DNA of 64,000 bases, taken from NCBI GenBank assembly GCA_945946765.1, contig CAMEWS010000003.1, forward strand, positions 480 to 64,479, in the 5' to 3' direction. The notes below the pieces were generated by a model. It worked only from the letters and a program-made list of their open reading frames with translations. It had not been told where the DNA came from and searched no databases. Every line of letters starts with the position of its first letter. Positions within the stretch are counted from its first letter, which is position 1. Position numbers and translations under genes: made by a program. This document shows positions 1 through 64,000 of the stretch, piece by piece. Source of the DNA: an uncultured Clostridia bacterium (lineage in GTDB: Bacteria; Cyanobacteriota; Vampirovibrionia; Gastranaerophilales; Gastranaerophilaceae).

Positions 1-445
1 GACCGTCTAATTCAAACATATACGATTCTTTTGGTGCAACATTCAAAATAATTTGTTCCAGTTCTCCATTTTTTATAAATCTATATGTTTTTATAGGAAA
101 AAAAGTTCCTACATTTTTATCTATTGCTTCAAGTTTTCCGTTTTCATAATAATAAGCATAATTGGGATTATCGTAATATATAACACCATAAGTTCCGTCA
201 TCAAAAAACACAAGTCTTCTATCTTTCAACCTGTTTACACCGTTAGCTTTAGCCTTCATGTTATCTTTGTAATTAGGGTCAGTTTTGTGTGCATTGATGA
301 TTGACTTTGGCAACGTGTATTCCACATCCGCAAATGCTTCTTTGCGTGCCGTTTCTACTGTGTAGGTCACACCGCCCTTCACAGTATATCCGCTCAACGG
401 CACACTCAAAATCATTATCAATATTGCATATATTACTTTCTTCAT
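1..445 (-). CDS. hypothetical secreted protein (N-terminus present, C-terminus runs off the window)
   Basis: Absent from the ORF track because the window edge cuts it. Reverse-strand reading from the ATG at 443-445 gives MKKVIYAILIMILSVPLSGYTVKGG..., a signal-peptide-like start, and stays open to position 1. Confidence 0.5.
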   Translation of the reverse strand, partial: MKKVIYAILIMILSVPLSGYTVKGGVTYTVETARKEAFADVEYTLPKSIINAHKTDPNYKDNMKAKANGVNRLKDRRLVFFDDGTYGVIYYDNPNYAYYYENGKLEAIDKNVGTFFPIKTYRFIKNGELEQIILNVAPKESYMFELDG

Positions 446-548
446 TTTGTGATTATAGCATTTATTTTTTTATGCCGCTATATAATACTACCTTGTAAGG
501 ATAAGGTGACAATAATAATCAAAGTAAATTGCAACACACGCACACTTG

Positions 549-740
549 CTATCTGACACAAGCTGCCATTTGCGACAGTGCATTTATCGCATCTTTCCCG
601 ACCAGCGCAGTTTGCCTTACGGAACTTTTTGAGGTTTGAAACATCAAATCAGACGAAGCGTACAAAAATGCAAAAAGCTTTCTTGGTGAAGATTCCCAAA
701 ACTCCGCATCACTCCATCCAAGAAAAGTTCTTGCAATCAC
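549..740 (-). CDS. small phage/GTA tail assembly chaperone-like protein (rcc01693-like)
   Basis: The 63-aa ORF contains LGWSDAEFWESSPRKLFAFL. This resembles the xxEFWxMTPREL signature of the small GTA/phage tail chaperone family. It lies directly downstream of a second chaperone-like ORF. Confidence 0.4.
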   Translation of the reverse strand: MIARTFLGWSDAEFWESSPRKLFAFLYASSDLMFQTSKSSVRQTALVGKDAINALSQMAACVR

Positions 741-763
741 GTAATTTTTAACCCAATCATATT

Positions 764-1144
764 TTAATTCTTCACTGTTTTGGATTTCTTCGCAGGTACT
801 TTTTTTTTAACATTTCTCATGTATTCAGGCGGTAACAAAGGCATCAAAAAAGAAAACCGAACATAATCCTTTATACCGTTCCACGCACTTGGATTTTTTT
901 GTATAAATTTTTTCGCCGTTTCAATTTCTTTTAAAGAATGATGTTTGAGTAATCCTGCTTGTAAAAACTCAAATACCTCAGCATACATAATGTTGTCCAA
1001 AGCAAGAAATTTGTCATAATACTCATAAATACTTTTACCTGTTTGCTTTTCCAAAGCCGCATAAGCACAATGGTCAAACTCTATTGTGTACTCTTTTTCA
1101 GCGATTTTAATCTTACAATTGTTGTTCAAAATATCTTCTAACAT
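764..1144 (-). CDS. phage/GTA tail assembly chaperone-like protein (gp10-like)
   Basis: I chose the start at the ATG 1142-1144 because a strong AGGAGGTG RBS sits just upstream. The longer 764..1267 track ORF would overlap the upstream gene. Family call rests on size, position next to the rcc01693-like ORF and loose sequence resemblance only. Confidence 0.4.
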   Translation of the reverse strand: MLEDILNNNCKIKIAEKEYTIEFDHCAYAALEKQTGKSIYEYYDKFLALDNIMYAEVFEFLQAGLLKHHSLKEIETAKKFIQKNPSAWNGIKDYVRFSFLMPLLPPEYMRNVKKKVPAKKSKTVKN

Positions 1145-1145
1145 T

Positions 1146-1625
1146 TTACACCTCCGTATTAATAATCTCTGACTTGAACATTTCATCCGCCAATTTTTTA
1201 ACATTAGCTTTAAACACTTTCCTGTTGCCTGATTCATCAAAATATCTTGCAACCTGTGTTGTGTCATTAACTGTTTTGCCGTAAACCCACGGTATTTTTT
1301 GGGAATACTGATGAGTTTTCACAGGGCAGCACTGTGGTTGTCGCACTCTCATGTCTTTTGTCCTCTCCAAAAATTTAAAAGCCCCTTTACCCTTTATTGA
1401 TTGAGTAAACAAAAGCTTTAAAACTCCGTTTTCTTTTGTATAACTATGAATTTCCAGTTTTAAACACCCATGTTTTTGGCAACAAAGAGTGTAAACAATT
1501 TGTTTATAAACCCTTTTCCCGCCAATAATGTCATCCACAGGTTTTTTAAGGTGATAGGTTTCTATACACCAGTAAGTTTTAGGGTCTTGCGTAGAATACA
1601 CAAGACCGCAGCAATAAAATTTCAT
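1146..1625 (-). CDS. hypothetical Cys-rich protein (possibly phage-derived)
   Basis: 159-aa ORF abutting the chaperone-like gene. No recognisable motifs. Confidence 0.35.
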   Translation of the reverse strand: MKFYCCGLVYSTQDPKTYWCIETYHLKKPVDDIIGGKRVYKQIVYTLCCQKHGCLKLEIHSYTKENGVLKLLFTQSIKGKGAFKFLERTKDMRVRQPQCCPVKTHQYSQKIPWVYGKTVNDTTQVARYFDESGNRKVFKANVKKLADEMFKSEIINTEV

Positions 1626-1770
1626 CCTCGCTCCTAAATTTTCTTGAAGTACATATCAAATGTTGAAACGGGCACAACTATCCCAGTTTAATGCAAATTG
1701 TGCTTACAACTTTTTGCAAACAGTTCGCATTTAGTTTTATTAATTTTACTTATAGCACAAATTTTTTATC

Positions 1771-1944
1771 CTTGTGGATAAACTTTTTTGGAAGTGTTTC
1801 GAATTTCCTTCACGCTCGAATAGTCGAGCCTTTTGTGCTTTGCACAGTCGGCTCTTTATTCTCGCTAACCGGGTTGGGTCACTTCGTGACTCGGCACCCG
1901 TACGGAAATCCGACTTGTGGATAAACTTTTTTGGAAGTGTTTCG
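1771..1944 (+). repeat. two perfect 31-bp direct repeats (1771-1801, 1914-1944) bracketing a 112-bp GC-rich hairpin-rich spacer
   Basis: CTTGTGGATAAACTTTTTTGGAAGTGTTTCG occurs twice exactly. Each copy contains TGTGGATAA, the reverse complement of the DnaA-box consensus TTATCCACA. Confidence 0.9.
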
Positions 1945-2173
1945 GATTATTAACAAAAAATTATACAAATTCTTATCTTAAAGCTAAAACACTTACCTAA
2001 AACTACTAAAACACAACATGCCTAATTCAGATAATGAAAACCCTATTTAAAAAATCTACAATAAAACTGTAAGTCGGCTCTTTACCAAGCCAATACAAAA
2101 AACAGACAAACCGTAGTGTCTGCTTTACCAAGCCGACACCAAAAGAACACAGACGAATACAGGAGTTAAAAAC

Positions 2174-2722
2174 ATGGCAGATATGGTTAAAAGATTTTGC
2201 AACACCTTTCTTGTAGAAGGTATATTTATCGCAATAGTAGGTATGTTACTTCTTGTACTTCCGCAAGTTTCAACAATAGCTTTGAGTATTACAATAAGCG
2301 TAGCGTTGATTCTCGCAGGTATCTACAAACTGATAAGCTCAATTATCAGACGTGACGAAATCGAAAAATCATGGCTTAGCGCAATCATAGCAATTCTTAT
2401 GATTGGTACAGGTGCGTATTTAACTGTCAGACCACTGTTCAGCATGCTCATCTTAACAATGGGTGTAGGCATCTACTTTGTTTTGGAAGCTATTAACTCA
2501 ACAGTAATGGCTTTTGAAAGCAAAGGTATACTTAAACACTGGTGGGTCGGACTATTGGCAGGTTTTGTACAGTTTGCATTAGCCTTCCTGATTTTCTTTG
2601 GAATGCCTCAAACAGCCTTGTTTACAATCGGTGTATTAATTGGTGTAAACATGCTTCTGTCAGGTATAGCGCTCATCTCTGTTTACACAGGAGCAGGCTG
2701 TCACAGAATGTCGGAAGCGTAA
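2174..2722 (+). CDS. HdeD/DUF308-family multi-pass membrane protein
   Basis: 182 aa and almost entirely hydrophobic helices, with the repeated DUF308-like pattern (LLLVLPQ..., GIYKLISS, LLSGIALI). Confidence 0.6.
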   Translation: MADMVKRFCNTFLVEGIFIAIVGMLLLVLPQVSTIALSITISVALILAGIYKLISSIIRRDEIEKSWLSAIIAILMIGTGAYLTVRPLFSMLILTMGVGIYFVLEAINSTVMAFESKGILKHWWVGLLAGFVQFALAFLIFFGMPQTALFTIGVLIGVNMLLSGIALISVYTGAGCHRMSEA

Positions 2723-2875
2723 TTTTTCATATATCACACACACAATCAAAAAACCTTCCAACATTTATAATTTCAACAGCAGGAAACACGATACACACCC
2801 TCAAGGGATTCTGCTGTGAGCCCAAAGCTAAACACAACATTGGACTAAGCTTTGGGCTCTTCTTTGCCAAAAAAC

Positions 2876-3766
2876 TTATACGTACTCTTTCAAAACTTCG
2901 TACAATTCTTTGCGCTCAGTTTCATCAAGCTCAACCAACGGACGGCGCACAAAGTTTTTAATAATACCCATTTTAGACAAACATTCCTTAACGGGAACAG
3001 GGTTTGGCGCCATAAAAATCTTTTTAAATAAAGGATAAAGTTTTAAATGCATGTCAGTAGCTTCTTTTACATTACCAGACTTGTATAAATCGAGCATTTT
3101 GTGCATTTCTTTACCAATAATATGAGAAGCCACCGAAATTACCCCATAAGCTCCAACTGAAATCATAGGAAGCGTAAGACTGTCATCACCCGAATAAATA
3201 ATAAAATCATCAGGACAAAGACGTCTTGTTTCCGTAATAACATCCATATCCGCAAGACTTTGTTTTACGGCAAAAATATTTTTGTGCATTTTTGCAAGAG
3301 TTGCAATAGTTTCAGGCTTCATCGTAATTCCTGTTCTTCCGGGAATATTGTATAAAAGAATCGGTAAATCCGTAGACTTTGCAATAGTAGAAAAATGTTC
3401 AATCAAACCTTTTTGAGAAGGCTTGTTGTAATAAGGTACAACAGACAAAATAGCATCCGCACCGCATTCTTTAGCATTTTTTGTTGCCATAACAGCGGTT
3501 TCGGTACAATTCGACCCTGCCCCGAGAATCAATTTTACTCTACCATTGGCAACTTTTTTTACAAATTTAAAAATTTCCACTTCTTCTTCATGGGTCAAAG
3601 TAGGTGATTCACCCGTTGTGCCGGCAATAAGTATACTTTCCGTACCTGTTGCAATCAAATGTTCAACAAGCTTTTCCAGAGCCTTATAATCAACTTTTCT
3701 GTCTTCATCCATCGGCGTAATCATCGCCGTAACAATTTCTCCCGCATCAAAACGCATAGTCGTCAT
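2876..3766 (-). CDS. dapA: 4-hydroxy-tetrahydrodipicolinate synthase
   Basis: 296 aa with GTTGESPTLTHEE, YNKPSQ and YNIPGRTG motifs typical of DapA. Confidence 0.93.
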   Translation of the reverse strand: MTTMRFDAGEIVTAMITPMDEDRKVDYKALEKLVEHLIATGTESILIAGTTGESPTLTHEEEVEIFKFVKKVANGRVKLILGAGSNCTETAVMATKNAKECGADAILSVVPYYNKPSQKGLIEHFSTIAKSTDLPILLYNIPGRTGITMKPETIATLAKMHKNIFAVKQSLADMDVITETRRLCPDDFIIYSGDDSLTLPMISVGAYGVISVASHIIGKEMHKMLDLYKSGNVKEATDMHLKLYPLFKKIFMAPNPVPVKECLSKMGIIKNFVRRPLVELDETERKELYEVLKEYV

Positions 3767-3812
3767 AAAACTCTCCTTGTTATAATCTTCTTCATATTGT
3801 CAGTATATTATA

Positions 3813-4259
3813 TTATTTGATATAATTACAATAACCTTTTTCAACAAGATGCTTGTTTAAACTGTTCTTGCCAAGATACATTTCACCTACATAGTAGCCG
3901 TTTATACCAATGCCCAAAGGCTTGAAATAAATATCACCTTTATATTGACTAATCAAATTCATTGCATAAGACATCGGTTTTTGGTTAATAAATTGCCATA
4001 TCCCAACAGGCATAATATAACGTATACCGTTAATTGTACGATAAGTCCGTTGTAAATTATATTCTTTACAATCCAAATTTGCCAAAATTGCAACTGTTGC
4101 AACGCTACGTTCAGGTTTAATTTTAAACTTAACTGCATTGTCAACATCCGTAACAACAACTTTTAATATCTCCTGATGTTTTTGCTTAACAGCAAAAACC
4201 GGCAAAGAAACAACTAACATAACAAACACTAAAACAAACAGTTTTTTAAACACATTCAC
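3813..4259 (-). CDS. secreted thermonuclease (SNase)-like OB-fold protein, possibly non-catalytic
   Basis: N-terminal signal peptide. The C-terminal GYYVGEMYLGKNSLNKHLVEKGYC resembles the SNase C-terminus. Canonical catalytic residues are not evident. Confidence 0.35.
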   Translation of the reverse strand: MNVFKKLFVLVFVMLVVSLPVFAVKQKHQEILKVVVTDVDNAVKFKIKPERSVATVAILANLDCKEYNLQRTYRTINGIRYIMPVGIWQFINQKPMSYAMNLISQYKGDIYFKPLGIGINGYYVGEMYLGKNSLNKHLVEKGYCNYIK

Positions 4260-5634
4260 CTCTTAAATGCCAAGTACTTGCACTTGTAATTTTTACGTCC
4301 ACAAACTCACCAACAAGATTTTTGTCCCCTTTAAAATGGACTATTTTATTGTTAGGTGCACGCCCCGCAAGGATGATCTCTTCACCTTTTTCTTCATAAG
4401 ATTCCACAAGAATCTCAAAAACCTTACCTACGCATTTTTCATTTGATTTTAAACACGCTTCTCTGTTTTTTTCATTCAAACGTGCAAGACGTCCAAACTT
4501 TGTTTCTTCATCAATAAATTTTTCCGTCCACTTAGCCGCTTTGGTTTTTACACGTGGTGAATAAGCCGCTGTATTTGAATAATCCAGTTCAAATTCATCA
4601 ATTGCGGACAACGTATCAAGAAATTCTTCTTCCGTTTCACCCGGGAAACCCGCAATAAAATCCGAAGTTATAGCTACATCGTCAAAAGTTTCTCTGATTT
4701 TTTTTACAATAACACCGTATTCTTCACGGTTGTAACGTCTGTTCATTTCTTTAAGAACCTTTGAATTGCCCGACTGCATGGGAATATGGAAAAACTCACA
4801 AACTTTATCACACTCTTTTACAGCCTTTATTAAATCATCGGAAATATCCGTAGGATAAGAAGTGACAAAACGGATTCTAAACTTACCTTCAATACTGTTT
4901 AACTTTCTCAAAAGATTTGCCAAAGTAGGTTCAACCCCGTCTTCAACCTCAAGGTTTTTACCATAACTGTCAACATTTTGCCCAAGAAGTGTAATTTCCT
5001 TAAAGCCTTCTTGTATAGCTTTTTTAGACTCAGCAACAATCTCGGACATTTTTCGGCTGCGTTCTCTGCCTCTTGTAAAAGGGACTATACAATAAGTGCA
5101 AAAATTGTTGCAACCTTCCATAATAGGAATCCACGCATTCAAACTTTTAGCACGTTTAATTTCATATTTTGCTTCTTCTTCCCCGTCAGTAAATTTTTTA
5201 GGGGTTTCGTTTGTTGCACAAACCCGCTCGCCTTCGTCTACTCTGCGCAATAAATAAGGAAGCTCATACACATTGTTTGTGCCAAAAACCAAATCCACAT
5301 ACGGAAAACGTTTTAATAATTTTTCTTTATCCTGTTGAGCAACACAACCGCAAAAAGCAATTTTAATTTCTCTAAAAGGTTTGCCCTGCAATTCTTTTTG
5401 ACGCTCATCATTTTTCCATTTGCCCCAAACCCCGACAAGACTGTATGCTTTGTCCGCAGATAATTGACGAATGGAACAGGTATTTACAATCAAAAGATTT
5501 GCCTCTTTTGAATCTTCAGTTTGCTCATATCCAAAATGGGACAACATCCCCAAAATACGTTCAGTGTCAGACTTGTTCATCTGACAACCCATAGTTTCTA
5601 TATAAACCTTTTTATTAAAATTCTTATTTTCCAT
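4246..5634 (-). CDS. miaB: tRNA (N6-isopentenyl-A37) methylthiotransferase
   Basis: ETMGCQMNKSDTE N-terminal UPF0004 domain, radical-SAM CNNFCTYCIVP motif and a C-terminal TRAM-like region. Confidence 0.88.
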   Translation of the reverse strand: MENKNFNKKVYIETMGCQMNKSDTERILGMLSHFGYEQTEDSKEANLLIVNTCSIRQLSADKAYSLVGVWGKWKNDERQKELQGKPFREIKIAFCGCVAQQDKEKLLKRFPYVDLVFGTNNVYELPYLLRRVDEGERVCATNETPKKFTDGEEEAKYEIKRAKSLNAWIPIMEGCNNFCTYCIVPFTRGRERSRKMSEIVAESKKAIQEGFKEITLLGQNVDSYGKNLEVEDGVEPTLANLLRKLNSIEGKFRIRFVTSYPTDISDDLIKAVKECDKVCEFFHIPMQSGNSKVLKEMNRRYNREEYGVIVKKIRETFDDVAITSDFIAGFPGETEEEFLDTLSAIDEFELDYSNTAAYSPRVKTKAAKWTEKFIDEETKFGRLARLNEKNREACLKSNEKCVGKVFEILVESYEEKGEEIILAGRAPNNKIVHFKGDKNLVGEFVDVKITSASTWHLRGECV

Positions 5635-5703
5635 AATAATATTATATAGAAAACAAAAAAAGGCGCAGTAAAATACTGCACCTTTTTTAATCTTTATTTA
5701 AAC

Positions 5704-7575
5704 TTACACATCATGAGGTTGTCTTGCTTCTTCAACTCGTTTCATAATTGCAACAAATTCCTCTTCATCAAGTGTTTCTTTTTCCAAGAGTTCTTTTGCA
5801 ATCACCTCAAGCATATCTCTGTTGCCTAGTAAAAGTTCTTTTGCAAGGTTGTATCTTTCATCAACAATGCGTTTAACCTCTCTGTCTATGTCAGCAGCAA
5901 TTTCTTCGGAATAATCACGAGAATGTCCGAAATCTCTGCCCATAAACACATGTTCTTGACTTTTTCCGTACGCCATGTTGCCCATTTTAAAAGACATACC
6001 GTACGTTGTAACCATGTTTCTTGCCGTAGCTGTAACTTTTTCAAGGTCGTTTTGAGCACCTGTCGTAATCGAATCGGGACCGTAAACAATTTCCTCCGCA
6101 ACACGTCCGCCCAACAACATCGTAATTCTGTCTAAAAGTTGTGTTTTCTTAAGCGTTAAGTGGTCTTTTTCAGGCAAAGTCATTGTAACCCCAAGAGCCA
6201 TACCACGAGGGATAATAGACACTTTGTGCAACGGGTCTGTATCTTTTAACAATTTTGCAAGCAATGCGTGACCGACTTCATGGTATGCGGTATTTTCTTT
6301 TTCTTCATCCGAAATAATTCTGCTTTTCTTTTCAGGTCCTGCAATAACCTTGTCAATAGCCTCCTCAAGATTAAGCATATTGATTTTATCTTCATTTTTT
6401 CTTGCAGCAAGCAACGCAGCTTCATTTAAAAGATTTTGCAAATCTGCACCCGTAAACCCCGGAGTTCTTTTAGCAAGAACCTTTAAATCCACATCTTCGG
6501 CAAGCGGTTTATTTTTTGCATGGACATTAAGAATCTGTTCTCTGCCCAAAATATCAGGTCTGTGAACAACAATCTGCCTGTCAAAACGTCCCGGTCTTAA
6601 TAAAGCATTGTCAAGAATATCAGGTCTGTTTGTTGCAGCAATAACAATAATATTTGTATTTTCGTCAAAACCATCCATTTCAACAAGCAACTGGTTAAGA
6701 GTTTGTTCTCTTTCGTCATGTCCGCCGCCCATGCCGGCACCTCTTTGACGTCCTACAGCATCAATTTCATCAATAAATATAATACATGGCTGATGTTTTT
6801 TAGCCTGTTCAAACAAATCTCTTACACGTGATGCACCAACACCGACAAACATTTCCACAAAATCGGAACCGCTGATTGAGAAGAAGGGTACACCGGCTTC
6901 ACCTGCAACAGCTTTAGCCATCAATGTTTTACCCGTCCCCGGTACACCCACAAGCAAAACGCCTTTTGGAATTTTAGCACCAAGCTTAATATATTTTTCA
7001 CCGTTTTTGAGGAAATCTACGATTTCTTCAAGCTCTTGTTTTTCTTCATCAATACCTGCAACATCTTTAAACGTTACTTTAACTTTGCTGTCTAAAAGCA
7101 ACTTTGCCTTGCTTTTACCGAAAGACATTGCCTGTGAACCGCCTGATTGAAGTGTTTTAGCCATTAATATAACAAAACCTATAATCAATACAAACGGAAG
7201 AATTATAGATAAAAATCCCATAAATTGAGAAGAATCACTGGGTTTTTTAATGTTAACATCCACATTTTGTGCTTCCAATTTTTGGTATAAGGTTATATCA
7301 TTCATCGGAAGCATAACTCTGTATTGAACACTCACGGGATGTTTTGGATTAACAACGGTGGTAACGGTTTCCGTATGTCCTGCTTTTGGCTTTGCAATAA
7401 GTGTTTCTTTATCTATTTGTACGGATTCAATCTGTCCGCTTTTAACCTTACTCAAAAATTGTGAATACGAAATATCTTTTGTGTCGGTAGTTTGTCCCGG
7501 AAAAAGCATGGACGCAAGACACAAAATCAATAACACAACTACTATCCATATACCCATAGATTGACTTTTATTCAT
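5704..7575 (-). CDS. ftsH: ATP-dependent zinc metalloprotease FtsH
   Basis: Walker A GVPGTGKT, Walker [10 protein letters not shown], second region of homology, and the HEVGHAL zinc site. Two N-terminal TM segments. Confidence 0.97.
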
Positions 7576-7778
7576 AAATTTTCCTCATTATAATCATTTC
7601 CCTGAACTTGTTTTAGAGTCCAAATAATTCACAAACACCAAAACAAGCTTGCAAAATATTCTTGTTATCAAATTATAACAGTTTTGTAAACTTATGTAAA
7701 TTATAACCTAAAAACCATAAAGTTTCTACCTAAAATTGCCGATATAAAAAGTACAAGCAATAAGGGGTATGATTCAAA

Positions 7779-8297
7779 ATGAGTTTTGGCATTACATTAA
7801 ACACAAACAGAAATTACATTGATACATCAGCAGTTGGCGAAATAACAAAACAAATTTTCACAAATGCGGAATCAAAAACAACTGATATCAATACAACTTT
7901 TGACCTTTCAAAATTCAGAAGACCTGAAGTTGGCATAGATTTATACAGCCAAAGAACAAATCTTGATACAACAAAATTTGTAGCAGTAAGAAATGCAGGT
8001 CTGGATATCAACTTAAACCAAAATTTTATTGCAAACGTTCAATATCTCAATACAATGGCAGCTATTGACTCTACAAAAATTCGTAAAAATGTTGAAGGAA
8101 AAGTTATGGCTCCAATCGCAGAAGGCGAAAAAGTTGAAATCAAAAACATCTTTAACCTTCCTGAAACAGTTGAATTAACAAACTCCAAAAACCTTGATAA
8201 AGATAAAAGAGGTTCAAACCCTTTTTCTTTCTCTTCTATGAATACTAATAAAGGCAAAGAACAACAAGAAGAAACACTTGTAAATATCTTTGCGTAA
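7779..8297 (+). CDS. hypothetical protein
   Basis: 172-aa ORF in an otherwise empty intergenic space. No motif recognised. Confidence 0.4.
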   Translation: MSFGITLNTNRNYIDTSAVGEITKQIFTNAESKTTDINTTFDLSKFRRPEVGIDLYSQRTNLDTTKFVAVRNAGLDINLNQNFIANVQYLNTMAAIDSTKIRKNVEGKVMAPIAEGEKVEIKNIFNLPETVELTNSKNLDKDKRGSNPFSFSSMNTNKGKEQQEETLVNIFA

Positions 8298-8527
8298 TTA
8301 AATTATACATTCCCTGTGTAAATATCTTATTGCTTAATTCCCCTCGATGAGTCCGTAAAACTCATCTTTTTTTTGCCCATTGAAAACATGTGTTTTGGAA
8401 AATCAAGAGAATTATATATCCTCATTGTACAGGAGTTTAAAATTTCTCAAAACGGGTATTATGTATATAGGACAACCTGTTTCATAAACGAGCATGTCAT
8501 TATACAAAATCCAATAAAGGTCAAAAT

Positions 8528-10849
8528 ATGAGCGAAGAACAACAATGCGACTATAGTTTCAATTTCAAACTTGATGACTTTCAAGAAGAAGCCTTATACT
8601 ACATTAACGAAGGCAAAAGCGTTGTTGTATGCGCACCTACGGGAGCAGGTAAAACCTGTATTGCTCAAATGGCTATTCATAAAGCACTAAAAGAAAATAC
8701 AAGAATATTTTATACAACACCATTAAAAGCACTTTCCAACCAAAAATTTACAGACTTTTCCGAAAAATACGGCACAGACAAAGTAGGCTTGCTCACAGGG
8801 GATACTTCCATAAACCGCAACGCACAAATTGTCGTTATGACAACAGAAGTTTTCAGAAACATGCTTTACGGCACAAATCTCGGCTCTGTTTCCGACAACC
8901 TAAAAGATGTTCGCTACGTAGTTTTAGACGAAGTGCACTACATGAATGACGAACAAAGAGGGACTGTTTGGGAAGAAAGTATAATCTACTGCCCCACAAA
9001 TGTCCAAATCATTGCACTTTCTGCAACAGTAGCAAACTCACAACAGTTAACGGATTGGATTAACACGGTTCACTCAAAAACAGAGCTAGTTTATACGGAT
9101 TTTCGCCCCGTACCGTTAAAATATTATTATTACGACTCGTCAAAACCTAATGACGTGCTCCCGCTTTTAAACCCGCAAGGCAAACTTAACAAAAAAATCA
9201 AACCGGAATCAAAAGCCAAACATTTCGGACGCAAAGGCAAAATGCCGCAAAGACAGGTAGCAAAAGATGTTGTGGAAATTCTGCATAAAAAGAATATGCT
9301 CCCGGCAATATACTTTACATTCTCTCGTAAAAAATGCGATGAACAAATGGAAAAATGCGCAGGGCTATGTTTAACCACACCTGAAGAACAAAAAGAAATA
9401 AAAAAAATTGTTGACGAATATATCGCTGAAAACCCGTACTTATACAACAACAAACACCTTGAATACGTCTTGTGCGGTGTTGCTTCACACCATGCCGGAC
9501 TGCTTCCGGGATGGAAAGTCCTTGTAGAAAAACTGTTTCAAAAAGGATTGATAAAAGTAGTTTTTGCAACAGAAACCCTTGCCGCAGGTATAAACATGCC
9601 TGCAAGATCAACTGTTATTTCAGCAGTTTCCAAAAGGACGGACTCAGGTCACAGAATGTTAACCCCAAGCGAATTTTTGCAAATGTCAGGACGTGCGGGA
9701 CGAAGGGGCATGGACGAAATAGGTTACGTAACGGTTGTCGGTACGGCATTTCAATCACCCGAAGAAGTTGCCGACCTTGTAACAAGCGATGCAAACCCAT
9801 TGGAAAGTCGTTTTTCCCCGACATATTCAATGGTTTTAAACCTTCTGCAACGTTTTTCGTTAGAGGAAGCCCAAGAGCTTATCCTAAAAAGTTTCGGCTA
9901 TTACACTTCCACAACACGCCTTACTCCTCTTATGAATCAACAGGCAGAGCTTGATGAAGTGATTAAAGGTATAAAAGAGTTTAAATGTCCGCATAATCAT
10001 TCAACACAGGACATGTTTGAATACAACAAACTTAAAAACATCTATGTTGAACAACGCAAAACAGTTAAAGTTCTAAAAAAACAAATGAATAAAAAGAACG
10101 ATGAAAATATCGAATACGTAAGAAATTTTGAGATTAAAACAAAAGAACTTCTCCACAAAGTACATTCATACCACTGCGAAAACTGCAAGTTGTATCGCAA
10201 ACATGTAAAAGAAACCGAACTTTTGGACAGATTCCAAAAACGTGCCGCAAAACTTGCAAAAACTATCGAATATGAAAAAGATGTTTATTGGAGAATCTTC
10301 TTAAACCATACGGGTGTGCTCAAAAAAATGGGCTATATAGAAAACGATTATCCAAATGAAAAAGGAATGACAACCGCCGCAATAAGAGCCGAAAACGAAT
10401 TGTTCCTATCTGAAATTATATTTAGTGGCATATTAGACACACTAAAACCCGATGAACTGGCATCGGTAATTTGCGCAATAACTACAGAAGACCTGCGAGC
10501 AGATGTATACCCCGAACTACCAATCAGCAAGGGAACAAGAAAAGCACTCAATAAAATTAAAGACATAAGACGCCGAGTTACCATAGTCCAACGTGACTTT
10601 GATATCGAAACACCAATGTACATAAACTCTTATTATTCACCACTCATCGAATACTGGGTAAATGGCGGTGAATGGGACGATTTAATCGAACAAATTCCGA
10701 CAGGCGAAGGTGATGTTGTAAGATGTTTTAAACGCACAATTGACGTATTAAGACAGTTAACAATCGTACCTAATGTATCGGACGAACTCATACAAACAGC
10801 TCGTGCCGCAATTGATGCAATTAACCGTTCACCAATTGATATAGATTAA
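8528..10849 (+). CDS. Ski2-like DEAD/DEAH-box RNA helicase (HelY-type, with C-terminal DSHCT-like region)
   Basis: Motifs APTGAGKT, DEVHY, SAT, HHAGL, TETLAAGINMPA and QMSGRAGRRG, followed by a long C-terminal extension as in Ski2/HelY helicases. Confidence 0.88.
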   Translation: MSEEQQCDYSFNFKLDDFQEEALYYINEGKSVVVCAPTGAGKTCIAQMAIHKALKENTRIFYTTPLKALSNQKFTDFSEKYGTDKVGLLTGDTSINRNAQIVVMTTEVFRNMLYGTNLGSVSDNLKDVRYVVLDEVHYMNDEQRGTVWEESIIYCPTNVQIIALSATVANSQQLTDWINTVHSKTELVYTDFRPVPLKYYYYDSSKPNDVLPLLNPQGKLNKKIKPESKAKHFGRKGKMPQRQVAKDVVEILHKKNMLPAIYFTFSRKKCDEQMEKCAGLCLTTPEEQKEIKKIVDEYIAENPYLYNNKHLEYVLCGVASHHAGLLPGWKVLVEKLFQKGLIKVVFATETLAAGINMPARSTVISAVSKRTDSGHRMLTPSEFLQMSGRAGRRGMDEIGYVTVVGTAFQSPEEVADLVTSDANPLESRFSPTYSMVLNLLQRFSLEEAQELILKSFGYYTSTTRLTPLMNQQAELDEVIKGIKEFKCPHNHSTQDMFEYNKLKNIYVEQRKTVKVLKKQMNKKNDENIEYVRNFEIKTKELLHKVHSYHCENCKLYRKHVKETELLDRFQKRAAKLAKTIEYEKDVYWRIFLNHTGVLKKMGYIENDYPNEKGMTTAAIRAENELFLSEIIFSGILDTLKPDELASVICAITTEDLRADVYPELPISKGTRKALNKIKDIRRRVTIVQRDFDIETPMYINSYYSPLIEYWVNGGEWDDLIEQIPTGEGDVVRCFKRTIDVLRQLTIVPNVSDELIQTARAAIDAINRSPIDID

Positions 10850-10853
10850 AAGT

Positions 10854-11300
10854 CTATGAATTCAGATTTGGTAATTTAATCGGTGTATAACTTTGGGGTG
10901 TAGCCTGTGACAAATCCCAAATCTGTGAACCTCTATCAATAATTTCACAGTAATCATTTGCATCTAAATGATTTTTACCTAACATTTTGGAAAAGCAACC
11001 TTCAATTTTTGACCACCAATTTTTAATAGTAGAAGGTTTTACCTTTTGTATAACCTTTGCAGGATTGCCTAAACAAAGTTTTGTGTTCTTAATCTTTTCC
11101 CGTTCTTCGGGTGTCAACTCTCTTGGAGGATACTTAGCGTCAATTTTTTCTAAAGCCTGAAACGTATCCGGCTCATATTCTTTTAAGTATTCTTTAAATT
11201 CCTCAGTAGTTGTACCTTGAGGAACTCTAATATTGCCATCACCTGCGTTAATACCATTATATGAGGGAGTTGCCGAAAGTGTTAAAGGATATTCGCTCAT
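10854..11300 (-). CDS. hypothetical protein
   Basis: 148-aa ORF. No motif recognised. Confidence 0.4.
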   Translation of the reverse strand: MSEYPLTLSATPSYNGINAGDGNIRVPQGTTTEEFKEYLKEYEPDTFQALEKIDAKYPPRELTPEEREKIKNTKLCLGNPAKVIQKVKPSTIKNWWSKIEGCFSKMLGKNHLDANDYCEIIDRGSQIWDLSQATPQSYTPIKLPNLNS

Positions 11301-11468
11301 AAATTTACACCTTTATACTATAACCTACGTAAATATAAAGTATTTTTGATAAAAAAAATTGCGTTATTTTTATGTTTTTTATTTTAATTTTGTTTTGTAT
11401 TTTTCTTGCTCATTGCTCGGGATGGATTTGTCCTACCGGACCCACACAACACCCGTCCGAAAATACGC

Positions 11469-11497
11469 AAAAAATTGCCTCGATTTCTCGAGGCAAT
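11469..11497 (-). terminator. rho-independent terminator downstream of tuf
   Basis: Stem AATTGCCTCGA / TCGAGGCAATT with a TTTC loop. On the minus strand it is followed by a run of six T. Confidence 0.6.
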
Positions 11498-11664
11498 TTC
11501 AAATTCAGATATGTTGTATTTAAAATCATATCTTGGATTATTGACGTTCACAAGGTTTAGCATTCCGTTTCAAATTTTTATTCTAAAAATTTTTCACTTC
11601 ATTGACCTTGCTCACATGGCTGTTTGCTCGCCTTCGGCTCGACACCACAGCCGTACAAAATCCG

Positions 11665-12873
11665 CTACTCAATAATTTTGTCTACAACACCGGCACCAAC
11701 TGTACGTCCGCCTTCTCTGATAGCGAATCTCATACCTTGTTCGATAGCTACAGGAGCAATCAATTCAACGTCCATAACAACGTTGTCACCAGGCATTACC
11801 ATTTCGCCTTCAAATTTGATAGAACCGGTTACGTCAGTAGTTCTGATGTAGAACTGAGGTCTGTATCCGGGGAAGAATGGAGTGTGACGTCCGCCTTCAT
11901 CTTTAGTTAAAACGTAAACGTTAGCTGTAAATTTAGTGTGAGGTGTGATTGAACCGGGAGCAGCCAATACTTGACCACGTTGAATTTCAGTTTTGTCAAT
12001 ACCACGAAGTAATGCACCGATGTTATCACCTGCAAGACCTTCGTCTAACAATTTTCTGAACATTTCAACACCAGTTACGGTTGTTTTCTTAGTTTCGCCG
12101 AAACCAACGATTTCAACTTCTTGACCAACTTTAACTTTACCTCTTTCAACACGGCCAGTAGCAACTGTACCACGACCTGTGATAGAGAATACGTCTTCAA
12201 CCGGCATCAAGAATGGTTTGTCCAAATCACGTTCAGGTGTAGGAACATAAGAGTCAACTGCATCCATAAGTTCCCAAATTTTGTCAACCCATTTGTCTTC
12301 GCCACGTTTAATGCTTGGATTAGCTTGAACAGCTTCTAAAGCTTTTAAAGCAGAACCTTTGATAATAGGAATATTGTCACCGTCAAATTCATAAGAAGAT
12401 AACAATTCTCTTGTTTCCATTTCAACGAGGTCGAGAAGTTCTTCATCATCAACCATATCGCATTTGTTAAGGAATACAACCAATTTAGGTACACCAACTT
12501 GTCTTGCCAACAAGATGTGTTCTCTTGTTTGAGGCATAGGACCGTCTGTAGCAGCGATAACGAGGATACCGCCGTCCATTTGAGCTGCACCTGTAATCAT
12601 GTTTTTAACATAGTCAGCGTGGCCGGGGCAGTCAACGTGTGCATAGTGTCTGTCAGCTGTTTCATATTCTACGTGAGCAGTAGAGATAGTAATACCTCTT
12701 GCTTTTTCTTCAGGAGCAGCATCGATTTCGTCGAATTTTTTAGCTTGAGCTTGACCAGCTGCTGCTAATACAGAAGTGATAGCTGCTGTTAATGTAGTTT
12801 TACCGTGGTCAACGTGGCCTACTGTACCAATGTTAACGTGCGGTTTCGTACGTTCATACTTTTCGCGTGCCAT
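11665..12873 (-). CDS. tuf: elongation factor Tu
   Basis: [36 protein letters not shown] and NKCD motifs. Full-length at 402 aa. Confidence 0.98.
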
Positions 12874-13040
12874 TAGAGTAATCTCCTTTTTCTCTAGTTT
12901 ATCTACTACTTGCTATTGTATTTCAATAGTTGGCATGAAGGACACAATGCGCCCTGTCATTATACAATCTTATATGCTCATTTGAAAAAGTCAACATGCA
13001 ATTTTTAAAAGCCTTAACACACAATAAACTTCCAACTAAT

Positions 13041-13222
13041 TGTCACCCTGAATTTGTTTGACTACTTTTTCCAAAATCTTTGATTTTGTGTAAAATGTCC
13101 GGTTTTCCACAGAGTCTGCACAATCTACAGATGCCGCACTGCGGCTGCGCCTTGTAAGGACAGGGTCACAGTCATCACCTTCGGTTCTGACGTTCCCTTT
13201 GTCAAACAAGTTCGAAATGACA
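13041..13222. repeat. MITE-like intergenic element, copy A
   Basis: Imperfect terminal inverted repeats TGTCACCCTGAATTTGTTTGAC (13041-13062) and the reverse complement of 13195-13222. The 88-bp core 13134-13221 is 85/88 identical to 63070-63157. Confidence 0.7.
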
Positions 13223-13364
13223 TTAAGTTTTAAGATTACACTCACGACTTTCTTACTCGGCAAGCCTCTACAAACGAAATTCGTTTAAACCATTTTACTC
13301 TTAATATTGACTTTAAAATAAAAATTATTAAAACTGATTTGTCACAGATTTTCGAGAAAAAAAC

Positions 13365-13748
13365 ATGTTTACATTTTTTAAACGCAAAAAAGAATGCACC
13401 CACCCCAAAGTCACCCCTGACAAAGATGCCTGTTATTGTCCCGACTGCGGGAAATACGTAGAAAATCACTGGTATCTTACAAGATGCAGTTGCTGCAATA
13501 TAAAAAGAAAAACAACAGTCAAATTCGGACAAATTATACCCGAAACTAAATACTGCCCCAATTGCGGTGCAGAACAGTTTTATGTTGAAGCCGTCAAAAA
13601 CATCAATTTTATAGATATAAATTTTGCCGTCTTAATAAAAGAAATTAACGAATCACGTTCACAAAACAGAACACAAAGCTGGCTGGAGCAAAACAACAAC
13701 GAACCTTTAAAACTCATAGGTATAAATTTTCAAACTACAACTAATTAA
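13365..13748 (+). CDS. hypothetical zinc-ribbon protein
   Basis: CPDCGKY...CSCCN and CPNCG cysteine pairs. Preferred over the overlapping minus-strand ORF 13242..13532. Confidence 0.45.
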   Translation: MFTFFKRKKECTHPKVTPDKDACYCPDCGKYVENHWYLTRCSCCNIKRKTTVKFGQIIPETKYCPNCGAEQFYVEAVKNINFIDINFAVLIKEINESRSQNRTQSWLEQNNNEPLKLIGINFQTTTN

Positions 13749-13840
13749 GTTTTGTAAATAAGATATAAAATAAAAGTAAATTATTTTCTTTGAGTTGTTT
13801 TCATGCAAAAGTTAGAAAGTAAGTTTCAAGGAGAATAATT

Positions 13841-14335
13841 ATGCGTATTCCAAAAAGCAATTTATACGAAAACGCTAAAAACGTTATGATATTAAATTCA
13901 CCAAGATATAGTTTAATAACAGAAGATTACGTAATATCTAAAAAAAATGCGTTCAAAATTATCCAACAATTTAAACAAAACAAAAGCCAATATAACGCAT
14001 TAAGAGGACAAGTTAACGCTCAAGCATCAAGTGCGGGAATGAGATTAAACATTCGTTTTTCAGAAACCCATCCCGGAAAATTAGAAGTAGACATTGCTCA
14101 TAAATCTATTCCTAACTCAAGAGAATTAGCAGGCGAAATTGTAAAAATATTTTCAGACTCTGCAAATATGAAAACTCATTTTAAAGAAGTTTTTAAAATG
14201 CTAAAAGGATCAATAAAAAGTGAGTCTCAAGGCGGAGTAAAAACGGTGATTATCAGCCCGGAAGAACCTTATGCAACAAAAATCAGAGAAGCACTGCTTG
14301 ATGTTATAGAAGCCAAAGAACTGGCAAGACATTAA
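13841..14335 (+). CDS. hypothetical protein
   Basis: 164-aa ORF with a GGAG RBS upstream. No motif recognised. Confidence 0.45.
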   Translation: MRIPKSNLYENAKNVMILNSPRYSLITEDYVISKKNAFKIIQQFKQNKSQYNALRGQVNAQASSAGMRLNIRFSETHPGKLEVDIAHKSIPNSRELAGEIVKIFSDSANMKTHFKEVFKMLKGSIKSESQGGVKTVIISPEEPYATKIREALLDVIEAKELARH

Positions 14336-14355
14336 TTAATAATAAAAAACAACTA

Positions 14356-14391
14356 AAAACCGCCCCCAAAAATAAAATGGGAGCGGTTTTT
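14356..14391. terminator. bidirectional rho-independent terminator between convergent genes
   Basis: AAAAACCGCCCCC...GGGAGCGGTTTTT hairpin flanked by an A-run and a T-run, between the 13841 ORF (+) and tpiA (-). Confidence 0.6.
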
Positions 14392-14433
14392 AATATTTAT
14401 AAACATTGTTATAAAGTAATGCTATTAACTTTA

Positions 14434-15222
14434 CTAGACAGATACCTTCATTGCACCTGTAACAATTTGAGCAAAGCTGTCAGCCTTAAGACTTGCACCA
14501 CCAACTAACGCACCATCAATGTCAGATTTTGACATTTGTTCTTCAATAGTAGCAGGTTTAACACTTCCGCCGTAAAGAATTCTGATTGAATCAGCAGATG
14601 CTGAACCTGAAACTTCTTTAACAACGTTTCTAATCATTGCAATTACTCTGTTAGCTTCATCGCTGTCACAAGTTTTACCTGTACCGATAGCCCAAATAGG
14701 TTCGTAAGCGATAATTGACTTAGCAACTTCTTCGGCGCTCAAACCTTCTAAAGCTGCTTTAATTTGAGAAGCAATATGAGAATCCGTTACACCTGATTCT
14801 CTTTGTTCAAGAGATTCACCGCAGCAAATGATAGGTACTAAACCTTGAGCAAGAATAGCTTTTGCTTTTTTGTTAACCATTTCATCAGTTTCGCCAAAGT
14901 ATTGTCTTCTTTCGGAGTGACCGATGATAATATATTCGCATCCTGCATCTTTTGCCATTTGAACGGAAACTTCACCTGTAAAAGCGCCTTTTTCTTCAAA
15001 ATGACAATTTTGACAAGCAAGTCTTACTTTTCCGCAACCGCAATCTGTCATAGCTTTGTTAACTGCATACAAAGAAGTAAATACAGGTGCAACAACAACT
15101 TCAGGCATTGTTTCCTTGTTAAGCTCTTTTAATTCTTTCATCAAACCGTTAATTAATTCTACTGATTCGGATTGCAAGTTATGCATTTTCCAGTTACCTG
15201 CAATAACGGGTCTTCTAGCCAT
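14434..15222 (-). CDS. tpiA: triosephosphate isomerase
   Basis: AGNWKMH, IIGHSERR, AYEPIWAIGTG and YGGSV motifs. Confidence 0.95.
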   Translation of the reverse strand: MARRPVIAGNWKMHNLQSESVELINGLMKELKELNKETMPEVVVAPVFTSLYAVNKAMTDCGCGKVRLACQNCHFEEKGAFTGEVSVQMAKDAGCEYIIIGHSERRQYFGETDEMVNKKAKAILAQGLVPIICCGESLEQRESGVTDSHIASQIKAALEGLSAEEVAKSIIAYEPIWAIGTGKTCDSDEANRVIAMIRNVVKEVSGSASADSIRILYGGSVKPATIEEQMSKSDIDGALVGGASLKADSFAQIVTGAMKVSV

Positions 15223-15495
15223 AATTCAAAACTCCTTATTTTTGTACAAATTACAAATGAATCGTAGTCAAAACATTAAACATAGTCAACACACAAAATA
15301 CAGAACTCAATCGGAATTATTAACTTTTGTAAAGCACCAAAACCCTTGCGCTGATTAAAAAACAAAAATTAGTATATATTTTTTAGATAAATTTTAGCAA
15401 TAAATTATACAAAAAATACTTTATATAAGAGTAAGGCAAACGCCTCAAACACAAACCACAAAAGAGATTACAACATTATATCGGAGGAAACACAC

Positions 15496-15684
15496 ATGGC
15501 AAGAGTTCTTATTTCAATGCCCGAAGAATTTTTAAACAAAATTGACGGAGTAGCAGAAACAGAAAACCGTACAAGAAGCGAACTTATCAGAGAAGCATTG
15601 AGAACTTATATTCACAAACAAAAAGTCAGAGAAAACTCATTGGCAGCAAAAAATGCTAATATTTTAGAAGCTTTACTTGACTAA
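15496..15684 (+). CDS. CopG/ribbon-helix-helix family DNA-binding protein
   Basis: 62 aa. RVLISMPEEFLNKID...RTRSELIREALRTYI fits the RHH beta-strand plus two-helix pattern. Confidence 0.72.
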   Translation: MARVLISMPEEFLNKIDGVAETENRTRSELIREALRTYIHKQKVRENSLAAKNANILEALLD

Positions 15685-15854
15685 TAAAGGCTATTGATTC
15701 GGGGATATTAAGAGAAAACCACAAACGCAAACTAAAAAATCAGCGCAAAACAGACTAAGAGAGAATGGATAAAAACTAATACGGACTTAACTAATAGAGA
15801 AAAAGCAATAAATTAGGCAATACTAGACTTATAGAGAAATTTTTGGGGAAAATA

Positions 15855-15886
15855 AAAAATCGGCTTACAAACAGCCGATTTTTTAT
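15855..15886. terminator. rho-independent terminator hairpin
   Basis: AAAAAATCGGCT-TACAAAC-AGCCGATTTTTT. Confidence 0.55.
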
Positions 15887-15992
15887 TGTAAATCATTGTA
15901 AACTCTAACTTAAAAACACTAAAGAATCCTTAAAAATATTCCGTATATAAACATGGAATGAAATCTAATTTTTTGTGTGAAGGGATAACAAA

Positions 15993-18113
15993 ATGGATAA
16001 CCGCATAAACCCCAATATTAATATTCATATATCAAAAGTAAAATCGGATAAACCAACACAATCGGAACAACCAAAAGTACAAGAATCGCAAACACATGAA
16101 ACACAAATGCACTATGATCCTAATGAATATTTGGGCAGAAGCATGGTAAAGCCTAAACAAACCATATCCACCAACTCGCTTTCACCAAAACAAAAAAAAC
16201 AAGAACAAATTAAAAACCTTGCAGTAGCTCTCAATGATAAAGATATAGCAGAAGACATTGTTGAAAACTGTTTTGATGATGAAAAAATAAAAGAAAATCT
16301 GCTCGAAAACCCTGAATTATTAGCAGGCTTTTATGATACATATAAAGCAAAATACTGCCATGGAGACAAAAGAGGAGACAGACTCGGCAACTGGGAAACC
16401 TGCTACCATATTGAGCAACTAGCAAAAGAATGCGGTGGTAAACTAAAAGAATATCATCTGGAAAACTACAAATTACTGGACAATACTTACAATCAAGATG
16501 AAGCCACTCTTAACGAAGTTTTAAAGGGCTTAAATGATGATAATAACCAAATACCGCAGCAGCTTATAAATCAATATACAAAACCGAATCTTACAAGCAT
16601 TGCAAATGTACTTAATAACTGCGTAAATTCTCAAATCACCGGTACAGTGTCTTCTTTAATGAGCAATGTATCAGAGCACGATTTAACAGACATTTCAGAC
16701 TTTTTATTTGAAAATACCGAAAAAACAGAAGTATTTGTTTCACTGATTCAATCCAATGTAACATTAAACTCAAAGCTGAAAGAAATTGTCAAAGAATCAC
16801 CTAAAGAAGCACTTCAAAACATATTAAAAAATCTTGAATACTTAAAACAAGAATATAACTCCAAAAGCTTTCTCTTCCCAAATTTAGACAAAGATACCAT
16901 TATAACAATGATGGACGATATCGGTCACGTATTTAGATTTGACAGCACTACAGGGAATCTGGTCAGCATAGCTGTTAACAATACCGTAATAAACCCCGAA
17001 CTCGGCACAAAAATAACAAGCCGTTCCACTACAAAACCGGACCCTCTTTTTAAGACTGTAGGAAAATCTCAAGATGTTCCCGATTTTAGAGAAATTGTTA
17101 TTAATAAACAAAACGGAAAAGAAGTATCTACAGAAACGTTAAAAGAATCACCGGTTAAAGGCGAATATGAAATCTGGCAAACATACCCCGACGGCTCAAA
17201 AGATTTAATCGGTCTTGCAGAATATGACCAAAACGGAGGCAAGCACGTAGAAAAAACCTTAACCGCACTTGACGGTTCTAAAACTCACTATGCCTACGCC
17301 GATGACAAAGAAGGCAACAGATTTTTGCACTACAACATAACCGATAAGAACGGTAACGTAATTTTTAAAACCGAAAAGAAGTTTAAAGTACTGTCCGAAA
17401 ACCACTACCAAACTTCAAAAAATAATGAACATTACGACATAGAAATAAAAGATAACAAAATCATCACTACAAAACTCGATCCTAACAAAGAAAAAACAGA
17501 CGAAGTTGTGGAATATAAACTTGTTGATTTTTCAGATGATGATTATAAAAAAATATATGAAAACTTTAACGGAACTGATGAAAGCACAATAACAGAAGCA
17601 TTAAAAAACGCAGGATACGGTAATATAGTCGACAGAAAGCTATTACCACTGTTAAAACAACTCTCAGGTGATGAATGGTTTGCACTCAATAAAAACACAG
17701 AATATATTATTAGACATAAAACAGAGCCCTTAGGCGCCTTTGCAGGTATAAACTGTATTGTTGTGGGCGATAAAATAAGCGAAAACGGCTTTCTTGCCAC
17801 CATTGAGCATGAAATAGGACACGAAAAATTTGTTCATCTCAAATTGAATGAAGATACAGAACTACAAAGGATTTATAACGAAGAAAGAACAAACTTCATA
17901 AACTCTTTCCCCAAAGAAAATATAGATTCTATCGATTATTTTCTAAACGACAATAAGTACGGCTTGCGCGGACTCAACGAAACCTGTGCGGAAACAAACC
18001 AGCTTATCAATATTCCGCAATCATTTGACGGTATAAAAGACAGAACAATAATTCTTCAGCAGTTTTTCCCAAAAACCATAGCATATATTGCCAATAAATA
18101 CAAAAATTATTAA
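15993..18113 (+). CDS. large protein with a YD-like beta-repeat region and a C-terminal HExxH zincin-like module (paralogue of 55887..58610)
   Basis: HEIGHE followed about 60 aa later by ETCAETN. The DGSKTHYAYADDKEGNRFLHYNITDKNGNVIF block aligns with the second copy. No signal peptide seen. Confidence 0.55.
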   Translation: MDNRINPNINIHISKVKSDKPTQSEQPKVQESQTHETQMHYDPNEYLGRSMVKPKQTISTNSLSPKQKKQEQIKNLAVALNDKDIAEDIVENCFDDEKIKENLLENPELLAGFYDTYKAKYCHGDKRGDRLGNWETCYHIEQLAKECGGKLKEYHLENYKLLDNTYNQDEATLNEVLKGLNDDNNQIPQQLINQYTKPNLTSIANVLNNCVNSQITGTVSSLMSNVSEHDLTDISDFLFENTEKTEVFVSLIQSNVTLNSKLKEIVKESPKEALQNILKNLEYLKQEYNSKSFLFPNLDKDTIITMMDDIGHVFRFDSTTGNLVSIAVNNTVINPELGTKITSRSTTKPDPLFKTVGKSQDVPDFREIVINKQNGKEVSTETLKESPVKGEYEIWQTYPDGSKDLIGLAEYDQNGGKHVEKTLTALDGSKTHYAYADDKEGNRFLHYNITDKNGNVIFKTEKKFKVLSENHYQTSKNNEHYDIEIKDNKIITTKLDPNKEKTDEVVEYKLVDFSDDDYKKIYENFNGTDESTITEALKNAGYGNIVDRKLLPLLKQLSGDEWFALNKNTEYIIRHKTEPLGAFAGINCIVVGDKISENGFLATIEHEIGHEKFVHLKLNEDTELQRIYNEERTNFINSFPKENIDSIDYFLNDNKYGLRGLNETCAETNQLINIPQSFDGIKDRTIILQQFFPKTIAYIANKYKNY

Positions 18114-18147
18114 AACAAATTGAAAATTCTGACCAACAGCTTGTCGT

Positions 18148-19515
18148 CTACGAAAATATCTTGTTATTAATAACCAATGCAGCGGACAAAAGCGGGTCGA
18201 CAGCCGTAGAAAAAGGCGGTGCGTAGGTCATATCAAGGTGTAAAAACTCATCAACGGTTTGATCAGCCTGTATTGCAGATGCCACCGTATTAATACGTTT
18301 GTCCGCATCACCGCTGCCAATCGCTTGAGCACCGAGAATTTTTTTTGAACGTTTATCCACCACCAGCTTTATGGTAATGTTTTCAGCCTGTGGCATGTAT
18401 CCGGCTTTGTCTTTTTTAGTCATAATCGAAGAAATAACATCAAACCCATACTTTTTTGCCTCTGTTTCATTCAATCCCGTTAAAGAAATTGACAAACCGT
18501 TATACCTTGTAACAGCAGAGCCTAAAACTCCCGGAAAAGCATCATAACGTCCCGAAATATTTATTGCGGCACAGCGACCTTCTTTGTTAGCGGAAGACCC
18601 CAACGGAATCCAAGCATAATTTTTGGACACAAGATGAAAATTTTCAATACAGTCACCTGCCGCATAAATATCCTTAATATTGGTCTGCATACGATTATTC
18701 ACTCGTATGGCATTACTAACCCCAAGTTCTATCCCTGCATCACGGGCTATTTCGGTATTTGGAATAACCCCGACCGAAACTATAACTAAATCTGTATCAA
18801 TTACTCTGCCATTTGCCGTAATTATTTTTTCTACCTTGTCATCACCTTCAAAAGCAACAACCGCATCAGATGTAATAATTTGAACCTTTCCGTTACTTGA
18901 TTGAACAATTTCTTCTTTAATCAAATCGCTCATCTCAGGGTCAAAAATAGACAAAATATGTTCATTCATCTCTATTAGTATCGTTTCGATACCATTAGCG
19001 TACAAAGCCTCTAACATTTCTATACCGATATATCCGCCCCCGACAATAACGGCTTTTTTAGTATCGGACTCCCGAATTTTGTTTCTTATATTAATACCGT
19101 CTTGAACTTTCCTGACGGTAAATATATTTTTAAGATGAATATTTTTTATGGACGGTAAAATAGGACGAGCACCCGTAGTAATAGCCAGTTTGTCATATTC
19201 AACTTCTTCCACCGTATCACTGTTCACATCTTGCACAAACACCTTATGCTCATCAGGCATAATTTTTATACATCTTTTGTTCAAATGGACATGTGCACCC
19301 AATTCTTCAAACTGCTCGGGACGTCTGACTATTAAACGATTTACATCTTCAATCAACCCTTCAATATAATAAGGCAAACCGCATGCCGAATACGAAATCA
19401 TATTTTCATCAGTATACATATCTATTTGGCAATCAAACTCTTTTGTCCTCAAAAGTTTTGCCATAATTTTAGGGCCGGCTGCCCCGCCGCCTATAATAAC
19501 AACTTTTGTTTTCAT
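18148..19515 (-). CDS. FAD-dependent pyridine nucleotide-disulfide oxidoreductase (CoA-disulfide reductase / NADH oxidase family)
   Basis: GGGAAGPK FAD motif, single redox Cys in SYSACGLPYY, second dinucleotide fold VVGGGYIGIE, and GD motif AAGDC. Confidence 0.85.
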   Translation of the reverse strand: MKTKVVIIGGGAAGPKIMAKLLRTKEFDCQIDMYTDENMISYSACGLPYYIEGLIEDVNRLIVRRPEQFEELGAHVHLNKRCIKIMPDEHKVFVQDVNSDTVEEVEYDKLAITTGARPILPSIKNIHLKNIFTVRKVQDGINIRNKIRESDTKKAVIVGGGYIGIEMLEALYANGIETILIEMNEHILSIFDPEMSDLIKEEIVQSSNGKVQIITSDAVVAFEGDDKVEKIITANGRVIDTDLVIVSVGVIPNTEIARDAGIELGVSNAIRVNNRMQTNIKDIYAAGDCIENFHLVSKNYAWIPLGSSANKEGRCAAINISGRYDAFPGVLGSAVTRYNGLSISLTGLNETEAKKYGFDVISSIMTKKDKAGYMPQAENITIKLVVDKRSKKILGAQAIGSGDADKRINTVASAIQADQTVDEFLHLDMTYAPPFSTAVDPLLSAALVINNKIFS

Positions 19516-19629
19516 AAAAGCATTTTAAAACCGTTTTAAAGATATTAAATTCCCTAACCGACTGCCCAATTATCAATTTTTTAAACTCATACATTTGAAG
19601 GATATTACAACCAAAGTTGTAAAGATTTT

Positions 19630-20058
19630 TTGTTTAAATTCGATAAAGAAAATGTAAGAGGTTCGAGAGAAAAAATGATTAATAAAACGTCAATACTATT
19701 AATACAAAACGATATAAAAGCAATTTCCGAATTGACGGAAAAATGTATTGAAGCAGGAATTTCCGAACGCAACATATTTTCTGTAACGGAAGCTGAAAGC
19801 GCAGAAAGGTATCTTGAAATTGCGGGAATTTCATACGTAATTATCAATGCGGATATGTACAACTACGTTGTAGCCTCCGTAATAGAAAAATTCTCCGAGT
19901 ATTTCCCCATTCAAACAATTATTACCAACGCAAAACCGGAACAAAAGACCTTAAGAATGATGAATGATAAATCATTAATCTTTATAAACTCGTTGGAAGA
20001 ACTTCCCGAAATCTTGTACAAACCAAATACAAGAATTATTTCATACGGAAGCAGATAA
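19630..20058 (+). CDS. hypothetical protein, weakly receiver-domain-like
   Basis: ILLIQND...VIINADM spacing is reminiscent of a CheY-like fold but lacks canonical acidic residues. A clean terminator follows. The true start may be the internal MINKTS. Confidence 0.35.
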   Translation: MFKFDKENVRGSREKMINKTSILLIQNDIKAISELTEKCIEAGISERNIFSVTEAESAERYLEIAGISYVIINADMYNYVVASVIEKFSEYFPIQTIITNAKPEQKTLRMMNDKSLIFINSLEELPEILYKPNTRIISYGSR

Positions 20059-20099
20059 AAATTTTAAAACTTATATTTTATCATCCCTGTTTAGACTGT

Positions 20100-20132
20100 G
20101 CTGTTGAACCCCTAATTCAACAGCTTTTTTTT
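20100..20132 (+). terminator. rho-independent terminator
   Basis: GCTGTTGAA-CCCCTAA-TTCAACAGC followed by T8. Confidence 0.75.
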
Positions 20133-20724
20133 GCGGATTTGCCTTCTTTTCTTAGCGAGCTAATGCGAGCTAAAGAAAATGGCGTCACGGATAAGCGTAA
20201 AACAAAGATAGTTTTTGTGATTAGCAAATAGTGACTAGTGCGGCTAATCTATGACAAAACTACAATGCAGAATTTGACAAACTTGCATAGTTAATCTTTT
20301 TTCTTACGTTCATTTCTTTTCTTTTGAGTGGCGTGGCAAAGCGCGAGGGAGCCAAGGCTGGAGGCTTACGCGCAGGCGGAAGCCGCAACGCCGTTTATGG
20401 CGACCGAGTAAGACAGAAAAGAAACGAACTCATACCCTAAGGGCATCCTGATTCGTACGGCTCGTGTCCTCACCTACGACTCAAGTAAAGAAAGAAACTC
20501 GGCATTATCAAAAAGCACAGTAAATATTTTCAAAACAAATTTTGCATCCATTACATTTCATTTCAGGCTGTCAAAATTTATTTTAAAAATAAACTGTGCT
20601 TAATCAATGTCACAACGGCAAAGCCGTATTACGCCTACGGCGTGCAAGGGAACCTTGCATTGTTTAATTTGGATATTTGCAACGAAATACTTAACCTTGT
20701 GAACGTCAATAATCAAAAACGTCC

Positions 20725-21240
20725 TTATACCCTCACATTATTAATTTCATTGTAAGCATTAATAAGTTTATTTCTCATTTGCAATGCCAATTGCATGGTT
20801 AAATTCGCTTTTTGAGAAGCAATCATAACTTCGTGAACACTGATATCTCCGCCGGAAGCAAAAGTTTCTGCGGCTTCATAGGCGGCATTTTGGGACTCGT
20901 TCACACTATTTAAGCCATCAGAAAAAGCTTTACCAAAGGTATCAGCCATATTTTCCACAGCGGATTTGTTCTTTTTAGAAGATTCTTGAGCCGAAGACAC
21001 ACCGTCAATCTTGTCAATCGGTGAAATACCCATATTTTCCAAGCCGACATTCATTTGAATACCTGTACTCATTATCGGACCTTGCGGCAGCATTGCATTT
21101 TGCTGCATTTGGTTATTCAAAACACTGTCAAAAGCAGTCATTCCGTTCGAATCAGCCCCGATATTGAACGACTCCATGTTCTGAGAAAATACTTTGTTGT
21201 AATTTTTTATTGAATTGTTGGCGATTTGATTAAATTGCAA
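20725..21240 (-). CDS. fliE: flagellar hook-basal body complex protein FliE (extended N-terminal region)
   Basis: C-terminal VHEVMIASQKANLTMQLALQMRNKLINAYNEINNVRV matches the FliE signature. Lies downstream of flgB-flgC. Confidence 0.75.
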   Translation of the reverse strand: MQFNQIANNSIKNYNKVFSQNMESFNIGADSNGMTAFDSVLNNQMQQNAMLPQGPIMSTGIQMNVGLENMGISPIDKIDGVSSAQESSKKNKSAVENMADTFGKAFSDGLNSVNESQNAAYEAAETFASGGDISVHEVMIASQKANLTMQLALQMRNKLINAYNEINNVRV

Positions 21241-21331
21241 TTTTCTTACTCCATAATTATTTGTTTTTACAGTAGGTTAAGGTGTCTACCTCTAACAAAA
21301 ATATACGGGTCGGTTTGATAAAGCCGACACA

Positions 21332-21838
21332 CTATATTCTCAATGCCGCAGAAATCATCCCCTTGGTAGTTTCTGCAGTAGTAACATTGGCTTCATAAGC
21401 ACGTGAAGCCGAAACCATGTTCACCATTTCTTCCACAACATTAATGTTGGGAAGAGTTACAAAACCGTCTGCATCCGCTTCGGGATTAGACGGGTCGTAA
21501 ATTGTTTTGTACGGGTCGTTCGCAGGTGTAATTTCAGCAATTTCAACCCCTTGAGAAATATTCTTGTCATCAAAGGAAATTCCGCCTTTTAACGCAACCG
21601 TATTGTATGTCGGGCTGTAATACGCCTCATGATGTCCGTCAGGAAACGCAGGCGCCGTTGAACCTAACCTGTCAGCATAAACCGCTCTAAAACTTACATT
21701 TTTTTTAATATACACTCCCGGAGTCCCGTCAGGATTACGTGTAGTGTTAACATTGGCAATGTTAGAGGCAATGTTATCCATCATTGTTCTTTGGGCATAC
21801 ATGCCCGAACCCGAAATATCAAAAGCACTAAAACTCAT
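21332..21838 (-). CDS. flgC: flagellar basal-body rod protein FlgC
   Basis: N-terminal FDISGSGMYAQRTMMDNIASNIANVNTTR and C-terminal NVVEEMVNMVSASRAYEANV. Confidence 0.9.
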   Translation of the reverse strand: MSFSAFDISGSGMYAQRTMMDNIASNIANVNTTRNPDGTPGVYIKKNVSFRAVYADRLGSTAPAFPDGHHEAYYSPTYNTVALKGGISFDDKNISQGVEIAEITPANDPYKTIYDPSNPEADADGFVTLPNINVVEEMVNMVSASRAYEANVTTAETTKGMISAALRI

Positions 21839-21841
21839 TTA

Positions 21842-22354
21842 TTATGACCCTCCGCTTTTAACAACATCCAGTAAATTACTTAAAAAACGACCTTCTACAG
21901 TTGCAAGAACATTGTATTGCACACCGGCTTTAGCCATATCCATCATTTCTTCTTCAACGTTAACATTGTTACCGTTGCCATAATCAATCCATCTCGTATC
22001 CTTAATCACCTCGGGAGCAAAATTCCCTGTATCGGAATGTGTTTGTTGAATATACATAAACTGTTCCTGAGGAATCCGTTGAGCCACATTATGCAACATA
22101 GGGTTAGAGGAACGAGCAGCCCCCGGCTTGTAAATATCTTTTTGATAAGCAAGACTGTTTTGCATTCTCAAATCTCTGCGAACATTATCTTTTGCAATAA
22201 TTTCACGAAGCTGGTCTTCAAACACAACCTGTTTTCTTTGATAATCAGGCGTCATGGAGTTAGCAGTATTGGAAGCAATTGCTGTTTGTCTTTTTGACAA
22301 GCCATCCATTGCAAGCTTAGAAACTTCTATAGCTCTAACGTTAAATAAATCCAA
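21842..22354 (-). CDS. flgB: flagellar basal-body rod protein FlgB
   Basis: AIASNTANSMTPDYQRKQVVFE rod N-terminal motif, and NVNVEEEMMDMAKAGVQYN. Immediately upstream of flgC. Confidence 0.85.
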   Translation of the reverse strand: MDLFNVRAIEVSKLAMDGLSKRQTAIASNTANSMTPDYQRKQVVFEDQLREIIAKDNVRRDLRMQNSLAYQKDIYKPGAARSSNPMLHNVAQRIPQEQFMYIQQTHSDTGNFAPEVIKDTRWIDYGNGNNVNVEEEMMDMAKAGVQYNVLATVEGRFLSNLLDVVKSGGS

Positions 22355-22424
22355 TTTTGCCTCCTCTCTATTCTGTTTTCCTTTTTCATTCTAAAGGGAC
22401 ACCCTTTAATATCATAAAAGTGAA

Positions 22425-23699
22425 TCACAACTTCGGCACTGTCACCGCAAAAGTTGTACCGTTACCATCAGAACTTACAAGAAATAAATCCCCGTATTGT
22501 TCTTTCATTGCTTCTTTTGAAATATACAACCCTAAACCGCTACCTGTCGGTTTAGAAGTATAACCTTCTTCAAAGATTTTTTGTACATTTTCTGCACTTA
22601 TACCGCAACCATTGTCTTTAATATAAATTTTCAACATGTTGTCAGCACTTACTTCCGTACTAATTTTAATAACATGTTCACCGTCGCATTCGGATAATGC
22701 ATCCAATGCGTTGTAAATAATGTTAATAAGAACATTTAATAGCTTGTTTTCATCAGCAAGAACATTGCCTTCATACATATCAGAGACTTCTATCTTTGCA
22801 GAAACACTTTCCGCTTTAGCTTTTACAAGTTCTATTGCATTTTGCAAAATCTTAGAGAAGTTAAGAGTTTCCAGCTTCAAACCTCTTATTATTCTTAATT
22901 CCGAAAGCAATACACTTATAGATTCTTGTGATTTTTTAATACTGGAAACGGCATTAAGCATGGAATCCTGCAATTCTTTATTAGGCACATGCTCTAATCT
23001 TTTTTCCATAATTTTTGTATACAAATCAATAATAGAAAGATGATTTTTTATATCGTGCGAAATAACTTTTGTTTTTGCAGAAATATATTCATATTTTTTT
23101 TCAATATCATCACTTTGTCCCAAAGCACCAACCTGAGCCTGATTCATCGCAGCTTCTTCAACAAAAGAATCCGCAAAATCAATAAATTTGTGCACGGCTT
23201 TGTTCAAAAGCTCATTGCTTCTACGCTCAGGCGTATATTCTTGTGTATATCTCATCAAGTCAATTTTAGAATTATCGGAAATTATACGTACAACATCATT
23301 TATATCTTTAGAATTTAATAACTGATACACACAAGAAGTATCTTTTACATTTTCCGTAGAATAATCCCACAATACACAAGCGGAATATCTTGGTGATAAA
23401 AGCACCAAAAACTCTGTATCGCCCCAAATATCTTCTTTTGTAAGATTTTCACCTTTTGTAACATCATCAAAAGAATAAACTTCGGCTTGTGTAAATTCCA
23501 ATCTTTTTAAAACACCTTCTAATTCTGATGTATCAAAAAGCCTTATCAAAACAACCGCTCTTTGGGCTTGGGCTTCTAAAAGCGGTTCCAAAGCAAATCT
23601 GAACAACCCCTTGATAGTTTGCTTACTTACAGGTTTTGTTTGTCCGAGATATATTAAATCTTTTAAAAGATTTTTTTGTCTGTAATTTGCTCCACCCAT
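22425..23699 (-). CDS. cytoplasmic sensor histidine kinase
   Basis: H-box SHDIKNHLSII, N-box NIIYNALDA, and G-boxes DNGCGI and GSGLGLY. No TM segments. The N-terminal sensory domain is unassigned. Confidence 0.85.
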   Translation of the reverse strand: MGGANYRQKNLLKDLIYLGQTKPVSKQTIKGLFRFALEPLLEAQAQRAVVLIRLFDTSELEGVLKRLEFTQAEVYSFDDVTKGENLTKEDIWGDTEFLVLLSPRYSACVLWDYSTENVKDTSCVYQLLNSKDINDVVRIISDNSKIDLMRYTQEYTPERRSNELLNKAVHKFIDFADSFVEEAAMNQAQVGALGQSDDIEKKYEYISAKTKVISHDIKNHLSIIDLYTKIMEKRLEHVPNKELQDSMLNAVSSIKKSQESISVLLSELRIIRGLKLETLNFSKILQNAIELVKAKAESVSAKIEVSDMYEGNVLADENKLLNVLINIIYNALDALSECDGEHVIKISTEVSADNMLKIYIKDNGCGISAENVQKIFEEGYTSKPTGSGLGLYISKEAMKEQYGDLFLVSSDGNGTTFAVTVPKL

Positions 23700-23788
23700 T
23701 ATTTACTTACCATTATTTTTTAATAGCAGGCATAAAGCCCGCATAAAACTTATTAGAATAGTAGGTTGGGGCTTCTGCCCCAACACAC

Positions 23789-24499
23789 TTATATCGCAAT
23801 TTTTACTTTTCTTCTGTTCAAAAATCCGTTGTTAAGAGCATACAAAACAGCTTGTGTTCTGTCGTTAACCTGTAATTTTTGGAAGATATTATTAACGTGA
23901 GTTTTAACCGTTGTTTCGGAAATAAAGAGTTTTTGCGCAACACCTTTATATGTAATACCTTGTGTTAACAAATCAAGAACTTCTTCTTCTCTTTGAGTAA
24001 GATAATTTAACAAGTTTTCTTCATCCGAAACATCTTGAGTTTCTTCTTTGAATGATTTTTGGAAGTATTCAAAGAATCTGGAGGACAAAGTTGCAGGAAG
24101 ATAAATTTTACCTGCCGCAACTTCATCTATAGCATAGATGAGCTGTGCAGATGCCATAGTTTTAAGAATATAACCTTTAGCACCTATCTTCATAGCTCTA
24201 AAAATAAGATCAGGATCATCGTAGCCTGTCAAAGCGATAATACGCACTCCCAAATCCAGTTTTTCAATTTCCGCAATAGCGGTTAAACCGTCTTTTTCAG
24301 GCATATTAATATCCATTAAAACGATTTCCGGACGATACTTTTTAATAAGACTTATTGCAACACTTGCACTTGTAGCTGTTGCCACTACATCAAAATCGCT
24401 TTCAATTTCAATTAATTCTCTGATACCTGCCAAATGTTCGTAGTTGTCATCTACAATAATAACTCTGGCTTTTTTCTTAAATTCAAGACCTCTTCTCAT
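23789..24499 (-). CDS. response regulator, NarL/LuxR family
   Basis: Receiver domain (IIVDDN..., VLMDINMP, KGYILK) plus a C-terminal LuxR HTH (LTQREEEVLDLLTQGITYKGVAQKLFISETTVKTHVNNIFQKL). Confidence 0.9.
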   Translation of the reverse strand: MRRGLEFKKKARVIIVDDNYEHLAGIRELIEIESDFDVVATATSASVAISLIKKYRPEIVLMDINMPEKDGLTAIAEIEKLDLGVRIIALTGYDDPDLIFRAMKIGAKGYILKTMASAQLIYAIDEVAAGKIYLPATLSSRFFEYFQKSFKEETQDVSDEENLLNYLTQREEEVLDLLTQGITYKGVAQKLFISETTVKTHVNNIFQKLQVNDRTQAVLYALNNGFLNRRKVKIAI

Positions 24500-24931
24500 C
24501 TACTCCCCCCAAGATTTCCTTCTTTTATAAATTGCTTTTTCCTGACCTATGGCAACTATACGTTTTTGGTTCAGGCACTTACCAAAAATCGGTAAGCATA
24601 TTTTTCGTGTGATTATATTATTTACATTTTGTATATTACCTCTAAACGAAGTAGAAGCTCATCGACTATCAGGTTGAAATTATAAAGAAAATACATATTC
24701 TTCAAGATTTAGACCATATGGTCTAGAAAGAGGTGTTTTTTGCTTTTGCAACAGGGTTTTGAGGCTTATAAAAATCTAAACCGTTAGTACGACATGTAAA
24801 AAAAGCAATACTCAGTTTAGTATAGATACAATGAGGGAGAAATCTTTTCACTATAAAACAATATAATTTTAGTAAAATAAAACGAATTTTCTCCCTTGTT
24901 AACCTGTTTTACCCATGCTAAATTAAAAAAC

Positions 24932-25268
24932 GGGAGCAGCCGAATAATCGCGCAAGCAATTGTGAGGAAAGTCCGGGCACCCTAGGGCAGACCGCCTGAT
25001 AACGTCAGGTGCGGGCGACCGTGAGGATAGTGCCACAGAAACGTAAACTGCCGATGGAATCTTTGATTTACAGGCGATGGTGCAACGGCGAGGTAAGAGC
25101 TCACCGGAAATATCGAGAGGTATTTGCCGGGTAAACCCCGGTCGGGTGCAAGGTTGACAAAAAGGTTAAGGTGACCCGCCGTCTTTTGACAAACCGCTAG
25201 AGCTTGCAGGCAACTGCAAGTCGAGACAGATGATTATTTAAACAGAACCCGGCTTACGAGCTGCTCCT
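24932..25268 (+). ncRNA. rnpB: RNase P RNA, bacterial type A
   Basis: Universal P4 elements GAGGAAAGTCCGGGC and ACAGAACCCGGCTTA. A P1 stem forms between GGGAGCAGC (5') and GCTGCTCC (3'). It is a GC-rich island in an AT-rich intergenic region. Confidence 0.9.
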
Positions 25269-25341
25269 TTTTATTTTCTTCGTATCTTAGTTACAACAAA
25301 TAGAGTTCTTGAAACTCACTCCAATAAAATAAATCAGCATC

Positions 25342-27633
25342 CTATTCTGGTCTGACAACAGGCAGCAAACTGTTTTGAGGATAAAATTCATTTGTAACCC
25401 CCAACGGTCCTTCAACTACAAAAAACTCAACCATTTCACCTTTTGCTACACGCAAATCTTCAAACGGAATCCTAACCTCCAAAAAATCATTAAAAACTTG
25501 ATCTATGTTGTTTTTCATCTGCAAAACCCACAGATTATCTTTTGTTGCTTGAACAAGTTGAGCGTTAAAATGAAAATTCCTAAACAAAGTAATCTTTATT
25601 TCACTGTTATAAGTTTCTTTTAACAGAGGTAGAATGTTTTCCGTCTTATTTACCATTCTTATCGGAGATTCATTATAACTTTGATTTGAACAGTTTTTAA
25701 AATATATGTAAATCTGATTAAAATCCTTAAACCCTATTTCTTTGTCTTGAATATATTTATTTATATCAAATCGCAAATACAAATTGTCGAAATCATACCC
25801 AAAATATATTTTATTCAAAAATTTGTTTTCTTTCATAGTAGGGGATGCCGGTATATCAATGCAACCTGCATTTTCCCACTTGTTATGGGGATCTTTACCT
25901 GTTAACAAGAAGTTTTTAAAAGGTCCTTTTGGATATCTTGAATGTGCCTCTGTAAATTCCGTTAACGAGTTTTCCAAATATGACGGAATAGGTTTGTCTA
26001 TAATTTTGTAGATATTTTTAAGGTGTTCTCTAAATAAATGATCGAAAATATCATCCTGACCGGAATCGTTAGGTTCACCATACCACCAGTACCAGTCACT
26101 GCTTTGTGAAATCAAAAGTTCTTCCCACGCAAGCACAAGACGAGGGTCATCAGGATTATTTTTTTCAAATTCCTTCAAATCACAACGAGCTTTGTCCATA
26201 TACGTCCAAGCAAGATTTTTTATAGGCTCTCCAATCCACAAAAGGAAATCCCTGTTAATCCACGAACCTGCACGAATATGCTCCAGTTCAAACGGGGTCC
26301 CTGTCCAATCCAACTTGTCAACTTGTTCTATATAATCCGATATTTTAACGGTTTCCAAATTTTCATCTTCTTCTATCAAACCGTATAATGTTTCCAAAAA
26401 ATCATGACCATCATTTTTATAATTTTCCCAGCAGTTTTCACCATCCATTGCAATAACAACAATGTGCATCTTGTCGGGAGAACTTTCAAGTTTTTTCTGT
26501 CTTGTTTTAATCCTGTCGTACAAATCATTTGCAGCTTTAACAGAATCATGACGAGGATATTCAAAACCTATAAGATTAGGGATAACCGCATCTCTAAACA
26601 AAATGCTTAAATATTCATTTTTCTTAAAATAGGGCATTTTCTGGGGTTTAAACCTGTAACTATGGCACAGTTCATAAGGATCTTCCAAATACCCTCTAAA
26701 ATCACGAACAAATTCTTTTTTTAAAGTTTGTTCCAACACCCCTTCATCAGCAATTGTCCATTTAACGCCCATTTTTTTAAACAATTGAAGCGTTTTTTCG
26801 CTGACACATTGCTCAGAAGGCCACATACCATTTGGACGTTTACCAAAAATTTCTTCAAACTTGTCTAAAGCCAACTTTATATTAAGCTCAGCATCTTCTG
26901 TCATATCAGAAGTTAAATTAGGATATGTAGTATTAGAATTAACAGCCTCAACATCTTTCATATCCAACAATACCGGCAAAATCGGATGATAATACGGGCT
27001 GGTTGAAATCTCTATCCTGCCTTCATCTTGAAACCTTTTGTATGCAGGAACAATTTCTCTAATTATTTCCCTTTGCAAATCAATAATTTTTTCTCTGTCT
27101 TCAAGAGTAAACTCACCGTTTTTCTTAGAGAAAAGAACAGCTAATTCTTCATTATCACAGAACATAGGATCAAACCATATAAGATTAAACCAAGCCATGA
27201 TATCTGAATATTCCTGAAGTGAAAAATCCTTAATTCCTATATTAGGAGAGTTAAACCTCTTGTCATATAGCTTTTTATATTCAACATTCGGCAATACCAT
27301 ATTTTCATAATTGGCATCAAAAAAATGGTTTATGATAAACTCTTTTTCATCATCAGACAAATCTTCCACAGGCATAATCGTCAAACGTGAGTAAATATCA
27401 TGTGCACCTTTAAACCCGTAATCATATAAAGAAGCAAGTAACATTGGTACAAGATTGAAATTTAGCTTAAGCTTAGGAAATTTTCCCATAATCAAAAGCA
27501 TATCAAGATAATCTTTAATTGCTCTTAAACGCACCCATGGCATTAAGTATATACCGTTTTTATCCGATTTATAAACCGGTTGATGCATATGCCATACAAA
27601 TGCAACTGATAACTTCTTCGCCATTTTAAACAC
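25342..27633 (-). CDS. glycoside hydrolase family 57 protein (alpha-glucan active)
   Basis: GH57 conserved regions: FVWHMHQPVY, ISTSPYYHPILP, GMWPSEQCVS and AMDGENCWE. Confidence 0.83.
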   Translation of the reverse strand: MFKMAKKLSVAFVWHMHQPVYKSDKNGIYLMPWVRLRAIKDYLDMLLIMGKFPKLKLNFNLVPMLLASLYDYGFKGAHDIYSRLTIMPVEDLSDDEKEFIINHFFDANYENMVLPNVEYKKLYDKRFNSPNIGIKDFSLQEYSDIMAWFNLIWFDPMFCDNEELAVLFSKKNGEFTLEDREKIIDLQREIIREIVPAYKRFQDEGRIEISTSPYYHPILPVLLDMKDVEAVNSNTTYPNLTSDMTEDAELNIKLALDKFEEIFGKRPNGMWPSEQCVSEKTLQLFKKMGVKWTIADEGVLEQTLKKEFVRDFRGYLEDPYELCHSYRFKPQKMPYFKKNEYLSILFRDAVIPNLIGFEYPRHDSVKAANDLYDRIKTRQKKLESSPDKMHIVVIAMDGENCWENYKNDGHDFLETLYGLIEEDENLETVKISDYIEQVDKLDWTGTPFELEHIRAGSWINRDFLLWIGEPIKNLAWTYMDKARCDLKEFEKNNPDDPRLVLAWEELLISQSSDWYWWYGEPNDSGQDDIFDHLFREHLKNIYKIIDKPIPSYLENSLTEFTEAHSRYPKGPFKNFLLTGKDPHNKWENAGCIDIPASPTMKENKFLNKIYFGYDFDNLYLRFDINKYIQDKEIGFKDFNQIYIYFKNCSNQSYNESPIRMVNKTENILPLLKETYNSEIKITLFRNFHFNAQLVQATKDNLWVLQMKNNIDQVFNDFLEVRIPFEDLRVAKGEMVEFFVVEGPLGVTNEFYPQNSLLPVVRPE

Positions 27634-27792
27634 CCGACTGTCTGTGTTTATATTGTATCACAAATGTCAAGACAGATTCTTAACAAGATTTTCAATAAAT
27701 ATAACAATTGTTAAAAATTTTTGGAAAACTGAAATTTGAAATTAAATATTGTTTTTATATAACAGCGAGGTATTTTCACGAGGATTATCAAT

Positions 27793-28677
27793 ATGCCTGA
27801 AAACTATTCAATTGAATCTCCAAAAATTGAATTTAAATTGCCTGATATTCCTACATTTCTTAAAGAAAATCCGGCTAATATCGAATTATGGGGTAATAAA
27901 AAACTCTCTAAAAATTCTAATGACAATAAAAATGTTGACGGATTTGAATATTCACAACATGTGTGTGAACAGGACAACACAAGAGTGACCAAGCCGCCCA
28001 TGTACAACTTTGAACGCAAACAACTAACTATTAAAACAACAACAAAACAAAAAAATGGAATGACTGATTATCTTACAGATTTTAAAGACTACAAACCGTC
28101 TAATCCTCAAAAATATAATAAAGTGCTTAATTACATAAACAAAAAAGTAAAAGGCGAACGTGGTATTGCTATTGCAAACATGGTTTGTGCAAAATCAGAA
28201 GAATACGGCATTGACCCTGAAATAACAGCAAGAATTCTAGATTTGGAAAGCGGCGGTTTCGTATTTGACGAAAGCTCTATGAACCCATCTAAAAAATCAT
28301 ACAAAGGAGTAATGCAAGTTAACAAAACGGCAATAGAATGTATGTATGCAGACCCTAAAGATGCAAACAACCCTAAACTATCAAAACATCAAAGAGCCGT
28401 AGCATATGATCACAGACACTACATTGCGGATCAAGAACGAATAAACCAACTAAAAGAACAATATCCAACAGTTGATGACCTATACAATGCTATAAAAACT
28501 GATGTAACACTAGGGCTTGAAGTTGGAATTATAACTTACAAAAGTAAGCTTAGCTATTCTAAAGGCAATGTCACAAAAGCATTATCAATGTATTGCGGTT
28601 CACAGTACAAATTAAATCAAGATTCTACTGCGGTTAGAAAAATTTGGCCGTTACCAAAATATAAAAATGACATCTAA
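27793..28677 (+). CDS. lytic transglycosylase (SLT) domain protein
   Basis: LDLESGG catalytic-Glu motif followed by KGVMQVN (the GLMQ-type motif) in the C-terminal half. Confidence 0.65.
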   Translation: MPENYSIESPKIEFKLPDIPTFLKENPANIELWGNKKLSKNSNDNKNVDGFEYSQHVCEQDNTRVTKPPMYNFERKQLTIKTTTKQKNGMTDYLTDFKDYKPSNPQKYNKVLNYINKKVKGERGIAIANMVCAKSEEYGIDPEITARILDLESGGFVFDESSMNPSKKSYKGVMQVNKTAIECMYADPKDANNPKLSKHQRAVAYDHRHYIADQERINQLKEQYPTVDDLYNAIKTDVTLGLEVGIITYKSKLSYSKGNVTKALSMYCGSQYKLNQDSTAVRKIWPLPKYKNDI

Positions 28678-29669
28678 TTCCTACTAACTATATCTTTTTC
28701 ATTTTGATAAAGGTACATTGCTTTTTCATAAATATTTTTAGCTGAATAGTTATCTGAGATTACAATAGATTTATACAAAAAATCTCTGGGTGCCCATTTT
28801 TCAATCATATCTTGTTTATAAAACACACTAACAACAGGTGTACCAACTGCACAAGCAAGATGCATTGTACCGGTATCAACGCTTATAAGCGACTTGCATA
28901 TTGTCAAAACATTAGCAAGTTGTTTGATTGTCGTAATATTTGTTAAATCAATAAAATTAACACAACCGTTCTTTTTTATATTGTCAGCAAAATCTCTGCA
29001 TTCTTTACCTGCTCCAAGGTAAAAAACGACTTTGTTATCTTTATTTGCAAGATTGATAATATTTATTGCAGTTTCAAGAGGCATATCTTTTGATTTTTGT
29101 TTGCTAACACAACATAAGCCGATTATATCTTTACCTGAAAACTGTTTTTTTAAATTCTGAATAAATAAATCTTCCTCTGCATTAGTTTGATACTTGACAG
29201 GGACAACTTTAGCATCTTGTCCTGTTAGGGTTTTAATAAAATCAGCATTTATATCCTGCATACTTTTGTATTCACCTGTTTCCTTGTGGATATCAGTAAG
29301 AAAATACTTTGTAAATTTTGTTGGTCCGGAAATTCTGACACGAGAACCAAGTAAATACGACACAAGAATACCCCTATCGTTATCATACAATACAAAAGAA
29401 GTATCAATTTTCCCTTTATATGGACATTCAAGAACAAACTTAATTAATCCCAATAAACCGCTATGGCGACCTCTTTTATCCATAGTAATAACATCATCAA
29501 CACACTGTTGATATTTTGCTGCTTCATAAAATGGTTCGTTAACAAGAAAGACTATTTTAGAATTAGGATAATGATGTTTTATATTTTGACATAACGCATT
29601 TGTTAAAATTACATCACCAAAATATGAAAGATTAATTATAAGAAATGTTTTTGTATTATTATTTTTCAT
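28674..29669 (-). CDS. glycosyltransferase family 9 (LPS heptosyltransferase-like)
   Basis: N-terminal LIINLSYFGDVILTNAL and C-terminal SVDTGTMHLACAVGTPVV are typical of RfaF/WaaC-type GT9 enzymes. Confidence 0.8.
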   Translation of the reverse strand: MKNNNTKTFLIINLSYFGDVILTNALCQNIKHHYPNSKIVFLVNEPFYEAAKYQQCVDDVITMDKRGRHSGLLGLIKFVLECPYKGKIDTSFVLYDNDRGILVSYLLGSRVRISGPTKFTKYFLTDIHKETGEYKSMQDINADFIKTLTGQDAKVVPVKYQTNAEEDLFIQNLKKQFSGKDIIGLCCVSKQKSKDMPLETAINIINLANKDNKVVFYLGAGKECRDFADNIKKNGCVNFIDLTNITTIKQLANVLTICKSLISVDTGTMHLACAVGTPVVSVFYKQDMIEKWAPRDFLYKSIVISDNYSAKNIYEKAMYLYQNEKDIVSRN

Positions 29670-29888
29670 TTTTTGTTTTTACCCGCTAACCAGTTAAAAT
29701 TTTATACAAATTATACATTTTACTATTTTATTATAAATATAATGAATAATATAACATTATGTTTCTACAGTAAACTGTATTCTTTTGTAACAACTTGTCC
29801 GATAGAATTAGATAAACTCTAACCACATACTGATAACTAGAACACGTCATAAACACAAATTCAATAATTAAATCCCTAATATGATAAT

Positions 29889-29914
29889 AAAAAAAGACAC
29901 CTCATTGGGTGTCT
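29889..29914 (-). terminator. rho-independent terminator (minus strand), inferred native terminator of the tRNA-Ile gene now separated by the island
   Basis: Minus strand reads AGACACC-CAATGA-GGTGTCT followed by T7. It lies immediately beside the TGGTGGG junction at 29921-29927. Confidence 0.6.
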
Positions 29915-30369
29915 TTATTATGGTGGGGGTTAACGTACAGCTTAACACTCTATATTCTCAAAAATGCTGCATAGACTAGGTTTTTAGATATTTTTCACCC
30001 TCAATTTTTATATAGCGATTTTTGCAAATCCTTTCGTCAAAAAACTGTATGTCATTTTTTGAATTTGTCTGATTTTATCTGACTTTTTAGAAAGGTTTGT
30101 AGATTTCTAACGTCTAACAAAAGGCAACTGCATTCACAGTATATAAAATTTTTTCGCAATCTCCTGTATTTATTAGTCATTTATACTCACAAAAAAATTA
30201 TGATTTCCGAAAGCATAATGACTACATTTTTGTGCATAGCAACTACACGGACATACACAAAAACTACAGTTCTGAAATCTTGAAATGTCTGATTTTGAGT
30301 GAGTTTATAGAAAAAACACTACAAAACTACAGTTTTGAAAAACAATAATATATTTGAAATATTTATTTG

Positions 30370-30714
30370 CTAGGCAGGGAGCTTATCTACAGACAAAGTG
30401 TATCCTAAGCCGTTTAGAATTTTGGTTATGGTCGTGAAGTTTGGCGATGTTTTTGTTTTTCCATGCAGCAAATCAACAAGATTTGCTCTGTTCATACCGA
30501 CCTGCTCAGCAAATTCTTTGACCGAACCGCGTGCTTTTATGACGTATTCCAACCCGCGATAGAACGCGCTGTAATCTCCGGTTTCAATGTAATCTTTTAT
30601 AGTTTCAGACAACCATGCTTGCTGAAAATCAGGGTCTTTTAGTTTTGCTTGCATATCTTCGTCGAAAGTCATACAACTTTCAAGATATTTACGTTGTTTG
30701 TCAGTAAGTTCCAT
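30370..30714 (-). CDS. higA: HigA-family antitoxin (addiction module antidote protein, HTH)
   Basis: 114 aa with C-terminal HTH FAEQVGMNRANLVDLLHGKTKTSPNFTTITKILNGLGYTLSV. Sits downstream of a RelE/HigB-like gene in the inverted higBA order. Confidence 0.78.
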   Translation of the reverse strand: MELTDKQRKYLESCMTFDEDMQAKLKDPDFQQAWLSETIKDYIETGDYSAFYRGLEYVIKARGSVKEFAEQVGMNRANLVDLLHGKTKTSPNFTTITKILNGLGYTLSVDKLPA

Positions 30715-30736
30715 TGTTATATTCCTTTCAGTATTA

Positions 30737-31057
30737 TTATTTACTCAAAAAATCTTCTAAATATTGGTTAGCTTTTTGAATCGTTTTCTTTTGTTCTTTT
30801 TTATCACTTCCTGCAAGAAAAAGAACTAATGTTGTGTCCAAATCAAGATAATATATTCTGTACCCTTTGCCAAAATCCATCCTTAGTTCAGACAATTCAG
30901 AGTTTTGGAGCTTTTTGTGGTCGCCATAATTTCCGTCTTTTAGCTTATCGACCCGTTTAGCCACGCGCACACGAACAGACATATCAAGTTCATTGTACCA
31001 TTCAGAATACGGGCATTTTCCGTCTTGGGTTTTGTAGTATAGAATCTGTTTTTCCAT
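30737..31057 (-). CDS. higB: HigB/RelE-family toxin (addiction module killer protein)
   Basis: 106 aa. The pattern YKTQDGKCPYSEWYNELD...RVAKRVDKLKDGNYGDHKKL...LSELRMDFGKGYRIYY is typical of the killer-protein family. Confidence 0.78.
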   Translation of the reverse strand: MEKQILYYKTQDGKCPYSEWYNELDMSVRVRVAKRVDKLKDGNYGDHKKLQNSELSELRMDFGKGYRIYYLDLDTTLVLFLAGSDKKEQKKTIQKANQYLEDFLSK

Positions 31058-31076
31058 AAATGCTCCTGATATTATC

Positions 31077-31098
31077 AGTGTATCCCATGGGATACACT
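31077..31098. promoter_or_regulatory. perfect 22-bp palindrome, probable HigA operator
   Basis: AGTGTATCCCATGGGATACACT is its own reverse complement. It lies 20 bp upstream of the higB start. Confidence 0.55.
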
Positions 31099-31175
31099 AT
31101 GTCAAGAGGAATATGCTTAGGGTCAGTCATAAACTTAGATCTGTCATTATTATGAAAAATGACTATTTAACATAC

Positions 31176-32261
31176 CTATTTTGGTTTTCGATGAAAATCC
31201 ACTACTTTGACGTTTCCATCTACCGATTTTATTCTTTTATTTATACATTTACCCAAAATTTCAAGATAATCAGATTCGTTAATGGTTAAAATTTTCATCA
31301 TTTCTGTTTTGCTGTAATCTAATTCATTATACAAATAAAATATTATATCTTTTAATAATGTAGGCTCCTCTTTTTCAATATCCATAGTTGGCTCGGTAAC
31401 TCGAAAACCTGATTGACTTAACCTTACATTTAAAGACTTGTATTTATTTTCATCAATTAATTCCAAATCTTTGGCTCGACGGATTAATGCCGACATAGAA
31501 ACTCTCCACATCGATTTTAAATTAGGAAGATTCCAAAATTCTAAATTTTTTAAATCTTCTTTTATATCTTTTGCAGGCATTAAAAAACTTGAAGCAAAGG
31601 AATTAGCCTCATCTTCTCGTTTTGCAGATAAGCTATTTCTATGCATTATTAAATGCCCCAACTCATGAGCCAATGTAAATCTATATCTATCTGGAGGTTG
31701 ATTTTTATTGATAATAATAAATCCAAACCCATATTTTTTATTATAAAAACTAACTCCATCAAATTTTTTAGGGTGCATATCTATTTCATTAATAATAATC
31801 CCAAATTGCTCTAAAATTTTAGTCAAATTTCTAACATATCCTTTTGGCATATCCCAAATATAACGGACTTCTTCAGCAATTGATTCGGGAGTATTTTCTT
31901 CATCTACAACTATTTCTGGAATATTTACATCCATATCTATAAAATTTAACAATTTAGATATGTAAATGTTATTTTTTGATGCAATTGAATCTATATAGTT
32001 CTCTTCTTTTTTCAACAAGGATGTTTTTTTTCTATGAAGACGAACCCCCATGTCTAATGCATAACAATCATTTTTAAAAAATTCGATAGGATAATCTAAC
32101 ACCTGAGAAATATCTTCCAAAAATTTCTCACTAGGATTATTGAGACCGGCTTCAACCTTGGAAATTATCACTTGAGAAATCTTTATCTTATCTGCCAGCT
32201 CTTGTTGTGTCATTTGACGAGATTCCCGAGCAATTCTTAGCATATCTGGATTAAATGTCAT
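31176..32261 (-). CDS. fused XRE-family HTH / ImmA-IrrE (DUF955, M78) metallopeptidase
   Basis: N-terminal LRIARESRQMTQQELADKIKISQVIISKVEAG (HTH_3), then an HEXXH site, FTLAHELGHLIMH, with downstream EDEANSFASSFLMP. Confidence 0.85.
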   Translation of the reverse strand: MTFNPDMLRIARESRQMTQQELADKIKISQVIISKVEAGLNNPSEKFLEDISQVLDYPIEFFKNDCYALDMGVRLHRKKTSLLKKEENYIDSIASKNNIYISKLLNFIDMDVNIPEIVVDEENTPESIAEEVRYIWDMPKGYVRNLTKILEQFGIIINEIDMHPKKFDGVSFYNKKYGFGFIIINKNQPPDRYRFTLAHELGHLIMHRNSLSAKREDEANSFASSFLMPAKDIKEDLKNLEFWNLPNLKSMWRVSMSALIRRAKDLELIDENKYKSLNVRLSQSGFRVTEPTMDIEKEEPTLLKDIIFYLYNELDYSKTEMMKILTINESDYLEILGKCINKRIKSVDGNVKVVDFHRKPK

Positions 32262-32898
32262 TTGCGTTTCTTTCTTCTTTGTTTTCTTGCTCTTTTTGTT
32301 CTTTTTCTTGTTTTAATGACTCTTTGACTCTAAAATTAGGTTTAATTTCTTGAAGATTCGTGTCTTTGTTTTCTCGAATATTATCAATGGCAGGGTGTTT
32401 CAATATTACAACATTATGATTATAAAGTGTTTCTACAAATTTATTATTGAAATCTGCTACACGTATTATTTGTAGAGTTGTCCTATCTACGGATGTTTTT
32501 ATACCTATTTCAAACTCAGAATCCTTTATTTCATCTTTTTGAGCAAAACATTCAAGTGGGAATGTCATTTGAGTAAACTCTGAATTTTCAATTATTTCTC
32601 TTTTCGCCTTAGGTAAGCTATTATGAAACTTAATTTTTACTTTTTCATTATTGATTATAAAATATTGGCTTAAGTGTGAACGACAATAGCATATGTCCTT
32701 TTCTTCTGCAAAACTTTTCAACGGTTCATACAAATTATCCTTTATATCAATTGTCATATTGTAATTGGAAGTTCTCTTAGATTTCTTTTCTAATTTTGCA
32801 ACATCAACAGCAAATTTTATAATCTGAATTAGTTCATCTTTAATTTCATAAATCTTGTTTAGTACTTCAGAACATTTATCAGTGTTAATATTTGTCAT
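32251..32898 (-). CDS. hypothetical protein, translationally coupled partner of the XRE-ImmA gene
   Basis: 215 aa. Its stop overlaps the ImmA start by 11 nt (AATGACATTTAA). Lys/Glu-rich C-terminal tail. No family recognised. Confidence 0.5.
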   Translation of the reverse strand: MTNINTDKCSEVLNKIYEIKDELIQIIKFAVDVAKLEKKSKRTSNYNMTIDIKDNLYEPLKSFAEEKDICYCRSHLSQYFIINNEKVKIKFHNSLPKAKREIIENSEFTQMTFPLECFAQKDEIKDSEFEIGIKTSVDRTTLQIIRVADFNNKFVETLYNHNVVILKHPAIDNIRENKDTNLQEIKPNFRVKESLKQEKEQKEQENKEERNANDI

Positions 32899-33154
32899 TA
32901 GTATCTCCCCTATTTATATTTTCATTTTACATGAATACTATAGCGCAGCATGTTTATTTTTTCAAGTGTTTTTATAACCAAATGTATAACCCCGATTTTA
33001 CTACATTCTCCAATATTTCATAGAAATAAATGTACGTCATAAAGAAAATTTTTCAACATAAAACTGTTTTTATTTAATTACGCATGCCAAATTATAACCA
33101 GTTTACAAAACTAGCATAAATCATAAAAGAAAAAACAAAAAAAAATATTTATAC

Positions 33155-34819
33155 TTAAATTGTTTTACTCAATTCAACATTTTTTTCCTTAGCAGAAAGA
33201 CTATTTATTATTTTATTTCTTGTTTGTGTCATACCGTGCTCATAATAAATTAAAGAAAATTGTTGCATCATCTCCATAGCAGCTTTATTGTACACAACAG
33301 TTTCTTTCATATATTCATTTTGTTCTATATCTGTTGCATCAAAAAGCAAATCAAATATATTTTCATCAATAGAATAGACCTTAACTCTCCACATAAATCG
33401 AGGATAACGAGAATTTGTTAATCGCAACTTTTCTTCTTTTGATAATAGTTCATCACTAATGATTGAATATTTAAACTCATTAATATCCGTCAAAAATATT
33501 TCCCAAGATAACCCAGGAGCCATTCTTTTTATTTGTTCATTATCTAATTGCATAGAAACACAGACGAACAAATGATTAAATTCATATACTTGCCTCAATA
33601 TAGACTCAAAAGGGATTCTTATTTTATGGTATGTAGGTATTAACAATGCTTTAGGAATTGCATGATAATTCTTTCTTCCATTTTCCATACCATAAGATGT
33701 AGTTAAAACCCATCTTTGATAGACCGAATCATCTTCATTTTTAATTACTTTTCCAAACATATCAACATCAAAACCGATTTGTCCAAATTCCATTTTTGCA
33801 AATGGTCCAACTTGATCATCATGTACATAAATTTTGGAAATATTAGCTGCTCTTAATTTGAGAGGAAACCCCTCATTCGGTTGTTGAAATACGCAATCTA
33901 CTTTTTTATTTTCATCAAAATTATAACCGACAATAGTTACGGCATGCAAATCAACTCGTTTAGTAATTTCGTTAATAAGTTTTATACCCAACATAACAGG
34001 TAAATGAGCTTTTAAATATGCGTAAATTGTTGCTTTAGTTAAAACTTCACTATCCGCACTTATATATAAAGGTTCTAACCCAACTTTATTTATGGCTTTA
34101 GCCATCATTTCTAGACTCAAACCATGATTTGGGAATGCTCTGTTCGATACAGGAAAATCCTGTGTGGCTGCCTTAGTTATTTCATATGGTGAGGGAATAG
34201 AATGATGAAACAATTCACCAGTGCCATAAAACATACTCCATAATGAACTAGTTGCACATGCTGCAACAACACTATCTTGTTCCTGAAAAGGAAGCGTTTC
34301 TATACAAAGCGGTATCCCCGCAAGATGTACCTTATGTTTCACAGTAGCAGGAAAATAACGATTATCTTCTTTAGGGTAGCATTTTAAACATGTCTTGCCA
34401 ATAATACTTTGTGGTAAATTTTTGATTACCATATAGCCAAGATAATTGTCTTGTAATTTTTGATGATTTTCTTGAAAAAGTTGAAAATCAGTCAATAAAC
34501 TATTAAATTTCTCTTCCGTTATGTCACAAGAAAAGAAATGTAAACGAGTACAAAAACGTTCATACGGATGAAAACACTTTACATAATAACTTGCATAATC
34601 ATTCAAAAAATCTTTATCAATATATTGTTTTTCAACAACAAAAGTTTTGACATTTAAAGTTTGTAAATAGTCTTTATAGAAATTATTATCAAGTTTTTGT
34701 TCTAGATAATTAGTGTTTATTTGAGAGAAAGTTAAAAGTACAGACTTTAAGGTTTCAAAATCATATGGCAATATTATAAAATTTTTACCATTTTCTTTTA
34801 AGTCAATATCTACGGTCAA
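33155..34819 (-). CDS. predicted papain-fold (C39-like) cysteine protease with unassigned N- and C-terminal domains
   Basis: 554 aa with a TTG start. Ordered motifs are QEQDSVVAACATSSLWSMFYGTG (Cys188), VDLHAVTIVGYNF (His292) and IYVHDDQVGPF (Asp333/334). Confidence 0.5.
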   Translation of the reverse strand: MTVDIDLKENGKNFIILPYDFETLKSVLLTFSQINTNYLEQKLDNNFYKDYLQTLNVKTFVVEKQYIDKDFLNDYASYYVKCFHPYERFCTRLHFFSCDITEEKFNSLLTDFQLFQENHQKLQDNYLGYMVIKNLPQSIIGKTCLKCYPKEDNRYFPATVKHKVHLAGIPLCIETLPFQEQDSVVAACATSSLWSMFYGTGELFHHSIPSPYEITKAATQDFPVSNRAFPNHGLSLEMMAKAINKVGLEPLYISADSEVLTKATIYAYLKAHLPVMLGIKLINEITKRVDLHAVTIVGYNFDENKKVDCVFQQPNEGFPLKLRAANISKIYVHDDQVGPFAKMEFGQIGFDVDMFGKVIKNEDDSVYQRWVLTTSYGMENGRKNYHAIPKALLIPTYHKIRIPFESILRQVYEFNHLFVCVSMQLDNEQIKRMAPGLSWEIFLTDINEFKYSIISDELLSKEEKLRLTNSRYPRFMWRVKVYSIDENIFDLLFDATDIEQNEYMKETVVYNKAAMEMMQQFSLIYYEHGMTQTRNKIINSLSAKEKNVELSKTI

Positions 34820-34993
34820 TTAAACACCTATGCGTAACTTCATAACTTCAGGTGACACTAATAATGATTGCACCATGTTTTGAGAAACATCACTAGCCTG
34901 TCTACTAGAATTAAGTACAAACTCTCTTCTTCCCTCTGAATTCATAAACTTAAGGATATCAGAAGTAATTTCTTTATATCTTAACTCTTCCAT
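34820..34993 (-). CDS. small 57-aa protein coupled to the protease-like gene
   Basis: Below the ORF-track size cutoff. The ATG at 34991-34993 has a GAGGG RBS 7 nt upstream. Product: MEELRYKEITSDILKFMNSEGRREFVLNSSRQASDVSQNMVQSLLVSPEVMKLRIGV. Its TAA stop is directly followed by the TTG start of the 554-aa ORF. Confidence 0.5.
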   Translation of the reverse strand: MEELRYKEITSDILKFMNSEGRREFVLNSSRQASDVSQNMVQSLLVSPEVMKLRIGV

Positions 34994-35142
34994 TTTACAC
35001 CCTCTTCTTATTTGAATAATATCATAAATGTTAATTATTTTACTAATATATTACTTTTTTTTACAAACTAAAATCCTATAAATACCGTATTGATATATTC
35101 AAGTATTTTAAAACAATACATTTTGTACTCGTTTCTTTTAAA

Positions 35143-35508
35143 TCACCCCTCAAACCCCTCCACAACTGACTTGAAATTTGGGTTTTGAGTGAGTTCTTTC
35201 AATATATCGCTTACTTCTCCTTTGGGGTAGTGGAGTTTTGGGTTTTTGTTGGCTAATTTTAGCATATATTTAACAAGAGATACGCTCATTTTGTGGTCTT
35301 TCAGCAGTCTTCTCAATCCTTTTAGCCATTCAACATCATACTGGCTGTACAAACGCTTTTTTACCTGACCTGTGTTGATTCTGTACACACTAATCAGCTT
35401 TGTTGTGTCGTACATTCTTAACCTGTCGGGAGTAATCCCCAACATGCCTGCAACAACACTTGTTGTCAATATCGGATTATCTTTTGCAAAATCATCTAAT
35501 TTTTTCAT
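35143..35508 (-). CDS. MerR-family HTH transcriptional regulator (possible excisionase-like factor)
   Basis: LTTSVVAGMLGITPDRLRMYD...RLYSQYDVEWLKGLRRLL fits the MerR N-terminal HTH/wing pattern. Confidence 0.68.
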   Translation of the reverse strand: MKKLDDFAKDNPILTTSVVAGMLGITPDRLRMYDTTKLISVYRINTGQVKKRLYSQYDVEWLKGLRRLLKDHKMSVSLVKYMLKLANKNPKLHYPKGEVSDILKELTQNPNFKSVVEGFEG

Positions 35509-35637
35509 AGTACCTCTTACTTATATGTTAGCGTGTTTGCACACTCACGGACACTATGATGTTTAGATATTAGACTAAGCATATTTTTATATACATCAAA
35601 AAGCCTATTTACATGTATACGGTATATTTCTAAAATA

Positions 35638-36675
35638 ATGAAAAGAATAAGAATAGAGGTATACATGAAAAAATCATTATTACTCGCTCTTGTAATTATG
35701 TTAACGTTTTCAAGCGGATGTACAGTTGTATCTCAGTCAAAAGCCGACACAACTGCACATAAACAAAAAATGATAAAAGTGGTAAATCCTGATGAGTCAT
35801 ATACATACAAAATGCCTGACGGTAGTATTGTTTTAGAAAATACATACCAAACTTTCGTATTCACAAAAACAGGAATTGCCGTATTTGAAGAAAACGGAAA
35901 ATATGGACTCATCAACGTATACGGAGAGAAAATTGTTGAGGCAATGTACGACTATATTGGTGAATACTCAGACGGAATGTGTGCCTTTTTCATACAGGAT
36001 TTGAACGGTGGTGTAAAAATCGGATACTTTGACGAGTTTGGGAAAGTTGTAATTGAACCAATATATACAGATGTGACTTTGTTCTCTGATTATTCTTACG
36101 ACTACAACTTTTATAACGGTATAGCATTATACAGAAGCCCTGAAAATCACAAGTACGGATATATAGACAAACTGGGCAACCATATAGTCGAGCCAATGTT
36201 CAACGATGCAGGTCCATACAAAGGAAATTTAGCACCTGTATCACAAGGAAACAAATATGGATACATAAGCAAAGACGGAGTGTTGAAAATTCCTTACAAG
36301 TTTGCAATTGCAGACCCCTTTTCAGACGGATTAGCCGCAGTATCTGACGACAAGGGTTGGGGCTATATCAATGAAAGCGGGCAATATGTAATACCACCGC
36401 AATTTGGCAGTTTTGAGGGTGGTGACGGTGAATTAGTTGCCGAACCGTTCATTGACGGCATTGCACCTGTTTATTTAGGCAAAGGTCAAGCAATTCGCTC
36501 TGAATTATACAAAGGACAATTCGCATTGATTGACAAAACAGGTCGTATCCTGAACGGCAAAAAATATGATTCTATCGGCAGAATCAGAACAGAAGACGGC
36601 AAAACACAGTATTTTGTCAAAGTGAACGGTCTTGAATACACACTGGATTCAAAAGGCAACAAAATAGCAGAGTAG
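35638..36675 (+). CDS. WG-repeat lipoprotein
   Basis: Lipobox LTFSSGC. Repeated KYGLINVYGEKIVEAMYDYI, KYGYIDKLGNHIVEPMFNDA, KYGYISKDGVLKIPYKF and WGYINESGQYVIPPQF units (WG_beta_rep type). Confidence 0.8.
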   Translation: MKRIRIEVYMKKSLLLALVIMLTFSSGCTVVSQSKADTTAHKQKMIKVVNPDESYTYKMPDGSIVLENTYQTFVFTKTGIAVFEENGKYGLINVYGEKIVEAMYDYIGEYSDGMCAFFIQDLNGGVKIGYFDEFGKVVIEPIYTDVTLFSDYSYDYNFYNGIALYRSPENHKYGYIDKLGNHIVEPMFNDAGPYKGNLAPVSQGNKYGYISKDGVLKIPYKFAIADPFSDGLAAVSDDKGWGYINESGQYVIPPQFGSFEGGDGELVAEPFIDGIAPVYLGKGQAIRSELYKGQFALIDKTGRILNGKKYDSIGRIRTEDGKTQYFVKVNGLEYTLDSKGNKIAE

Positions 36676-36689
36676 GAGAGATATTATAT

Positions 36690-37301
36690 ATGAAAAAACC
36701 ACTGATATTTGGAAGAATTATACTTGTACTTTATTTCATAGCATTGCTTGTTATAGCGGTGTTCGTTGTGCAAATAAAACTGGCATTATCAACTCCAAAC
36801 AAAGAAACATTAATACAAAAAATAATACCAAACAAACCAACAATAATTAAAATGCACCAAAAAATAGTTAATGAGAACAATTTAGAATTCACTATCAAAG
36901 ACAAGAATATAGTAGAAAAAATTTCTGCTCCTGTGGTCAAAACCACATACAACTATTGGGGCGAAGCAAGTAATGAAACACGCTATTATAAACCTGAAGA
37001 CGAAAACAACAGGCTCGTATATGTCAACTTGAATGCAAAAAGCTTATATAACAAAAAAGCTAATTTTAATGATTTGATGAAAGCCAAAATCGTATACAAT
37101 GACAAATACGAATTTGATTGTTTTCCAATAAAAACAACAAAAGATAAGACTGATTTCTCATTAAATATCAGCTTAATGCCGTTACAAAGCCAAGATGTTT
37201 ATCTAGTTGCGGAAATGCCCAAATACTTTGTAAACACCAAAAGCCCTATAATTTTAGAGATATTTATTGACAATACAAAATATATAGCAAAACTGAGATA
37301 G
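36690..37301 (+). CDS. hypothetical membrane-anchored protein
   Basis: Single N-terminal TM helix (IILVLYFIALLVIAVFVV) followed by a soluble, probably beta-rich domain. Confidence 0.5.
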   Translation: MKKPLIFGRIILVLYFIALLVIAVFVVQIKLALSTPNKETLIQKIIPNKPTIIKMHQKIVNENNLEFTIKDKNIVEKISAPVVKTTYNYWGEASNETRYYKPEDENNRLVYVNLNAKSLYNKKANFNDLMKAKIVYNDKYEFDCFPIKTTKDKTDFSLNISLMPLQSQDVYLVAEMPKYFVNTKSPIILEIFIDNTKYIAKLR

Positions 37302-37442
37302 GGAAAAACATTGTTCAACAAGAAACTATGAAAATTTCCAAATGCATTTACCTTACAAAAGCAAAAACAACTCGATTTTGAATATAAAAATATCTAGTAA
37401 ATGTTATGTACTATTTATAAGATAAATAGAAAGGATTAATTT

Positions 37443-37967
37443 ATGACAGTAAATAGCGCAATACCAACACAACAAACAAAAAAATGCCCATATTGTGGCG
37501 AAAATGTACCTGCACAATCACAAAAATGCAGTCATTGCGGAGAATGGTTAGTAAAAAGATATGGAAAGTCATGGGTAAAAACATATTTATTATGTTCTTT
37601 TCTCGGCGGTTTAGGTATACACGATTTTTACAATAATAAAACAGGCTTTGGTATTGCAAAAATTTTAACATGTTTTGGTTTTTTCGGTGCTTGGGCAATA
37701 ATAGACTGTTTTCTCATTCTATGTGATGTTTACACAGATAGTGAAGGACGCAAACTAAGCAGAAAGCCAACAATACAATCTACTGCCCTATTATGCTTCT
37801 TCGGTGGTGCAGGTGGTTGGCATAGATTTTATACAGGACATATTGCATTAGCTTGGCTACAATTTGTATCAAGCTTTTTTGGTATAGGTATTATTTGGGC
37901 AATTGTTGATTTCTTCACGATACTTATGGGTAAATTCAAAGACGCAAATGGAAACTATATCAAATAG
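37443..37967 (+). CDS. zinc-ribbon + tandem TM2-domain membrane protein
   Basis: CPYCGENVPAQSQKCSHCGEWL ribbon, then two TM2-like units (FLGGLGIHDFYNNKTGFGIAKIL and FFGGAGGWHRFYTGHIALAWLQF). Confidence 0.72.
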   Translation: MTVNSAIPTQQTKKCPYCGENVPAQSQKCSHCGEWLVKRYGKSWVKTYLLCSFLGGLGIHDFYNNKTGFGIAKILTCFGFFGAWAIIDCFLILCDVYTDSEGRKLSRKPTIQSTALLCFFGGAGGWHRFYTGHIALAWLQFVSSFFGIGIIWAIVDFFTILMGKFKDANGNYIK

Positions 37968-37978
37968 GTGTAGTTATT

Positions 37979-38437
37979 ATGGAAGAAAAAGAATGTCCGT
38001 TTTGTGGTGAACTTATAAAACATAATGCAGTAAAATGCAAACATTGTGGCGAATGGCTGAATGTACAATGTCCATATTGCTATGAACAAGTTAGCTATCA
38101 TGCAAAAAAATGTCCTGCCTGCGGTAGTGATTTGTTTTTAGATAGAAAGAAAGAGAATTTTATACCTGCTATTCTCGCTTGGACTTTTACATCAGTTTAT
38201 GTATTATTGATGATTAGTTTTACAATGTGTATTAATGATCCATCTTCTTCGGGCATTCCAAATTCCACTTACACAGACAAATTTGATAATCTGTTATGTG
38301 TAATATTTTTAACAATTTTCCCATTAGCTCCTTGTGTTTGGGCTTTATACAATAAAACAACTATAAAAATTGCACTTAGTGCAGGTATTACAACATTGTT
38401 TTTTTGTTTAATTACTGTTTTAGCAATATTTATGTAG
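37979..38437 (+). CDS. double zinc-ribbon membrane protein
   Basis: CPFCGELIKHNAVKCKHCGEWL and CPYCYEQVSYHAKKCPACGSDL, followed by about three hydrophobic helices. Confidence 0.6.
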   Translation: MEEKECPFCGELIKHNAVKCKHCGEWLNVQCPYCYEQVSYHAKKCPACGSDLFLDRKKENFIPAILAWTFTSVYVLLMISFTMCINDPSSSGIPNSTYTDKFDNLLCVIFLTIFPLAPCVWALYNKTTIKIALSAGITTLFFCLITVLAIFM

Positions 38438-38443
38438 GTAAAA

Positions 38444-39268
38444 ATGGAAGAAAAAAATGCATTTTATGCGTTAGTACTTGTAACAGCAGGTGAAAACAAA
38501 GTAGCAATATTATCGCAAATAAGACAAATAAAAAATTGTGACTTAGAAACCGGAAAAGCATTAGTAGACAAACCGAATACTCGCTTAATAACTACACTAA
38601 CCCATTCCGCAAAAGAGTTAATAGATACAAAATTAAAACTTGAGCAATTAGGGGCAACTGCAAAAATAGTTAAATGTATAAACAAATCAGTTCATGAGCC
38701 TTGTAAAGATAACACATCAACAAAATCGATGTCTGATGAACAAACAAAATGTGCTTTTTGTGGTGGAATTATTTTAAAAAAAGCAAAAAAATGCAAACAC
38801 TGTGGTAAATGGATTAATGAAAAATTACAATCACAAGAACAAACAGAAACTATAATCGAAGAAATAGAAACTACAAATATGTCAAAAAATGTTACTGAAA
38901 AAAGCTGTCCGTTTTGTTGTCGAAAAATCCCCGTTGCCGCCAAGAAATGTCAATATTGCGGTGAATGGATAGAGCAAGAGGCTAAACCTGAAAATGCTGT
39001 ATACAAATGTTGGAACATACTTTCAGGCATTTTATTAGTAATTATTAGCGTTATGTTAGAATTGATGTCAAATGGCAGTGGTACAGGCATAACTTTTGCC
39101 ATTATAGCTTTTATCGTGCTTGCCATATATTTTCTACCTACAACAATCGCAGATGAAAAACGACATCCAAATACAACAGCGATATTTGTTGTCAATCTTT
39201 TCTTTGGTTGTACACTTATTGGGTGGGTTATTGCCCTTGTTTGGAGCTTAATTGAACCCGACAGATAA
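38444..39268 (+). CDS. L7/L12-CTD-like + two zinc ribbons + superinfection-immunity (T4 Imm-like) membrane domain protein
   Basis: The N-terminal LVLVTAGENKVAILSQIRQIKNCDLETGKALVDKP...KLEQLGATAKIV resembles the ribosomal L7/L12 C-terminal domain. Ribbons are CAFCGGIILKKAKKCKHCGKWI and CPFCCRKIPVAAKKCQYCGEWI. The C-terminal YFLPTTIADEKRHPNTTAIFVVNLFFGCTLIGWVIALVWSL matches the Imm_superinfect pattern. Confidence 0.65.
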   Translation: MEEKNAFYALVLVTAGENKVAILSQIRQIKNCDLETGKALVDKPNTRLITTLTHSAKELIDTKLKLEQLGATAKIVKCINKSVHEPCKDNTSTKSMSDEQTKCAFCGGIILKKAKKCKHCGKWINEKLQSQEQTETIIEEIETTNMSKNVTEKSCPFCCRKIPVAAKKCQYCGEWIEQEAKPENAVYKCWNILSGILLVIISVMLELMSNGSGTGITFAIIAFIVLAIYFLPTTIADEKRHPNTTAIFVVNLFFGCTLIGWVIALVWSLIEPDR

Positions 39269-39296
39269 TTTTCCACTTTTTAGAAAACCTTTCAAC

Positions 39297-39334
39297 GACA
39301 AAGCCTGATTTTTGTCAAAAATCAGGCTTTGTCA
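39297..39334 (+). terminator. rho-independent-type terminator hairpin
   Basis: GACAAAGCCTGATTTTT-GTC-AAAAATCAGGCTTTGTC, a perfect 17-bp stem directly after the zinc-ribbon operon. Confidence 0.7.
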
Positions 39335-39392
39335 GTTTACTTTTCGAAGAATAAAGTAAAAAATTCCTTTAAGTTCAGAAAGGTTTTATTTT

Positions 39393-39938
39393 ATGAAAAA
39401 ATTGCTCCTTTGTGCGGGTAACGTTAGTATAAGAATTGCGTTGAAGTGCTTTGATATCGGCTTTAACTCAGATTTAAGCACTGATTTTACCGAGCAAAAT
39501 GATTTTTTATTTGTATCAACAGAAAAATCTTTTTTAGAGAGGCTAAACATGCCGGAAGAGAAAAAATTTTGTCTGCCTACAGTCCAAACGGGGTGCAATA
39601 TTGATATCAAAAGGGGGATTGATTTTTCGCAGGCAGAGATAAGCCTTATTTTGAGAGTGCAAAAGTATAAGAAAATTGTGTTTGTGTGTGACGGGTTTGT
39701 TTTTTCTTATCTTCTTTTGCTGAATGCGTTGTATGAGCTTTCATTATGCAGTGATATAGATTTGCAGGTGTTATGTTTAGACTCATTTTCTCAGCAACAT
39801 TTTCTTGACAGGGAGTTAGAAAAGAAAATAGTGTACATCATACCTGAAAAGTTTGTTCAATTTCTGCCGTCTGATAAAAATTATAAGAAAAAGTTTGAAA
39901 AACAGGTCAAAATCGCTATACATAAAGCTTTGTCTTAA
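39393..39938 (+). CDS. hypothetical protein
   Basis: 181-aa ORF. No motif recognised. Confidence 0.4.
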   Translation: MKKLLLCAGNVSIRIALKCFDIGFNSDLSTDFTEQNDFLFVSTEKSFLERLNMPEEKKFCLPTVQTGCNIDIKRGIDFSQAEISLILRVQKYKKIVFVCDGFVFSYLLLLNALYELSLCSDIDLQVLCLDSFSQQHFLDRELEKKIVYIIPEKFVQFLPSDKNYKKKFEKQVKIAIHKALS

Positions 39939-40028
39939 TGGGCATGCCATTTGCTTTAGTCTGCATGCCAAAAACAACGTTCCTGTACGCCTGAAATCCA
40001 AACCCTGTAAGGCTTTTCAAGAAAACAC

Positions 40029-40056
40029 TTGACAAAACACCACGTCATGGTTTAAT
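40029..40056 (+). promoter_or_regulatory. sigma70-like promoter facing the helicase/recombinase module
   Basis: TTGACA (40029-40034), 16-nt spacer, TTTAAT (40051-40056). Confidence 0.4.
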
Positions 40057-40482
40057 CTACAGGCATAAGTCGTTAGGCTTATTGACAACAGAATACCATT
40101 GCGACGAGTAAGTTTATTCGCTAAAGGTTTTTAATCAACCAACGGGTCTATGCGTGAAGACTAGACGCTGTTGATTGAAATGAAACGTAATTATACGAAT
40201 AAATTTGTACTCATCCATGCAGAAGATAGACCGAATACAGAAAAAGACCCTGTAGAAGTAGTTTTCAACCTTAAAGTATTGATTATCGAAAATACAGTAT
40301 AAACGTCTAAGCACACTATCAGAACATATCGCGAAAGTATTCTACATAGCAGCACTGTGCCATTTTGGCTGTTATACAGTTGCGGACAACTATGCACTTC
40401 TTTTGTGCCTACCCGTACGAATAGTATACACCTTTGTTTCAGTGCTGCGAACAGTAGAAATTCAAACACAAAGGAGGTTTTT

Positions 40483-40593
40483 ATGGCAAATTCGCCACCT
40501 ATCAAAACTTTTAGCGATTTAGATTCTGAATTGCTCACAAAACTAATCACAATTATAGTAAACAACATTGTAAAAGGAGCTAAAAATGACTAA
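40483..40593 (+). CDS. small 36-aa ORF upstream of and overlapping the helicase-like gene
   Basis: AAGGAGG RBS 6 nt upstream of the ATG. Product: MANSPPIKTFSDLDSELLTKLITIIVNNIVKGAKND. It overlaps the next start by 8 nt. Confidence 0.45.
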   Translation: MANSPPIKTFSDLDSELLTKLITIIVNNIVKGAKND

Positions 40594-42286
40594 AATTAGT
40601 AAAAATATTGTAAATCTTACTCAAAATGAAGAGCTTGATGACCTAATATCTTATGCTTGTACTGATGAGGGGGATTCCAATACAGAATCGCCTCAAATTG
40701 AGGATAAAATATGCATTTCAGACACGCTTGAACTTAAAGTTGACTGTAAATTAATAGTTATTGACAGTCGAAAGAACTTAAACAACACAACAGAATATGT
40801 TCTTGCCAAAATAATCAGAAACGGTGAAGAAATACCTATACGTTTTAACGGGCAAGATTTTCTGGAGTATAAAAGCTTAATTCAAAAAATTTCGCAAGCC
40901 ATTATCGCTGATTTTTATCAGCTAAGCAAACGTGATTTTTACCTGTACAAAAAGCAAATACTAGATAATGTACCTACCAAAAAAGTATACGCCTGTCCGG
41001 GAATTCAAAACGGTCTGTTTGTGGCAAGTGATTCTTATTATGTACTAAGCACCCAACAGTATAAAGAAGCTCCAAAATACGCAGCTGAAAAAGATTATGA
41101 CTGCATAGAAAACTCTCTTATTGAGATTAGTTCAAACTGCAAACCGCAGTTGAATAGGAGCAGAAACAAATCTATCATTAAAGATTTTTTCACAAATCTT
41201 ATACAGAGCGTGAATAATAATGAAGCCTTATTATGCTTCGCCGGTGCACTCAGCACACCATTGTACCATTCGAGAAAAGGAATACCGACAAGTCCGCTGA
41301 TATTCTTTTTAGGCGAATCTCACGCCGGCAAAACTTCAACAGCTCGTTGTTTAAATTCAACATATGGATTATCTGACAATGATATTATATCAGGGAGTTC
41401 CACAAAATATGCAATAAGCGTATCTTTAAATACGCGTATTGGAATTCCTGTCACTATTGAAGAATTGAATGAAAATTTCTTCGAAAACTGTGACGATTTT
41501 GTAAAAAATGTCTACAACAAAACGTCCCGAGAGCGTGGCACAAAAAACGGTGTTGAAAAAATTGACATTTTTACAAATTTCGTAGCCACATCAAACTATA
41601 GTTTCACCAATCTGCCTGAAGAAATTTCATCAAGAATTCTTTATGCAAATATGAAAAAAGCGGAGTTTAACAGTGAACAATTCCAATATTTTGAGGAAGA
41701 AAGCCGCAAAGATTTACCCGTAATCTTAATCGAACTTCTTGGCTATTATGAGCAAGCTATACCTATATACAATGAGGTTTACGACAAAGTGAAGTCTTTA
41801 ATTGAAAACCCGAGCGGAAACCGTTATCTAATGAACATAGCTATTGCCTGCTCTGTATGGGAGATTATAAACCGTATTTGTGGCTCAGAGATTATGTACT
41901 GGCAAGATTTAGCCGAATCGTACATCCAAAAATACGAAAGTCAAATCGAAAACAGTGTCAAAAACTCTGATTTAATGATGGCACACATTGCCAAATTAAT
42001 AAGCTGGAAACAGATTAAATACGATGTAGACTATTCACTGACTAAGGCTAAAAAACTCAAATTGAACCCGTCTAAATTTGTTTCCGCATACAACCTTGTC
42101 TGGGGCAAAGATACAAATAATATGCTGACAAAACATGAATTTTTGGAAATTATGTCTACAGATAAGCGTTTTGAAGACACAAGGAATAATCCCTCAGGCA
42201 GTGTCGGCAGATGCATAAGTATTGACATATCTGATGATGAATATTTATTAGATTTGGTAGACCGCATGCGACATTACAGAGATTAA
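40586..42286 (+). CDS. P-loop NTPase, putative element-encoded replicative helicase (SF3/DUF927/Cch-like)
   Basis: Walker A FFLGESHAGKTSTA, Walker-B-like VTIEELNE and motif-C-like FVATSNYSF in the centre of a 566-aa protein. It sits directly upstream of the recombinases. Confidence 0.55.
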   Translation: MTKISKNIVNLTQNEELDDLISYACTDEGDSNTESPQIEDKICISDTLELKVDCKLIVIDSRKNLNNTTEYVLAKIIRNGEEIPIRFNGQDFLEYKSLIQKISQAIIADFYQLSKRDFYLYKKQILDNVPTKKVYACPGIQNGLFVASDSYYVLSTQQYKEAPKYAAEKDYDCIENSLIEISSNCKPQLNRSRNKSIIKDFFTNLIQSVNNNEALLCFAGALSTPLYHSRKGIPTSPLIFFLGESHAGKTSTARCLNSTYGLSDNDIISGSSTKYAISVSLNTRIGIPVTIEELNENFFENCDDFVKNVYNKTSRERGTKNGVEKIDIFTNFVATSNYSFTNLPEEISSRILYANMKKAEFNSEQFQYFEEESRKDLPVILIELLGYYEQAIPIYNEVYDKVKSLIENPSGNRYLMNIAIACSVWEIINRICGSEIMYWQDLAESYIQKYESQIENSVKNSDLMMAHIAKLISWKQIKYDVDYSLTKAKKLKLNPSKFVSAYNLVWGKDTNNMLTKHEFLEIMSTDKRFEDTRNNPSGSVGRCISIDISDDEYLLDLVDRMRHYRD

Positions 42287-42292
42287 TATACT

Positions 42293-42318
42293 TGCCGGCT
42301 ATATATAGCCGGCATTTT
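42293..42318 (+). terminator. hairpin/terminator after the helicase-like gene
   Basis: TGCCGGCT-ATATAT-AGCCGGCA followed by TTTT. Confidence 0.5.
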
Positions 42319-42352
42319 CAGCAATATACAAGACTTTTAAGGGGAATAAAAT

Positions 42353-43810
42353 ATGATTGAAACAAAAAAACTTTACGGAAAAATAGGCTACGGTTATACC
42401 AGAGTTTCTTCACAAGAACAAGAAAAAGGCACATCACTTGATGATCAAGAAAAACTGTTAAAACAATTTGTGCACAAACACAAAATCAAACTCGACAAAA
42501 TATACACAGAAAAAGCAAGCGCAATGAAAACAGGCAAAAGACCCATGTTCAATGAACTTGTGAAAAACCTTGAAAACGGATGTGCGGATATTGTCATATT
42601 TACTTATATAGACAGAATGGCAAGAAATTTCACTGACGCAGAGATAATTCTCAGACTCATTGAAGAAGAGGGGCTAATCGCCGTATTTTTACGTGAAAAT
42701 CTAATTCTAAAAGCCCCGCTAAGTCCTATTGAAACAAGCCAACTATACTCAATTTTGGGCTATTCCAACTATCAGGGAAGACTCACCAAAGAAAAATGCA
42801 AAGCGGGTATCAAATATCGTTCAAAGAGCGGTTTTCGTCCAAACAGAGCACCTTATGGCTACTGCAATGCCAAAAGACAGAACAAAGCACTTGTTATGAA
42901 AAGTCGTGCAAAGTTCGTTCAAAAAGCTTTTGAACTCTACAACACAGGATATTATTCAATCAAAGAAGTTGCCCTGAAACTTCATCAATTAGGCTACAAA
43001 TATGAATGGCAACCCTCTAAGATAATACCGACACAATCACTTACGAGCATGCTTAAAAATGTGTTTTATACAGGCAGATACAGGGTCAAACAAGACGGTA
43101 CTTATGTCGACGGCAACCATATACCCATAATCACAAAAGAGCTCTTTGAAAGTGTTCAAAAGCGTCTAAGCCTTAACCCTAAAGCGCCCAGAAAGCATAA
43201 GCTCCAATACTCACAGCTTATAACCTGTTCAACTTGCGGACACTATATGACAGGTGACGTAAAGGTCAAACCAAATGGCAAAAAGTACATATATTACCGT
43301 TGTACAAACCCAAAATGCAGTGACCGCCATCATTGCAAAGAATCCGTTATAAACAGTGAAGTTGAAAGCTATCTAAGAGAGATACGGCTCGGTTTGATAC
43401 CTGAAAATATGGTAAAAGATGTCTTGAAAAACGAGCTTTTAGACCTTAAAAAAGAATTAGCCTTACTAAAACGCAATGTCAGCCGTAAATACGATATGGA
43501 ACGAAGACACACAGAATTTATTGAATCAAACGACATTGATAACGCAACCTATATCAAAAATGGATTTGATGAAATAAATGAAAAATACGGTGATTTAGAG
43601 GCTAAGATTCAAAGCAAACAACAACTAATAGGCTTGATTGAAACTAAGTGTAATGATGTCTTTCAAAAACGACTTTCGGAGGTTTTTTCGGATTTTGACT
43701 CCAAGACGCAACGCTCTATTCTTGAACTTATTACTAACAATTTCAAATGCAATAATAACGAAATCAAGATAACTTTCAAATCACCTTTCAGGAAAATTCG
43801 CAAACGGTAA
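42353..43810 (+). CDS. large serine recombinase (CcrA-position paralogue)
   Basis: Resolvase N-terminus GYGYTRVSSQEQ with the catalytic Ser, a recombinase domain, the zinc-ribbon CSTCGH...YYRCTNPKC, and a coiled-coil tail. Confidence 0.9.
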   Translation: MIETKKLYGKIGYGYTRVSSQEQEKGTSLDDQEKLLKQFVHKHKIKLDKIYTEKASAMKTGKRPMFNELVKNLENGCADIVIFTYIDRMARNFTDAEIILRLIEEEGLIAVFLRENLILKAPLSPIETSQLYSILGYSNYQGRLTKEKCKAGIKYRSKSGFRPNRAPYGYCNAKRQNKALVMKSRAKFVQKAFELYNTGYYSIKEVALKLHQLGYKYEWQPSKIIPTQSLTSMLKNVFYTGRYRVKQDGTYVDGNHIPIITKELFESVQKRLSLNPKAPRKHKLQYSQLITCSTCGHYMTGDVKVKPNGKKYIYYRCTNPKCSDRHHCKESVINSEVESYLREIRLGLIPENMVKDVLKNELLDLKKELALLKRNVSRKYDMERRHTEFIESNDIDNATYIKNGFDEINEKYGDLEAKIQSKQQLIGLIETKCNDVFQKRLSEVFSDFDSKTQRSILELITNNFKCNNNEIKITFKSPFRKIRKR

Positions 43811-43833
43811 TTTATCTCTATTTTATTGATTCA

Positions 43834-43868
43834 CAGCCGTGTAATTCAAAATTGCACGGCTGATTTTC
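43834..43868 (+). terminator. rho-independent terminator between the two recombinase genes
   Basis: CAGCCGTG-TAATTCAAAATTG-CACGGCTG followed by ATTTTCT. Confidence 0.55.
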
Positions 43869-44014
43869 TCTTATAATTCAAGCATTTTCAGGTTTTTTGC
43901 GTGAAACTGGACGACAAGCCTACTTGTAATTTTTCAAATATAGGTAAAAAATAAAACAACAATCCGTCTGAACTTAATGTTCAAATTTTTCAGAAATATC
44001 AAAGGAAATCGCCC

Positions 44015-45672
<1,658 letters not shown>

Positions 45673-45693
45673 ACATCTATTAAATTTTCATTA

Positions 45694-45775
45694 CTCAGGG
45701 TTAGAGCGCACGCATCGTGCTTTATCTAACTTCAAAAGCTTTCGCTTTTTAGGCCACCTGAGCTAGCAGCCCACA
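45694..45775. repeat. tRNA-Ile fragment scars: inverted D-arm fragment plus a 22-bp duplicate of the tRNA 5' end
   Basis: CTCAGGGTTAGAGCGCACGC (45694-45713) matches the tRNA D-arm/anticodon stem in the opposite orientation. CCACCTGAGCTAGCAGCCCACA at 45754-45775 is identical to 45654-45675. Confidence 0.7.
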
Positions 45776-45911
45776 TTCCATAAAACTAACGTTCTATGCG
45801 TGTTATTATTACACCATAGACAAAATTTTAAATCAAGCATTTTGTTTTAAAATTTTTCCTACAATCATACAAACCCAAAATACAAGAAAAAGTTAGTAAA
45901 AAAATAAAAAA

Positions 45912-46223
45912 CTATTCTTCATTACTTGTAGGGCGAAGTATTATAATAGAATCGATATTCAATTGAACAAAGTCATGAAATTCTGTTCTTCTATTCGGCA
46001 ATTGTCTATATGAAACTTCACAATCTTTAATAGCCACAAAGCGTTTTTTACCATTTAAAATATCCGAAAGGACTCTGCTTCTTTTACCAATTTTTGGCAT
46101 GAAAACATAGCCTTTAATCTCATAATCCTGAGTAATTACAAGCACACGCTCGGACCACACACCATTGGTAAAATCATTATCGCCAAGTTCTTCAATTTCA
46201 AAATGTTCAAAATCTTCTGCCAT
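45912..46223 (-). CDS. hypothetical protein downstream of pilC
   Basis: 103-aa ORF. No motif recognised. Confidence 0.45.
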   Translation of the reverse strand: MAEDFEHFEIEELGDNDFTNGVWSERVLVITQDYEIKGYVFMPKIGKRSRVLSDILNGKKRFVAIKDCEVSYRQLPNRRTEFHDFVQLNIDSIIILRPTSNEE

Positions 46224-46247
46224 CTTTAAATCCTTTACTATAAATCA

Positions 46248-47450
46248 CTATGACAACTGGTAAGATTGGAATAACGGCAGATACAATGCTAATGCCAAGA
46301 ACATTACAATACTACCTATAACTATAAGCATAAACGGTTCAATCATTTTGGTCAATGTATCAATAATATCATCCAATTTTTTGTCCAAAAACTCCACACA
46401 CTGTTTTAACAATTCACCCAATTTACCTGTTTGTTCACCTGTAGCAATCATAAACAATACCATACCCGGCATAATATCAGCCGCCCTAAGCGCAGTAGAA
46501 AGGTGAACACCTTGTTGAACCTTATTTATTGATTCAGACATTTTTTGTTTGATAGTCCCGTTATCAACAGTTAAATTACCCAAATGTAAACAATCAAGAA
46601 TAGGTATACCGGCTTCATAAGCAACGTGCATAACCGTAATAAAGTTAGAAAAGTTCGCATATTTTAACATGTCACCAATAAGCGGAACCCTTAAGAAAAA
46701 TTCATCCAAAATTTTTCTGGATGTCGGATTTTTAAAAGCTGTATAAATCAAAGCCCCTATCAAAAAAGGTGTAATCAATGTCAAATACCAATAAGCCTTC
46801 AAAAATTCGCCCAAATCAATACAAATCTGGGTAAAAATTGGCAATTGTGCACCTGACTGTTCAAACATTTCCTTAAATGCAGGGAATACAAACATTAACA
46901 TAACCGTAACTACAACAGCAGCAAGCACAATTACAAAACAAGGATAAATCAAAGTACCAATAACTCTGCCTCTAATAGCGGCCTGTTTTTTCAAAAGTTC
47001 TGAAAGACGACCAAGTGTTTTTTCCATTTCACCTGAATCTTCCCCTGCTTTAGTCAAACCTACATAAATACTACCAAAAATTTCCTGATATTTGGCAACA
47101 GTATCAGCAAAAGTTGAACCTGCAATTACCTGTTTGCGAATTTCTCTTGCAAGCAGCCTGATTCTTGACGACACGGCATCTTTTTCAAGAAACACAAGAC
47201 CTTCAATAATAGGTACACCTGTTTGAATAAGAGTTTTAAATGTACCGGTAAAATCAATCAATTCTTGCAAAGAAAGCGGGCTCAACCTAACTTTTGGAGC
47301 CGAAACTTTACTTTCCTCCGAAAAAACTTTTGTCGGCAAAAGCCCCATTGCCATTATGGCTTCACGAGCCAATTTTACATTTTCGGCCTCAATTTTACCG
47401 TTAACAATCTCTGATTGATTTCTTAATGCTATATAATTGAATATCGTCAT
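46248..47450 (-). CDS. pilC: type IV pilus assembly platform protein PilC (GspF family)
   Basis: 400 aa. Duplicated T2SF domains with three TM segments, and a GEQTGKLGELL-type motif. Confidence 0.9.
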   Translation of the reverse strand: MTIFNYIALRNQSEIVNGKIEAENVKLAREAIMAMGLLPTKVFSEESKVSAPKVRLSPLSLQELIDFTGTFKTLIQTGVPIIEGLVFLEKDAVSSRIRLLAREIRKQVIAGSTFADTVAKYQEIFGSIYVGLTKAGEDSGEMEKTLGRLSELLKKQAAIRGRVIGTLIYPCFVIVLAAVVVTVMLMFVFPAFKEMFEQSGAQLPIFTQICIDLGEFLKAYWYLTLITPFLIGALIYTAFKNPTSRKILDEFFLRVPLIGDMLKYANFSNFITVMHVAYEAGIPILDCLHLGNLTVDNGTIKQKMSESINKVQQGVHLSTALRAADIMPGMVLFMIATGEQTGKLGELLKQCVEFLDKKLDDIIDTLTKMIEPFMLIVIGSIVMFLALALYLPLFQSYQLS

Positions 47451-47462
47451 TTTAATTCAAAC

Positions 47463-49577
47463 CTATTCCGTAACAGGACCCAATACACGCACAAATTCGC
47501 TGATTGTCGTTTCACCTCGCAATATATGTCCCAAACAAGAAGCCTGAAGTGTTTTCATACCCATGCCAACAGCTGCTTCTTCGATTTCAACATCATGTGC
47601 GGAATGCGCAATCATTTTTTTGATTTCTTTATTTATTAACATAACCTCATAACAACCCAAACGACCTTTAAAGCCTTCATTATTGCAGTCAAAGCACCCT
47701 TTGGGTCTATATATAGTGCGTTTCATAAACTCTTTTTGTTCTTCAGGATTAGCAACTACCAACCTAGCTTCTTCAATTGAAGGATGATATGCTTCTTTAC
47801 ATTTAGGACAAAGTCGTCTTACAAGACGTTGAGCAATAATACCTGTCAAAGTAGAAGAAATTAAATAATCTGCCGCACCCATCTGAATCAAACGAGTAAT
47901 TGTAGCCGCAGCAGAGTTGGTGTGCAGAGTAGATAACACAAGGTGACCTGTCAAAGCGGCAGCAATAGCCGTTTCCAATGTTTCAAAGTCACGAATCTCA
48001 CCGATAAGAATAATATCAGGGTCTTGTCTTAAAATTGCTTTCATACAACTTGCAAAAGTAATACCCGCTTTGGGATTAATTTGCGATTGGTTCAAACCGT
48101 CAATTTTAATTTCGACAGGGTCTTCCAGTGTTGTAATATTTACACCTTCATTGTTCAAACTTTTTAAAACTGAATACAAGGTTGTTGTTTTACCTGAACC
48201 CGTTGGACCTACGGCAAGAATAATACCGTTTGGAGCGGCAACCATCTTGTTAATTCTTGCAAGGTCATCTTCCGTACCACCTGCAAGTTTAATAATCTTA
48301 TCTTCTGTTTTAATACTTGCAGCAGGTGCTAAAATACGGATAACCATTTTTTCTTTACCTGCAACAGGCAAAGTATTGATACGAAAATCATAAGAAATTC
48401 CGTTATATTTAACAGTAAATGTACCGTCTTGAGTTCTTCTGTGCTCAGCAATATTCATTCTCGATAAAACTTTGAAACGAGCAATCAAAGAAGATTCAAC
48501 CTTGTTAGGCAAATCGAGTACACGTCTTAAAATACCGTCAATCCTGTATCTTACTGTATAACAATCAAGTCTTGGCTCAATGTGAATATCTGAAGCCTTC
48601 ATATCAATCGCATCAGTAATAATTTTTGTAGCAAAACTTGCAACAGAACCCGTTGTATCTTCAAGTTCTCTTTCAACTTGTTCCCACAACGATTCTTCGA
48701 CTTCAAACTCAAGAGCCTCTTGCTCAATTTTTTTGATGATGTCTTTGGTTTCTTTTCTAGCACGTCCAAAGTACTTAGTCATACAGCTTTTATATTCCAT
48801 ATAACTCATTAAAAGTACTCTGGGGCGTAAGCCTGTTAAATATACAACCTCATTCAAAGCTTTTTTATTATTGGGATTAACCATCCCTACATCTAAAACA
48901 CGCCCATCAGAATACAAAGGAAATAACTTGTTTTCCCTGATAAAATCTTCTGGTAATATTTTTATTGTAGCCTCAGAAATATTTAATTGAGAAGCCGTAA
49001 CATGCTGGAAACCTTGTTGATCTGACAATGCATCTTTCAATTGGTCAACAGTGATAAAGCCCATTGTAACAAGCATTGACCCTATAGGTGTACCCGCTTT
49101 TTTGCTTTGAATCAAAGCATCAGCAAGCTGTTCTTCGGTAATAGCACCTCGTTCAATAAGAATATCACCTATTCTTTTTTTGTGTTGACCTTGAGGCGGT
49201 GTTACAGAATTATCATAATTTTCAGAATTTACAGGAGTATTAGAATCTTTAGTTACCTGCTCAACACTAGTCTCATGTGTGTTTTCAACAGACTGTTCTT
49301 GTTGACTTTCTTTATAATAGTTTTCAATATAATAATTAATAAGCTTATCAAAAGATTCACTATCAAGGTTAATAAACTTTAATGTGTCACTATCTTTTTG
49401 AGAAACAAATGCTGACAAAGCTGCTCTATCAGCCCCCTCTTTTACGGCAACAACAAATGCACCGCTCTTTTTATCAAGAGGAATAAAAGCATACCTTTGC
49501 AATTCTTCTTTTTCAAAAATAGAAGAAAATTCAGGATTAATATTGCTTTTTATTATATTAATTACATCTGTTTTCAT
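47463..49577 (-). CDS. pilB: type IV pilus assembly ATPase PilB (GspE family) with MshEN-type N-terminal region
   Basis: Walker A GPTGSGKTTT, Asp and His boxes, and the tetracysteine CPKC...CFDC. N-terminal RIGDILIERGAITEEQLADALIQ repeats. Confidence 0.92.
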   Translation of the reverse strand: MKTDVINIIKSNINPEFSSIFEKEELQRYAFIPLDKKSGAFVVAVKEGADRAALSAFVSQKDSDTLKFINLDSESFDKLINYYIENYYKESQQEQSVENTHETSVEQVTKDSNTPVNSENYDNSVTPPQGQHKKRIGDILIERGAITEEQLADALIQSKKAGTPIGSMLVTMGFITVDQLKDALSDQQGFQHVTASQLNISEATIKILPEDFIRENKLFPLYSDGRVLDVGMVNPNNKKALNEVVYLTGLRPRVLLMSYMEYKSCMTKYFGRARKETKDIIKKIEQEALEFEVEESLWEQVERELEDTTGSVASFATKIITDAIDMKASDIHIEPRLDCYTVRYRIDGILRRVLDLPNKVESSLIARFKVLSRMNIAEHRRTQDGTFTVKYNGISYDFRINTLPVAGKEKMVIRILAPAASIKTEDKIIKLAGGTEDDLARINKMVAAPNGIILAVGPTGSGKTTTLYSVLKSLNNEGVNITTLEDPVEIKIDGLNQSQINPKAGITFASCMKAILRQDPDIILIGEIRDFETLETAIAAALTGHLVLSTLHTNSAAATITRLIQMGAADYLISSTLTGIIAQRLVRRLCPKCKEAYHPSIEEARLVVANPEEQKEFMKRTIYRPKGCFDCNNEGFKGRLGCYEVMLINKEIKKMIAHSAHDVEIEEAAVGMGMKTLQASCLGHILRGETTISEFVRVLGPVTE

Positions 49578-49602
49578 AATTACATAAATTTAGTTATCTA
49601 TT

Positions 49603-49667
49603 TGTCACCCTAAATTTAGTTCAGAGGTGCAATACCTTTGCGATTCTACAACAAGCTCAGAACTACA
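49603..49667. repeat. short copy (C) of the MITE-like repeat family
   Basis: TGTCACCCTAAATTTAGTTCAGAGG...CCTTTGCGATTC...CAACAAGCTCAGAACTACA shares end motifs and the CCTTGCGATTC block with copy B. Confidence 0.45.
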
Positions 49668-49723
49668 CCCCTACTATATATTAAAGTTGCTCCTGCCGTT
49701 TACGGCAGGAACTAACTTTATTA

Positions 49724-51694
49724 TTACAAGTTTTCGCCTGATGCTACGTCTTCAGTGTCTTTTATAATCCGAGGTGTAACCATAATTACAAGCTCGCTTT
49801 TTTCATTCTTTGTCATAGTATTTCTAAATACAGAACCTATAACAGGCAAATCACCAAGGAATGGTATCTTAGAAACTTCTTTGCTTTCAGTTTCTTGTAT
49901 CAAACCTCCAAGTACAAGCGTTTCACCGTCTTTTACTCTAACATTTGATAAATCAAGATTTCTTCTTTGTAGCAATGTAGCAGCAATAATCTCCGTACCT
50001 GCGTTACCGGTAGCTTTTACAATACCATTTGGCTGAACTGTTGCATAATTTGGCTTAAGGTTCATTGTTACATAACCGTCAGGACTGATAAAAGGCGTCA
50101 ATTCCACGGTTATACCTGCATCATCACCTATTTCATATGTGGTTGAATAGCCTGCACCTGTTGTGCCAAAACCTGCCGTAAGCACTTCGGTTTCTGTAGA
50201 TTTAATATAATCACTGGACAAATTAATTATTGATTTTTTACCGTTTGTTACCATTACTTTAGGGTTAGCAAGCAATCTTCCTTTACCGTTTTTAATAAGA
50301 TACTGCATTTGCCATGCAACAGTTTTCTTACCTGGATGTCTAATATATTCTTGAATCTTTGGACTTTCATCACTACCAGAACCGGTTATAATTGCAAACG
50401 GTCCGCCTGCAAAAAATGCCGGTGCATTGCTATAATTGTGAAACCCTTGTTCTCCATCAAAAGTCCAAGAAGCAAATGGAGTTAAAAGATGCCAAACGTT
50501 TTGGAAGTCTTTTGAGCCGCTTTCTGAAAGTTCTACAATTTGAACTTCAACAAAGGCTTGCGGTTGTTTTTTATCATTATCCTTAATAAAGTTTTTAATC
50601 ATTTCCGCTTGAGCATCAGAACCACCAATGATATTCACTGTACCTTTTTGTGGGAAGTATGAAACTGTTAACGAAGAGCCTTCTAAAGATTTTAAAGTAT
50701 TTGCAGTTACTTTTCCTTTTAATGTACATGCAACTTTACCTTCACCCAGTGAAATTTCATCTGCTTCATTCGAAGAAGAATTACCTGACAACCCGCCGGA
50801 CAATCCGCCTGAACTTGAGCCGTCATTATTGCTGCCGCCTAAAGTAGCAGCTGCACCGGTCAAATTACCTGAATTATCATTATCGGATTGATCTGTATTT
50901 TTCTGATCATCATCATCATTGTTACCTGAAGTGCTTCCTTTTTTAGCGGTAGGGAACAAAGAATCACAAATCAAAGTAGCCATTTCTTTAGGTGTTGTAT
51001 GGTTAACTCTGTAAGAAATTGTTCTTGGTTGAACATCCAATTTATTAACTACTTTTTGAGCCATTAAATAATCATTCTTTGTACCAAAAATAATCAATTC
51101 GTTAGTTACAGGATTTGTAACAACAATTTTGTTATTCGACAAACCCGGTCTGTTTGTTGCAAACACGTTACTGTTCAAAAAGTCAGCAATTTTAGCCGAA
51201 TCAGCATATTTAACCGGCAAAGTCATCATGTTTTGCTTACCAACATCTGATTTCAAACTTGCCTCTTTCGACATAACAAGCAACGTACCATTGTCAATAA
51301 AATAAGACAAATCACTTGCTTGCATAATCATCTTAAACGCATCATTCAAAGTTACATTTACTAAATCCAACGTAACTGTACCTTCTACAGAGCTATGAAA
51401 GATAATATTCAAGCCCGCCTTGTCGGCAATCATTCTCAAAGCTTGTTTCAAATCAGAATCTCTTAAAGAAACGCTAATTTTCCGATTACCGTTACTAAGA
51501 TTAACAGTACCGTCCAAATTAATCATATTTGTATCTTTATACTCTGTTCTCAATGCAGGTTTCGAAATTGAGGCCTGTATATGAGCTTGTGCTATTGATG
51601 CATAAGAAAATGTCACAGCAAGAGCTATTGTTGCCACCCCAACACCGAGCATCGGAATTTTTTTCTTTGTCTTTTGTTGCTTGTCATTAAACAT
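49724..51694 (-). CDS. pilQ: type IV pilus secretin PilQ (GspD family)
   Basis: C-terminal secretin signature LVLGGLIQETESKEVSKIPFLGDLPVIGSVFRN, N-terminal signal sequence and N0/N1-like domains. Confidence 0.88.
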   Translation of the reverse strand: MFNDKQQKTKKKIPMLGVGVATIALAVTFSYASIAQAHIQASISKPALRTEYKDTNMINLDGTVNLSNGNRKISVSLRDSDLKQALRMIADKAGLNIIFHSSVEGTVTLDLVNVTLNDAFKMIMQASDLSYFIDNGTLLVMSKEASLKSDVGKQNMMTLPVKYADSAKIADFLNSNVFATNRPGLSNNKIVVTNPVTNELIIFGTKNDYLMAQKVVNKLDVQPRTISYRVNHTTPKEMATLICDSLFPTAKKGSTSGNNDDDDQKNTDQSDNDNSGNLTGAAATLGGSNNDGSSSGGLSGGLSGNSSSNEADEISLGEGKVACTLKGKVTANTLKSLEGSSLTVSYFPQKGTVNIIGGSDAQAEMIKNFIKDNDKKQPQAFVEVQIVELSESGSKDFQNVWHLLTPFASWTFDGEQGFHNYSNAPAFFAGGPFAIITGSGSDESPKIQEYIRHPGKKTVAWQMQYLIKNGKGRLLANPKVMVTNGKKSIINLSSDYIKSTETEVLTAGFGTTGAGYSTTYEIGDDAGITVELTPFISPDGYVTMNLKPNYATVQPNGIVKATGNAGTEIIAATLLQRRNLDLSNVRVKDGETLVLGGLIQETESKEVSKIPFLGDLPVIGSVFRNTMTKNEKSELVIMVTPRIIKDTEDVASGENL

Positions 51695-51726
51695 TTTATT
51701 GATGACTCCTATTAATTATTTGTATT

Positions 51727-52767
51727 TTAATTGTTAAATTGAATAATATTGCTTGGTGATTTTGAATATGAACCGCCAAAAGATTTTGTCAAGTTAGATA
51801 CAGGATTAAGATTTACCCCTTCATTCAAACTTTGACCAACTGTTGCTTGGTAAATATTAGCTTTATATTTAATTACTACACAATTTTTCGTAATATTAAG
51901 AATTGTATAACCTTTAACTACGTCCCCCTTGTGAACCAATTGGTCTGTACCGCCAAAATTAACTATGGCTGAAGGTCTTGCAGAATCATACATAATACCT
52001 GAAATCTTTGTTTCTAACAACTCATCAATCACAGGGTCTGCATCAGGTATAACTGTTGGAGGCGCAATCATTTCAAATTTAGGAACTTGCGCAATTGTTT
52101 GTTTTTGGTTGTAAGGTAAAAACGGATCAACTCGTCCGCCTGCTGACACAGTAACAATTACCGAATTTGAAGAAAGCCCTACTTGGTTTTCCTTTTGAGC
52201 ATCTTCTTTTTTCTTAAGGTCTGCTTTTTCTAACGCATTTAACGACTTTTCTTCTTGCTCAGGCTTAGCTGTTTGTTTATTAGTTTCCGACTTGCCTTGA
52301 TTATCAGCCGAAGAATCAGCAGAAGCGGTCAAATCAACATCTACTGTTGTTGTTGCCGTATCTTGTGATTGAGCAGTTCCACCAGCAGCAGTCGCTTGGT
52401 CATAAAAATAATCACCCATTGTTTGTTCTTGAGATGTTGCACTATCGGGTGAAGCACTCTTTTTATAATAGAACAAACCACACGCAGCTACTAATAAAAG
52501 CAATAACACCAAAAAGTAGATTCTGCCGCTTCCGGATTTTTTCTGCGGAGCAAAATTTTGTCCCGGAATTTCAACAGCATCTTCCTTAACAGGAGTATTA
52601 CCGGACTGAGCAGCTGCTTCATTATTAACTTGCGCTAAATCATTATCTGATATTGCATTATTTGAACTGTTCGCTTCTTCGGAAAAGTTTGAATAAATAT
52701 CGGAATAATCTCCGAATATACCGTCATGATTGTTATCGTCCATATTTGGATAACCCAAAATTCCCAT
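51727..52767 (-). CDS. membrane-anchored pilus assembly protein with a PilP-like C-terminus
   Basis: Single TM (IYFLVLLLLLVAACGLFYY), a long low-complexity linker, a GRVDPFLPY motif and a beta-rich C-terminal domain. Immediately upstream of pilQ. Confidence 0.45.
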   Translation of the reverse strand: MGILGYPNMDDNNHDGIFGDYSDIYSNFSEEANSSNNAISDNDLAQVNNEAAAQSGNTPVKEDAVEIPGQNFAPQKKSGSGRIYFLVLLLLLVAACGLFYYKKSASPDSATSQEQTMGDYFYDQATAAGGTAQSQDTATTTVDVDLTASADSSADNQGKSETNKQTAKPEQEEKSLNALEKADLKKKEDAQKENQVGLSSNSVIVTVSAGGRVDPFLPYNQKQTIAQVPKFEMIAPPTVIPDADPVIDELLETKISGIMYDSARPSAIVNFGGTDQLVHKGDVVKGYTILNITKNCVVIKYKANIYQATVGQSLNEGVNLNPVSNLTKSFGGSYSKSPSNIIQFNN

Positions 52768-52963
52768 CTACACTCTCTTCATACTTAATTGTAACTAATT
52801 CTAATACACTACCGCAAACATTATAACATACGAATAGCCTATTTTAATATAATTGTAATTCAGTCTTTAAATTATGGCAAATTCACAATTATATACAAAA
52901 AAATGGTTTACATTTGTTTACATAAATACGATAAGCAAGCGTTATCATATATCATATATTACT

Positions 52964-54676
52964 ATGAACAATATTATTTTAACAGCACCAATTAAAAAAC
53001 CCGAAGATATAGAACTTTTTACACAAAAAGTAAAATGTCGCAGTTTTTATGTTTATCACCACAAATTTTTAAATTTACAAAACGGTGGTTTTGAATACGT
53101 CAAAAAATTTATAGACACAGCCCATAAACATAACAGCAAAATATACGTTAATTTTAAACACAACATTACGGAAGAAGACCTTGTTGAAATCAAAAAATTC
53201 ATAAACTATTTAAAACAAACAGACATAGACGGTATTTTTGTAAACAGTTATGCTATCTTAGAAGCCGTAAAAACCCATACACTCCCTTTTAAAGTCATTG
53301 TTGATTCTTACTTTGATATTCACAATCTTGCGGGCATCGATTTTATAAATATGTTCCATAAAGCCGATCAGGTAATTATAACGGAAGAAATTTATCTCAA
53401 AAACATTGCAAAAATAAAACAATATAAAAACATTTCACTGGCAATAGATTCAGATAATCTTCCTTGGTGCGCCGAAGACATTAAAAAACTCAATGCAATA
53501 GACTCTGTTGTAATTAAAGGTAAATTTACAACTTCACAAGAAATTCTTGACGGCATTGAACTTGTAGAAAAAATCCTTGCCAAACCAAAAGTTTTTAAAA
53601 ATCAAAAATTACCGTTCAAGCATGTACGCAAAAGCATCTACCAAACAAATCATTTTTCGGGTGAAATGATGAGCGCGCAAGGTTCTGATTTTAAATTTTC
53701 CCGCAACATCCAAAAATTTGAATGGGAAAACAAACGTCCACGCCTCAAAAAAGATTTTGACTACACGTCATTAAATTTACCCAAAATAAATTTAAGACTA
53801 TCTTCAATAAAACAAACAGATGAATTGAAACGTTTTATTGGAAAAATAGGCTTCAATCCTATTTGCTCAATAGAATACGGTGAAATATTAAACACAGCGG
53901 ATTTGTCAAAAAGCAGTTTTAATCAAATAATTACAAAAGTAAAAAAATTCTGTTTTAACTACGGAATAAAACTACAACTCAGCACCCCAAGAATATTAAT
54001 AGAACGTGATTTTGACCGAGTATATGAATACGTAAAAAACTTGTGTCTGACAGAACCCATTCCGTCATCAATAATTATTAACAATATAGGATACCTCTGG
54101 GCGTTTATTAATGACGATGACCTGCACAGAATCCCTGTTGAAATAGGACAAGGCATAAACCTCTTAAACAGCATGTCAATAAAATGTATAAACAACCTTC
54201 ATCCGATAGATACAGTTGATTTTACACCGTTTGATAATATTACAAATATAAAAAACTGCATAAAAAAAGTTAAAAACATTATTCCGAACAAAAAACTGAC
54301 AATAGCCGGCAATATACGTGTGCCCTCTCTGGGACTTTGCCCATTAAACAACGACTCGGCAATAGTGTCCCGACTTTCTTGCAAAGCACCTTGCCACAAC
54401 GGTAACTATGCCTTAAAAGACCCGTCATTAAAAAAAGTTATTCCCTTTGTTGTGGACGGTTTTTGCCGAATGCATATGTATAAAGATTACATCCTACACC
54501 TTTACGAATATGTACCTAAACTTGAAAAAATCGGCATAAACGAGTTTGTAATTGACTTGTCAGACTTGCCGCCTAAATACGTCAGCATACTTTTAACGCA
54601 CTTTTTAAACACTCTTGGCGGATTCGAAAAGCCTTGTTCTGACAATATCAACGAGTACTGTATTCAAGATTTATGA
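52964..54676 (+). CDS. peptidase U32-like family protein
   Basis: I chose the start at MNNIILTAP. The pattern AHKHNSKIYVNF...ITEEDL...DIDGIFVNSYAILEAV...FKVIVDSYFDIHN resembles the U32 TIM-barrel core. Confidence 0.4.
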   Translation: MNNIILTAPIKKPEDIELFTQKVKCRSFYVYHHKFLNLQNGGFEYVKKFIDTAHKHNSKIYVNFKHNITEEDLVEIKKFINYLKQTDIDGIFVNSYAILEAVKTHTLPFKVIVDSYFDIHNLAGIDFINMFHKADQVIITEEIYLKNIAKIKQYKNISLAIDSDNLPWCAEDIKKLNAIDSVVIKGKFTTSQEILDGIELVEKILAKPKVFKNQKLPFKHVRKSIYQTNHFSGEMMSAQGSDFKFSRNIQKFEWENKRPRLKKDFDYTSLNLPKINLRLSSIKQTDELKRFIGKIGFNPICSIEYGEILNTADLSKSSFNQIITKVKKFCFNYGIKLQLSTPRILIERDFDRVYEYVKNLCLTEPIPSSIIINNIGYLWAFINDDDLHRIPVEIGQGINLLNSMSIKCINNLHPIDTVDFTPFDNITNIKNCIKKVKNIIPNKKLTIAGNIRVPSLGLCPLNNDSAIVSRLSCKAPCHNGNYALKDPSLKKVIPFVVDGFCRMHMYKDYILHLYEYVPKLEKIGINEFVIDLSDLPPKYVSILLTHFLNTLGGFEKPCSDNINEYCIQDL

Positions 54677-54806
54677 TAAAATTCCTTATTTTAGCTTATG
54701 CTACATATCAAAAATATATTTGAACTATCATTAATAGCCCTTTAAGGGAATAAAATTCTTAAACACCCATGTCATATTTGCCTTGTTAACAAATTTGAGG
54801 TGAATT

Positions 54807-55199
54807 ATGACAAAAAAATTGGATTTGTACAAATGTAATGTCTGCGGAAATCTTGTAGAAGTAGTGCTTGAAGGCGAAGGAGAGCTTGTTTGCTGCGGTC
54901 AACCAATGGAACACGTAAAACCCCATAGTCCCAACGAAGAAATGCTCGGCGAAAAACATGTCCCCGTAATTTCAGTAACCGAAAATGAAACGGAAATACG
55001 AGTCGGCTCAATTCCTCACCCTATGGAGGATAAACACTATATTCAATTTATAGAAGCTTACTCTCCTGATAAAAATTATGTCAAAAGAAAATATCTTTAC
55101 CCAAATGACGAACCGCTATTGAAATTTAAATGTCACTGCGCTAAAGTTGTTGCAAGAGAATTATGTAATATACACGGTTTGTGGGAATCACCTCAATAA
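54807..55199 (+). CDS. dfx: desulfoferrodoxin (2Fe superoxide reductase)
   Basis: Desulforedoxin-type YKCNVCGNLVEV...LVCCGQPM N-terminus. SOR centre II ligands are EKHVPVI, HPMEDKHYIQ and CNIHGLW. Confidence 0.88.
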   Translation: MTKKLDLYKCNVCGNLVEVVLEGEGELVCCGQPMEHVKPHSPNEEMLGEKHVPVISVTENETEIRVGSIPHPMEDKHYIQFIEAYSPDKNYVKRKYLYPNDEPLLKFKCHCAKVVARELCNIHGLWESPQ

Positions 55200-55225
55200 G
55201 ACCGGTGTATGAAAGGGGTAACATT

Positions 55226-55735
55226 ATGATTTCAGAAAAAATGAACGAAGCGTTTAATACACAAATTAAACACGAAATGTATTCTTCAAACCTCTATCTT
55301 TCAATGGTAGCTTACTTTGAAGAAATTGGCTTAAAAGGCTTTGCAAACTGGATGCGTATACAAGTTCAAGAAGAAAATGCTCATGCTATGGGTCTTTTTG
55401 ACTACTTAATCGAAAGAGACGGCAGAGTAATCGTTGAAGCAATCAACAAACCCGAATTTGAATGGAAAAACGCTCTTGATTGTTTTGAAGCCGTTTACAA
55501 ACACGAACAACTTGTTACATCTTTAATTAACGAACTTGCTGATGTTGCCGAAGCCGAAAAAGACAGAGCAGCATTATCCTTCTTGCAATGGTATATCAAA
55601 GAACAAGTTGAAGAAGAAGCAAATTGTTCTGAAATCTGCTCAAAATTAAGACTTATTGGCGAAGACAAACATGCTTTGTTGTTAATCGACCAAGAACTTG
55701 GCGCACGCACATACGTTGCACCTACAATCGGTTAA
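55226..55735 (+). CDS. ftnA: ferritin
   Basis: I chose the start at MISEKMNEAFNTQIKHEMYSSNLYLSM (RBS GAAAGGGG). Ferroxidase-centre residues lie in EENAHA and QWYIKEQVEEE. Confidence 0.9.
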   Translation: MISEKMNEAFNTQIKHEMYSSNLYLSMVAYFEEIGLKGFANWMRIQVQEENAHAMGLFDYLIERDGRVIVEAINKPEFEWKNALDCFEAVYKHEQLVTSLINELADVAEAEKDRAALSFLQWYIKEQVEEEANCSEICSKLRLIGEDKHALLLIDQELGARTYVAPTIG

Positions 55736-55788
55736 TCAAAAAGAATCTGTTAGCCGGCTATAATAAGCCGATAAATAACGACCAAAAG

Positions 55789-55819
55789 GCGGACAAAACA
55801 AAATTGTCCGTCTTTTTTT
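55789..55819 (+). terminator. rho-independent terminator after ferritin
   Basis: GGCGGACAA-AACAAAA-TTGTCCGTC followed by T7. Confidence 0.7.
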
Positions 55820-55886
55820 GTAAATTTTTTAAATTCCCGTCCAAAATTTAGTCAATTTTCACTGTAAAAAAATCGTTGTATTATTT

Positions 55887-58610
55887 ATGGACGTAAATTT
55901 TTCATCTAATAATGTTGAATATATTCCAAATCCTTCAAAAAAACTTCCTGAAACCAAACAGGAAGCAGTTTCTGAACAAACAAATATAGATGATGAATCC
56001 GTTATGACTCCTGATGGAGCAATTTTAAGAGCTTATGCAGGGATTTTAGAGCCCAAAAAAGTAATATCAACCGCAGATGTTATTAATTATCTGGAAGAAA
56101 TCAACCTCTCAAATAAACAATTGTACCCCCAAGTTATAGAAGCTGTAACAGAAAAAGACGGAAGTATATCTTTATTTGCATTTAACACATTAAAACAATT
56201 TTTACCCCAAATATACATATTAAGAACAATATCTTTATTAAACAATGTAAAAGAAAACGGCACTTTCAATAAACAAGCAATCAAACTTGCTGATTCTCTT
56301 ATACCAAAAGAAAAAACGCCTTTTGGTGCACAAATCAATATTGAAAAGATTTTAGAGCAATTTAAAGACAAAGACGGTAGTTTTAATAAAGATGCAATGA
56401 ATCTGTTCTTAAGACACAATGAAGAACTTGCACCGCTTTTAAAAATTCGTGCCGACATAGTTTTCAAAGCCTTAAAAAATAAAAACAATGAATTTTGCCA
56501 AAATGCAATAAAATACCTTCACAATAATATTATAGAAGGTCAAAAAACAGCAACGTTAATAAATAACCTGCTAACAGGCAAAGATGAAAACGGAAATTTC
56601 AATATAAATATATTAGAAATGGAACAATATTTAAAAGACGAATTTGAACCATATCAAATTCCTACCGTAAAAAACATTCTTGCCACATTTAAAGACGAAG
56701 AAAACAAAGAACGTAATGATTTTTTGGAATTTGCAAAAAGCCTCAAAGATGAACGTGATTTTAGTACCATAATTTCTTTTATAAAAGAAAACAAATCCGA
56801 TAACGACTCCAATTCCGACTTGGCTTATAATAAAGAATCTGCAGAATTTGTAAAAAAACTATTGCGTTCAACTTTGGATGATATTCAATTAGCATCACTG
56901 GTGTACAAAACGTTAAACATTCATTTAGGAGAATATACTGATGAATTACTTAGTAATATAAAAAGCTTTTGTTATCAAGTACCTGAAAACAGAGAAATGT
57001 TTTTAAATGCATCAAAAAACAAAACGGGTACCGAAAAAGGTAAATTAAATTTAGAAACGTTAGATAAATTTATTGATTTACGTCTTAAAACCCTTTATAT
57101 GGAAGAAGGTACGCTTCAAAATATAATATCATATTTGTCTTTGGAAGAAGATAACAAAGCATTGGATATCGTAAATAAACTTTATTCTCTAAAATTCCCC
57201 CACAAATATACAACCGAGAAATTAGAACCAAGTTTTATAAGTTTAGCTCTAAAAGTTCTTTGTGATTACGACACAAAAAACAACTGCCCCCGTCAAAAAT
57301 GTAATCCAACAGCATTAAACAAAATAGAAGAACTTTTGAATAATGAAGAATTGTGTAAATCCGAAAATGATTTCACGATTCAGTTACAAAGAATCATAAA
57401 CGATACAGTAAAAGAACAATATCTTAAAGACCAAAATATAGATATTTTGAGTGTTTCCGAAAACGACAATATCAATTCAATATTAAAAATCCAATCAGGA
57501 GAACGCCTTCACCCGACAACAACCCTCTATGACTTGTCAAAAGGTAAAATAACAACTGAAACAAAAGAAGTTAAAGACGGAAAATTCGTAACCTTAATTC
57601 AAAAAGATTTTACAAACAATACAACAACTGAAATGTTATATGAACATATTCCAGTCGGAGAGCCATTAACGCAAAAAACAAGTAAATATGATATAAACGG
57701 GAATTTATTGTTCACAGAAACAGTTGAAAATTCACCCATAAAAAACGTTTATAACGTTACCAAAAAATACGCTGACGGTACGGAAGAAAAAATTTGTAAT
57801 GCATACAAAACTCCCGAAGGAAATGACGTTATAGAAAAGCACATGACCTCTTTTGACGGAACAAAAACAGATTACCGTTACGAAGATGACATTTTGGGCA
57901 ACAGAATAATAGACTACAAAATTACTGACAAAAACGGTAAAGTCCTGATGAATCAAAACACCACTTTTGAAGTTATTGACGAAAACCACTTTGTATCCTC
58001 ACGTAATAACAAAAAATTTGATATAAAATTTAACGGCACCAATATTAACGTAACAAACATGCAAACAAACGAAACCGTTACAATAGAATTGGAAAGTTTT
58101 ACAAATATGACATACGAAAAACTTCTTCCGACACTAAAAAGTTTTCCGGGTGACGAACTTTTCAATATGAAAAAGCTTAATCTTACTTCAATGAGTGTAG
58201 ACGAAAGTGTTGACAACGCTTGTTTTAATTATGCTAAAAAAACAATAAAAACACGTGAAAGTTATATAGATTTATCCGTACTTTTGCATGAATGGGGTCA
58301 TGCCAAAGACGAAATGGAATTTAGCGAAATTAACGAAGCAATCAATAAAGACACAAAACTGCGCCAAATTTTTGAAGAAGAACGCACAGCATTACGAGAA
58401 AATCTTGGATATGCACAACAATCCTATGTAAGTTATTTTTGTGCAGATAAACACTATCTTGGCAAAGACAACTCAATTATTGAAGGTGTAGCAGAAACAA
58501 ATACACTGCTAAGCACATATCCAAAAAACGATACACAAAATATCCGTTCAATGTACTGGCAACAATATTTCCCACGCACAATCGCATATTTATCAGGACT
58601 GTTGAATTAA
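55887..58610 (+). CDS. large protein with a YD-like beta-repeat region and a C-terminal HExxH zincin-like module (paralogue of 15993..18113)
   Basis: HEWGHAKDE and downstream EGVAETN. The DGTKTDYRYEDDILGNRIIDYKITDKNGKVLM block and the C-terminal QQYFPRTIAYL align with the 706-aa paralogue. Confidence 0.55.
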   Translation: MDVNFSSNNVEYIPNPSKKLPETKQEAVSEQTNIDDESVMTPDGAILRAYAGILEPKKVISTADVINYLEEINLSNKQLYPQVIEAVTEKDGSISLFAFNTLKQFLPQIYILRTISLLNNVKENGTFNKQAIKLADSLIPKEKTPFGAQINIEKILEQFKDKDGSFNKDAMNLFLRHNEELAPLLKIRADIVFKALKNKNNEFCQNAIKYLHNNIIEGQKTATLINNLLTGKDENGNFNINILEMEQYLKDEFEPYQIPTVKNILATFKDEENKERNDFLEFAKSLKDERDFSTIISFIKENKSDNDSNSDLAYNKESAEFVKKLLRSTLDDIQLASLVYKTLNIHLGEYTDELLSNIKSFCYQVPENREMFLNASKNKTGTEKGKLNLETLDKFIDLRLKTLYMEEGTLQNIISYLSLEEDNKALDIVNKLYSLKFPHKYTTEKLEPSFISLALKVLCDYDTKNNCPRQKCNPTALNKIEELLNNEELCKSENDFTIQLQRIINDTVKEQYLKDQNIDILSVSENDNINSILKIQSGERLHPTTTLYDLSKGKITTETKEVKDGKFVTLIQKDFTNNTTTEMLYEHIPVGEPLTQKTSKYDINGNLLFTETVENSPIKNVYNVTKKYADGTEEKICNAYKTPEGNDVIEKHMTSFDGTKTDYRYEDDILGNRIIDYKITDKNGKVLMNQNTTFEVIDENHFVSSRNNKKFDIKFNGTNINVTNMQTNETVTIELESFTNMTYEKLLPTLKSFPGDELFNMKKLNLTSMSVDESVDNACFNYAKKTIKTRESYIDLSVLLHEWGHAKDEMEFSEINEAINKDTKLRQIFEEERTALRENLGYAQQSYVSYFCADKHYLGKDNSIIEGVAETNTLLSTYPKNDTQNIRSMYWQQYFPRTIAYLSGLLN

Positions 58611-58611
58611 T

Positions 58612-59550
58612 TTACAAAACCTGCTCAACAGCACAAATCATACTGCTTTCATCGGCAACACCCATGCCTGCAATATCATAAGCCGTACCGTGTGCAGGCG
58701 AAGTCCTGACAACCTTCAAACCCACCGTCATATTAACGGTTTTATCCATTGCAAGCATCTTAACGGGAATCAAGCCCTGATCGTGATAACATGCACAATA
58801 AACGTCATAAGGTTGTTTTTGCTTATTTAAATAACTCTTTGCAGCTTTTACAAAAAGCGTGTCCGAAGGCTGCGGATTAGAAACGTCAATACCGTCACAT
58901 CGCAGCTTTTTAACAGCAGGCAAAAACTCATCAATTTCTTCCATTCCGATTACACCGTTTTCACCTGCATGCGGATTTAACGAACACAATGCAATTTTTG
59001 GGTTAACAACGCCAAATTTTTCTTTTAATACTCTGTTTATACGCTCAAGTTTTTCTGTTAAAAATTCTTTAGTGATTTTTACATCTTTTAGCGCAACATG
59101 TCTTGTTAAAAGCAACACCCTAAAATCACTCGAAACAAAAAGCATTTCTGCTTTTTCACCTTTAGAATAATTAGCAAGATGTTTTTCTAATACTTCAGTT
59201 TGTCCCGAATAATCGTGCCCTGCCAAATGCAAAGCGTTTTTTGATACAGGAGCAGTAACAATAGCTGAAATTTCGCCATTATTTGCCATTTCACAAGCTT
59301 TTATCAGACACCTGTAAGAAAACTCTCCCGCCTCTTTTGTTTCTTCACCGTATTTTTGCCATGACTTTTCAAACGGAATTTCAATCACTTCATAGCTTTG
59401 ATTTAAACCGATAAATAATTCGGACGCCCCTATTAAAACAACCTTATCGGCAGGTAAATCCAGCTTATTTAAAGCCTTAACAATAATTTCAGGTCCTATT
59501 CCGTTAAAATCCCCGCAGGTTATAGCTATTCTTTTATTCATGATGTTCAA
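58612..59550 (-). CDS. PdxA-family 4-phospho-hydroxyacid dehydrogenase (PdxA2-like)
   Basis: IAITCGDFNGIGPEI, LNPHAGENG and TSPAHGTAYDIAG motifs. Overlaps an upstream DUF1537 kinase gene. Confidence 0.82.
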   Translation of the reverse strand: MNIMNKRIAITCGDFNGIGPEIIVKALNKLDLPADKVVLIGASELFIGLNQSYEVIEIPFEKSWQKYGEETKEAGEFSYRCLIKACEMANNGEISAIVTAPVSKNALHLAGHDYSGQTEVLEKHLANYSKGEKAEMLFVSSDFRVLLLTRHVALKDVKITKEFLTEKLERINRVLKEKFGVVNPKIALCSLNPHAGENGVIGMEEIDEFLPAVKKLRCDGIDVSNPQPSDTLFVKAAKSYLNKQKQPYDVYCACYHDQGLIPVKMLAMDKTVNMTVGLKVVRTSPAHGTAYDIAGMGVADESSMICAVEQVL

Positions 59551-60838
59551 AATATTTTATTATATCAATCAAGGTGTTAGAATTACCCAAATTGCCTGAC
59601 TTTGTAACAATCCACTGTGCCTTTGTGTCCAAACAAAGCGGTATAGCAGGACAAATTGCATCAATAATCTGCAAACTGTTGCTGTTAATAGCCTTGCAAC
59701 ACTTAAACGAGGTTTCCCCCCCGACCGTTATAAGTATGGCATCTCTGTTAACCAGCACTTTTTTTGTTAAAGTGGCAAGATAATCCCCGATTTTTGAAAT
59801 AAACTGTTGTTTTGAAATTTCATTGTCAAAAAGAATTTGAGAAATTATCTTAGAATCCACAGTCAAATTAGAAGTATGTACAACTACAACATTATCTTTA
59901 ACAAGGTTTTCAGATACTCTTGTTATAATGTCATCAGTCACACCTTCCAAAATATCTTCCATTTTTAAATTAATAAAATACGTATTTTCAATATCATCAT
60001 CATCTTGAAGTTTTTCAATTTGAGCGGAAGTGCATTTTGTTGCACTGCCCGATACAACGAGTTTTGGCATAGCAGGAATAGTTTTTTCCGCCTTGTGATT
60101 TTCCAGTTCAGGCAGCCATACATTACCCAAAACTTGAGCACAACCCGCAGAACCGCAAGGTAAAATTTTGTATGAACTTTTTTCCATTGCAAGTACAACC
60201 TGCTCAATATCCGTTACGGACATTGCATCCACAACAATAAGCTTAACGCCTTTTGCTATCATCTCATTCATTTTCTTAAGAATCGGACCTGCACCTTTAA
60301 TAACCGTCCTTAGCTCAATCAAATCAATAATTTCATCTTGTTGATTGTGTAATTCCGTTCTTAAAACAGTCGGAATATGAGATTCATAAATAGGAAATCT
60401 CGGGTCACGAGCGAACTCCGTTCTTTCAATAGGGATTCCTTTTAAAAGATGGTATCCGCCTATTGTGGTACGACCTTCCTGAGGAAAAGCAGGAATAATA
60501 ACGGCAGCATCCCATTCGAGAACCTCAAGCATTGCAAGAGCTTCAACAGCAATATTACCTCTGATTGTAGAATCCATTTTTTTGTAAAAATACTCAACTC
60601 CCAGCTCATCAACCAAAAATTTTGTAGCCATTTTTACACGCTCATAAGCCGTAGGAGCGTCACAATTTCTGGTTTCGGTAGGTATTGCCCAAACTTGTGT
60701 ATTCTTCTTGTTTTCGGGAACTGTGGAATCATCCAAAAGGATTTGAGTATTTGCACCTCTTAAATAAAACTGCAATGCCGTATCATCAGCACCCGTCAAA
60801 TCATCCGCTATAATCCCTATGTTATTAGATATAAACAT
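59534..60838 (-). CDS. four-carbon acid-sugar kinase (DUF1537 family)
   Basis: N-terminal IIADDLTGADDTALQF motif and a C-terminal nucleotide-binding half. 434 aa. Confidence 0.78.
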   Translation of the reverse strand: MFISNNIGIIADDLTGADDTALQFYLRGANTQILLDDSTVPENKKNTQVWAIPTETRNCDAPTAYERVKMATKFLVDELGVEYFYKKMDSTIRGNIAVEALAMLEVLEWDAAVIIPAFPQEGRTTIGGYHLLKGIPIERTEFARDPRFPIYESHIPTVLRTELHNQQDEIIDLIELRTVIKGAGPILKKMNEMIAKGVKLIVVDAMSVTDIEQVVLAMEKSSYKILPCGSAGCAQVLGNVWLPELENHKAEKTIPAMPKLVVSGSATKCTSAQIEKLQDDDDIENTYFINLKMEDILEGVTDDIITRVSENLVKDNVVVVHTSNLTVDSKIISQILFDNEISKQQFISKIGDYLATLTKKVLVNRDAILITVGGETSFKCCKAINSNSLQIIDAICPAIPLCLDTKAQWIVTKSGNLGNSNTLIDIIKYFEHHE

Positions 60839-60955
60839 TTTTTACCTTAATCTGTAATGACACTTTTGTCATGTTAATACTTTAGCAAAAATCTCTCACA
60901 ATTTTGAATAATGTTCTTATTTAATACAAAATAATCTTCTTTAAAGCACAGCTTA

Positions 60956-61288
60956 TTACTGTTGGTCAGCTCTGGAAGATGACAATAATCTCATATTTGT
61001 AGCTCTGACAAAAAATCTCTCTCTTTGAGTACCTGAAGCATCATTCCATTTGCTTGATGCCAATTTACCGTCTATGGCAACCAACTTGCCTTTTTTAACG
61101 TATTCCCCCGCTACTTCTGCCAATTTGTCCCACAACTCAACATTGAACCAATCTGTTACTTCTGCTTTTGTTTTAGAATCCCATCTGTTAACAGCGATAG
61201 AAAACGTGGTTTTACACTTTCCTGATTCAAAATATTTCATCTCAGGGTCTTGTCCTGCTCTGCCAACCAATACAACTGAATTTATCAT
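60956..61288 (-). CDS. ssb: single-stranded DNA-binding protein (short form)
   Basis: MINSVVLVGRAGQDPEMKYFESGKCKTTFSIAVNR OB-fold N-terminus. No long Gly/Pro tail or acidic tip. Confidence 0.85.
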   Translation of the reverse strand: MINSVVLVGRAGQDPEMKYFESGKCKTTFSIAVNRWDSKTKAEVTDWFNVELWDKLAEVAGEYVKKGKLVAIDGKLASSKWNDASGTQRERFFVRATNMRLLSSSRADQQ

Positions 61289-61470
61289 TTATGTTTCCTT
61301 AAATTACTAACAACTTACATGACATTATAGTTTAAAAAACATAAAAGATACTAAAATTTAAAATTAATTGTTAAGTTGATTTAAACTTATGTAACGATAA
61401 GGATATTATTTTACAAATATAATCTATGTTTATATTACACTTATAGTAGCAAAATCAAGGAAGAAAAACG

Positions 61471-61854
61471 ATGATTAGACCTATTAAATACAAACCAACA
61501 ATTTTTTCAATAACACAACGTGCTTGTAATACAATTAACAAAAGAAAAGATGAAGATGCTCCGTTTTTTGCTATTGAAATAATAAGAAATACCGCATTGT
61601 CAAATTATCAAAAGAAACAATCATTTTTTACACGTTTGACAAATAAATTGTATCCCCAAAGCCAACTTGAAGTAATTGTAGATTCAAAAGATAAACGAAA
61701 TCTTATTTTGACTACTCAAAGAAAAATAAATAAAAAAATCTTAAAAGGCAAAGAAGTCTTGATTAATATCGAAAAACTAATACTCATTAAAGGCGAAGCT
61801 CTAAGACTGATAACCGAATCTAAATTGGGAATGTTAAACGAAATTAAAAAATAA
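61471..61854 (+). CDS. hypothetical basic protein
   Basis: 127-aa Lys-rich ORF. No motif recognised. Confidence 0.4.
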   Translation: MIRPIKYKPTIFSITQRACNTINKRKDEDAPFFAIEIIRNTALSNYQKKQSFFTRLTNKLYPQSQLEVIVDSKDKRNLILTTQRKINKKILKGKEVLINIEKLILIKGEALRLITESKLGMLNEIKK

Positions 61855-61964
61855 AAATTATCTTTACTCGTGGTATGATATTTTTCGGGATAAAAAAAGA
61901 CTTCATGTTAAAACGACAAGGAGCTTTTTAACAACCATAATACTAAAATAACAGAGGGGGATAA

Positions 61965-62924
61965 ATGTTCGAAAAATTCAGAATTGGTGTTGATATCGGC
62001 GGAACAAACGTCAAAATTGCTCTTGTAAATAAAAAAGGCGAAATTTCATACCATAAAACTGTTCCGACAAGGGCAGAAATGGGATATGAGTACACTATAA
62101 GCAATATTACTCAATGCATAAAAGACCTTATGCAAGAAGCAAAAATAGACAAAACCGCTCTGGAAGGTATCGGCTTCGGTTTTCCCGGACAAATTGACTG
62201 CGACAACGGTATTGTAAGAATATTACCTAATATTCCCGGATGGGTCGATGTACCTATATCAGAAATCATGCAAAAAGAATTTAATGTTCCGGTTAAAGTT
62301 GATAATGACGTAAGATGTATGGCACTGGCAGAACTCAATTACGGTGCAGGCGCAGGCTGTAAAAACCTTATTTGTATAACGGTAGGTACAGGTATCGGCT
62401 CAGGATTGGTTGTTAACAGTAAACTCGTAAGAGGGGCAAGCAACGCCGCAGGTGAAATAGGTCACATAAAATTGCAAATGCATGACGGTCCTATTTGCGG
62501 CTGCGGAGATACAGGTTGTTTTGAAGCTTTTGCCTCAGGCCCGTCTATTGTTGCAATGGCAAAAGAATATATTGCAGGCGGAAAAGGGACAAAATACAGA
62601 GAGCTTGCCGGCTCAGTTGATGCAATTACTCCGGCTATTGTTTGTCAGGCAGCACAACAAGGTGATGTTGTTGCAAAAAAAATCTTTGAAAGAATGGGTG
62701 AATATCTTGGTATTGGACTTGCAAGCGTTGTAAACCTGCTAAACCCCGAAAAAATTGTTATCGGCGGTGGAGTTGCCGATGCAGGAGATATTCTTTTTGA
62801 CCCACTGATAAAAACATTAAAAGACAGAGCTATGCCAATACAAGGCTCAGCGGTTACTGTTGTACCTGCACAACTGGGTAATAAAGCAGGATTAATCGGC
62901 GCAAGCTTGTTAATAGATAATTAA
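61965..62924 (+). CDS. ROK-family glucokinase
   Basis: GVDIGGTNVKIALV ATP motif, the ROK signature, and the zinc motif CGCGDTGCFEAFASG. Confidence 0.85.
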   Translation: MFEKFRIGVDIGGTNVKIALVNKKGEISYHKTVPTRAEMGYEYTISNITQCIKDLMQEAKIDKTALEGIGFGFPGQIDCDNGIVRILPNIPGWVDVPISEIMQKEFNVPVKVDNDVRCMALAELNYGAGAGCKNLICITVGTGIGSGLVVNSKLVRGASNAAGEIGHIKLQMHDGPICGCGDTGCFEAFASGPSIVAMAKEYIAGGKGTKYRELAGSVDAITPAIVCQAAQQGDVVAKKIFERMGEYLGIGLASVVNLLNPEKIVIGGGVADAGDILFDPLIKTLKDRAMPIQGSAVTVVPAQLGNKAGLIGASLLIDN

Positions 62925-62940
62925 GACTGCTGTTCAATTC

Positions 62941-63158
62941 TGTCACACTGAACTTGATTGACAAAGGGAATCTATATTTTTGTCATTTAGAGGGAGTGTA
63001 ACGACCGAAGAATCTCAAAAATTTTGTGTAACCCTGAACTTGGTTCAGGGTCACCATGTCCTTGCGATTCCGCACTGCGGCTACGCCTTGTAAAGACAGG
63101 GTCACAGCCATCACCTTCGGTTCTGACGTTCCCTTTGTCAAACAAGTTCGAAATGACG
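62941..63158. repeat. MITE-like intergenic element, copy B
   Basis: TIRs TGTCACACTGAACTTGATTGACAAAGGG (62941-62968) versus the reverse complement of 63131-63158 match at 22/28. It has an internal hairpin, AACCCTGAACTTGGTTCAGGGT. The 88-bp core 63070-63157 is 85/88 identical to copy A. Confidence 0.7.
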
Positions 63159-63322
63159 ATATTTAATCATTAAACTTTACATTCATTAACATTGTGTTTA
63201 AAAAGCAAAAATTTTGGGCATAGTATTTATTAAGTATTGCAATTTTATTAGTAATGATTTATCATAGTGTTAATAATTTGGTAAAAATAAGGTTATTATA
63301 GAAAGAATGAGGTTTTTTAAAC

Positions 63323-63859
63323 ATGAAATTATCTAACAAAAAATCAGGGTTCACTCTTGCTGAAGTTTTAGTTACATTAATGATTATTGGTGTAATTGCA
63401 GCTATGACAATCCCTTCATTAATGCAATCAACAGCTCAACAAGAATACAAAGCTGCATTCAAAAAAGCTGTTTCAATGCTTAACCAAGCTGTTACTCTTA
63501 ACTATGCGTTGGACGGAGAAGACGGTTCTAGCTTTACAGGTACAAGCTTCTTCAACCTTTTAACAAAAAGATTAAATGTTATGTCATCAGTATCAGGTTC
63601 AAGAGAACTTTATACCGCTGACGGTATGTGGTTCAAAGCTACAGCTACAAATGCTAACGCTTGTAATGCTAATGCAGACAACCCGAATGCTACAAGCAAC
63701 AGATGTGGTACAGTAATTGTTGACGTAAACGGACAAAAAGGTCCTAACAAAATCACTACAGATACAAACAAAGTCTTTGATATTTTTACAGTATCTATTT
63801 ATCCTCAAAAGGCATTGCCTGAAGGCGCAACAATGAGTAAAGTATTGTACGCTAAATAA
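63323..63859 (+). CDS. type IV pilin (prepilin-type N-terminal cleavage/methylation domain)
   Basis: MKLSNKKSG/FTLAEVLVTLMIIGVIAAMTIP has the G-F cleavage site, Glu5 and a hydrophobic alpha1-N helix. Confidence 0.85.
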   Translation: MKLSNKKSGFTLAEVLVTLMIIGVIAAMTIPSLMQSTAQQEYKAAFKKAVSMLNQAVTLNYALDGEDGSSFTGTSFFNLLTKRLNVMSSVSGSRELYTADGMWFKATATNANACNANADNPNATSNRCGTVIVDVNGQKGPNKITTDTNKVFDIFTVSIYPQKALPEGATMSKVLYAK

Positions 63860-63884
63860 TAATTACTTAGTTTAATAAAAAAAA

Positions 63885-63914
63885 AGAGCTTCACGGTTGT
63901 GAGGCTCTTTTTTA
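63885..63914 (+). terminator. rho-independent terminator after the pilin gene
   Basis: AGAGCTTCAC-GGTT-GTGAGGCTCT followed by T6. Confidence 0.7.
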
Positions 63915-64000
63915 TTGGGTTTTTACAACACATCTTTGCGAGGCATGGAGCATTGCAAAATGCAAGGATTTAACACACGAAATAATTTGTTTGAGGCGGC

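Follow-up and report, generated by a model that had tools for sequence, protein, structure and literature searches.

In the window, a stretch of 64,000 nucleotides of contig CAMEWS010000003.1 (GenBank assembly GCA_945946765.1) from an uncultured bacterium placed in the Gastranaerophilaceae, two adjoining open reading frames (ORFs) on the minus strand encode a 57-aa and a 554-aa protein (Table 1). The small ORF starts with an ATG at 34993 and ends with a TAA stop (34820-34822). The large ORF begins in the same frame with a TTG (34817-34819) and ends at 33155, the TAA and TTG codons abutting at 34817-34822. An AGGTG sequence is located 5 nt before the TTG, and together with the abutment it indicates that the two ORFs are probably translationally coupled. 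No ATG occurs in the large ORF before codon ~130, its homologues begin at the same place, and the TTG is also the start in public gene calls (P0001/P0170). Among 65 related loci the stop-to-start gap had a median of 9 nt and was at most 15 nt in 55. The 57-aa ORF with its GAGGG ribosome-binding site, set directly against the TTG, had been described in an earlier note on this DNA together with tight coupling, and this arrangement was confirmed from the sequence. The description of the small ORF as unlisted applies to the list used for that note and not to public records, since the ORF has already been gene-called (P0164). Comparison among four close relatives gave dN/dS values of 0.08-0.34 for the small ORF, and both genes of the pair are real. 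The in-frame junction might point to a 612-aa read-through or fusion product, but conservation of such a product was rejected: only 30 of the 65 loci keep both ORFs in one frame, and the homologues share the start site. The promoter-like site lies ~44 nt 5′ of the small ORF, within the conserved border of the cassette described below.

Table 1. Features of the gene pair and their positions in the window.
Feature	Position	Strand	Basis
Promoter-like site TTGTAA-18-TAAAAT	35037..35066	(-)	Consensus scan; AT-rich region, weak
Shine-Dalgarno GAGGG of small ORF	35000..35004	(-)	Read from sequence; 6 nt before ATG
Small partner protein, 57 aa	34820..34993	(-)	ORF, profile HMM, dN/dS
SD-like AGGTG within last codons of small ORF	34825..34829	(-)	Read from sequence
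Large protein, 554 aa, TTG start, three domains	33155..34819	(-)	ORF, homologues, model
N-terminal domain, residues 1-176, alpha/beta	34292..34819	(-)	Invariant columns, model
Putative papain-like (Peptidase_C39_2-like) catalytic domain, residues ~177-400	33620..34291	(-)	Homologues, model, Foldseek
C-terminal domain, residues ~401-554 plus stop, alpha/beta	33155..33619	(-)	Homologues, model
Gln181 codon	34277-34279	(-)	
Cys188 codon	34256-34258	(-)	Codons checked by hand
His292 codon	33944-33946	(-)	Codons checked by hand
Asp334 codon	33818-33820	(-)	Codons checked by hand
Asp335 codon	33815-33817	(-)	Codons checked by hand

A profile HMM of the small protein had a match adjoining the large gene in 86 of the 89 related loci, which bears out the conservation and co-occurrence of the 57-aa ORF with the putative protease. 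Two of the exceptions (L014 and L040) have no upstream DNA, because the large gene stands at the very start of the contig. In the third (L076), the large gene gave a partial match, from query residue 70 on, and no usable start codon was found. Gene order was inverted, with the small gene downstream, at three loci (L046, L047 and L065). Two tandem small genes occurred in L007/L012, and in L054 the small protein was fused to the C-terminus of the large one, its tail still forming the free C-terminus. Each of the three small-protein homologues with sampled contexts adjoined a 526-aa large gene. The small protein is a true conserved partner of the large protein. No third component belongs to the system: no neighbour family occurred in more than 9 of 84 loci, and 141 flanking genes were spread over 129 Pfam families. 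With neither a conserved ABC transporter nor a third gene among the neighbours, the pair did not prove to be a bacteriocin-processing or cell-wall system, the outcome that the earlier note had named as a refutation.

The large protein is predicted to adopt a papain-like cysteine peptidase fold with features of clan CA. Foldseek matched its AF2 model (pLDDT 83.9, pTM 0.85) to staphopains A, B and C (1y4h, 1pxv, 1cv8, 8oig) with a probability of 1.0 and target TM-scores of 0.61-0.64, and also to the C39 domains of PCAT1 and LahT and to phytochelatin synthase (Alr0975). DSSP placed Cys188 of the model at the N-terminus of helix 187-204, His292 in strand 289-301 and Asp334 in the neighbouring strand 327-334. 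Gln181, Cys188, His292 and Asp334/Asp335 were invariant in 30 homologues from many phyla, and the Gln, Cys, His and Asp-Asp residues were also kept in a plasmid subfamily with 28% identity. The papain-like fold and the invariant Cys/His pair proposed in the earlier note were thus upheld, and its catalytic motifs were all present with two changes of placement: the Asp pair is Asp334/Asp335, residue 333 being His, and Gln179/Gln181 sit in FQEQD, just before VVAACATS. At the profile level, Peptidase_C39_2 (PF13529) was matched weakly and below threshold by 9 of the 30 homologues (best E = 1e-3) and above threshold by the 28%-identical plasmid homologue L090, with a score of 24.7 against a gathering threshold of 24.0; the window protein gave no match to PF13529 at E <= 1.

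Conservation is very strong in each of the three domains of the large protein. The N-domain has 13 invariant residues (E63, Y66, D74, Y78, Y79, R88, C90, R92, H94, K133, T143, C144 and R154), the polar ones of which suggest a second ligand-binding or catalytic site. Modelled alone from its own alignment, it reached a pLDDT of 86; Foldseek on this separate model found no fold relative in the PDB (best E = 2.1), and the domain profile returned only noise from PDB sequences. GNAT and L/F-transferase readings of this domain were dropped, because the few low-probability matches obtained with the whole protein did not recur with the N-domain alone. The C-domain contains an invariant F-D-A-T-D-I-E motif (493-499) as well as invariant W439, P473 and W477, and was matched neither in PDB sequences (full-length profile) nor in Pfam. 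With no PDB relative for the one and no sequence match for the other, both domains are therefore worth structure determination. By inspection, the N-terminus of the protein (MTVDIDLKENGK...) has no hydrophobic leader. The large protein is a putative cytoplasmic three-domain cysteine hydrolase. Members of the plasmid subfamily carry an extra 170-aa C-terminal extension, to which no function could be assigned from searches of Pfam, NCBIfam, PDB or homologues.

The small protein comprises two predicted helices joined by an (F/W)-x-x-S-x-(E/D)-G turn and followed by a conserved tail, which in the window ends ...VSPEVMKLRIGV-COOH. Its sequence pattern is that of a charged helical hairpin, without a cargo-like variable region. 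Conservation is lowest at the N-terminus and highest at the C-terminus, where the last 14 residues align without gaps as R-x-[VI]-D-P-x-x-L-x-E-P-[IFVYM]-T-[LVI]-stop (...KLRIGV in the window clade). Residues -12 and -7 of the tail are hydrophobic and residue -2 is small, and the tail is always a free C-terminus. The protein had no match in Pfam or NCBIfam, no recognisable DNA-binding domain and no sequence match among PDB chains; the L090 homologue matched MazE at chance level (E = 0.0065). Co-variation between the last 8 tail positions and all columns of the large protein was scanned in 65 pairs and gave mutual information z-scores of at most 2.5; the top columns were simply those of high entropy, and the scan is uninformative on tail docking.

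Neither window protein was named in Pfam, NCBIfam, PADLOC, PHROGs or PDB sequence searches, the sole exception being phrog_31805 at chance level, and a profile of the 30 homologues retrieved nothing from PDB sequences. In PADLOC-DB v2.0 (2023) the window proteins, central members of the family and the long subfamily were all without a match; the PADLOC search proposed in the earlier note thus placed the family in no catalogued or candidate system of that release. In full-text literature no description of the family was found, and only the StbD precedent and the Bub papers considered below surfaced. The family is large, without a name and wholly unannotated in the libraries searched: the large protein has 4,676 cluster representatives at 50% identity, with ~40% identity across phyla that include the Cyanobacteria-related Gastranaerophilales, Bacteroidota, Planctomycetota, Pseudomonadota, Nitrospirota and others. 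A pattern-limited scan of 185,579 species genomes, which yields a lower bound, found it in at least 227 genomes from many phyla, and one metagenome-assembled genome held two copies (L013 and L030).

The pair occupies a cassette of 1.94 kb (~33146 to 35091). Homology with L001, a prophage-like contig carrying YopX and a serine recombinase, covers only 35082-33146, and homology of the cassette with both L001 and the related genome L010 begins at 35082-35091. In a related Gastranaerophilales genome the cassette lies at the same locus with other neighbours. An integrase or recombinase adjoins the pair in L001, L007 (XerC-type), L008, L009 and L098, and four plasmid matches and six IMG/VR matches were obtained. 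The family was absent from 50,697 phage genomes, and Foldseek against BFVD gave neither a match at E <= 0.001 nor one that spanned the whole architecture. The cassette is mobile: it is shared by a chromosomal islet and a prophage-like element and is autonomous and horizontally transferred. Its G+C content equals that of the flanks, and composition therefore gives no signal of recent acquisition.

In the window the cassette is surrounded by a variable islet of toxin-antitoxin (TA) and defence-type modules, including a HigBA-like pair and a Rosmer-like pair whose RmrA-like XRE-M78 gene (31176-32261) was matched with E = 2.5e-64. No integrase was found among the ORFs scanned at ~22.4 to 38 kb. 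The surroundings, called a mobile island in the earlier note, are better described as a variable TA/defence-type islet. Neighbouring candidates were rejected as parts of the system. The MerR gene lies beyond the L001 homology, and L010 retains the pair and MerR but has a DUF3800 gene inserted. The XRE-M78 gene and a 215-aa gene are likewise outside the L001 homology, and the segment 30428-33155 is missing from L010. Rosmer (RmrT/RmrA) was rejected as the parent system, the pair being kept in L010 without that segment. Flanking genes elsewhere include GajA, a type I REase, BrxL, AriA/PtuA, AbiLi, CapP/RmrA and PDC candidates (a plain listing and not a measure of enrichment), and some loci lie in housekeeping surroundings (L004, beside an ATP synthase operon, and L007). 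From its context, the pair may have a defence or addiction role.

Staphopains, the best structural matches of the catalytic domain, also offer a close parallel in gene arrangement: in Staphylococcus aureus (scpA/scpB and sspB/sspC; MEROPS C47) a papain-like protease is encoded next to a small, dedicated gene, whose co-transcribed product, staphostatin, shields the cytoplasm. An Ile-Gly-Thr segment of staphostatin blocks the cleft in the substrate direction, and the tail of the window clade ends in Ile-Gly-Val. However, staphopains are secreted pro-enzymes of ~40 kDa, whereas the large protein here shows no hydrophobic leader on inspection and has two extra conserved domains; staphostatins are beta-barrels of ~105-110 aa encoded downstream, whereas the partner here has ~57 aa, is encoded upstream, appears helical and would work by way of its C-terminal tail. 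No sequence similarity to staphopains or staphostatins was detectable. Type II TA modules resemble the pair in having a small upstream gene translationally coupled to a larger enzyme gene. Their distribution, too, is patchy and driven by horizontal transfer, over plasmids, defence islets and prophage-like elements, and a genome may have several copies. They differ in that the small protein here has no DNA-binding domain (HTH, RHH, AbrB or Phd-type) and the putative toxin is unusually large, with three domains. Another precedent is StbD-CT, a C39-type Cys-His-Asp peptidase with a small cognate protein, as proposed here; it is a cytosolic toxin that cleaves GyrB and ParE and is neutralised by StbI; this beta-sheet protein docks opposite the active site and not in it (bioRxiv 10.64898/2026.05.07.723447). 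StbD-CT, which carries an entry domain, passes from cell to cell at the tip of a CdiA-like effector, whereas the family described here is intracellular and stand-alone, with other flanking domains and no secretion context.

We tentatively favour the reading that the pair is a conflict module in which a protease effector is held by a cognate tail-bearing inhibitor, a reading that is possible but still doubtful. The large protein would be an active papain-like Cys-His-Asp peptidase and act as the effector or toxin. The small helical-hairpin protein would bind it, as the linkage, the order swaps and the one fusion suggest, and would presumably keep it inactive. Its tail (hydrophobic, small, hydrophobic, free carboxylate) might sit in the cleft of the enzyme in imitation of a substrate or product, comparable to a pro-segment or staphostatin. 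Were the partner lost, displaced or degraded, through phage infection, cassette loss or stress, the freed protease would cleave essential host or invader proteins and cause growth arrest or abortive infection. Tail inhibition, toxicity and the trigger are steps that we infer. If the reading is true, a large unannotated family would join the short list of conflict systems with a cytoplasmic cysteine protease effector, and it would add the compact control of such an enzyme by a tail-bearing 57-aa partner. As the cassette is self-contained within 1.9 kb, the reading is easily tested.

Several observations sit uneasily with the favoured reading. The large protein, with 554 aa and three strongly conserved domains, does not look like a typical simple toxin, and the small protein differs from most type II antitoxins in having no DNA-binding domain. 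The second site suggested for the N-domain is left unexplained, StbI docks opposite the active site of its peptidase, and the mutual information scan gave no signal. The lack of a PADLOC or phage-genome match and the housekeeping surroundings of some loci point the same way.

The same tail could instead mark the small protein as a substrate or pro-effector, to be matured, activated or destroyed by cleavage in or before the tail. The effect would then reside in the fragment, or in the disappearance of the intact protein, in a cytoplasmic analogue of C39 leader processing. The catalytic domain has its closest counterparts in C39-type leader peptidases and staphopains, and the hydrophobic residues at -12 and -7 and the small residue at -2 recall the same positions of double-glycine leaders; a hydrophobic -3 next to a small -2 also fits the usual preference of papain-type enzymes for a hydrophobic P2. 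C39/Peptidase_C39_2 leader peptidases (PCAT1, LahT, ComA) share the catalytic scaffold, with weak to marginal Pfam matches, and recognise short helical peptides that carry hydrophobic residues at intervals and terminate at the cleavage site. Unlike the C39 exporters, however, the pair has no ABC transporter, no Gly-Gly motif and no cargo: the partner ends where a leader would be cut, in phi-T/G-phi and not in G-G followed by cargo. Cleavage could take off one to three residues at most, because the conserved motif reaches the very last residue, and the tail stays terminal even in the L054 fusion. With neither a transporter nor a modification enzyme linked, and no cargo-like variable region in the small protein, we consider processing of this kind unlikely.

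Strict co-occurrence and the one fusion would equally be expected if the small protein were an activator, an adaptor or a trans-acting pro-domain. The protease, regulatory and non-toxic, would need it in order to fold, to remain stable or to recognise its target, and would perform specialised housekeeping or stress-response cleavage. The surroundings of L004 and L007 and the very strong conservation of all three domains of the large protein are in keeping with this. However, the family is present in at least 227 of 185,579 genomes, scattered over many phyla at ~40% identity, in variable neighbourhoods rich in mobile elements and defence genes and in multiple copies in some genomes. Such a scattered, mobile, multi-copy pattern is a hallmark of accessory conflict genes and not of housekeeping ones, and the chance that the pair acts in this way appears small.

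It is very unlikely that the papain-fold domain is instead a non-proteolytic acyltransferase, transpeptidase, amidase or deamidase acting on a small molecule, on the C-terminus of the small protein or on another protein. In favour of such a role, the papain fold hosts many activities of this kind, the structural matches include phytochelatin synthase, which is a transpeptidase, and a non-protein ligand could be bound by the conserved N- and C-domains. Against it, the best structural matches are true endopeptidases (staphopains and C39 domains), the sole Pfam signal is a peptidase family, and the pair has no linked biosynthetic genes.

In about 10% of loci, Bub operons with CapH/CapP adjoin the pair. 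Clusters of ThiF and multiubiquitin genes, accompanied by XRE/M78 (CapH/CapP-like) regulators and with or without DUF6527, lay directly beside it in 7 of 80 species loci (L016, L017, L033, L043, L053, L055 and L071), and also in L008, in the Pseudomonas aeruginosa plasmid locus L090 (p4782_002) and in the metagenome loci L098-L100. Queries for ThiF (five), multiubiquitin (three) and DUF6527 (one) gave no tblastn match in the window. Like the pair, Bub operons are sparse and island-borne, and their biological output is not known; unlike them, the pair contains no E1, E2, Ubl or BubE and mostly occurs without them, as in the window. Type II Bub operons have no JAB peptidase, and no targets or phage phenotype have been reported for them (PMC11601596). 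The papain-like enzyme could act as a deubiquitinase-like peptidase on Ubl precursors or conjugates, or as a downstream effector of Bub/6E operons, with the small protein as its modulator. However, ~90% of loci, including the window, have no such cluster, Bub operons carry a peptidase of their own, BubE (PMC11601596), the papers examined on these operons mention no papain-like partner, and the adjacency may only reflect shared defence islands controlled by CapH/CapP. A dedicated role in Bub pathways is highly improbable.

The inhibitor reading and the Bub linkage could also be joined in a new protease-based immune module, in which an enzyme locked by a separate product mimic truly cooperates with Bub operons and CapH/CapP switches; this, too, is improbable. 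The genome-encoded C-terminus of the mini-protein would then end exactly at P1 or P1′ of the cleft, the protease might serve Bub signalling as its missing executioner or as a peptidase that processes Ubl or conjugates, and the N- and C-domains might sense a phage cue or a Ubl-modified target. The linkage offers a concrete way into the open question of Bub targets and phage phenotype (PMC11601596). One further contig, L101, had no ThiF match but, although short, carried XRE, multiubiquitin, p111 and p168 genes. Relative to the pair, the Bub clusters were found in divergent, convergent and co-directional orientation.

The earlier note had described a 57-aa ORF with a GAGGG ribosome-binding site directly ahead of the in-frame TTG start of a 554-aa ORF, and the window sequence confirmed this. 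On the minus strand, the TTG of the large ORF abuts the TAA of the small ORF in the same frame, GAGGG lies 6 nt ahead of the small ORF's ATG, and AGGTG, within the small ORF's last codons, lies 5 nt ahead of the TTG. The codons for Cys188, His292, Asp334 and Asp335 were confirmed by hand. The catalytic motifs quoted in the note were correct, but the acidic pair is 334/335 rather than 333/334 (residue 333 is His), and Gln179 and Gln181, although present, sit in FQEQD, just ahead of the string quoted for them. Public assemblies already hold gene calls for both proteins, without any name.

Coordinates of the gene pair, its neighbours in the window and features of related loci (L handles)
Feature	Coordinates	Strand	Match or remark
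Small ORF, 57 aa, ATG start, TAA stop	34820-34993	minus	read from sequence
Large ORF, 554 aa, TTG start	33155-34819	minus	read from sequence
Promoter-like site inside the stretch shared with L001	35066-35037
215-aa ORF	32251-32898	minus	11-nt overlap with start of XRE-M78 gene
361-aa XRE-HTH and M78 (ImmA/IrrE) fusion protein	31176-32261	minus	PADLOC RmrA (Rosmer antitoxin), full length, E = 2.5e-64
Gp49/HigB-like toxin	30737-31057	minus	PF05973
HigA-like HTH antidote, after the HigB-like toxin gene	30370-30714	minus	PF21716
DUF3800 gene between conserved MerR gene and cassette	L010:4449-5639		PADLOC candidate PDC-M04A, E = 1.5e-11; closest relative of the window locus
Two tandem diverged small genes ahead of one large gene	L007:5210-5404 and 5800-5994		'Candidatus Porisulfidus'; L012 the same
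Small-large fusion, single ORF	L054:5956-7722		tail ...RVDPSSFKQIFTI at free end
Distant subfamily, 719-726 aa	L090:4839-7019; L091:4926-7085		P. aeruginosa and Shewanella baltica plasmids; 28% identity, extra ~170-aa C-terminal extension
Bub clusters beside the pair (examples)	L016:3175-5609; L090:226-4040

Sequence searches of Pfam, NCBIfam, PADLOC, PHROGs and the PDB gave no match for the large protein of the window. Its homologues numbered 1,742 at 90% clustering, and among 1.84 billion proteins the family comprised 4,676 representatives of 50% identity clusters at E <= 1e-3 and 2,140 at E <= 1e-30. All members are 500-580 aa long and share ~40% identity across phyla, among them Aminicenantes, Planctomycetota, Bacteroidota, Pseudomonadota, Nitrospirota and Cyanobacteria. 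An alignment of 30 diverse members contained 72 invariant columns, including Q179, Q181, C188, H292, H333, D334 and D335 in the central part, so that the papain/C39 catalytic order claimed from the window alone holds in all 30. The AlphaFold2 model was confident (pLDDT 83.9, pTM 0.85); in it, Cys188 opens helix 187-204 and neighbouring strands carry His292 and Asp334, the arrangement seen in papain. A Foldseek search of the PDB with this model bore out the expected papain-like fold, matching staphopains A, B and C (probability 1.0, target TM-score 0.61-0.64), Treponema protease C0362, the C39 domains of PCAT1 and LahT, and cyanobacterial phytochelatin synthase. Pfam Peptidase_C39_2 gave sub-threshold matches in 9 of the 30 members, and a plasmid homologue (28% identity) barely exceeded its gathering score. 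Together, the invariant residues, the model with its structural matches and the Peptidase_C39_2 matches indicate that the central domain (~177-400) is a divergent, C39_2-like cysteine peptidase domain, its place in clan CA being predicted from residues and modelled fold and its membership of Pfam C39_2 being borderline.

The flanking regions are strongly conserved as well. Invariant residues were E63, Y66, D74, Y78, Y79, R88, C90, R92, H94, K133, T143, C144 and R154 in the N-terminal 176 residues, and W439, P473, W477 and a D-A-T-D-I motif at 494-498 in the C-terminal part (30 members). Neither flanking domain was matched in profile searches, and the N-terminal domain, modelled on its own with pLDDT 86, had no structural relative in the PDB by Foldseek (best E = 2.1). 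Inspection by eye revealed no N-terminal hydrophobic leader, and the large protein is presumably cytoplasmic.

In every related locus with upstream sequence, the large gene is preceded by a small ORF, with a core of 49-70 residues, that runs up to the large gene's start or into it. A profile HMM of the small protein matched beside the large gene in 86 of the 89 loci; in two of the others (L014, L040) the contig begins with the large gene and thus offers no upstream sequence, and the third, L076, is itself a partial locus that aligns to the query from residue 70 onward and showed no usable start codon. The 71 small proteins aligned almost without gaps over the last ~45 residues. They share two predicted helices, the first ending in Trp/Phe and joined to the second by a turn x-S-x-(E/D)-G, and then a tail, R-x-[VI]-D-P-x-x-L-x-E-P-[IFVYM]-T-[LVI], directly followed by the stop codon; in the window clade (Gastranaerophilales and relatives) the tail reads V-S-P-E-V-M-K-L-R-I-G-V. 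The small gene had a dN/dS of 0.08-0.34 among four close relatives. Everything that a profile search with its product recovered was a stand-alone protein of 49-109 aa without a name, and a 526-aa large gene adjoined a homologue in all three contexts sampled. The translational coupling proposed earlier extends to the family, because the large gene starts a median of 9 nt after the small gene's stop, and no more than 15 nt after it in 55 of 65 loci, but the in-frame junction of the window is not conserved: just 30 of the 65 loci have both ORFs in one frame, for which reason a read-through fusion was rejected as a family feature. The order is inverted in L046, L047 and L065, where the small gene lies downstream, and in L054, a single case in which an assembly error is possible, the small protein forms the C-terminal part of one polypeptide with the large one, its tail again being the free C-terminus. 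Changes of gene order and gene fusion are well-known hallmarks of proteins that physically interact, and since the tail stays terminal in every layout, its free end seems to matter.

When the 710 ORFs flanking the pair in 84 loci were compared all against all, no third conserved gene emerged, as no flanking family occurred in more than 9 loci, and 141 immediate neighbours fell into 129 Pfam families, none seen more than three times; the unit therefore consists of two genes. L001, a prophage-like contig of another organism with YopX, serine recombinase and ParB-methyltransferase genes, shares with the window just 35082-33146, a stretch that begins ~90 nt ahead of the small ORF and closes shortly after the large ORF's stop. 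L010, a related Gastranaerophilales genome (88% identical DNA), carries the cassette at the same chromosomal locus and lacks segment 30428-33155; the DUF3800 insertion there again marks this locus as a hotspot of accessory genes. In L001, L007 (XerC-type), L008, L009 and L098 an integrase or recombinase gene lies next to the pair, six IMG/VR contigs carry the family, and one MAG has two copies (L013, L030). The distribution is sparse and phylogenetically scattered, with the family in at least 227 of 185,579 genomes (pattern-limited scan, one genome per species).

The window cassette lies in a small variable islet together with a type II TA pair (30370-31057), as judged from its domain matches, and what looks like a Rosmer-type toxin/antitoxin pair with RmrT unassigned (31176-32898). 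The islet is flanked by housekeeping-type genes (GH57, heptosyltransferase, WG-repeat protein, TM2 protein). The TA module, XRE-ImmA gene and MerR gene cited in the earlier note as defence-like context are indeed nearby, but the L010 and L001 comparisons reject MerR, the 215-aa gene, the XRE-M78 gene and the HigBA-like pair as system parts and identify them as independent tenants of the islet. Membership of the Rosmer-like pair was likewise rejected, since L010 keeps the cassette and wholly lacks the Rosmer-like segment. Flanking genes in related loci matched GajA, a type I restriction enzyme, BrxL, AriA/PtuA-type ATPases, AbiLi, mad3, CapP/RmrA and several PADLOC candidate families; as raw matches, these are no more than suggestive of a defence-gene neighbourhood.

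Bacteriocin-processing C39 systems combine an exporter with Gly-Gly cargo, and the pair, having neither, is not such a system. Nor is it a staphopain/staphostatin pair, as it shows no visible secretion signal and the putative inhibitor differs in type and position. Type II TA modules resemble it in layout and distribution, but the pair has no DNA-binding antitoxin and its 'toxin' is unusually elaborate. Neither protein matched any PADLOC 2.0 model, and searches of the openly accessible full-text literature yielded no description of the family. On the basis of these comparisons and the literature search, we class the pair as a candidate conflict module of a protease and a cognate small protein, from an undescribed family; as far as sequence analysis reaches, the interpretation in the earlier note is supported. 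The field has many candidates; this one is solid and easy to test, and is raised above the average by flanking domains without detectable relatives and by an unreported operon linkage, described below.

Considering the invariant catalytic centre, the obligately linked mini-protein with its conserved terminal tail, the self-contained mobile cassette and the TA/defence neighbours, we tentatively favour, with somewhat less than even confidence, a protease effector that its cognate partner would keep inactive until a trigger, such as infection or cassette loss, released it. By analogy and from its pattern (hydrophobic -3, small -2; hydrophobic -12 and -7), the tail could plug the protease cleft. 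Papain-type enzymes usually prefer a hydrophobic P2, which the hydrophobic -3 and small -2 would fit, and staphostatin blocks staphopain with an Ile-Gly-Thr segment, which the I-G-V of the window clade recalls. C39 domains recognise double-glycine leaders, which the hydrophobic -12 and -7 positions resemble. There is a recent precedent in a C39 peptidase that acts as a cytosolic toxin on GyrB and ParE and is neutralised by a small immunity protein, although that protein binds away from the active site (bioRxiv 10.64898/2026.05.07.723447). The effector-inhibitor reading does not account for the two flanking domains and the invariant polar residues in them; these domains may sense the trigger or select substrates. 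The small protein might instead be a substrate or pro-effector, as the leader-like spacing would allow, or an activator or adaptor, to which the signs of interaction would also apply; we consider the former unlikely and the latter equally so.

An E1-like ThiF gene and a multiubiquitin-type Ubl directly adjoin the pair in 7 of 80 species loci (L016, L017, L033, L043, L053, L055, L071), and also in L008, the Pseudomonas aeruginosa plasmid L090 and metagenome contigs L098-L100; the short contig L101 has Ubl-side genes beside the pair and no ThiF match. The clusters usually include an XRE regulator, sometimes an M78 peptidase (CapH/CapP-like), plus DUF6527 or two unnamed small proteins of 111 and 168 aa, and lie divergent, convergent or co-directional to the pair in several phyla. 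They are 'Bub' (6E/DUF6527) ubiquitination-like operons with CapH/CapP regulators, for which neither phage protection nor targets have been found so far (PMC11601596). A papain-like partner is not mentioned in that paper or its companion, and by our rough estimate the linkage looks too frequent for chance. That the pair is a Bub accessory is nonetheless improbable, because the window contains no ThiF/Ubl-type genes and the pair must work without them there. A non-proteolytic papain-fold enzyme is similarly improbable.

On L001, whose cassette is 83% identical, positions 1-755 encode a metallo-beta-lactamase-fold protein with a Pfam Anti-Pycsar_Apyc1 match, and this element may thus carry an anti-defence gene as well. 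Four plasmids harbour the more distant, longer subfamily, also with a small upstream ORF. Its C-terminal extension contains a conserved motif, G-H-P-x-x-T-G...A-R-I-x-G-E...N-x-x-S-G-R-Y-S, and went unmatched in searches of Pfam, NCBIfam and the PDB; a Vibrio genome encodes a 115-aa stand-alone relative (P0177), and the extension may be an extra domain with an effector or sensor role.
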